This document shows, one piece after another, positions 1-30,403 of a stretch of 30,403 nt of DNA (within the stretch, counting starts at the first letter, position 1; every line of letters starts with the position of its first letter). The stretch comes from Thermoplasmatota archaeon. GTDB taxonomy: Archaea > Thermoplasmatota > Poseidoniia > Poseidoniales > Thalassarchaeaceae. Where the stretch lies: the NCBI GenBank assembly GCA_036153975.1, contig JAYZLU010000028.1, forward strand, positions 1 through 30,403. Reading direction: 5' to 3'. Position numbers and translations under genes: made by a program. The notes below the pieces were generated by a model that made no database searches, was not told the origin of the DNA, and saw nothing but the letters and a program-made list of their open reading frames with translations.

Positions 1-287
1 GTAGTTAGCGGTCCCTTGATTGAAACCAGTCCCTCCAGCATCGCCGACTTGGTCTCCTCGGGAAGCCATTCGCCCGTGGCATCGAATGCCTTCTGACCTG
101 CGAGCACCTCGCGCCAGGCGATCTCGCGCTCGCCATCGTATGCGCGCTCGACCGCGGCGTCTACCACAGTCATCATCACCGGTGTGATGTCGATGCCGAT
201 GCCGTCGCCTTCGATGAAGTGCACAAGTGGGTGGTCGGGCACGCTGAGGAGGCCCTCGGACATGGTAATCGCAGCGTTCTCGGACAT
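1..287 (-). CDS. icd: NADP-dependent isocitrate dehydrogenase, N-terminal part (runs off the left edge)
   Basis: Not in the ORF track. Manual minus-strand translation from ATG 287 gives MSENAAITMSEGLLSVPDHPLVHFIEGDGIGIDITPVMMTVVDAAVERAYDGEREIAWREVLAGQKAFDATGEWLPEETKSAMLEGLVSIKGPLT, matching the E. coli-type Icd N-terminus (PxIEGDGIG..., IKGPLTTP). Alternative start at ATG 263. Confidence 0.93.
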   Translation of the reverse strand, partial: MSENAAITMSEGLLSVPDHPLVHFIEGDGIGIDITPVMMTVVDAAVERAYDGEREIAWREVLAGQKAFDATGEWLPEETKSAMLEGLVSIKGPLT

Positions 288-359
288 GTCTCTCAAGCCG
301 CCGACCGAGGCGTCACTCATGAAGCCAACCCTCATGTTCAGAGGCGATTGTGCGGGAGC

Positions 360-749
360 ATGCACGGGACTGTACGTTGGCTGAAGGGCGAACAGATGGA
401 AGGCGAAATCGGTGGAAAGAGGTTCGGGATTCACAGTGACAAGCATGCCGGACCGATGCAGATGGTGTTGATTTCCCACGGTGCTTGCTCGTTAATCGAC
501 GTGATAGCTGGCTTGAAAGACAGGATGGTCAACGTGCGCTCCTCCTGGGTCGAAGTGGATGCGGATAGGGCAGAGGATGCACCTCGCGTCTTCACTGCCG
601 TTCGGATGAAGTACGTCATCGAGGGGAACGTCCCCGAGAAGCTGGTCAATCGACTAATCGAGCAGAGTCACGAGAAGTACTGCTCCGTGGGCGCGATGAT
701 TACCGGGTCGGGAGCGACTCTAGATTGGGACTTAGACATACGTGTCTGA
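360..749 (+). CDS. OsmC/YhfA family protein
   Basis: Two conserved Cys in GACSLIDVI and EKYCSV. Start moved to ATG 360 because the annotated 219 start overlaps icd on the opposite strand. Confidence 0.85.
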   Translation: MHGTVRWLKGEQMEGEIGGKRFGIHSDKHAGPMQMVLISHGACSLIDVIAGLKDRMVNVRSSWVEVDADRAEDAPRVFTAVRMKYVIEGNVPEKLVNRLIEQSHEKYCSVGAMITGSGATLDWDLDIRV

Positions 750-789
750 TAATCCACGGCTTTTCGGGGGGTGGATTCACTCCAGATTT

Positions 790-801
790 TGAAATTTTCA
801 A
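790..801. promoter_or_regulatory. AT-rich palindrome TTGAAA-T-TTTCAA (789-801) in the osmC-nrdJ spacer, candidate regulator site
   Basis: Perfect 6-bp inverted repeat with a 1-nt spacer in an otherwise GC-rich genome, upstream of nrdJ. Function is inferred. Confidence 0.3.
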
Positions 802-913
802 CCCTGCAATCGGCCCTTCTTCCTCAATCATTAAACACCCCCCATTCGGAAAAGTGAATCCCTTGCGCGAGGCGGGTCCAATCCTGACCCACAGAGACAG
901 GAGATAGAGTAAG

Positions 914-3900
914 ATGCAGACGAGAGTGGACGTATCCGATGGTACTACCGAGGCGGAGAGCGGGCTTGTCATAGAGCGGCGTTTCACCTCGGTCGGCGAA
1001 GATCCGTTCGATTTATTCCAGTGGATCGAGATGGATGTCGAGATCAGAAACCCGGACGGATCTATGGCTGACTCGATTGAGGGCGTTAAACTGCCTTCTG
1101 GGTTCTCTGGAGTACCCGGGAAGGTATGCGCCCAGAAGTATCTGCGCAAGGCGGGCGTTCCGAGGCTACTTCGGAAAGTGCCCGAAGATGGGGTGCCTGT
1201 CTGGCTACAGCGAAGTGAGCCGGACCACGAGCGGCTTCAGACCATTGATGCCGCACAAAGAATGGGTGGTGAGAATGACGGGAGGGACCTCTTCCGTCGA
1301 CTTGCAGGGACCTGGACCTACTGGGGCTGGAAGTACGGATACTTCGCTAGCGAGGCTGACGCCCGCGCCTACTTCGATGAGATGTGCTACCTGATTGCGA
1401 GTCAGCGTTCAGCGCCCAACAGTCCCCAGTGGTTCAACACGGGTCTCCACTGGGCCTACGGCATAGAGGGGCCAGCCCAGGGACACAGCTACGTCGATCC
1501 CTTGACTGGCGGTTTGGCCTACTCAACCAATGCATACGAGCATCCACAGCCACACGCCTGCTTCATCCAGTCGGTATCGGACTCGCTCGTTGGTGGGCCG
1601 GACTCAATAATGGGGCTGTGGAGCCGTGAGGCTCTGCTCTTCAAGTACGGCTCGGGAACTGGTTCGAACTTCTCCAATATTAGAGGCTTCGGAGAGCCTC
1701 TATCGGGCGGTGGTTCTTCCAGTGGTCTGCTGTCGTTTCTCAAGATAGGGGACCGGGCTGCTGGGGCCATCAAATCAGGAGGGACGACCAGACGTGCTGC
1801 GAAGATGGTGACGCTGGATCTCGACCACCCCGACATCGAGGAGTACATCGACTGGAAGCCGACCGAGGAGGAGAAGGTCTCCGCACTGGTGATTGGCAGC
1901 GCGATTCTGCAGAAGCACGCCAACGGTCTGATGGAAGCGATTTGGGAGTACGGTGACGAGGAGGACAGGTTCAGCCAGCAGACCAACCCAGGGCTTCGCA
2001 GCGCCATGGTGCGGGCAATCAAAGACAGCGTGCCTGAAGCGCACATCCAGAGAATCGTCGATCTCGCCAAGCAAGGGTGGGAGAGCCTCGAGTTCCAAGT
2101 GCTCGACACCGACTGGCAGGGAGAGGCCTACATGACCGTCTCGGGCCAGAACAGCAACAACTCCGTCCGCGTTCCCAACTCGTTCATGGACGCTGTCATC
2201 TCCGAGGGGGAATGGAGCCTATTCTGGCGAACCGAGAAGGAAGCGGCAGCGGCAGAGGGAAGGGCCCCGTTGCCTTGCAAAACTCTCGATGCGAGTGCGC
2301 TGTGGGACAAGGTGGCCTATACTGCTTGGGCCTGCGCCGATCCCGGGGTCCAGTTCGACACGACGATCAACGAGTGGCACACGTGCCCGGCCGCAGGTCG
2401 GATTAACGGCTCGAACCCGTGTTCGGAATACATGTTCCTAGATGACACTGCGTGCAACCTCGCGAGCATCAACCTCCTTCCCTACTACGACCTCGACACG
2501 CACACCTTCCAGATTGAGGAGTTCCGTCACAGCGTTCGCCTATGGACGACGACCTTGGAAATCAGCGTGCTCATGGCGCAATTCCCTTCGGAGTCAATCA
2601 CTCGGAAGTCCTACGATTACAGGACACTGGGACTCGGGTATTGTAACATAGGCTCGCTGCTGATGCACATGGGAGCCCCCTACGATGACGAGAAGGCCTA
2701 CGCTATCTGTGGGGCCATAACCTCTATCATGTGCGGTGAGACCTATGCCACCAGCGCCGAGATGGCTTCCATCCTAGGGGCGTTCCCAGACTACGAGAAG
2801 AACTCCGAGGACATGCTTAGGGTGATGCGCAACCACCGGCGCGCCGCTTACGATGCCCCGAACGAAGAATACGAGGGTATCACCGTGCCCCCAATAGGGA
2901 TCAATGCCAAGAAGTGCCCGAAGGATCTCCTCGATGCGGCCCGCAGTTCCTGGGACCGCGCCGTACGGGAAGGCGAGGAGCACGGGTATCGCAACGCTCA
3001 GACCACGGTCATCGCTCCAACCGGGACCATAGGTCTGGTAATGGGTGCAGACACCACGGGCGTGGAACCTCAGTACTCACTGGTCCAGTTCAAGACCCTA
3101 GCCGGCGGCGGCTCTCTCAGAATCGTCAACAAGGGCGTGCCGAACGCGTTGCGTCGTCTCGGCTACTCAGACAGCCAGACCAAGGCTATCGAGGAGTACA
3201 TCATAGGGACTGGGCATCTGAGAGGCTGCCCCACACTCTCAGTCGAGCGTCTGAATAACGCCGGCTTCTCCGCCAAACGCCTGAAGAGCATCGAGGGCAA
3301 GATGAGCGACGTGTTCGATCTCCGCTCCGCCTTCGCCCCTTCAATCCTCGGCAGGAAGTTCTGTACCGAGACCCTCGGGATGTCGGAATCAGATTATGGA
3401 GACCCCTTCTTCGACACCCTCGGTTTCATCGGTTTCACCTCGGAGGAGGTAGCCTCGGCCAACGTCCACGTCTTCGGCTACAACACGATAGAGGGCGCAC
3501 CCGGACTGAGAGACGAGCATCTGGCGGTCTTCGACTGCGCCACTCCCTGCGGCAAGTACGGCAAGAGGTCGATTGCCTGGCCTGCCCACGTGAAGATGAT
3601 GGCTGCAGCGCAGCCATTCATATCAGGGGCGATATCCAAGACCATTAACATGCCATCCAACTCTACGGTTGAGGACGTGAGGGAGGCCTACAACCTAAGT
3701 CACGCCACGATGAACAAGGCCTGCGCAGTATACCGAGACGGGAGCAAGCTGTCGCAGCCGCTGATGAACCAGCTCGTGGACAAGCCCAATCTCACAGATG
3801 AGGGCGAGGAAGTGGTCGAGAAGATGGTCGAAGAGGCAGTCAAGACGTTGCCGCTTCCCGAACCGACGGCCAAACCGGTGGCCGAGGCCTTCGTGCAGGA

Positions 3901-4546
3901 TTACATCGCGACTAGGCGTCTCCTTCCGGACAGGAAGAAGTCTGAGAACATCAAGGCCAAGGTCGGTGGACACAGCGTTCGTCTGATTACCGGGGAGTAT
4001 CAGGACGGTAAACTCGGGGAGATATTCCTGCTTACGTCGAAGGAGGGGGCAGCTTGGAGAGCCATGCTGTCCCAGTTCGCCATAGCCGTCTCCATAGGAC
4101 TGCAGCACGGAGTGCCAATAGACGCCTTCGTAAAGTCATTCATATTCTCAAAGTTCGAGCCGAGCGGGATGATAGAGGGCGGTAGCGGCCGGGTCAAGAT
4201 GTCCTCGAGCATAGTCGACTGGGTGTTCCGGGAGCTGGCTATAGAATACGCCGGCAGGGATGACCTAGCTCACGTAGCGGAGGAGGATCTCGACCAGTTC
4301 TCCATCAGCAAACCCCATATCTCTGAGGTCGGCGTGGTTCGCAGTCAAGGCGAAAAGAGGGACGTCCAGATGACCCTAGAAGCATCCGTTGCCCCCCTGG
4401 GGAGTCTAGAGTCGCGAGCACGCCAGGCCGCCAAAGAGCGCGGATTCACCGGTGACATCTGCGACGACTGCGGTGGCAGTCAGATGGTTCGGAACGGGAC
4501 CTGCTTGAAGTGTAACGAGTGCGGTGCCACCACAGGGTGCTCCTGA
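914..4546 (+). CDS. nrdJ: Class II (adenosylcobalamin-dependent) ribonucleotide reductase with C-terminal TSCPD-like domain and zinc ribbon
   Basis: PNSPQWFN, HACFIQSV, catalytic NPCSEY, CNLAS and IAPTGTIG motifs; SKTINMP; C-terminal CDDCG...CLKCNECGATTGCS. AGGAG at 899-903 upstream. No ATP-cone or intein evident. Confidence 0.96.
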   Translation: MQTRVDVSDGTTEAESGLVIERRFTSVGEDPFDLFQWIEMDVEIRNPDGSMADSIEGVKLPSGFSGVPGKVCAQKYLRKAGVPRLLRKVPEDGVPVWLQRSEPDHERLQTIDAAQRMGGENDGRDLFRRLAGTWTYWGWKYGYFASEADARAYFDEMCYLIASQRSAPNSPQWFNTGLHWAYGIEGPAQGHSYVDPLTGGLAYSTNAYEHPQPHACFIQSVSDSLVGGPDSIMGLWSREALLFKYGSGTGSNFSNIRGFGEPLSGGGSSSGLLSFLKIGDRAAGAIKSGGTTRRAAKMVTLDLDHPDIEEYIDWKPTEEEKVSALVIGSAILQKHANGLMEAIWEYGDEEDRFSQQTNPGLRSAMVRAIKDSVPEAHIQRIVDLAKQGWESLEFQVLDTDWQGEAYMTVSGQNSNNSVRVPNSFMDAVISEGEWSLFWRTEKEAAAAEGRAPLPCKTLDASALWDKVAYTAWACADPGVQFDTTINEWHTCPAAGRINGSNPCSEYMFLDDTACNLASINLLPYYDLDTHTFQIEEFRHSVRLWTTTLEISVLMAQFPSESITRKSYDYRTLGLGYCNIGSLLMHMGAPYDDEKAYAICGAITSIMCGETYATSAEMASILGAFPDYEKNSEDMLRVMRNHRRAAYDAPNEEYEGITVPPIGINAKKCPKDLLDAARSSWDRAVREGEEHGYRNAQTTVIAPTGTIGLVMGADTTGVEPQYSLVQFKTLAGGGSLRIVNKGVPNALRRLGYSDSQTKAIEEYIIGTGHLRGCPTLSVERLNNAGFSAKRLKSIEGKMSDVFDLRSAFAPSILGRKFCTETLGMSESDYGDPFFDTLGFIGFTSEEVASANVHVFGYNTIEGAPGLRDEHLAVFDCATPCGKYGKRSIAWPAHVKMMAAAQPFISGAISKTINMPSNSTVEDVREAYNLSHATMNKACAVYRDGSKLSQPLMNQLVDKPNLTDEGEEVVEKMVEEAVKTLPLPEPTAKPVAEAFVQDYIATRRLLPDRKKSENIKAKVGGHSVRLITGEYQDGKLGEIFLLTSKEGAAWRAMLSQFAIAVSIGLQHGVPIDAFVKSFIFSKFEPSGMIEGGSGRVKMSSSIVDWVFRELAIEYAGRDDLAHVAEEDLDQFSISKPHISEVGVVRSQGEKRDVQMTLEASVAPLGSLESRARQAAKERGFTGDICDDCGGSQMVRNGTCLKCNECGATTGCS

Positions 4547-4554
4547 TCTGTTAC

Positions 4555-5478
4555 TCATATCTCGAGCTCGATGTTGAGGTTCTGAATCAGTTCCTTGTAC
4601 CGGTTCCTAATCGTGACCTCGGTCACTCCGGCCACCTCAGCAACCTCGCGTTGGGTGCGACGCTTGCCGCAGAGTACGCTCGCGATGTAGATGATCGAGG
4701 CGGCGATGCCCGTCGGTCCGCGTCCGCTTGTGAGTTCCTTCTCCTGAGCCGCAGCAATCAGCTCGTAGGCCTTCGCTTGGACCTCGGCGTCGAGATCCAG
4801 TCCCGAGCAGAAGCGGGGGATGTAGTCCTCGGGCTTGGTCGGTGGAATCTTCATCCTCAGCTCGCGGACCATGAAGCGATAGGTGCGGCCTATCTCCTTG
4901 CGGCCGGTTCTGCTCGCCTCGCCGATTTCGTCTAGGGTTCGTGGGTTCTCGCAAATCCTGCAAGCAGCATACAGGCTTGCAGCAGCGACGCCCTCGATGG
5001 AGCGGCCGCGAATAAGGCGTGCGTCGACTGCCTTGCCGTAAGTCACAGCGGCAGTCTCCCTGATGGTCTTGGGCAGTTCCAAACGGCTGGCCATCCTGTC
5101 CAGCTCGGCAAGCGCCATCGCCTTGTTGCGCTCAGTGGCGTTGCTGACTCGGGAGCGCTTCTGCCACTTCCTCATCCTGTAGAACTGGCTTCGGTACCTG
5201 CTTGAAATCGACTTGCCGGAGTAGTCCTTGTTCTGCCAGTCTATGTCCGTAGAGAGACCCTTGTCATGGAGCATGACCGTCATCGGTGCTCCGGTGCGGG
5301 CACGCTGGTCCCCTTGCTCGGGACTGAAGACTCGCCACTCTGCACCCTGGTCGATGACTTTGTCCTCGAGAACCAGTCCACAATCATCGCAAACGACCTC
5401 CCCCCTTGACTCGTCCTTGCTCAGACTTCGGCTTCCGCATTCATCGCACTTCACTGTGTCCTCAACTAGATATGGCAT
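4555..5478 (-). CDS. tfb: Transcription initiation factor IIB (TFB)
   Basis: N-terminal CxxC-x15-CxxC zinc ribbon, B-reader GAEWRVF...RARTGAP, and two cyclin repeats ([18 protein letters not shown]; [15 protein letters not shown]...[23 protein letters not shown]). Confidence 0.98.
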
Positions 5479-5482
5479 ACAT

Positions 5483-5536
5483 CCTCACCCCCTTTCGTAG
5501 AAAGGTATTAAATTCCCAAAAGACTACCTATTTAAG
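5483..5536 (-). promoter_or_regulatory. tfb upstream region: Shine-Dalgarno GGTGAGG (5483-5489) and TATA-like boxes TTTAATAC (5505-5512) and CTTAAATA (5529-5536)
   Basis: Motifs read on the minus strand. The SD lies 4 nt from the ATG. Which TATA box is used is not determined. Confidence 0.55.
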
Positions 5537-5643
5537 ACTGTAAGGTCGCAAACCGAATCTCAATCATTCGGCTGTCCTGCGTCAAGCCAATGCGAGAATC
5601 GTGATATACGGCGCGACCGTAGCAGAGATTGAGGAAGCGAGCG

Positions 5644-7638
5644 ATGTCGAACGTTCAGTGGCCCCCAAAGCGCGTGGCTCTGACGCCAGGCAAGCGCGTC
5701 CTCTTCCTGACCAAGGACCTCAATCTGATTCGCAAGCAGCTTTACGATGGTCTTGACCTCCGGATGGAGGACCTCTCGGTAGATGGCTTGCTCGACGACA
5801 TCAACACCGATGTGATGACGCCGGCGTGGGTCTGCTTCGACCACGATCCCTCTGTCATCGCGGAGAACGCCTACGCCGGGCTACTTCACGAGGGGCGACG
5901 GGTGTTCGAGCCGCGGGCGCTGTTGGATGGGGGCTTCGAGGCTATCGTATCTGGGCACCGCAAGGGCACCGGTTCAAGCCGGGAGACAGCAGCCCAGTGC
6001 GAACGCTGGTCGGGAGTCAGAATCGTCATAGCCGCCTCTTTCGCACCCATTCACGAACGCAACAACATCAACCTCGGACAGCTGATGGGCGACCACTCGA
6101 TGCTCAAGCGTCTGCAGCACGGAGAGAGTATCTCGCTGGTCGAGTTCACCTCGAAGTACGACCAAGTGACTAGGATGATCATCGAGAGCGGGGGCATCTT
6201 CCCCTTCGCCAAGAGTCTCAAGTCGGGAGAGATCGGACTTCCGGAACTGACGACGGGGACTCGCCCGATGACCATGGTAGAGAAGATGATTGCGGGCAAG
6301 TTGCTGAGTCAGAACGGAGCGCCTCGCTACGTTAAGCCGGGTGACGCTGTGCTGGCTCAGGTCGACGGTGGCTACTCACACGAGTTCACAACAGCTCAGG
6401 TTCACGAATTCCTGAAGTTGGAGTATGGTGATGACTACAATCTCCCAAATCCATCGAAATTTGCAGTTTTCGAAGACCATCTCCTGTACGCCACCGGCGT
6501 GCCCAAGTACGGTAGGTTCACCGAGAAAATACAGACGCTGCGAGAGATGCAGAAGATGTTTCAAAAGCGCACGGGAGTGCGCGATTACTCGGCCAAGGAC
6601 GGCATCAGTCCGGGCATCTGCCATCAGGTCGCACGCGAGGAGTTCATCGATGTTGGTGACTTCATACAGTCGACCGACTCGCACACCTGCATGGGTGGGG
6701 CGTCCAATGCTCTGGCCTATGGCGTCGGCTCCACAGAGTACGCCAACCTCATCCACAATCAGTTCGCCTTCGTCAACGTACCCGAGAGCATCCGCTTCGA
6801 GTTGGTCGGCGAACTAGACCCGGGCTGCACTGCCAAGGACGTCATACTGCACATCCTGTGGCTCTATGCGGCGAACTCTGAGACTCTCGACCGCAGCATG
6901 GAGTTCGGTGGGCCCGGTCTTACCGGCCTGTCAATGGACGAGCGGGCCACTCTGTGCAACATGGCAACGGAATGCAGCGCCAAGACCGGTATCTGCGAGC
7001 CCGACGACCTCACCGTCGAGTGGCTGCTGGCGCGTCGTGATGACCTGAACAAAGAGGAGATGTGTGCGCGCTTCGTGCTGCCGGATAAGGGAGCAGTATA
7101 CGATGGGGGCGTGCACACAATCGACCTCACTGAGATTAGGCCGATGGTCGCTCACCCCGGAGACCCAGACAAGGGCATCCCCTCTGACCCGACCAACGGG
7201 GCATACATCGACGAGATTGGCGAAATCGCCATCGACATCGCCTACGCAGGCTCCTGCACGGCGGGAAAGGACGATGACTTCTCCTACTACGCCAGAGTGA
7301 CCGAGGCGGCCCTAGACGCAGGACTGTCCATACCCTCGGATGTTGACTGCTACATCCAGTTCGGCTCAAAGACGGTCAAGGACCTCTCGGCTCAGATGGG
7401 GTGGACCGATCTGTTTGAGCGAGCTGGCGTGGAGCTAATCGACCCGGGGTGCGGGGCGTGCATCGGTGCCGGGCCAGGCATCAGCGATGACCCCACCCAG
7501 GTCACGGTCTCTGCGATCAATCGCAACTACCAGGGGCGTTCGGGACCGGGCAGACTGTACCTCGCGAGTCCGCTGACGGTTATGACCAGCGCATTCACCG
7601 GGAGAATCACGGCTTGGCATCCTGACATCTTCACCTAA
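5644..7638 (+). CDS. Aconitase-superfamily [4Fe-4S] hydratase, single chain with swivel (LeuD-like) domain first and LeuC-like domain second
   Basis: N-terminal DDINTDVMTPA and GTGSSRE (small-subunit motifs). From 6268, MTMVEKMIA (LeuC-like start), DSHTCMGGA, GSCTAG, PGCGACIG (3 cluster Cys), NRNYQGR. Start chosen at ATG 5644. Confidence 0.88.
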   Translation: MSNVQWPPKRVALTPGKRVLFLTKDLNLIRKQLYDGLDLRMEDLSVDGLLDDINTDVMTPAWVCFDHDPSVIAENAYAGLLHEGRRVFEPRALLDGGFEAIVSGHRKGTGSSRETAAQCERWSGVRIVIAASFAPIHERNNINLGQLMGDHSMLKRLQHGESISLVEFTSKYDQVTRMIIESGGIFPFAKSLKSGEIGLPELTTGTRPMTMVEKMIAGKLLSQNGAPRYVKPGDAVLAQVDGGYSHEFTTAQVHEFLKLEYGDDYNLPNPSKFAVFEDHLLYATGVPKYGRFTEKIQTLREMQKMFQKRTGVRDYSAKDGISPGICHQVAREEFIDVGDFIQSTDSHTCMGGASNALAYGVGSTEYANLIHNQFAFVNVPESIRFELVGELDPGCTAKDVILHILWLYAANSETLDRSMEFGGPGLTGLSMDERATLCNMATECSAKTGICEPDDLTVEWLLARRDDLNKEEMCARFVLPDKGAVYDGGVHTIDLTEIRPMVAHPGDPDKGIPSDPTNGAYIDEIGEIAIDIAYAGSCTAGKDDDFSYYARVTEAALDAGLSIPSDVDCYIQFGSKTVKDLSAQMGWTDLFERAGVELIDPGCGACIGAGPGISDDPTQVTVSAINRNYQGRSGPGRLYLASPLTVMTSAFTGRITAWHPDIFT

Positions 7639-7714
7639 ATTCTGCTTCATTCGCCCATCGAGGGGGGATTGTTCAAGCGCGGTCTGCGAGCCGTCGGAGG
7701 ATACCAAAGCAAGC

Positions 7715-7735
7715 CCCATGTCATCAGGACATGGG
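7715..7735 (+). promoter_or_regulatory. Perfect 8-bp stem-loop CCCATGTC-ATCAG-GACATGGG just upstream of the top6B ribosome-binding site
   Basis: Inverted repeat 7715-7722 / 7728-7735. SD-like GGTGGAGG follows at 7743-7750 and ATG at 7752. Confidence 0.45.
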
Positions 7736-7751
7736 AGGACTTGGTGGAGGG

Positions 7752-9830
7752 ATGCGCGTGGATACTGCAGAACAGTTTTCAAACAAGCAGAAGCAGATTT
7801 CCATAAGCGAGTTCTTCGAGAAGAACAAGCACTACCTCGGCTTCGATACCCTGCAGAGATCCATCATCACAGCCGTGAAAGAGGCAGTAGACAACTCCCT
7901 AGATGCCTGCGAGGAAGCACGTATTCTCCCCGATATCAGAGTCGAGATCAGTCGTCTGAAAGGTGACCGGATCGAGCTAATTGCTCAAGACAACGGACCA
8001 GGGATTCCTCGGGACGACATCGAGAACGTATTTGGCAAGTTCCTGCTAGGCTCACGCTTCCACGCCATTCGTCAGACCAGGGGACAGCAGGGCATTGGAA
8101 TCACTGGAGTCGTGATGTACAGCCAATTGACCGCCGGTGTCAAGACTCACGTCGTCTCGAAGATTAGGAGTGACTCCTCTGCGGTGTATGTCGATCTAGG
8201 CATCGACACGAGGAAGAATAGAGCTACTAAATCTGGGGAGCGTCGTGACCTATGGCTTGACGATCGTACAGGTGAGCCCATATCGCATGGCCTTAGAATA
8301 AGGACAGAGATGAGATCGAAGTACCAGCGTGGCCGTCAGTCCGTTCACCAGTACCTTAGAATGACGTCCATTGTGAATCCACACGCCAGCATCTCGCTAG
8401 TGGTCCGCGACAGGAACGGCGAGATCATCGAACAAGGGGATTGGGCAAGGACCGCCGAGAAGCTCCCCCGGGAGGTCAGTGAAATCAAGCCTCATCCTCA
8501 TGGAATCCATCTTGGTTCGCTCCAGAGGCTACTCCGTGAGGCAGAGGAGCGGAAGATGACCTCGTTCCTGCGGCACAATTTCTCAGGTGTGAGCATGCGC
8601 GCCGCCCGTGAAATCCTCGCAGCTGCGGGCATCGCTGAGGGAAGGACGCCCAAACGAATCAGGTCCGAGGAGGCTCAAGAGATGGTCTCGGCCTTCCAGA
8701 AGATCAAACTGCTCGCCCCCCCGACCGATTGCCTCTCTCCTATTGAGGACCTGCTAATCAAGAAGGGGCTCTCAAAGGCCATCGACTCTCAATTTGCTTC
8801 CACCGTCACACGCGATCCCAAGGTAACTCAGGGCAATCCATTTCAGATCGAAGTCGGTCTAGTGTTTGGTGGAAATCTCAACGCTGAGGGCCCCATTGAG
8901 GTTCTAAGATTCGCAAATCGTGTCCCGCTGATGTACCAACGGGGCGGATGCCTACTCACCAAAGCCCTAGAGGCGGTCGATTGGAAGCGATACGGGTTGG
9001 ATCAGCCAGGCGGCCGCGGCATCCCAAAGGGGCCCGCTGCAGTACTCGTTCACCTTGCCTCCACAAACGTCCAGTTCACAAGCGAGGCAAAGGAGGCCGT
9101 GGCGGACAACGAGGAGGTATTCGAGGAGATTCGCCTGGCAATGCTGGAGGTAGGCAGGGGCCTGAAGAATCACCTTAAGAAGAGCTCCCAGAGGAAGAAG
9201 GCTCGCGAGAAGTTCGAACTAATCAACATCATTCTTCCCGAGATTTCCAAGAAGTCTTCACAGCTGCTGTCGAGGGAGGAGCCAAACCTAGCTCCAGTGA
9301 TTACGAAAATCATGGACGCTGTGTTCTGCGAAGAAGAGCTCAATTGGGACGACGAACGCGAACTAGCCACCTGCTCCATCACTGTCTTCAACTACACCGC
9401 CAGAGCGCGTGCGTACACGATTCTCGCAAAGTGGCCAGAAGGCGATGACATTCGAATAGCCGTGAACGCACTGGGAGGAAGGAAAGAGGCTAGGGGATTA
9501 TGGGCATGGAGGCTGGACACCTTGAATCCCGGTTCATCAACGACAATTCACTTCGGCGTCTCTGGCCTTACCAAGGGAGAATGGACTGAGACCGACATCT
9601 TCTACAGAGGGAATGGAGAGATTATAGGAGCGTCGAAGATCGACGAGAGTCTGCTTGAGGAGTTACGCAATACGGAGGCGCTAGCTGCTGCCGAGTTAGA
9701 GTTGGAGCAACCAACAGAGTCGATGGATCGCTTGAGCGACAGGGCCGAGCAGAATACCTCCGACCCCACGCCAATTCCTGACGAGGGAATGCAACTCACC
9801 CTCTCCGAGAGTTACGAGGCAGAAGAATGA
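7752..9830 (+). CDS. top6B: DNA topoisomerase VI subunit B
   Basis: ISISEFFEKN, GHKL motifs EAVDNSLDA, DNGPGIP, RGQQGIGIT; H2TH; LRFANRVPL transducer; C-terminal beta-rich domain and acidic tail. Start at ATG 7752 after GGTGGAGG. Confidence 0.97.
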   Translation: MRVDTAEQFSNKQKQISISEFFEKNKHYLGFDTLQRSIITAVKEAVDNSLDACEEARILPDIRVEISRLKGDRIELIAQDNGPGIPRDDIENVFGKFLLGSRFHAIRQTRGQQGIGITGVVMYSQLTAGVKTHVVSKIRSDSSAVYVDLGIDTRKNRATKSGERRDLWLDDRTGEPISHGLRIRTEMRSKYQRGRQSVHQYLRMTSIVNPHASISLVVRDRNGEIIEQGDWARTAEKLPREVSEIKPHPHGIHLGSLQRLLREAEERKMTSFLRHNFSGVSMRAAREILAAAGIAEGRTPKRIRSEEAQEMVSAFQKIKLLAPPTDCLSPIEDLLIKKGLSKAIDSQFASTVTRDPKVTQGNPFQIEVGLVFGGNLNAEGPIEVLRFANRVPLMYQRGGCLLTKALEAVDWKRYGLDQPGGRGIPKGPAAVLVHLASTNVQFTSEAKEAVADNEEVFEEIRLAMLEVGRGLKNHLKKSSQRKKAREKFELINIILPEISKKSSQLLSREEPNLAPVITKIMDAVFCEEELNWDDERELATCSITVFNYTARARAYTILAKWPEGDDIRIAVNALGGRKEARGLWAWRLDTLNPGSSTTIHFGVSGLTKGEWTETDIFYRGNGEIIGASKIDESLLEELRNTEALAAAELELEQPTESMDRLSDRAEQNTSDPTPIPDEGMQLTLSESYEAEE

Positions 9831-10933
9831 CTCTCAACAAGCAGAAATCGAAGGATGAAGTAATCGAAGCCTTGCATGGCGTTGCATCGGAGATGCACGA
9901 CAGGATGACGAGGGGGGACCCTCCGAGAATGACGCTCCCGGTGCGATCGAAGAGCAACATCAGCTTCGACAAGAGGCTCGGTGTGTACAAGTACGGAAAG
10001 AAGAGGACTGTGAGAGACGCCACTGCCCTCGGTTCTGCGAGACAACTGCTGAGAGCGCTGCACATTACCGAGTTCGTCGAGACCATGATCACCGATGGCA
10101 AGACCTCCACACTGAGGGAGATGTACTACATCTCGGAGGGCTGGGGGCATGGCAAGTTCTCGACCCAAAACGAGAGCAACAACCTTGCCGAGGACCTTGA
10201 GATAGTCACCAAGTGCCTGAGGGAGGACTTCGGCCTCAGGCCAGAGGAGGATGGTGCGAGGATCATTGGCAACGTAACCTTCGAGGAGAGGAACCGCAAG
10301 GGCGATTGGATGCGCATCAACTGCCGTGACGACGTCGGCGACTCTGGTTATGGGGTGCCCTACAACGTCGAGTCGGAGAAACTGAGTCTCATCGAAGAGG
10401 ATGTCGACTTCGTGATGGCGATCGAGACAGGTGGGATGTTCGACAGGCTCGTCGAGAACGGCTTCGACGAGGAGGCACGGTGCGCTCTCGTGCATCTAAA
10501 AGGCCAGCCAGCGCGTTCCACACGACGCATCATGAGGCGCATGAGCGAGGAGTGGAGCAAACCCATCCTAGTATTCACCGACTGCGACCCGTGGTCCTTC
10601 AGAATTTTCGCTAGCATCGCCTACGGCGCCATCAAGACAGCGCACATCTCGGAGTACCTCGCCACCAAGGAAGCGACCTATCTGGGAATTACTGCAGACG
10701 ACATCCTAGCCTATGACCTGCCTAGCGACGAGCTCTCCAAGCAGGACTCAAACGCACTTTCCGCGGAGCTCAGCGATCCTCGCTTCTCGACGGTGTGGTG
10801 GCAGGAGCAGATTCACCTCATGCAGGAGATCGGCAAGAAGGCCGAGCAGCAGTCGCTGGCTAAGTACGGTCTCGACTTCGTGACTGACACCTACCTTCCT
10901 GAGAAGCTCTCCGCCATGGGACTTGGATACTGA
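9827..10933 (+). CDS. top6A: DNA topoisomerase VI subunit A
   Basis: STLREMYY (catalytic Tyr region), TOPRIM IETGGMF...KGQP...DCDPWS, KAEQQSL. ATGA overlap with the top6B stop. Confidence 0.97.
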   Translation: MTLNKQKSKDEVIEALHGVASEMHDRMTRGDPPRMTLPVRSKSNISFDKRLGVYKYGKKRTVRDATALGSARQLLRALHITEFVETMITDGKTSTLREMYYISEGWGHGKFSTQNESNNLAEDLEIVTKCLREDFGLRPEEDGARIIGNVTFEERNRKGDWMRINCRDDVGDSGYGVPYNVESEKLSLIEEDVDFVMAIETGGMFDRLVENGFDEEARCALVHLKGQPARSTRRIMRRMSEEWSKPILVFTDCDPWSFRIFASIAYGAIKTAHISEYLATKEATYLGITADDILAYDLPSDELSKQDSNALSAELSDPRFSTVWWQEQIHLMQEIGKKAEQQSLAKYGLDFVTDTYLPEKLSAMGLGY

Positions 10934-10971
10934 TTACGAAGCCTGATAGATGGCTGGCTTCAGGCGGTGCT

Positions 10972-11730
10972 GTGACTAGCAAGAGGAGGCGTTGGGCCCG
11001 TTGGACCACTGGCTCCTCGTTGCTGCTACTCGTGCTGGCCGTTGTCTCCTTGGTCCAAGTGTACCCCCTCCTAGTCAGCACCTTCGACCCAGAGTCCAAC
11101 TACGTGGTCAAGATAGAACCAGAGGAGGAAAAGGGATTCTCGCTGGAGGGACCGACTGTGCTGACGGCTCTCCGAGTGACCGACGGGGACACTCCCACGG
11201 CGGAACTGAGGTTGATCGACCAGAGCGGAAACGAAATCATCGGCAGAGCCCCCGGATTCTTGGACTCCGACCGTCCAGGATCCGACAGCGAGACGTTCTA
11301 TGCCCCAGTCAGGATTTTCGACGTAATCGGGTCGGGTACTTACACCCTGCATAACGACGCCGAGGAATTGCATCTTTGGCTGGTGGACGACGGGGACCTA
11401 GCGGCCCAGATCGACGGCAATCCATGGTTGTATTTGTTCTACATTGGGTGCTGCCTAGGCCTTCCGCTGGGCCTGATCGGCTTGGTCCTCGCTGTCATGG
11501 TGTGGAGCGACAAGCGCAAGGCGCCCGACCAGTACGTCGTAATCCAGGACGGTAGCGTCATCTTGACCGACGTGGACAGCATACAGACTATGCAGGCCCA
11601 GGAGGGGAGCGTCATCGAGACCGGGGTCGTTGGTGGCGTTCCAGGTCCCTTCATCGGCGAGGAGTCATCGGTCCAGGAGGCGAAGGTTGAGGGAGCCGAG
11701 CAGGAATGGAAGAAGTGGGACGAAGGCTGA
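10972..11730 (+). CDS. Hypothetical membrane protein (N-terminal TM or signal anchor, extracytoplasmic domain, second TM, acidic tail)
   Basis: GTG start. Hydrophobic SSLLLLVLAVVSLVQVYPLLV and WLYLFYIGCCLGLPLGLIGLVLAVMVW. GC-rich coding-like codon usage. Confidence 0.75.
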   Translation: MTSKRRRWARWTTGSSLLLLVLAVVSLVQVYPLLVSTFDPESNYVVKIEPEEEKGFSLEGPTVLTALRVTDGDTPTAELRLIDQSGNEIIGRAPGFLDSDRPGSDSETFYAPVRIFDVIGSGTYTLHNDAEELHLWLVDDGDLAAQIDGNPWLYLFYIGCCLGLPLGLIGLVLAVMVWSDKRKAPDQYVVIQDGSVILTDVDSIQTMQAQEGSVIETGVVGGVPGPFIGEESSVQEAKVEGAEQEWKKWDEG

Positions 11731-11769
11731 AAGCGATACTGTAGGTTATCCGCAACCGAGCCAATTGGG

Positions 11770-11806
11770 TTTTTAGAGGACTCTGACTACCCAACCTCGG
11801 GTTGGG
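11770..11806 (+). promoter_or_regulatory. Candidate promoter (TTTTTA 11770-11775) with operator-like palindrome CCCAACC-TCG-GGTTGGG (11790-11806)
   Basis: Perfect 7-bp inverted repeat ending 6 nt before the ArsR-family ATG and spanning the expected start site. Confidence 0.55.
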
Positions 11807-11812
11807 AAGTCG

Positions 11813-12550
11813 ATGGTCGGGTTCGACGAGTCTCTGAGCATACTCGAGAATACTACCAGAAGGAAGATTCTGAGGTGCCTCGTCAAGGAGCCCCACTACC
11901 CCCTGCAACTCTCTGAGTTGCTTGACGTAAGCCAACAAGCGGTCGTGAAGCACCTCAGGGTGCTCGAGGGCGCTGGCTTCGTGGACTCCGAGATGACGAA
12001 ATCCAACAAGGGTGGGCCCCCGAAGAAGGTCTACAGGGTAAACCAGTCATTCTCGATTCGCCTAGACCTAGGGCCAGACCTGTTTCGAGCCGAGCACAGG
12101 AAGATGCCGAAGGGAGGCGCGATTAGGCTCTCTGGTAGGCTCCCTAGTGAACTGGACAGCGTTGTCGAGAGGATTGGGACACGCAGGCGGCTACCGATGG
12201 TTGATGCGATGAGTATCCTATCAGGCCTAGATGCTGCTTTGGAGCGAATCGATGAGCAGCGAGATGCCATAATCGCGCTTCACCAGCAAGTGATGCACAA
12301 GGTCTCGCCCAGCGTTGAAGAGCATTCCGAATCCTATGAGGAAAGGCAGCTCGCACACGCGATGATGAGCCACCCGAGGAGACCCCTCGACCTCGATGCG
12401 TTCTCCAACGGACTGCGAATCCAGTCCATGCACGCTGAGAAAATGATGGACAGCCTGCGAAATCGTCTCATGAGGGACTTCGCAGCCACTCGGGGAACCT
12501 TCGTCGCTGCCAAGGAGAGTACTCCCCTACCTTGGTGGATGGCTCGATAA
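11813..12550 (+). CDS. ArsR-family winged-HTH transcriptional regulator (archaeal COG1777-like) with C-terminal helical region
   Basis: LENTTRRKILRCL...YPLQLSELLDVSQQAVVKHLRVLEGAGFV...GGPPKKVY wHTH signature. Confidence 0.88.
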   Translation: MVGFDESLSILENTTRRKILRCLVKEPHYPLQLSELLDVSQQAVVKHLRVLEGAGFVDSEMTKSNKGGPPKKVYRVNQSFSIRLDLGPDLFRAEHRKMPKGGAIRLSGRLPSELDSVVERIGTRRRLPMVDAMSILSGLDAALERIDEQRDAIIALHQQVMHKVSPSVEEHSESYEERQLAHAMMSHPRRPLDLDAFSNGLRIQSMHAEKMMDSLRNRLMRDFAATRGTFVAAKESTPLPWWMAR

Positions 12551-15500
12551 TCAGAAGCGCAGGTCGTCGTCTTCCATCCCTGGGAGCAGGCTGCTCAACT
12601 CGGCAAACCTGCTAAGTGCGGCGATTCTCCTGCCATAGATGACGTATCCGGAGACGCCAATCAGGGAGAAAGTTGCCCCGAGGATGATTACTGGGACAGA
12701 GTACTTGGCAATCACATCGACGCCGACATCGACAACACCGAGCGTCGAGCTCATCTTTCCACCGGGGATTCTGCGTATGTTGTTCGTCTCGTCCGTCTCG
12801 ACTATGACATTGTCAGGATCGACGACGACTACGATATCATGGTTACCGGCTTGGACCATGTACAGAAGGGTAATCGAGTTGGGTTCCTCCGTATCGTCCT
12901 CGGCTATCGGCATTATCGCCTTAACAATCTGCCTGTAGACGATGTTGATCTCCTCGCAGCCGTTCCTCTTGATGTCGGTCTCTGACTGGTCCTTGCAAAG
13001 AATGATGTTTACGTCGGTCGCATGCGCATTGCCACGGTTGACAACCTTCACGCTGACCGAAAGCATCTCACCAATCTCACCCTTGGTCTTGGCCGCCTCG
13101 ACTTCTATGATCTCTAGGTCCGGGGCCCTTAGCCGTAGTTCGAGTATCTGCTCGTTGGTGTCGCACGCGGGTGGGTAGTTGTCAGGCAGGCCGTCCTTAT
13201 TTGCATCGAGGGTACACGAGTCATCCCATATCGGCGTCTCGTCGTGGTCACCTCCGACCTCCGAGGAACCAAACATCGATTTCGTCTTGATGCCGATGAA
13301 TCGATCTTGGAGGGCGGCGTCGGGGGCTATGGTGACTATCACAACGACCTGGAACGTCGTGTAGGGCTCCATCATGGGGAGCGTCACGGTGAGGCCGGGA
13401 GTGACGAAGCACTCTCCTTCAGGAGGAGCCTCGCCCACGATTATCTCGACGCATGGCTTCTCTCTGGGATATTCAGTCCTGAAGCCTTCGAGCAATGCGA
13501 AGTCGATACGCCATGTGCTCAGGGCGTACATCCCCGGGGAAACGCCCCAAACACCCGCAACATCGACAGTGTGGTTGTGAAGCGTCGGTTGATCGGGGAT
13601 GTTGCCGTGGTTGGTGACGTTGACGGTGAATCTGACAATCCTGCTTGGAGCTGTGGTCTTGATCTTGCTCTCCACGGCTGGGTCGAGAGAGATTCTCATG
13701 TCGTGGAACTCCACGATGGTAATGCGCAGAACAAGATTGTCCTGAAGCCTCGTGCCCTCGAACGGTTCCTCGCTGAGTACGTTGAAGGTGATGGTATACT
13801 GGCCGGCTAGCGTCTGCTCGGGGACGTTCACGAGGATTGGCACGGTCTGGGACTCGTCCCTGTCCAACTCCTGGAAGAGGATTCGGGGGATATTCATGTC
13901 CCAGACGTGCGAGCCGCCGCTCGCATCAACGATGGAGGCTATCGAGATGTCATATCGATCGGGTCCATTACCAAGGTTTTCAATCGTCGTGTCCATTTGG
14001 TACGACTGGCCGGGGTAGAGTTCCAGGATGGTGTTGGGTATCGCAGCCTCGAGTTCGTACCTCTGCACGACGTTCGTGAGGATGACCACGGAGTCGCGGA
14101 CTTTCGGGGATCCGTCGAGGTGCGCCCGCACAGTGATGGACTCTCCTATGCCGGCTGTGGAGTTGTAGGGAGCACACATCTCCGCTGTGACGGTATAAGG
14201 GGTGTCGATCTGGGCCCAGTACCTTGGTGCTTTGTCAGGTATGGAATTGCCTCCAGGGGCCTCGGAGAAGTCGAGGTCGACGGTCCAGTGGTTGAATTGC
14301 CAGGTCAGAAGGTCAAAGCTCTCTGGCTTCTCCTCGGGAGCGCCGGGGGTGGTGAACACAATGTGCCCGGGAGTGAAATGCTTGGTAACTTCGATAGCGA
14401 AGTAAGCGCATTCGCCAGGCAGAACATACTGCTTGGTGTCACCAATCTGGAAGACGATGTTGCCCGTGGTACGGATTGAGACGTTGATCCACAACTCCAA
14501 GACATCGAATGTGCCTCTGTCTATGGACAGCACCGGCTCTCCCGTCGACCAACCTTTGAGGTAGATGACGAAGGTCCCCGGGTCCTGCGACTCCGGAACA
14601 CTGACCTTGAGGTTCTTGGTTGTCGACTGACCTGGGTCTAGGGAGAGTGATGTTGGGAAATCGATGCCCCATCCAAAGGGCAGGGCCCACTCATTCTGGC
14701 CTTCTAGGGTAGAGGGGTCGTAGAAGGCGAATGTATCGTAGACGTTGCCGGTGTTCTTGATGGTGATTGAGAACACCGCCGACTTCCCCTGCTCTACATC
14801 CACTTGGGAGTGACTGGTGTCTAATTCTATACCGTGAACCACGTCCATCAGAGTCAGTAGTAGTTGCTGGTTGCGAATCGCGGGGTCCTTGTGGGACGTT
14901 GCCAATATCGTGATTTGCGCCAGTTCGTCCTGTTTGGCCTGATATATCGTAGGAGCTCTGATTCTGATGTAAAGCGGCACCACCTCGCCTCCCTCTAGGA
15001 AAACTGGGGTCGAATCGAAGACGGGTGTGTTGTTAGTCGCGAAGAACAGTGTGGCCGTCCAGTTGTTCGGGACGCCATCGACGGTGACCGTGAAGGTGTC
15101 CTTAACGAGTTCTGCGGGGCCGGGAGTCGGGTTGGCAATGGTCATGTTGAACGTCGTCAAATCGCCGGGTTGGATGGTGTGGTAGAACGTCTCGGCATCT
15201 ATTGGGCAGTCGTAAGGGTAGCCCAAGAGGTTCGGGTTGCCTTGTACCTTGTCATCACAGGCGAGGGAGACATCTACTAAGCCCGTTAGAACGTGGACGT
15301 AGCAGAGTGTGTACCTGTTCGAATTGTGGTCTTCGTTGCACTTGTTGGTGTCGGACCAGCCCAAGTGAGCGCCGCTACCCAAATCGTTAGCGAATGCAGG
15401 AGGCATGCCATAGTCGGGAGAAGCCGGGGAGTTCGGTCCTAGCTTGTCTGACTGCCACAAAGTTACAGGTACCTTCTGCCAAGGATCGAAGATCGCCGAG

Positions 15501-17707
15501 GCGATGGAATTCAGCGGGAAGCCGTCTGGGTAGGCGTCGTTCGTGTGGTTTAGCCTCGTGTACATCACGGTCTCGCCTTGTGTCTCGTTGTAGTTGTCGA
15601 GCCAAGCGATGTGCACGTTATCGAAGGAGTCGGTAATTATCGCTGGAAAGTGGGAGTTGGCAGCAAATGGCCTATCTGCCGGAATTCCTGCAGGGCCTTC
15701 GACATCGGAGATTGCCCCATCTGCAATCAGCTTGATTCCGAAGGTAGGGAGCCCCCCTGGTGCTCCGTTCCACGCTGCTGAGCCTCGCAGCCTCAGTTTG
15801 GTGTAATAGACCTCGTAGTTGACATCAATCTCGAATCCGTAGACTCGTCCGTCCTGCCAGACGAGATGGGTGTTTCCGGAAGAATCAATGGAAATCGCGG
15901 GATGGAGACTGTAGGCGTCATCGATGGTTATCCTCGTGTCATTGACGACTACGAGGTGGCCGTATCCTTGTTCGTCCTCGGAGGGGCCGAGGTCCTCGGA
16001 GTAGTAGCCGTATTGGCTGTTCATCTCTGTTCCCGAGTCCCCCGGCACCCACCCAGGCCATGGGTTTTCGAGGAGCGAGAGGGGGTCGAGGACGGTCATG
16101 TAAATCTCGCGGGAGTTGTTGGTCGCAAGGTAAACCATCGCCTCGACCATGATCTCCAACTCGGTGGACGAAGAGGAGGAGGTTGGGAAGCTGTACATCT
16201 GGCCGCCTGCGTTGGTGAGTCGGGTTGTCGAGCCGGGGCATGTTCTGGTGTTCAGGCCGGCGCCGTTCGGGCACTGGGCAAGATCCTGCATGTAGGAGCC
16301 GACTCCAGTGTCCGAGCCGGCCCAGAGCGGAGTTGGGATGATGTCTGCGATGACGCAAGCGTCGTGGGCTTGGTTGATGCTCTGGGTGTCATCGTTGTCC
16401 ATCGGCGTGCCGCCGTAGGGCCCCTCGTCCGAAATCGGGATTACGATCTTGGTCGCGTTGGGGTTCCACGGGTGGTCTGCCGAGGTCGGAGGGTTGCCGG
16501 GGACGTTGCCTGAGATGTCTCGCCAGGACAAGCAGGCCCAAGTCGAAGCAGGGCCCCAGAACTCGCTGTAGTAGCCACCGTCGGCGGGTAGGTCGACTGC
16601 TTGGTTGTTGTAAACCACTTGTGTCAGCTCCCTGATGCCACCCGAGTCGTCCCCGGGCGTCAGTCCCAACGGGAGGTTCCTCGGCCCCTGACTCCCAGAG
16701 CCACCGGTCTGGTAGGCATCAGCGCAGGCTCCGCTCGTTGCGGCTGACGGCCAGTTGCCGCTGAGTGCGTACAGGGTCTCGTACACCGTCATGTTAGCAC
16801 TCACTAGCAGTGGCTTGAGCCCGGGGAAGAATCCTCCGCTAGCGAAGTTGCCGCCGTAGAACACGACGCACATGTCGGCCCATTCGGTGTTCATCGATCC
16901 AGAGGTGTCGATGGGAACGGCCATCTCCACCTTTCCTCCTCTGGTATCGTCCCACACAATCTGAACGAAGTCGTCGACATCGACGGCGATGTCGGGATGG
17001 CCCTTGTGGCCGAGAATTGGCGTCAACAGTGTGTCATCGACCTCGATGATGGCTGTCCTAGCTATGTGGTCTATCGAGAGCATCTTGTAGTATATCTGTG
17101 GCTGCTGGTAGAACTTCTCCAGCGGCTCGAAGTGGTCCTCCCAAACGATGTGGGGGTTGTTGTTGGAATCGACGTCGATTGCGGGCCAATCACGATTCTG
17201 GGGGTTGTTGGTAACCTCGTAGTCGTCGGGTAAGACCGAGAGCACCGAGTCGAGTGACGCGTCCCCGTTCTGATCGTCGAGGGATGGGTCCAGTAACGTG
17301 TACATGATCTTGTACTGGCCCGCCTTATCGGTCCAGACGATGTGGACCATGTCATTGTCGTCGACCTTAACGTCGGGGTGCCAAGCGCGTTGCTGACCTG
17401 GATCGGATATCTGTGTCTGCTCGATTAGGGTCTCTCCTCTGGGGTCGAGCATCTTGTAGTACAGGTGGTTGGTGTTACGACTCCAAACGACGTGAATGTT
17501 GCCTTCGGAGTCAGCATTAAGCGCAATCATCCTGTCATTGTGAGTACCGCTATCGACAACCTGGACTGCATCTGTCAGCACGATATCGGTGGCCGAAGCC
17601 GTTGGAACAAAGGCTGAGAGGAGGCTGACTAGCATGAGGGAGGCGAGCGCAATGCTGCTCCTCTTCACTCCTTGATATTCGAGTTGGCCCGAGCAAGGCT
17701 GCTGCAT
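12551..17707 (-). CDS. 1718-aa single-pass cell-surface protein: propeller-like repeats, inserted vWA, Ig-like repeats, CARDB, TM
   Basis: Signal peptide (SIALASLMLVSLLSAFVPTASA); 7 PxIxxDxxxxxHxxWxD repeats; DTSGS MIDAS; NTGN/NLGN/NHGN Ig-like repeats; CARDB (PDLEI...VDPDNVIVETDETNN); TM at 12632-12697. TATA-like GTTAAGTA at 17731-17738 fits a leaderless ATG at 17707; GTG 17668 is an alternative start. Confidence 0.9.
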   Translation of the reverse strand: MQQPCSGQLEYQGVKRSSIALASLMLVSLLSAFVPTASATDIVLTDAVQVVDSGTHNDRMIALNADSEGNIHVVWSRNTNHLYYKMLDPRGETLIEQTQISDPGQQRAWHPDVKVDDNDMVHIVWTDKAGQYKIMYTLLDPSLDDQNGDASLDSVLSVLPDDYEVTNNPQNRDWPAIDVDSNNNPHIVWEDHFEPLEKFYQQPQIYYKMLSIDHIARTAIIEVDDTLLTPILGHKGHPDIAVDVDDFVQIVWDDTRGGKVEMAVPIDTSGSMNTEWADMCVVFYGGNFASGGFFPGLKPLLVSANMTVYETLYALSGNWPSAATSGACADAYQTGGSGSQGPRNLPLGLTPGDDSGGIRELTQVVYNNQAVDLPADGGYYSEFWGPASTWACLSWRDISGNVPGNPPTSADHPWNPNATKIVIPISDEGPYGGTPMDNDDTQSINQAHDACVIADIIPTPLWAGSDTGVGSYMQDLAQCPNGAGLNTRTCPGSTTRLTNAGGQMYSFPTSSSSSTELEIMVEAMVYLATNNSREIYMTVLDPLSLLENPWPGWVPGDSGTEMNSQYGYYSEDLGPSEDEQGYGHLVVVNDTRITIDDAYSLHPAISIDSSGNTHLVWQDGRVYGFEIDVNYEVYYTKLRLRGSAAWNGAPGGLPTFGIKLIADGAISDVEGPAGIPADRPFAANSHFPAIITDSFDNVHIAWLDNYNETQGETVMYTRLNHTNDAYPDGFPLNSIASAIFDPWQKVPVTLWQSDKLGPNSPASPDYGMPPAFANDLGSGAHLGWSDTNKCNEDHNSNRYTLCYVHVLTGLVDVSLACDDKVQGNPNLLGYPYDCPIDAETFYHTIQPGDLTTFNMTIANPTPGPAELVKDTFTVTVDGVPNNWTATLFFATNNTPVFDSTPVFLEGGEVVPLYIRIRAPTIYQAKQDELAQITILATSHKDPAIRNQQLLLTLMDVVHGIELDTSHSQVDVEQGKSAVFSITIKNTGNVYDTFAFYDPSTLEGQNEWALPFGWGIDFPTSLSLDPGQSTTKNLKVSVPESQDPGTFVIYLKGWSTGEPVLSIDRGTFDVLELWINVSIRTTGNIVFQIGDTKQYVLPGECAYFAIEVTKHFTPGHIVFTTPGAPEEKPESFDLLTWQFNHWTVDLDFSEAPGGNSIPDKAPRYWAQIDTPYTVTAEMCAPYNSTAGIGESITVRAHLDGSPKVRDSVVILTNVVQRYELEAAIPNTILELYPGQSYQMDTTIENLGNGPDRYDISIASIVDASGGSHVWDMNIPRILFQELDRDESQTVPILVNVPEQTLAGQYTITFNVLSEEPFEGTRLQDNLVLRITIVEFHDMRISLDPAVESKIKTTAPSRIVRFTVNVTNHGNIPDQPTLHNHTVDVAGVWGVSPGMYALSTWRIDFALLEGFRTEYPREKPCVEIIVGEAPPEGECFVTPGLTVTLPMMEPYTTFQVVVIVTIAPDAALQDRFIGIKTKSMFGSSEVGGDHDETPIWDDSCTLDANKDGLPDNYPPACDTNEQILELRLRAPDLEIIEVEAAKTKGEIGEMLSVSVKVVNRGNAHATDVNIILCKDQSETDIKRNGCEEINIVYRQIVKAIMPIAEDDTEEPNSITLLYMVQAGNHDIVVVVDPDNVIVETDETNNIRRIPGGKMSSTLGVVDVGVDVIAKYSVPVIILGATFSLIGVSGYVIYGRRIAALSRFAELSSLLPGMEDDDLRF

Positions 17708-17793
17708 TGGACAAAGTCGATTTTACTGAATACTTAACCTAACCCCTCTGCGGTCACTATTTGGGAAATCTTGGGGCTCTCACAGAATCCTGC

Positions 17794-18420
17794 CTAGGCC
17801 CACTCAAGGGGATCGAAGTCCTTGCCGAAGCCACCGGTCTCGTCGGTGTCGATTTCGGATGTCCTAGGCTGGGATTGGGAACTTCTTTTCACAGCGCTCT
17901 TGGCAATCCAGTCATCGACCGGTCCTGGCTTGCCAGTTCCGGTTCCAAATCCGTACTTGATCTGGTGGATGAGAGAGAGCTTGGTCAGCCAGACTTTCCT
18001 CATCGTATGCATGAATTCGTTCTGGGACAGACCGTCGAACCAGACTGGTCTTGAGAGGTTGAACGCCTGAAGGGGTCCTGCAACCCCGTCACTGCTGCGG
18101 CCGACGTGGAGGACCCAGTCGAGATCTGAGGAGGTCAGATGGATTCGGGTGTCATGCAGCCACTCCTCCCAGCCGTCGGAATCCTCCGAAGCGAGCTCCC
18201 TCATCGAATTCTGCTGTCCTTCGTCGACTCGTGTGATGGAGTAAACAAGTGCTAAATTCCTCTTTTTCGGAATTACGACGTTGAACAAGTGGCCCTGCTT
18301 GGTTGGGGGGTACCTGACATGGAGATGCAGGATCGCTTGTGGGTCCCTGACTTCGCGAGCCTCCAATCGCTCACTGTCTAACCACGCCCTGATGGCCTTC
18401 CCAGCTTCTCGCGGATCCAC
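17794..18420 (-). CDS. Conserved archaeal hypothetical protein, DUF2299-like
   Basis: GTG start. IRAWLDSE..EV.D..A..H..V..P pattern resembles DUF2299 from memory; not verified. Confidence 0.55.
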   Translation of the reverse strand: MDPREAGKAIRAWLDSERLEAREVRDPQAILHLHVRYPPTKQGHLFNVVIPKKRNLALVYSITRVDEGQQNSMRELASEDSDGWEEWLHDTRIHLTSSDLDWVLHVGRSSDGVAGPLQAFNLSRPVWFDGLSQNEFMHTMRKVWLTKLSLIHQIKYGFGTGTGKPGPVDDWIAKSAVKRSSQSQPRTSEIDTDETGGFGKDFDPLEWA

Positions 18421-18440
18421 GGGCTCTGTAGGAGACCGTC

Positions 18441-19907
18441 CTATTTGAGCACGTTGAGGTTAGAGCGGGTCATCTCTAGCAACTCAACGATGCGGGCACC
18501 GTTGGCAGAAGAGGCTAGTTTAGCCCTTCTCCTCGAAGCCGTGAAATCAGTCCAGAGGTCATATCCACGAAGGAAAAATAGGTTGGAAATGTGGAACACC
18601 AACATGATTCCAATCGTTGTGATGGGAACCATCCAAGTTAGTCCGAGCGCTAGATACGCAAGGGCGAGGGCGATGGGGGGCCACACTAGTACGGGAGAGA
18701 ACATGGCTGCTAGCATGTGGTAGGTCGTCCTCGCGTCAACCCCCTCATCGGTACGGTTGCCCAGATACCAAGCAAAGAAGGCCTGTATGCCCGTAGACGG
18801 GAGGGTGATGGGGGCGGTGAGGATCATGATTAGGAGGCCCGTGAGTCCACTGGCCCACGCGGAGTGAGTCTTGAGAGAGAGGGCATCGAGTGAGCTCGCA
18901 TCGAGCTCGTTGTCATAGAAGATTCTGGCTGCCTCCCTCGCACTGTCAATTAGGGGATCATTGGGGGTCGAGCGGAGCAGTTCTCTCACCTCGCGTGCAG
19001 CGAGGACCTCGTCTCTCAGCGTCGTCAGGGGTGACCCAGACGCATTGGCTCTGAGATGCCCGAGCAGGTGCCAAGCCCGATAGGTCTCCCAATCGGGCGC
19101 ATCCGGGGTGATAGTGGAGAGTCCTTCGAACAGTGTTTCCCGTAGCTGGATCACATCCTCCGATAGCGGCTCGACCCATTTCCCCTCAAGCAGGAGGCGG
19201 CCGTTTTGGGAAGAACGCGATGACTCAATTGGAATCGGTTCGGCAAACTCGACGTAGACATCGGTCCTGAACCAATGATGGCACCGGTAGTGGAGACCGA
19301 CTGGCTGGAGGACTGGTCCGACCAGTCCCCTCTCGTCGGCGATGGCTGTCGCATTGAAAGCTAATCTCATCGTTCCCGTCTTGAATCTGTGTAGTCTTGA
19401 GTCCTGATGCGACTTGCCCTCCGGCATCACCACTGCGTTGTGGCCGGCGGCTATGCAGTGCGTCATGGTCAGCAGAGTTCGGTGGTTTATGCTACGAGCG
19501 TACTCCTCATCGGAAACCCCTCCGTCAATCTCTGGTTTGCGAATGACGGGTTGGGCCCCCATCCTACGAGTTAGCCACCCAATCAATGGCATGGTCATGA
19601 GGTCGTGGCGCCCCATCGTGATGACTCGGCTATCTTGGTTGTGGACTATCGAAAGCGGGTCGACCAGTCCGTTGATGTGAATCGAAGTGAAGATCCTGCC
19701 ACCTCCCGAGGGAGGGAGGGGGTCGACCTGCTTCCTGCGGAAGATGTAGTCCCAAGCAGTTCTGATCATCATTAGGATGACATACCAGAACAACGGGCTT
19801 CCGGGATGCCTGCCCGAGTGGGCCCAAGGCAGGCCGTTGAGTTTCCTCTTCCTGAGTTTCTTGGCTCCGCTGGACAGTTCCGGCTCGATGTCGGGCGCCT
19901 GCTGCAT
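18441..19907 (-). CDS. PlsC/GPAT-type glycerolipid acyltransferase with C-terminal membrane domain
   Basis: Block I HINGLVDP (HxxxxD), block III MPEGKSH...RFKTG, PVGLHY...FRTDVYVEFAEPI, then several TM helices. Start probably ATG 19907 or GTG 19916; the longer ORF start overlaps the HIT gene. Confidence 0.85.
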   Translation of the reverse strand: MQQAPDIEPELSSGAKKLRKRKLNGLPWAHSGRHPGSPLFWYVILMMIRTAWDYIFRRKQVDPLPPSGGGRIFTSIHINGLVDPLSIVHNQDSRVITMGRHDLMTMPLIGWLTRRMGAQPVIRKPEIDGGVSDEEYARSINHRTLLTMTHCIAAGHNAVVMPEGKSHQDSRLHRFKTGTMRLAFNATAIADERGLVGPVLQPVGLHYRCHHWFRTDVYVEFAEPIPIESSRSSQNGRLLLEGKWVEPLSEDVIQLRETLFEGLSTITPDAPDWETYRAWHLLGHLRANASGSPLTTLRDEVLAAREVRELLRSTPNDPLIDSAREAARIFYDNELDASSLDALSLKTHSAWASGLTGLLIMILTAPITLPSTGIQAFFAWYLGNRTDEGVDARTTYHMLAAMFSPVLVWPPIALALAYLALGLTWMVPITTIGIMLVFHISNLFFLRGYDLWTDFTASRRRAKLASSANGARIVELLEMTRSNLNVLK

Positions 19908-19959
19908 ACTAGTCACGGGGGTGCCACGAGGTTGGGGGTCTTGAGAATTCAGCGTATTG

Positions 19960-20385
19960 TCAGTCCAGAAGGTCGCGCATTGCTGATGCCATCCTCTCCC
20001 CATCCTCTTGATCTAAGGGACTGGACTTGAACGGCCATGCCAAGCCGCGGCCGTCTTCGAACTTGGGTATGATGTGGAAGTGTACGTGGGGGACGCTCTG
20101 GAAGGCATTGGGACCGTTGTTCTGCAGGACGTTAAACTCCGAGGCGCCGCTGACTTCGAGGGCAGCACGGGAGATGCGTGGCAAGACGCATCCGATAGCC
20201 TGCGCTGACTCTTCTGATAGCGCGTCCAGAGTCTCCGCCGCCTCCTTGGGGACGACGAGAGTGTGCCCGGGGCTGAATGGGTTGACATCGAGGAAGGAGA
20301 ACACGTGCTCGTCCTCGTAGACCTTGTGACACGGCATCTCGCCGTTGATGATTAGGCTGAAGATGCTGGGTCCACTCTCTCCCAC
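19960..20385 (-). CDS. HIT-family nucleotide hydrolase (Hint/HinT-like)
   Basis: SIFSLII.GE.P..KVYED, FLDVNP.SPGHTLVVPK and the histidine triad HVHFHIIP. Confidence 0.95.
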   Translation of the reverse strand: MGESGPSIFSLIINGEMPCHKVYEDEHVFSFLDVNPFSPGHTLVVPKEAAETLDALSEESAQAIGCVLPRISRAALEVSGASEFNVLQNNGPNAFQSVPHVHFHIIPKFEDGRGLAWPFKSSPLDQEDGERMASAMRDLLD

Positions 20386-20389
20386 ATTA

Positions 20390-21844
20390 TCACCCCGAAT
20401 CGGCGATTGCCTCTGCTATCGTAACCAACCCTTCCAACTGCAAGGCTGAGATCAACTCGGTATTCATCACAGGAGATTTGTCCGTTACCCTGATGCCCGC
20501 CTCTCGAATTTCACTGATGCTGGCGTACGCAGCAGCGTGTGCGGCGTCGTCGGTTGCGCCGTTGATGGATCTCATCGCCGAGACTAGCCTAGCAGCAACC
20601 TGCCCGACGGGCCAGCCATCGGAGGATTGGAGTGAAGCGATGTGGGCAGAGGCTGAGTTCTCTGATTCACTGATGTTAGAGGATCCGCCAAACTGGTTTT
20701 CTTGCGCCCAGATAGCTGCGTGGGTGCCAGCTGCCTTGCCTGAGACCAAATCATCGAGTAGCAGGTTTCCGGCCAGCATCCCGTCACCGTGCATGCCGCT
20801 GTGAGCGCTCCTGCCCGCAGCATATAGGCCTGTGAACCACATCTTGCCTGGAAAACCCTCGGGAGTGAACCCTTCAAAGGTAACTCGTCCGAACTCGTCC
20901 GAGGGGGCTCCTCCGGTCGTAGCAGCAACTCCCGAGGTGATTGGGAAGACATCGCGGGAGATGTCTAGACCAAGTCGTTCCTTGACCCGGGAAGTAGTCT
21001 GGGAGAACCACAATTCGGCCTCCGAATCCATTCCTCGCAGATCGAGGATGCAGGGTTCGCCCTCCAAGACCGCCTCCGGCCCCACATCCTCCCCATCCTC
21101 CTTGCGAATCCGGCCACCTGAGCCGAGTACATCGAGGGGAATGTGCAAGTCGCAGTCCCTGATGGTGAGTGGGTGTCTAGGGATGCATCCCATCCCTCGG
21201 AGCTGGATGCCAACGGAGAGTGCGAGTGCTGAACCCGTGCCGGGGCCGTTGGTGGGCGCGGACCATAGGCCTTGGTGTCCCTCTGTGGCGAGGATGACGG
21301 CCTTAGCCTGGATTGATTGAATCTCTCCTGTCAAGACGTTGAGCGTGGTGACTCCCCGTGCCTGTTGGTTGTCGGAGACCAGTTGAATGGGGTGTGTGTC
21401 CGAACGCCTATGCACGCCTCGTTTGATGGCCTGCTCCTCGAGGACCCTGGTTATCTCGCGCACTGTGGAATCGCCGCAGCCCGTAAGCCTCGCCACGCTG
21501 TGCCCAGGGGCTGAGGAGGCATGCGGCAGGCCCCCTTCCCTCCTACGCAGGACGAGCCCCCAACGCTCCAGTTCAGCTAGCGTCGAGACGCTCTCGCCAC
21601 AAATCCTAGCGGCCGCCACCTTGTCTGTCGACTCGCCGCCCTCAGCGACCGTGTCGTCCCGGTGTGCCGAGGAGTCCAACTCGTCGATTGAGGCAGCCAA
21701 ACCAGCCAGTGGGGAGACGCCCGATGCAGAGCCTACGCCAGAGCCGTCTATCATCAGTGGGACGGTGCCGGAATCGGCACAAGCTATGGCTGCTCGCAAA
21801 GCGGCCGGGCCCGCACCCAGAATGACTACGTCCCACGACTCCAA
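20390..21844 (-). CDS. FAD-binding protein of the SdhA/FrdA/NadB fold, divergent and C-terminally shortened
   Basis: DVVILGAGPAALRAA dinucleotide-binding motif, AKAVILATEG, GLYAAG. TTG start; the frame is closed by TGA at 21875-21877 with no upstream ATG. Confidence 0.82.
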   Translation of the reverse strand: MESWDVVILGAGPAALRAAIACADSGTVPLMIDGSGVGSASGVSPLAGLAASIDELDSSAHRDDTVAEGGESTDKVAAARICGESVSTLAELERWGLVLRRREGGLPHASSAPGHSVARLTGCGDSTVREITRVLEEQAIKRGVHRRSDTHPIQLVSDNQQARGVTTLNVLTGEIQSIQAKAVILATEGHQGLWSAPTNGPGTGSALALSVGIQLRGMGCIPRHPLTIRDCDLHIPLDVLGSGGRIRKEDGEDVGPEAVLEGEPCILDLRGMDSEAELWFSQTTSRVKERLGLDISRDVFPITSGVAATTGGAPSDEFGRVTFEGFTPEGFPGKMWFTGLYAAGRSAHSGMHGDGMLAGNLLLDDLVSGKAAGTHAAIWAQENQFGGSSNISESENSASAHIASLQSSDGWPVGQVAARLVSAMRSINGATDDAAHAAAYASISEIREAGIRVTDKSPVMNTELISALQLEGLVTIAEAIADSG

Positions 21845-21911
21845 GGCAATCGAGTCGGTCCAACGGTCGTAATCTCATGAACGTGACGCCCCGCCCCCGT
21901 CTCTGCGGCGT

Positions 21912-23408
21912 TCAGTCGGCGACCGAGATTGCAAGCCGCCTGACAGCAACAGCGGCCACGAGCATCTTTTCGGCGGCGCCTTCGGGGTTGAAGCCGGAGG
22001 AGAGCGAGGTTGTGACCACGATGGACGATAGGGTCTCTCCCTGTGGTCCTCGCAATGTGACTTGGACGGGGCGAGATCCGGCTGTCGTGTCGGGCCATGC
22101 AAGACCGATCCACAATACGATGCAGTTGTCAATCAGCCTCCCCAGCACATCGACCAAATCGTTTCCCTCCTCACCTAGTTTGGCCGGTCCCTTGGGCTGC
22201 CTGGACAAAGGTGGGTTTACTCGGAGCGTCTGCAGGTGAGGCTCACCGTCCGCTGCGATAATCTCGATTCCTACCTGTGAGGTCTCGTGAGAGTGGTTGT
22301 GGACCATTACAAACAGGTCCCCCTGACCCTGAGAGCATCGTGGAGGGATGTCGAGGTCCATGCGCCACATGTTCTCGATTAGGGATGCGTGTCCCTTCAT
22401 CGCTGAGTCCTGAAGCCTGTCAATCAGGCGAAACAGCCCCGGTTGCCATGCTCTGGTGTGCGCCATCAGTCTGCGTAGGGTCCTGATGCTGAACTTCGAG
22501 TCGTCACTAGTCAGGCCATCAATGGCAGCCACCCGGAATACTCGCTTGGCCTCCGACAACAGCCGTTCGTCGTCGAGCAACCCCAGGTGATTGAGGTGTA
22601 AAACCCGGAGCAGGTGCTCAACTGCTGATTCTGGAGTCTGGTTTGACCTTACTTTCTCTTCGAGGTCGCGCACCCAGTCGTCCCAAGCGCCTGCTGTCTC
22701 AGGGTCGAGATGGGCCACTAGCAAATCGGACAGCACGCGGTCAAGCGTACTCTGGTGGAGGGTCGGTGCATGTAGGGACAGCAGCGGGAAGTCCTCGTTC
22801 CTCATTGGAATGCCCTGTTCCAGCTTCAATGCGTTAAGCAGGGCGATTACCCCGAGGAAGACCGCAAGGCCATAGAGGAGCGAAGCGAGGATTGTCCCAG
22901 TATCGAAATTGCCAACGGAATTGATAGAGAACGCGGCGATCAGCGCGCACAGAAGGCGCGTGCGCTCACGCAGGACTCGCTCGTGCAGGGTATTCAGAAT
23001 CCTCTCGACCCCGGGATATGCCTCCAAGGAGCGCTTGCCAGTCACCTTGAGTTGGAGGCGGTCTCTAGCAGACATCTGAGCGAACGTCGATGCCAGCAAT
23101 GTCGGTATGCAGAGCACAGAGAGTGCGATGAACAGAGCGACACCTACTTCGTCGATAGCGAATTTCCAACCTGCCAACAGGAGGGTTGCGTACGGAACCA
23201 CAACGGCGGCTAGCAGAAGGCGTAGACTTGGCGTCCCATTCAGGATTGCGGCTCGAGTCCAAAACCTCCTTTGCGAATCACGGGTCCTTACACTGCGAGA
23301 GAGTGCGGATTCGCCCCCCTGACCGAAGGTGCTGTCCTCGCCGTAGGGGTTGGGTAGCACGGAATCGCTCTTTTCCACGAACGGAGGGGGTGGCTTCTTC
23401 TGCTTCAT
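21912..23408 (-). CDS. Hypothetical integral membrane protein (about 4 TM, helical domain, beta-rich C-terminal domain)
   Basis: Long ORF with two pairs of hydrophobic helices in the first 200 aa. No family recognised. Confidence 0.75.
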   Translation of the reverse strand: MKQKKPPPPFVEKSDSVLPNPYGEDSTFGQGGESALSRSVRTRDSQRRFWTRAAILNGTPSLRLLLAAVVVPYATLLLAGWKFAIDEVGVALFIALSVLCIPTLLASTFAQMSARDRLQLKVTGKRSLEAYPGVERILNTLHERVLRERTRLLCALIAAFSINSVGNFDTGTILASLLYGLAVFLGVIALLNALKLEQGIPMRNEDFPLLSLHAPTLHQSTLDRVLSDLLVAHLDPETAGAWDDWVRDLEEKVRSNQTPESAVEHLLRVLHLNHLGLLDDERLLSEAKRVFRVAAIDGLTSDDSKFSIRTLRRLMAHTRAWQPGLFRLIDRLQDSAMKGHASLIENMWRMDLDIPPRCSQGQGDLFVMVHNHSHETSQVGIEIIAADGEPHLQTLRVNPPLSRQPKGPAKLGEEGNDLVDVLGRLIDNCIVLWIGLAWPDTTAGSRPVQVTLRGPQGETLSSIVVTTSLSSGFNPEGAAEKMLVAAVAVRRLAISVAD

Positions 23409-23483
23409 GGCATCGGACTAGAGAAGCGCGAGGCACCAATTGTGCAGCGTCACATTTCTTGAGGGGTGAGTGCTCGCGAACAC

Positions 23484-23561
23484 GGGCGTGTAGCATAGCC
23501 TGGATAATGCACCGGCCTCCTAAGCCGGGGACCGCGGGTTCGAATCCTGCCGCGCCCGCCA
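23484..23561 (+). tRNA. tRNA-Arg(CCT), CCA encoded, no intron
   Basis: Acceptor GGGCGTG/CGCGCCC, anticodon arm CCGGC-CTCCTAA-GCCGG, T-loop TTCGAAT, 3' GCCA. Confidence 0.96.
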
Positions 23562-24698
23562 TCATCTCACAGCTAGGCCGTGGAAGCGCCCTGCAGAAGC
23601 GGTGCGGTGTAGGAACTGCTCGAATTGGATGCGTGGGTACATCGAGCGCTGAAGGCCGGTATCGCAGTCTGAAAGAGCGTCGAGCAACTCGGCTCGCAGG
23701 GAAGGGGGGAGGGTCAGTCGCCGCCCTACGATGACGTTGTGAATCTGGGATACGATATCGGTGGCATCCATGCCGTGGTTCGTCATCAGGTCATCAATCT
23801 CTGCCATCGCCCCGGAGAGCACCTTCCGCTTTCTGCCTCCTTGGTTCTCCCATCGCCACTCGACCACCCTGCCTCTCAGAGCAAGCTCGAGCAGATGCCT
23901 CCCGGCCTGCAGGGTTGAGGCCTGAACGAGCCTGTGGACCGACGAGCGATCTGAGATCAATCCACGCAACTCGAGTAGCTCGAGCGTAAAGATTGCCTTC
24001 TTGAGATTACCCTCAGAGATGTAGGCGATGTCCTCCAGCACTCCCTCGGCAGGCTCGCAGCCGTGCTTCGTGGCAATCAAGGCAAGGGTTGCTATGGCCA
24101 TCTCTCGGCCAGTGGAGGGGATTCTGATCATCTGGCTCCTCGATCTGAGTGCCTCGATGATTCTGGAGGGCGCCCTAGCGACTAGTATGAAGCGTGAGGC
24201 GGAGCCGATGGTCTCCATCATCCGTCGTAGGTAGGCCTGACGGATGTGGCCTAGGTAATCGGCGTCCTCGATGACGATGAGCCTGCTAATGGGAATCTGC
24301 CCGGGCTGCAGGTTGAGCTCGGAACCGGATGGTGCGATGTCATCTCCGGAGGGTTTAGCCATTCCCCTGTCGAAGGCGTCTAGACTGAGTCGGCCTGCGA
24401 GCGTATCCGCATCTGAGCCGCTAGGCCTCAGAAATTCCTCGAAGGTGGACATCGCGCCCCTCTGCCTGACGAGGTTCCTCGCCTGTAGTACGTGGGTGGT
24501 TGACCTCCAACTAGGACCCAAGATCTGTCTGGCTACCAGACGCCAAGAAGTCGTCTTGCCCACCCCTGCGGGCCCAGTGACGAGCAGATGGGGCGGATCT
24601 GGTGAAAGGCTGGATGAACTCAGAGCCTGCCGTGTTGCCCGAGGAACGGCCAGTTCCTCGAACCTCACAGGAGCTTCCGTTTCCAGCCAACTCGCCAC
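23562..24698 (-). CDS. Replication factor C small-subunit-like clamp-loader AAA+ protein (divergent paralog)
   Basis: W.E..AP..F.E start, Walker A GPAGVGKT, Walker B-like IVIEDAD, Q..LRR.ME, II.ALRSRS, SEGNLKKAI. GTG start. Confidence 0.85.
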   Translation of the reverse strand: MASWLETEAPVRFEELAVPRATRQALSSSSLSPDPPHLLVTGPAGVGKTTSWRLVARQILGPSWRSTTHVLQARNLVRQRGAMSTFEEFLRPSGSDADTLAGRLSLDAFDRGMAKPSGDDIAPSGSELNLQPGQIPISRLIVIEDADYLGHIRQAYLRRMMETIGSASRFILVARAPSRIIEALRSRSQMIRIPSTGREMAIATLALIATKHGCEPAEGVLEDIAYISEGNLKKAIFTLELLELRGLISDRSSVHRLVQASTLQAGRHLLELALRGRVVEWRWENQGGRKRKVLSGAMAEIDDLMTNHGMDATDIVSQIHNVIVGRRLTLPPSLRAELLDALSDCDTGLQRSMYPRIQFEQFLHRTASAGRFHGLAVR

Positions 24699-24738
24699 GA
24701 GGGTGGGGCGAAGTGGCGGACCTTGAACTCCGCGATGG

Positions 24739-25002
24739 TCACTCTGCCTTCAGAATCTTGGCCATTCCATCCTTGCGGGGCTTGACAAAGATGCGGTAGC
24801 CGCACTTGTGACACGACCTGCCTGTAGAGCCGGCCTCAGTCCAAGTAAGGTTGCCGCAATTCACGCACTTGTATCGAATCTCAAGGGGGTCCATGGGTGA
24901 GTTGCAATGGCTGCACTGCTCCTCGCCAGAGGGGTTGTAGTCTCTCCTGTCAGTGCGATTGCAGTTCCTGCACTTGTGAAGAATCGTCCGTTCGTCTACC
25001 AT
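24739..25002 (-). CDS. rpoP: RNA polymerase subunit P (Rpo12) with an extra N-terminal zinc ribbon
   Basis: C-terminal half YKCVNCG...CHKCGYRIFVKPR...KILKA matches RpoP. Start ATG 25002 preferred over TTG 25038. Confidence 0.78.
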   Translation of the reverse strand: MVDERTILHKCRNCNRTDRRDYNPSGEEQCSHCNSPMDPLEIRYKCVNCGNLTWTEAGSTGRSCHKCGYRIFVKPRKDGMAKILKAE

Positions 25003-25051
25003 TCCTATCGGCTCGGCGAATTGCCGGGCCTTCTTCAACCTGTCCTATCTG

Positions 25052-25645
25052 TCATGCGGTCTTGCGGGCGCGTTTGCAAATCTCCACGAAGTTCTCGAAG
25101 ATTCTCGCGCCGAACTCCGTGTCGTTGACCTCTGGGTGGAATTGGAGCCCAAAGCGATCTAGTGCTTCGTTCTCCATGCCCTGAATCTCGCAGGAGTCAC
25201 TGTGGGCGACGACCTTGAACCCAGGTGGCAATCCCGTTACCTCATCGTTGTGGCTCTCCCACACGGTCTGCTCGGGAGGAGTGCCTTCAAACAGGGGTCC
25301 GCCTCCCTCGACGAGGCTGATGGAGGCAGCTCCGAACTCGGGTCTGGGGGCCTCTCCGGCATCACCACCGTAGAAGCGTGCCATGAACTGGTGTCCTGCG
25401 CAAATGCCCAATATGGGGATGTCAAGGTCGAGGTACTCTCCGCAGTTGCCGAGCTCCCCAGTGAGTCCGACCCTAGCGGCGCCACCCGAGAGAACCAGCC
25501 CGTCAAGATCTCTGAGATTATCGGCTGGTGTTGAGTTCGGCAGAATCTGAGTTTCGACTCCGAGGTACCTCAGCATCCTCCACTCGCGGTGGGTCCACTG
25601 CCCCCCATTATCGATGACATCGATGACGATGTTGCCATCTGCCAT
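25052..25645 (-). CDS. guaAA: GMP synthase glutamine amidotransferase subunit (stand-alone, archaeal split type)
   Basis: IDNGGQWTH, LVLSGG, PILGICAGHQ (catalytic Cys), VWESHNDEV, GLQFHPEV (His-Glu). Confidence 0.94.
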   Translation of the reverse strand: MADGNIVIDVIDNGGQWTHREWRMLRYLGVETQILPNSTPADNLRDLDGLVLSGGAARVGLTGELGNCGEYLDLDIPILGICAGHQFMARFYGGDAGEAPRPEFGAASISLVEGGGPLFEGTPPEQTVWESHNDEVTGLPPGFKVVAHSDSCEIQGMENEALDRFGLQFHPEVNDTEFGARIFENFVEICKRARKTA

Positions 25646-25724
25646 GGCAAAGCGGAGAGTGGCAGGGCGATGAATGATACCCCCTCAAAGATTGAAAAAG
25701 AGAAGCAATCTCGGTGGAGAGCCA

Positions 25725-25800
25725 GCCCCGATGGTGTAGTGGCCTATCATGCAGCCCTGTCGAGGCTGCGACCCGGGTTCAAATCCCGGTCGGGGCGCCA
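25725..25800 (+). tRNA. tRNA-Asp(GTC), CCA encoded, no intron
   Basis: Acceptor GCCCCGA/TCGGGGC, anticodon arm CAGCC-CTGTCGA-GGCTG, T arm CCGGG-TTCAAAT-CCCGG, 3' GCCA. Confidence 0.96.
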
Positions 25801-25813
25801 TTGCAGAAGCCGC

Positions 25814-26995
25814 CTAAGCGGGCGCGAGCCACGCCTCGAAGGAGCACAGGCGGAGGGTAGAACTGTAGTCGCGCTTGATTCGCAGCATGGGTTCGGAGGT
25901 TCCATCGAGGAGTGGTGGCAGGGCGTCCCGAATCGCCTCGTTGGTCGCTTCTATTTCGCTCTCAGAGACTATGACGCGGCCGCGGACCATAGAGGGAGAG
26001 GTTAGGTCCAAGAGGGGGAGGAGCGAGGGTAGCATCTCTATCGTGCGATGTGGGAGGTTCACGATCAGCAGGTCCCACTTGCCTGCAATAGAAGGACTAT
26101 CGCAGAGAGTCGTGGCATCGGCACATCCGACTATCCTGTCCTCGTAAACACGGGTCAGAGGGAGCGGCTCGCTGGGGTAAGGGCGGCGATCCCACCGACG
26201 CAGGTTGTCGAGTAGCATCTCGACGGCGTGGGGGTTGAGGTCGGCTGCGAGGACGTCGCTAGAGAGTCCCGGCTCGGTAAGCAGCGTGGCTAGGGCCGGT
26301 CCAACCCCGCAGAACGGATCGCATACGCGCAGAGGGCGCTCGAGCGTCTGGCGCAACTGCTTGGCGAGGACGAGAGACTCGAGTCTCTCGGACTGGAGCT
26401 TGGTGGAGAAGTAGGCACGAGTGGGGTCACACACGATGCTGCGCCCGGACTCCCTGACGAACACGCGCGTTACGCAGAGCTCTGTGGGAATTGTCCCGAC
26501 GAGTAGCTCATCGCCGCGTCGCGCACCTATCGGGCTGAGATCTCTGATTCGAAACTCTCCTTGGACGCCGTCGTCGGAGAGCACCAAGCGGATGTGTGGG
26601 TGGGAACGAAGCTTGGCCTCGGCTATGGCAGCCGAGTGCTCAGCGACTTCGTCGTCTATTCGCACCACCATCATGTCGCCGATGAATTCGTGCGAAGAGG
26701 GCCATGAATCTCGATGGCGCTCTACTTCTTGCTCGCCAACAGACTGCGCTAGGTGCGCCCACCAATCTGAGTCGACTCGTTCGTCGGCAGCCCCTTCGTG
26801 CTCGGTGACATCGAAGTCGTCGAGGGGGCTTGGCAATTCAATCGGTGCACCGGCATCGAGAGGAACCAGCCTGTGCTCGCCATCCTCTGAAGGGAAGATT
26901 CGCATACCCGAGGCGAGCCAGTCGTGGCTACGCAGGTGGCCGAGAGCCACCTCGACCTGACGGTTCGGAATTCTGAGGTGTCGCATCACGTTCAT
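25814..26995 (-). CDS. trm5: Trm5-family (Met-10+-like) tRNA m1G37 methyltransferase
   Basis: HEFIGDM, YFSTKLQSER, SAM motif DPFCGVGP, DLNP.A..ML..N, IVNLPH (NLP typical of Trm5). Start ATG 26995 or 26986; the longer ORF start overlaps dph5. Trm5a/b/c subtype is not resolvable by eye. Confidence 0.75.
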   Translation of the reverse strand: MNVMRHLRIPNRQVEVALGHLRSHDWLASGMRIFPSEDGEHRLVPLDAGAPIELPSPLDDFDVTEHEGAADERVDSDWWAHLAQSVGEQEVERHRDSWPSSHEFIGDMMVVRIDDEVAEHSAAIAEAKLRSHPHIRLVLSDDGVQGEFRIRDLSPIGARRGDELLVGTIPTELCVTRVFVRESGRSIVCDPTRAYFSTKLQSERLESLVLAKQLRQTLERPLRVCDPFCGVGPALATLLTEPGLSSDVLAADLNPHAVEMLLDNLRRWDRRPYPSEPLPLTRVYEDRIVGCADATTLCDSPSIAGKWDLLIVNLPHRTIEMLPSLLPLLDLTSPSMVRGRVIVSESEIEATNEAIRDALPPLLDGTSEPMLRIKRDYSSTLRLCSFEAWLAPA

Positions 26996-27023
26996 GGGTG
27001 GGGGCAGGCCAGAGCGCTTCACC

Positions 27024-27845
27024 ATGACGGCAGACGCTCCGGCCCCCGGTCTGTGGCTGATTGGGCTGGGGCCGGGCGATCTAGAACACATGACCTCGCG
27101 AGCCAAGAGCGTGGCGAGGGGGTGCAAGAAGCGCTACCTCGAAGGTTACACGGCGGTTCTGCCAGCCGAGCAGGAGCCGCTTCTCGAGGGGGTGATCGGG
27201 CCTTGGGAGCGACTGATGCGTCCGTCCGTTGAGAAGCCAGAGAAGCTGCTGGAGGAAGCTGGAGAGGAGCCGATCGCCCTGCTCGTGGTTGGTGACCCCA
27301 TGCAAGCCACCACGCACATTGACCTCGAGGCGAGGTGCGTCGAGCAAGGCGTCGGCTTCGAGATTGTGCCAGGGATGTCCGCGACCTCGCTGGCGGTCTC
27401 GCTCTCAGGGCTGCAGTCCTACCGCTTCGGGCGTCAGGTCACACTGCCCTTCGCCTATGGCGATTACCTAGCGACGTCTCCTCTCGAGATGATTGACGCA
27501 AACTACGTCGGCGGACTCCACTCCCTCGTGCTGCTGGATCTCGACCCCACAGGGATGGGTTTCGACCCGCCCAAGCCCATGCAGCCGGCGGAGGCGGTTG
27601 CGATGCTTGAGCGAATGGTCGCCCGTTTGGTCGAGGAGCAAGGCGAGAGGGAAAGCCTCGAGGCCCCGGTACGTGATTGGGACGGAATCCTGCTCAGCGA
27701 CATCGGAACCGAGCGGCAGCGTGTGATTGCTGGCCACCTGAGTGATCTGTCCGAGGTCGAAGGAGGGTGGATTCACACCTTTATCCTGCCAGCGAAGATG
27801 AGCGGCAACGAGCGCGAGGCGTTCGAACGCCGAAGCGTCGGCTAG
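27024..27845 (+). CDS. dph5: Diphthine synthase
   Basis: LIGLG.G, YLEGYT, LLVVGDPM.ATTH.DL, SGLQSYRFGRQVTLPF, N..GLHSL.LLD. Start ATG 27024. Confidence 0.93.
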   Translation: MTADAPAPGLWLIGLGPGDLEHMTSRAKSVARGCKKRYLEGYTAVLPAEQEPLLEGVIGPWERLMRPSVEKPEKLLEEAGEEPIALLVVGDPMQATTHIDLEARCVEQGVGFEIVPGMSATSLAVSLSGLQSYRFGRQVTLPFAYGDYLATSPLEMIDANYVGGLHSLVLLDLDPTGMGFDPPKPMQPAEAVAMLERMVARLVEEQGERESLEAPVRDWDGILLSDIGTERQRVIAGHLSDLSEVEGGWIHTFILPAKMSGNEREAFERRSVG

Positions 27846-27895
27846 GTCCATGCGACGCCCTCAAGTCAGGGCGGCCCATCGCCGGGGCGTTCTAC

Positions 27896-29605
27896 ATGGC
27901 TAAACCACCCGCTGAGGTCCGCTTCCCAGGCGACAGGAATCGCAGGAAGAGAATTCGTGTAAGAGGGATCAAAAAGGCCTCTAAGGAAATCCAAAAGAGG
28001 CTTGAGAATAACCTTGAGGCGTTAGTGGAAGACCCAGAAGTTTTCATTCCAGAAATTACAGGAGAGTTAGGAAAGATTGCACTGTTCGGACCAAAGGATC
28101 GAATGGCACTTACTCTTAAAGAAATTAGCGTGGTTGCTTCAAAAAGATACGATACCAAGTGGCTAAAGAGGAGGATGGCAAAGAAAGGCGGTGATAAGGT
28201 CTGCAAGGCACTTGCTGGTTGCCTCTTCGCAGCCTCTGAGGGAGCCTTGTCTACTGTTTCAGTATTCAAGCATCCACTATATGGAAACGCCAGCTACCTA
28301 AAACGAGGCGATGGCACGAGTAGCCATCAGGTCGGAATCCAGAACTTCACCCACACGAGGCTGAGGCTGCTGGTATGGGACGATCATGCCAAGGCTGGCC
28401 AGTACTTCTTCTCCTGGGACGGCGGCTTCGTTTGCACTGGCACCGATCCCACCGCCCCCGACGAGTGGATAGATTGGGCACTCGACAACGCCTCAACCAA
28501 CCTCTCAGGGAAGGATGCGCGGTGGTCAGTTGGGCTCGACGAGGACACCGTTCGCGATGGTCGAATGACTGAGCAGGACTGGCTCAGACTGAGTTTCGGC
28601 GACGGCGTCACCGTGGGGCTCTCCCAGGGGGCGCTGGCCAAGACCGAAGAACCGATGGCCCAGAGCATCGCGATAGCGATGATGCCCCCCAACAGGCTCG
28701 GCGACATCTGTGAGGCCTCGTGGATGTGGAGGCCCGAGGGATGGCCCGAGGACCGTTCGCTGCCCGAGGAGGGACAAGAGCGCCTCGAGGAGACGCTGCA
28801 GGCATGGCTCAAGATGTCACTGGAAGATGACTCACTGGCACGAAACTGCAGGGCCAGCATACTCAGCTCGATCACCGACGGATACGTGGTCGGCAGCAGC
28901 TGGTTCGCAGATGACGACCAGGACGGCTTCCTCGGGCACATGAGCGGGACGGATGAGGAGAGGCGTGCCATCGCGTGCGTTCTGGACTTGCTCGAAGGCG
29001 GTATTCACGTTAGGTCAGATGGAGTCGTGCTGAATCTCGACGAGCGGGTGGTGCGCCTCGAGGACGCATCTTGCCACCCCGCGCTCGTTGCGCTGTGGCC
29101 GGAGCACGGGATGGCCGTTCTAGAGGAGCTTTTCGGACTCTCCTACGAGGAGGCAAGGAAGGTGCACAACCGACAGGTCAAGCGCAAGCAGGGCTTCGGA
29201 GCCTTCCTGCGAGAACTCAACGATTCGCTCGACACCGCCCAGCGCCTAGACCGGCTGCCTTGGAAGGGCGCGTCGCTGCCCTCCCCACTGGAGTTCGCCG
29301 ACCAGTTGGTTCGCAGGGCTGCTGACGACGGCATTGCGGCCACGGTGTCAATGGCGAGGAAGGGCAGGGGGATCGAAGCGGCGATGGGATGGGCGTGGCT
29401 GGTGGTCCACGAGCGTACGGAATCCGACTCCTGGAGGTTCGACGAGGACAGTCGCGACAAAGGCAGTGACTGGGTGCCGGCACTGCAGGCGCTGTGGGAC
29501 GCAGCGGAGGCGCTTCTGCTCAAAGACGATCTTGAGGCGACGCTGGACTACAGGACGGCGATGGTCTGGCTGGCCGAAGTCAGCGGCTCGGGGCCCCTTC
29601 CCTAG
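27896..29605 (+). CDS. Hypothetical protein, about 569 aa, basic N-terminus
   Basis: Long uninterrupted ORF. ATG 27896 chosen because the earlier start overlaps dph5. No family recognised. Confidence 0.8.
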   Translation: MAKPPAEVRFPGDRNRRKRIRVRGIKKASKEIQKRLENNLEALVEDPEVFIPEITGELGKIALFGPKDRMALTLKEISVVASKRYDTKWLKRRMAKKGGDKVCKALAGCLFAASEGALSTVSVFKHPLYGNASYLKRGDGTSSHQVGIQNFTHTRLRLLVWDDHAKAGQYFFSWDGGFVCTGTDPTAPDEWIDWALDNASTNLSGKDARWSVGLDEDTVRDGRMTEQDWLRLSFGDGVTVGLSQGALAKTEEPMAQSIAIAMMPPNRLGDICEASWMWRPEGWPEDRSLPEEGQERLEETLQAWLKMSLEDDSLARNCRASILSSITDGYVVGSSWFADDDQDGFLGHMSGTDEERRAIACVLDLLEGGIHVRSDGVVLNLDERVVRLEDASCHPALVALWPEHGMAVLEELFGLSYEEARKVHNRQVKRKQGFGAFLRELNDSLDTAQRLDRLPWKGASLPSPLEFADQLVRRAADDGIAATVSMARKGRGIEAAMGWAWLVVHERTESDSWRFDEDSRDKGSDWVPALQALWDAAEALLLKDDLEATLDYRTAMVWLAEVSGSGPLP

Positions 29606-29620
29606 AATGGGGGCCATTAG

Positions 29621-29698
29621 TGGTGGGCCCGCCCAGATTTGAACTGGGGTCTAACGCCCCCGAAGCGCCAAGTATAGGCCAAGCTAACCCACGGGCCC
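29621..29698 (-). tRNA. tRNA-Pro(CGG), CCA encoded, no intron
   Basis: Reverse complement GGGCCCG...GGCGC-TTCGGGG-GCGTT...CCCAG-TTCAAAT-CTGGG-CGGGCCC-ACCA. Confidence 0.95.
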
Positions 29699-29770
29699 TA
29701 GGGTCACCGGGAACGGAATTTGGCCATAAGGTGAATGCCTATATCGCAACGGACTCCGGTCCGGTGCCAA

Positions 29771-29847
29771 GGGCGTGTAGATCAGCTTGGAAGATCGCCT
29801 CGTTCGCAACGAGGAGGCCACGGGTTCAAATCCCGTCACGTCCACCA
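29771..29847 (+). tRNA. tRNA-Ala(CGC), CCA encoded, no intron
   Basis: Acceptor GGGCGTG/CACGTCC with the Ala identity G3-U70 pair, anticodon arm CCTCG-TTCGCAA-CGAGG, T-loop TTCAAAT, 3' ACCA. Confidence 0.96.
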
Positions 29848-29876
29848 GAAGCAGAAATCAGTGGGTAGACTCTGAG

Positions 29877-30403
29877 TCAATCAGGGGCCTCATTGAAGGT
29901 CTCTATGCGCTCTACCTCCTCGACTCTGCCAGTCTGCAAGTCAATGGCCGAGAGCCTCGGTCGCTGCGACCTCTCTAGCACGACCCCGGTGTCGATGATG
30001 AGGACTGCGGGGCGTCCGTCCGCCGTTGTAACCTCGCTCGCCCAGATGCCGTCTGCGGGGGGTTCTACGCCGAACGTGCCCAGTTTCTGAACGGGGGTGT
30101 GGCCGGCGATGATTTGGCGCTGATCGTCGAGCGGTCGCTCGGCGAGGAATACTGTGCGGGACTTGAGCCGGTCCTCGTCGGTCTGGTCCTCCAGCGGGAG
30201 GTGGGTCTGGTAGCCCGCATGCACGATACGGAAGCGGTCGAGAGTCACCTCAGTGGGCAGGGCATCTGTGAACTCAAGCCACTCGATGGCGCGCTGGCGC
30301 TGCTGCTCGGCATTGCCGGGAAACGAGTTTAGCGTCTGGCCCCCTCCGATCCTGTTCTGCCAGAAGAACGCCAAGCGGGTCGAGGAGCCCCGCAGGGCGT
30401 CTG
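29877..30403 (-). CDS. Calcineurin-like metallophosphoesterase (bacterial PrpA/ApaH-like Ser/Thr phosphatase type), C-terminal part; runs off the right edge
   Basis: GG.QTL.SF, VHAG, IIAGHTP, IDTG...LSAIDL motifs. The frame stays open from 30374 to the window end (DALRGSSTR). Confidence 0.85.
   Translation of the reverse strand, partial: DALRGSSTRLAFFWQNRIGGGQTLNSFPGNAEQQRQRAIEWLEFTDALPTEVTLDRFRIVHAGYQTHLPLEDQTDEDRLKSRTVFLAERPLDDQRQIIAGHTPVQKLGTFGVEPPADGIWASEVTTADGRPAVLIIDTGVVLERSQRPRLSAIDLQTGRVEEVERIETFNEAPD

Follow-up and report, generated by a model that had tools for sequence, protein, structure and literature searches.

A Poseidoniales surface protein predicted to carry a vWA domain nested in a seven-bladed propeller on an Ig-like stalk

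Does the long minus-strand gene in this stretch of DNA (the window, 30,403 nucleotides) encode a surface protein laid out like an I-domain integrin alpha chain, as a preliminary description had proposed, and, if so, from which parts is it built and what might it do? The gene, window:12551-17707(-), is a single intact ORF of 1718 aa (protein P0001), with a signal peptide, seven hairpin repeats split 4+3 by a 278-residue insert, an Ig-like/CARDB stalk, a TM helix and a tail. Its parts are listed below.

12551..17707 (-): P0001, predicted type-I membrane surface protein; intact ORF, with full-length orthologues of ~1700 aa across Poseidoniales
17591..17707 (-): predicted signal peptide, residues 1-39 (basic n-region; hydrophobic 17-36; ASA then T), from hydropathy and sequence, with a putative cleavage site
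16946..17536 (-): predicted blades 1-3 of the propeller plus strands 1-2 (first hairpin) of blade 4, residues 58-254, from DSSP of model m07c630bdd8c3, repeat positions and propeller matches
16112..16945 (-): divergent, enlarged predicted vWA within blade 4 (residues 255-532; six cysteines invariant), from model m729448c14e75 and PDB, AFDB and ESM Atlas matches
15263..16111 (-): predicted blades 5-7, preceded by the remainder of blade 4 (from its third strand, REIYMTVLDP), residues 533-815, from DSSP and alignments to seven-bladed propellers
13127..15127 (-): stalk of about five to six divergent, probably Ig-like beta-sandwich modules, residues 861-1527, from Pfam and NCBIfam HMM matches
12776..13126 (-): membrane-proximal CARDB, residues 1528-1644, Pfam PF07705 (5.9e-16, 59 bits vs cut-off 22.7)
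12632..12697 (-): predicted TM helix, residues 1671-1692, from hydropathy
12554..12631 (-): predicted cytoplasmic tail, 26 aa (GRRIAALSRFAELSSLLPGMEDDDLRF), from sequence, with RR and one Ser invariant

Hydropathy and sequence bore out the signal peptide, the TM helix and the 26-aa tail that had been proposed. The hydrophobic stretch of the N-terminus extends over residues 17-39 and ends in ASA, and the tail starts GRRIAAL, is basic and membrane-proximal, and has three invariant columns (R814, R815 and S827 in the numbering of alignment A2). Taken together, the signal peptide, the TM helix and the basic membrane-proximal tail predict a surface topology for P0001.

The motif D-x(3-7)-[HQ][ILV][VAG]W occurs seven times (residues 58-83, 108-133, 172-197, 235-260, 600-625, 685-710 and 767-792), whereas 5000 shuffled sequences gave 0.03 on average and 2 at most, which upholds the earlier count of seven repeats split 4+3 by the insert. 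The AlphaFold2 model of the head (m07c630bdd8c3; pLDDT 85.1, pTM 0.84) presented seven four-stranded blades plus an alpha/beta insert by DSSP, and all five head models had a pLDDT of at least 80.6. CylK (7ron) superposed on the propeller with Z 33.0 over 350 aa at 2.5 Å, covering model residues 8-772, while PLL lectins gave Z 26-28, with 315/336 aa of a solved seven-bladed lectin aligned at 2.9 Å across the insert. The repeats are thus predicted to form a single closed seven-bladed propeller that bridges the insert, as had been proposed, rather than two incomplete ones. Could this integrin-like head instead be a structure-prediction artefact, the two repeat groups forming separate or open structures? 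Only 41-42 sequences, all from one family, went into the head and insert models, and no templates were used, which leaves some room for such an error; nevertheless, the pTM, the uniformly high pLDDT and the superposition across the insert speak against it, the insert folded alone gave the same vWA topology, and the bare sequence picks up the third-strand motif of blade 4 immediately behind the insert, so that we regard an artefact as extremely improbable.

This last motif also locates the insertion. REIYMTVLDP (533-541), right after the insert, resembles the third-strand motif of blades 1-3 (LYYKMLDP, IMYTLLDP, IYYKML) and is a strand in the head model. Because the third-strand motif resumes there, the insert appears to interrupt blade 4 itself, between its hairpin and its third strand; the preliminary description was right that the vWA interrupts the repeats at 4+3, but had placed it after blade 4 instead of inside it. 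A search of AFDB clusters with the whole head returned propeller proteins, most of them aligned over ranges too short to contain a nested vWA; the shorter matches, all but three, gave no second nested-vWA example.

Hundreds of proteins have the blades alone in common with P0001, and such relatives match BNR_4 and SBBP, with further Laminin_G_3, dockerin and GH43-like matches. Repeat type and fold are those of the PDIAV/BNR_4/SBBP-type seven-bladed propellers (PDIAV_lipo, the CylK C-terminal domain and PLL lectins); NCBIfam NF053835 (PDIAV_lipo) scored 49.1 bits against residues 25-132, below its cut-off of 90, indicating the same repeat type and not an equivalog member. FG-GAP (PF01839) gave no match at E up to 1 with the whole protein or up to 10 with segments, no Pfam family matched the second blade group, and PDB sequence searches with the head and with its profile gave no match at E up to 10. 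By their sequence relationships, then, the blades are of BNR/SBBP type and not FG-GAP.

Relatives of this kind raise the question of whether the propeller does the work, as a lectin anchored at the surface or as a polysaccharide lyase/hydrolase, in either case to capture or cleave algal glycans, with the vWA in an accessory or regulatory role. Structural matches to fucose-binding PLL/PHL lectins (Z 26-28), GH145 enzymes (Z 23-24.5), a rhamnose-glucuronate lyase (Z 22.5) and PL25 ulvan lyase (Z 20.6), together with the Laminin_G_3, dockerin and GH43-like matches of blades-only relatives, are what such a role would predict. However, identity to all those propellers is at most 12%, and WD40 propellers score similarly (Z 24-26); Pfam searches matched neither a glycoside hydrolase nor a lyase family, no residues were recognised as catalytic, and it is the vWA site that is most strongly invariant. 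We therefore consider a lectin or enzyme role of this kind quite unlikely.

The insert itself is predicted to adopt a vWA (Rossmann-like alpha/beta) fold, as had been claimed. Its model (m729448c14e75, folded alone) reached a pLDDT of 85.7 with the vWA topology seen in the head model, and when compared with 48,161 PDB chains its best 50 matches were all vWA folds (Z 9.3-12.2, 150-195 aa aligned), including collagen VI (6snk_B, Z 12.2), BatB (3ibs, Z 12.0), CMG2 (Z 11.9) and, among integrins, beta-3 (Z 10.2) and alpha-M (Z 10.1). AFDB returned VWFA proteins at 1.2e-9, and the ESM Atlas matches were also VWA families. Sequence profiles were less informative: residues 255-600 matched no Pfam VWA, VWA_2 or other family at E up to 10, a PDB sequence search with the insert profile gave nothing at E up to 10, and a compact stand-alone relative, the only one reaching such a score, fell just below the Pfam VWA cut-off (23.2 bits vs 23.8). 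As for the type of vWA, the best 50 Foldseek matches of the isolated insert were all integrin beta chains (first 2vdk_B, 2.4e-5), with TM-scores of only ~0.38, while VIA-align tied all vWA types, with integrin beta-I at Z ~10.

HMM matches alone support Ig-like modules in the stalk, in agreement with the Ig-like repeats and CARDB domain described earlier: NPCBM_assoc, DUF7507 and CARDB were found in 35/35 orthologues and Ig_VWA7 in 30/35. The stalk components are NPCBM_assoc/NEW3, Ig_VWA7 and a choice-of-anchor-T region at 1172-1318, the last being a marginal and partial match (NCBIfam NF041740, 73.8 bits vs cut-off 70) whose best stretch covers profile positions 95-245 of 259. When the CARDB segment was compared with the stalk by hhalign, the matches obtained were limited to short xVxNxGN stretches whose E-values were weak (0.004 and above), and the count of Ig modules is approximate because these internal-repeat matches are short and weak.

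How close, then, is the likeness to integrins? The proposed I-domain alpha plan held for the whole head, for which Foldseek against all PDB chains placed I-domain integrin alpha chains first (7p2d_A at 3.1e-8, 5e6s, 9p97 and 3k6s), but not for the isolated vWA, which by Foldseek is nearest to beta-I. Like P0001, I-domain alpha chains have type-I topology, a seven-bladed propeller with a looped-out vWA/MIDAS, an Ig-like stalk, one TM helix and a short tail, and the integrin propeller superposes on that of P0001 with Z 23-25. The parts differ, however. The blades are BNR/SBBP in P0001 and FG-GAP in integrins; strands 2 and 3 of blade 4 flank the vWA, whereas the integrin I-domain is located between blades 2 and 3 (PMC3192720); the vWA of P0001 has ~280 aa, extra loops and six cysteines, unlike alpha-I; its fourth metal ligand is probably Glu instead of the alpha-I Thr; and the stalk is CARDB/NEW3 instead of thigh/calf. 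Neither Integrin_alpha2 thigh/calf nor the GFFKR motif is present in P0001, whose stalk matches CARDB, NPCBM_assoc, DUF7507 and Ig_VWA7 only, and comparison with integrins detected no sequence similarity and no integrin Pfam family. Since the blades are of BNR/SBBP type and not FG-GAP, the sequence evidence supports convergence from unrelated parts and not homology or integrin membership, in line with the earlier view. The vWA resembles that of the integrin beta chains (beta-3, beta-8 and beta-7) in being enlarged, with long insertions, nested in another domain and opened by DxSxSM, and in both a Glu apparently serves as MIDAS ligand; the host domain is the propeller in P0001 and the hybrid domain in integrin beta.

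The candidate metal site comprises three segments of the insert.

16895..16909 (-): candidate MIDAS motif D267-T-S269-G-S271, invariant in 35 orthologues and replaced in a paralogue clade
16562..16564 (-): E382, candidate fourth MIDAS ligand (beta-I-like Glu), from conservation, with a putative role
16427..16432 (-): S426-D427, end of strand KIVIPIS, candidate MIDAS Asp, lost with DxSxS in the paralogue clade and after a beta-strand in the model

DTSGS (residues 267-271) lies exactly where it had been placed, is invariant in 35 orthologues of 58-90% identity, and directly follows the first strand of the insert in the model, that is, DxSxS at the end of strand beta-1. E382 is kept wherever DxSxS is intact, including in compact relatives of another family, and D427 falls within residues 414-430 (WNPNATKIVIPISDEGP); the compact stand-alone relatives retain DTSGSM, E-x-WG and IPISDE. 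In a paralogue clade of five members (support 100/99), it is precisely D267, S269, S271, E382 and D427 that drift, while flanking scaffold residues are invariant, and E382 is replaced by K, L, R or D in 4/5 members of this MIDAS-less clade. Protein P0126 was marked 'MIDAS lost' in the tree solely for being left out of alignment A4; it has DSSGS. The coupled loss of the site represents one or two events, because it draws on one clade and one partial case (P0124). The vWA metal site looks beta-I-like, with D267, S269, S271, E382 and D427 as candidates, and the fourth ligand probably follows beta-I in being a Glu (E382), where alpha-I has Thr. We infer that P0001 may bind metal at this candidate MIDAS.

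Among the Poseidoniales, for which a survey had been suggested, the gene was found in 293/301 species genomes, in 26/26 genera and in 65/66 high-quality genomes; it is mostly single-copy, and single-copy throughout one whole family. Between the two families P0001 is 54% identical, much as TopoVI-B is (58%), with conservation along its full length (50% in the stalk), and in both families the gene keeps fixed synteny with TFIIB, aconitase and topoisomerase VI, a housekeeping neighbourhood. Adhesins are usually variable and strain-specific, and a near-universal, strongly conserved, mostly single-copy and housekeeping-linked gene is atypical of them; these features would suit a core role in the envelope no less well than that of an accessory adhesin. 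RNA-library contigs (4 runs, 2 studies) span the gene, but its neighbours equally, with DNA carry-over possible; they carry no expression level and are a poor measure of transcript abundance.

Two neighbours were considered as a partner chain and set aside: the upstream cytoplasmic DUF2299 protein, which is without signal peptide or TM helix, and a nearby, poorly conserved 252-aa two-TM protein, which is only 23% identical in the other family. Pfam Integrin_beta had no match in 21 related genomes, in a search run without a positive control.

The distribution of the gene bears on the possibility that P0001 is the main S-layer-like envelope protein, with the stalk as anchor, the heads tiling the surface and the metal site steadying lattice contacts instead of binding foreign ligands. 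Archaeal S-layer glycoproteins often have Ig-like arrays, a C-terminal TM anchor and cation-dependent lattices, a plan that P0001 resembles; presence in nearly all genomes as a single copy (throughout one family), fixed synteny and conservation along the whole length including the stalk would suit such a role, and no paper naming a Poseidoniales S-layer protein was found. On the other hand, S-layer proteins as a rule diverge far more quickly than the 54% identity seen here between families would imply; N-glycosylation sequons are not enriched (13 observed vs ~12 expected), RNA-library depth, a poor measure, is not above that of neighbouring genes, and an invariant MIDAS of the exposed type is more typical of ligand binding. 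Weighing both sides, we judge an S-layer role unlikely.

We lean, though only slightly, towards P0001 being a Poseidoniales-wide membrane-anchored surface receptor, whose propeller head, with its nested, divergent and putatively disulfide-rich metal-site vWA, binds an external ligand. A divalent cation would sit at the vWA metal site, and its coordination would be completed by a carboxylate of the external ligand, a protein or an acidic polymer; in this way the receptor would hold the cell to particles, polymeric substrate or the surface of phytoplankton, with the contact made some way out from the membrane. A second binding surface, of lectin type, may be provided by the propeller. About six Ig-like modules plus CARDB would carry the head, and after them come a single TM helix and a short tail that is conserved. 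We infer ligand binding and adhesion by P0001 in this sense. Prokaryotic vWA adhesins (PilY1, SpaC, PitA, PilB and Mfa5) likewise expose a MIDAS vWA on a stalk or fibre, and adhesin structures match the insert (6tnj Z 10.6, 7b7p Z 10.5, 6m48 Z 10.3 and 7w6b Z 10.2); their vWA, however, is terminal or nested in Ig-like/pilin modules and fibre-borne, whereas that of P0001 lies in a propeller blade of a TM-anchored protein. PilY1 reportedly combines a vWA and a propeller in tandem (PMC11331964). Published work associates Marine Group II (MGII) with particles and with unnamed proteins that carry adhesion domains (PMC4511931, PMC6461757), and no paper on the P0001 protein was found in the literature.

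A bolder extension of the receptor reading would make P0001 a single-chain functional integrin analogue, in which an affinity-switching vWA is coupled via stalk and TM helix to the tail for two-way adhesion signalling. The beta-I-type vWA would be joined to its propeller blade by its first strand and last helix, a switch between low and high affinity would pass along a rigid Ig stalk and through the TM helix as far as the conserved tail, and the MIDAS-less paralogues of some Thalassarchaeaceae genera might be partner or decoy chains. We consider this very unlikely.

Poseidoniales, or Marine Group II, are uncultured and among the most abundant planktonic archaea. What is known of their contact with particles, algae and polymers comes down to unnamed 'adhesion domains' (PMC4511931, PMC6461757). 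P0001 offers one concrete, nearly universal and strongly constrained MGII surface molecule with a candidate binding site, and this site (D267, S269, S271, E382 and D427) is amenable to expression, mutation, and probe or antibody use. The predicted architecture would also be a clean case of convergence, in which unrelated prokaryotic modules make up an Ig stalk bearing a propeller and, nested in the propeller, a metal-site vWA, a combination that, to our knowledge, is otherwise known from chordate integrins.

The surface protein is encoded by a single open reading frame, and the features of its sequence are listed below.

Window 12551-17707, minus strand: surface-protein gene, uninterrupted reading frame of 1718 codons
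Residues 58-83, 108-133, 172-197, 235-260, 600-625, 685-710 and 767-792: hairpin repeats, seven in all, with the pattern P-x-I-x-V-D-x(4-5)-H-[IV]-V-W
Residues 267-271 (window 16895-16909, minus strand): DTSGS
Residues 1528-1644: CARDB domain (Pfam)
Residues 1671-1692: sole TM helix (hydropathy), followed by a 26-residue tail

The loose repeat pattern occurred 7 times, whereas 5000 shuffles averaged 0.03 occurrences and reached 2 at most, in support of the seven repeats claimed in a preliminary description, which had also placed DTSGS correctly. Its signal peptide, single TM helix and 26-residue tail agree with the hydropathy profile, where the N-terminus carries a signal-like segment. Pfam gave NPCBM_assoc-type matches in the stalk, N-terminal of CARDB, and no match to vWA, FG-GAP or integrin families, while NCBIfam 'PDIAV motif-containing lipoprotein' matched below threshold across the first blades and choice-of-anchor-T marginally at residues 1172-1318.

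The head (residues 38-905, alignment of 42 sequences) was modelled with AlphaFold2 as seven four-stranded blades plus an alpha/beta insert (pLDDT 85.1, pTM 0.84). Using VIA-align, the model superposed onto solved seven-bladed propellers across the insert, with Z 33.0 for the CylK C-terminal domain (350 aa, 2.5 A, model residues 8-772), 26-28 for PLL/PHL lectins (315 of 336 lectin residues aligned) and 24-25 for integrin alpha-M and alpha-L, the latter comparable to WD40 proteins. The 4+3 repeats are therefore predicted to form a single closed ring, and not the two incomplete propellers that the preliminary description had named as the contrary outcome. That the integrin-like head is an artefact of prediction seems very improbable. 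Proteins related to this one through the blades alone matched Pfam BNR_4 and SBBP, which by sequence makes the blades a prokaryotic propeller repeat of widespread type and, as already claimed, not FG-GAP. The propeller might instead be an enzyme or a lectin, a rather unlikely reading that overlaps with adhesion.

When the insert was folded alone (residues 255-562, alignment of 41 sequences, pLDDT 85.7) and compared exhaustively with 48,161 PDB representatives, the best 50 matches were all vWA domains (50/50; 150-195 residues aligned, 3-4 A), including collagen VI (Z 12.2), BatB (12.0), CMG2 (11.9), VWF A1 (11.7), pilus-tip adhesins, TRAP, Rpn10 and TFIIH p44; integrin beta-3 and alpha-M gave Z about 10. 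The predicted fold thus bears out the vWA-like domain of the preliminary description. Searches of AFDB clusters and the ESM Atlas returned VWFA/VWA families, and the Foldseek top 50 were integrin beta chains throughout (best 2.4e-5, TM about 0.38), a ranking that probably reflects the long extra loops common to the insert and beta-I domains. Pfam and PDB profile searches detected no vWA likeness of the insert at the sequence level. Six cysteines are invariant within the insert, and paired cysteines occur along the ectodomain.

Between the repeat 4 hairpin (QIVWDD) and the insert's first strand lie only four residues. The segment that comes next after the insert, REIYMTVLDP, fits the motif seen in the third strands of blades 1-3 (LYYKMLDP, IMYTLLDP, IYYKML); the head model shows it as a strand, whereas it is disordered in the model of the insert alone. 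As the third strand of blade 4 resumes after the insert, the vWA (residues 255-532) is predicted to be nested within blade 4. An insertion after blade 4 rather than blade 2 had been proposed; the difference from integrins, whose I domain lies between blades 2 and 3 (PMC3192720), stands, while the position moves to within the blade.

In a whole-head Foldseek search of the PDB, I-domain integrin alpha chains ranked first, and no evident nested vWA-in-propeller was present among the 30 AFDB cluster matches listed; the layout resemblance is therefore real at the level of the models. In contrast, the features that define integrin alpha failed wherever they could be tested: the blades are of BNR_4/SBBP type rather than FG-GAP, the insertion site differs, and thigh/calf domains and GFFKR are lacking. 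Membership was therefore rejected, and the resemblance is convergence, as the preliminary description had preferred over homology. We found no published description of the protein in the literature.

Compact, non-nested vWA relatives of the same subtype were found in two genomes of another Thermoplasmatota family.

L011:21-2303 (+): compact vWA relative, first locus
L012:3-3872 (-): compact vWA relative, second locus

They retain DTSGSM, E-x-WG and IPISDE and have Big_7/PKD-like domains without PDIAV blades; one reached 23.2 bits on Pfam VWA (cut-off 23.8). These shared motifs and the near-threshold score suggest that the gene arose by insertion of an existing archaeal vWA module, likely of this kind, into a PDIAV-type propeller.

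D267, S269, S271, E382 and S426-D427 were invariant among orthologues. The metal-site set is D-S-S-E-D in integrin beta-I and D-S-S-T-D in alpha-I domains, and we infer for the five candidate residues of the insert a beta-I-like geometry with E382 as a ligand. All five drift in a clade of paralogues.

P0131, P0136, P0137, P0138 and P0142 (e.g. L004:776-6058): paralogue clade without the motif, five members, support 100/99

These proteins (1650-1770 aa) have the same propeller-plus-vWA build, the MIDAS residues being lost and the scaffold kept: D267 is P in 4/5, S269 is T, M, A, D or N, E382 is K, L, R or D in 4/5, and D427 is Y, S, E, R or V, with E310, T311, D353, G356, W384, D411, H412 and H448 invariant and S355 nearly so. 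This joint drift amid an invariant scaffold, which reflects one or two events, speaks for a single functional unit made up of the five positions. In a further sequence, P0124, changes are confined to DxSxS. In some Thalassarchaeaceae genera, other contigs carry second copies that match less strongly (E about 1e-99 to 1e-109) and may be of this clade.

The relatives number more than 500, the close ones being about 1700 aa with 55-100% identity across the whole head; in Poseidoniales, Thalassarchaeaceae and Poseidoniaceae records their labels go no further than 'CARDB domain-containing', 'uncharacterized membrane protein' or 'hypothetical'. An insert-only profile matched 293/301 Poseidoniales species genomes, 65/66 high-quality ones and 26/26 genera, with one copy almost always in one family and, in some genera of the other family, 1-5 copies; in a sample of 151 phylum genomes, matches outside the order came from just two genomes in one further family and were weak. 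CARDB, DUF7507 and NPCBM_assoc matched in 35/35 aligned orthologues and Ig_VWA7 in 30/35, and a recurrent strand motif, xVxNxGN, delineates about six stalk modules, with weak hhalign support. Gene order around the gene is identical in both Poseidoniales families, and the protein shares 54% identity overall with a Poseidoniaceae orthologue (propeller 57-58%, vWA 57%, stalk 50%). Topoisomerase VI-B reaches 58%, the neighbouring acyltransferase and flavoprotein 36-37%; the comparison points to strong constraint for a large extracellular protein.

The surface-protein gene is set among archaeal housekeeping genes, which encode a class II ribonucleotide reductase, TFIIB, aconitase, topoisomerase VI B and A, an ArsR-type HTH protein, a DUF2299 protein, an acyltransferase and an FAD protein. 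Three nearby genes are listed below.

Window 10972-11730 (+): 252-aa two-TM protein, anchored at its N-terminus, whose outside domain (about 130 aa) is followed by the second TM helix and an acidic tail
Window 11813-12550 (+): ArsR-type HTH gene, convergent with the surface-protein gene
Window 17794-18420 (-): DUF2299 protein, 86 bp upstream of the surface-protein gene on the same strand

The DUF2299 protein is cytoplasmic, with neither signal peptide nor TM helix, and its slot is kept in the other family (54% identity); it may be co-transcribed with the surface-protein gene or linked to the surface protein in function. The 252-aa protein has no Pfam match and occupies a conserved syntenic slot, yet is itself poorly conserved, with only 23% identity to its 343-aa counterpart in the other family. 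No partner chain was evident, and Pfam Integrin_beta gave no match in 21 related genomes in a search run without a positive control. Zero bases lie between the stop codons of the ArsR-type HTH and surface-protein genes (window 12550-12551), which leaves no room for separate terminators. In the ribonucleotide reductase (window 914-4546, +; 1210 aa) the barrel-domain match is split into two stretches, and a TSCPD domain is found close to the C-terminus; the enzyme's surplus length might be an insertion such as an intein. RNA-library contigs from four runs in two studies match along the surface-protein gene at 95-100% identity and are compatible with transcription, although they cover neighbouring genes equally, give no expression level and may derive from DNA.

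The main rival, plausible if unlikely, is a structural envelope protein: a gene that is universal, mostly single-copy, in housekeeping synteny and conserved over its whole length suits this role no less well than that of an accessory adhesin. We lean, with some reserve, towards a stalked surface receptor in which a cation at the vWA site would bind a carboxylate of the ligand, possibly assisted by a lectin-like face of the propeller, so that the protein would mediate attachment to particles, cells or polymers.
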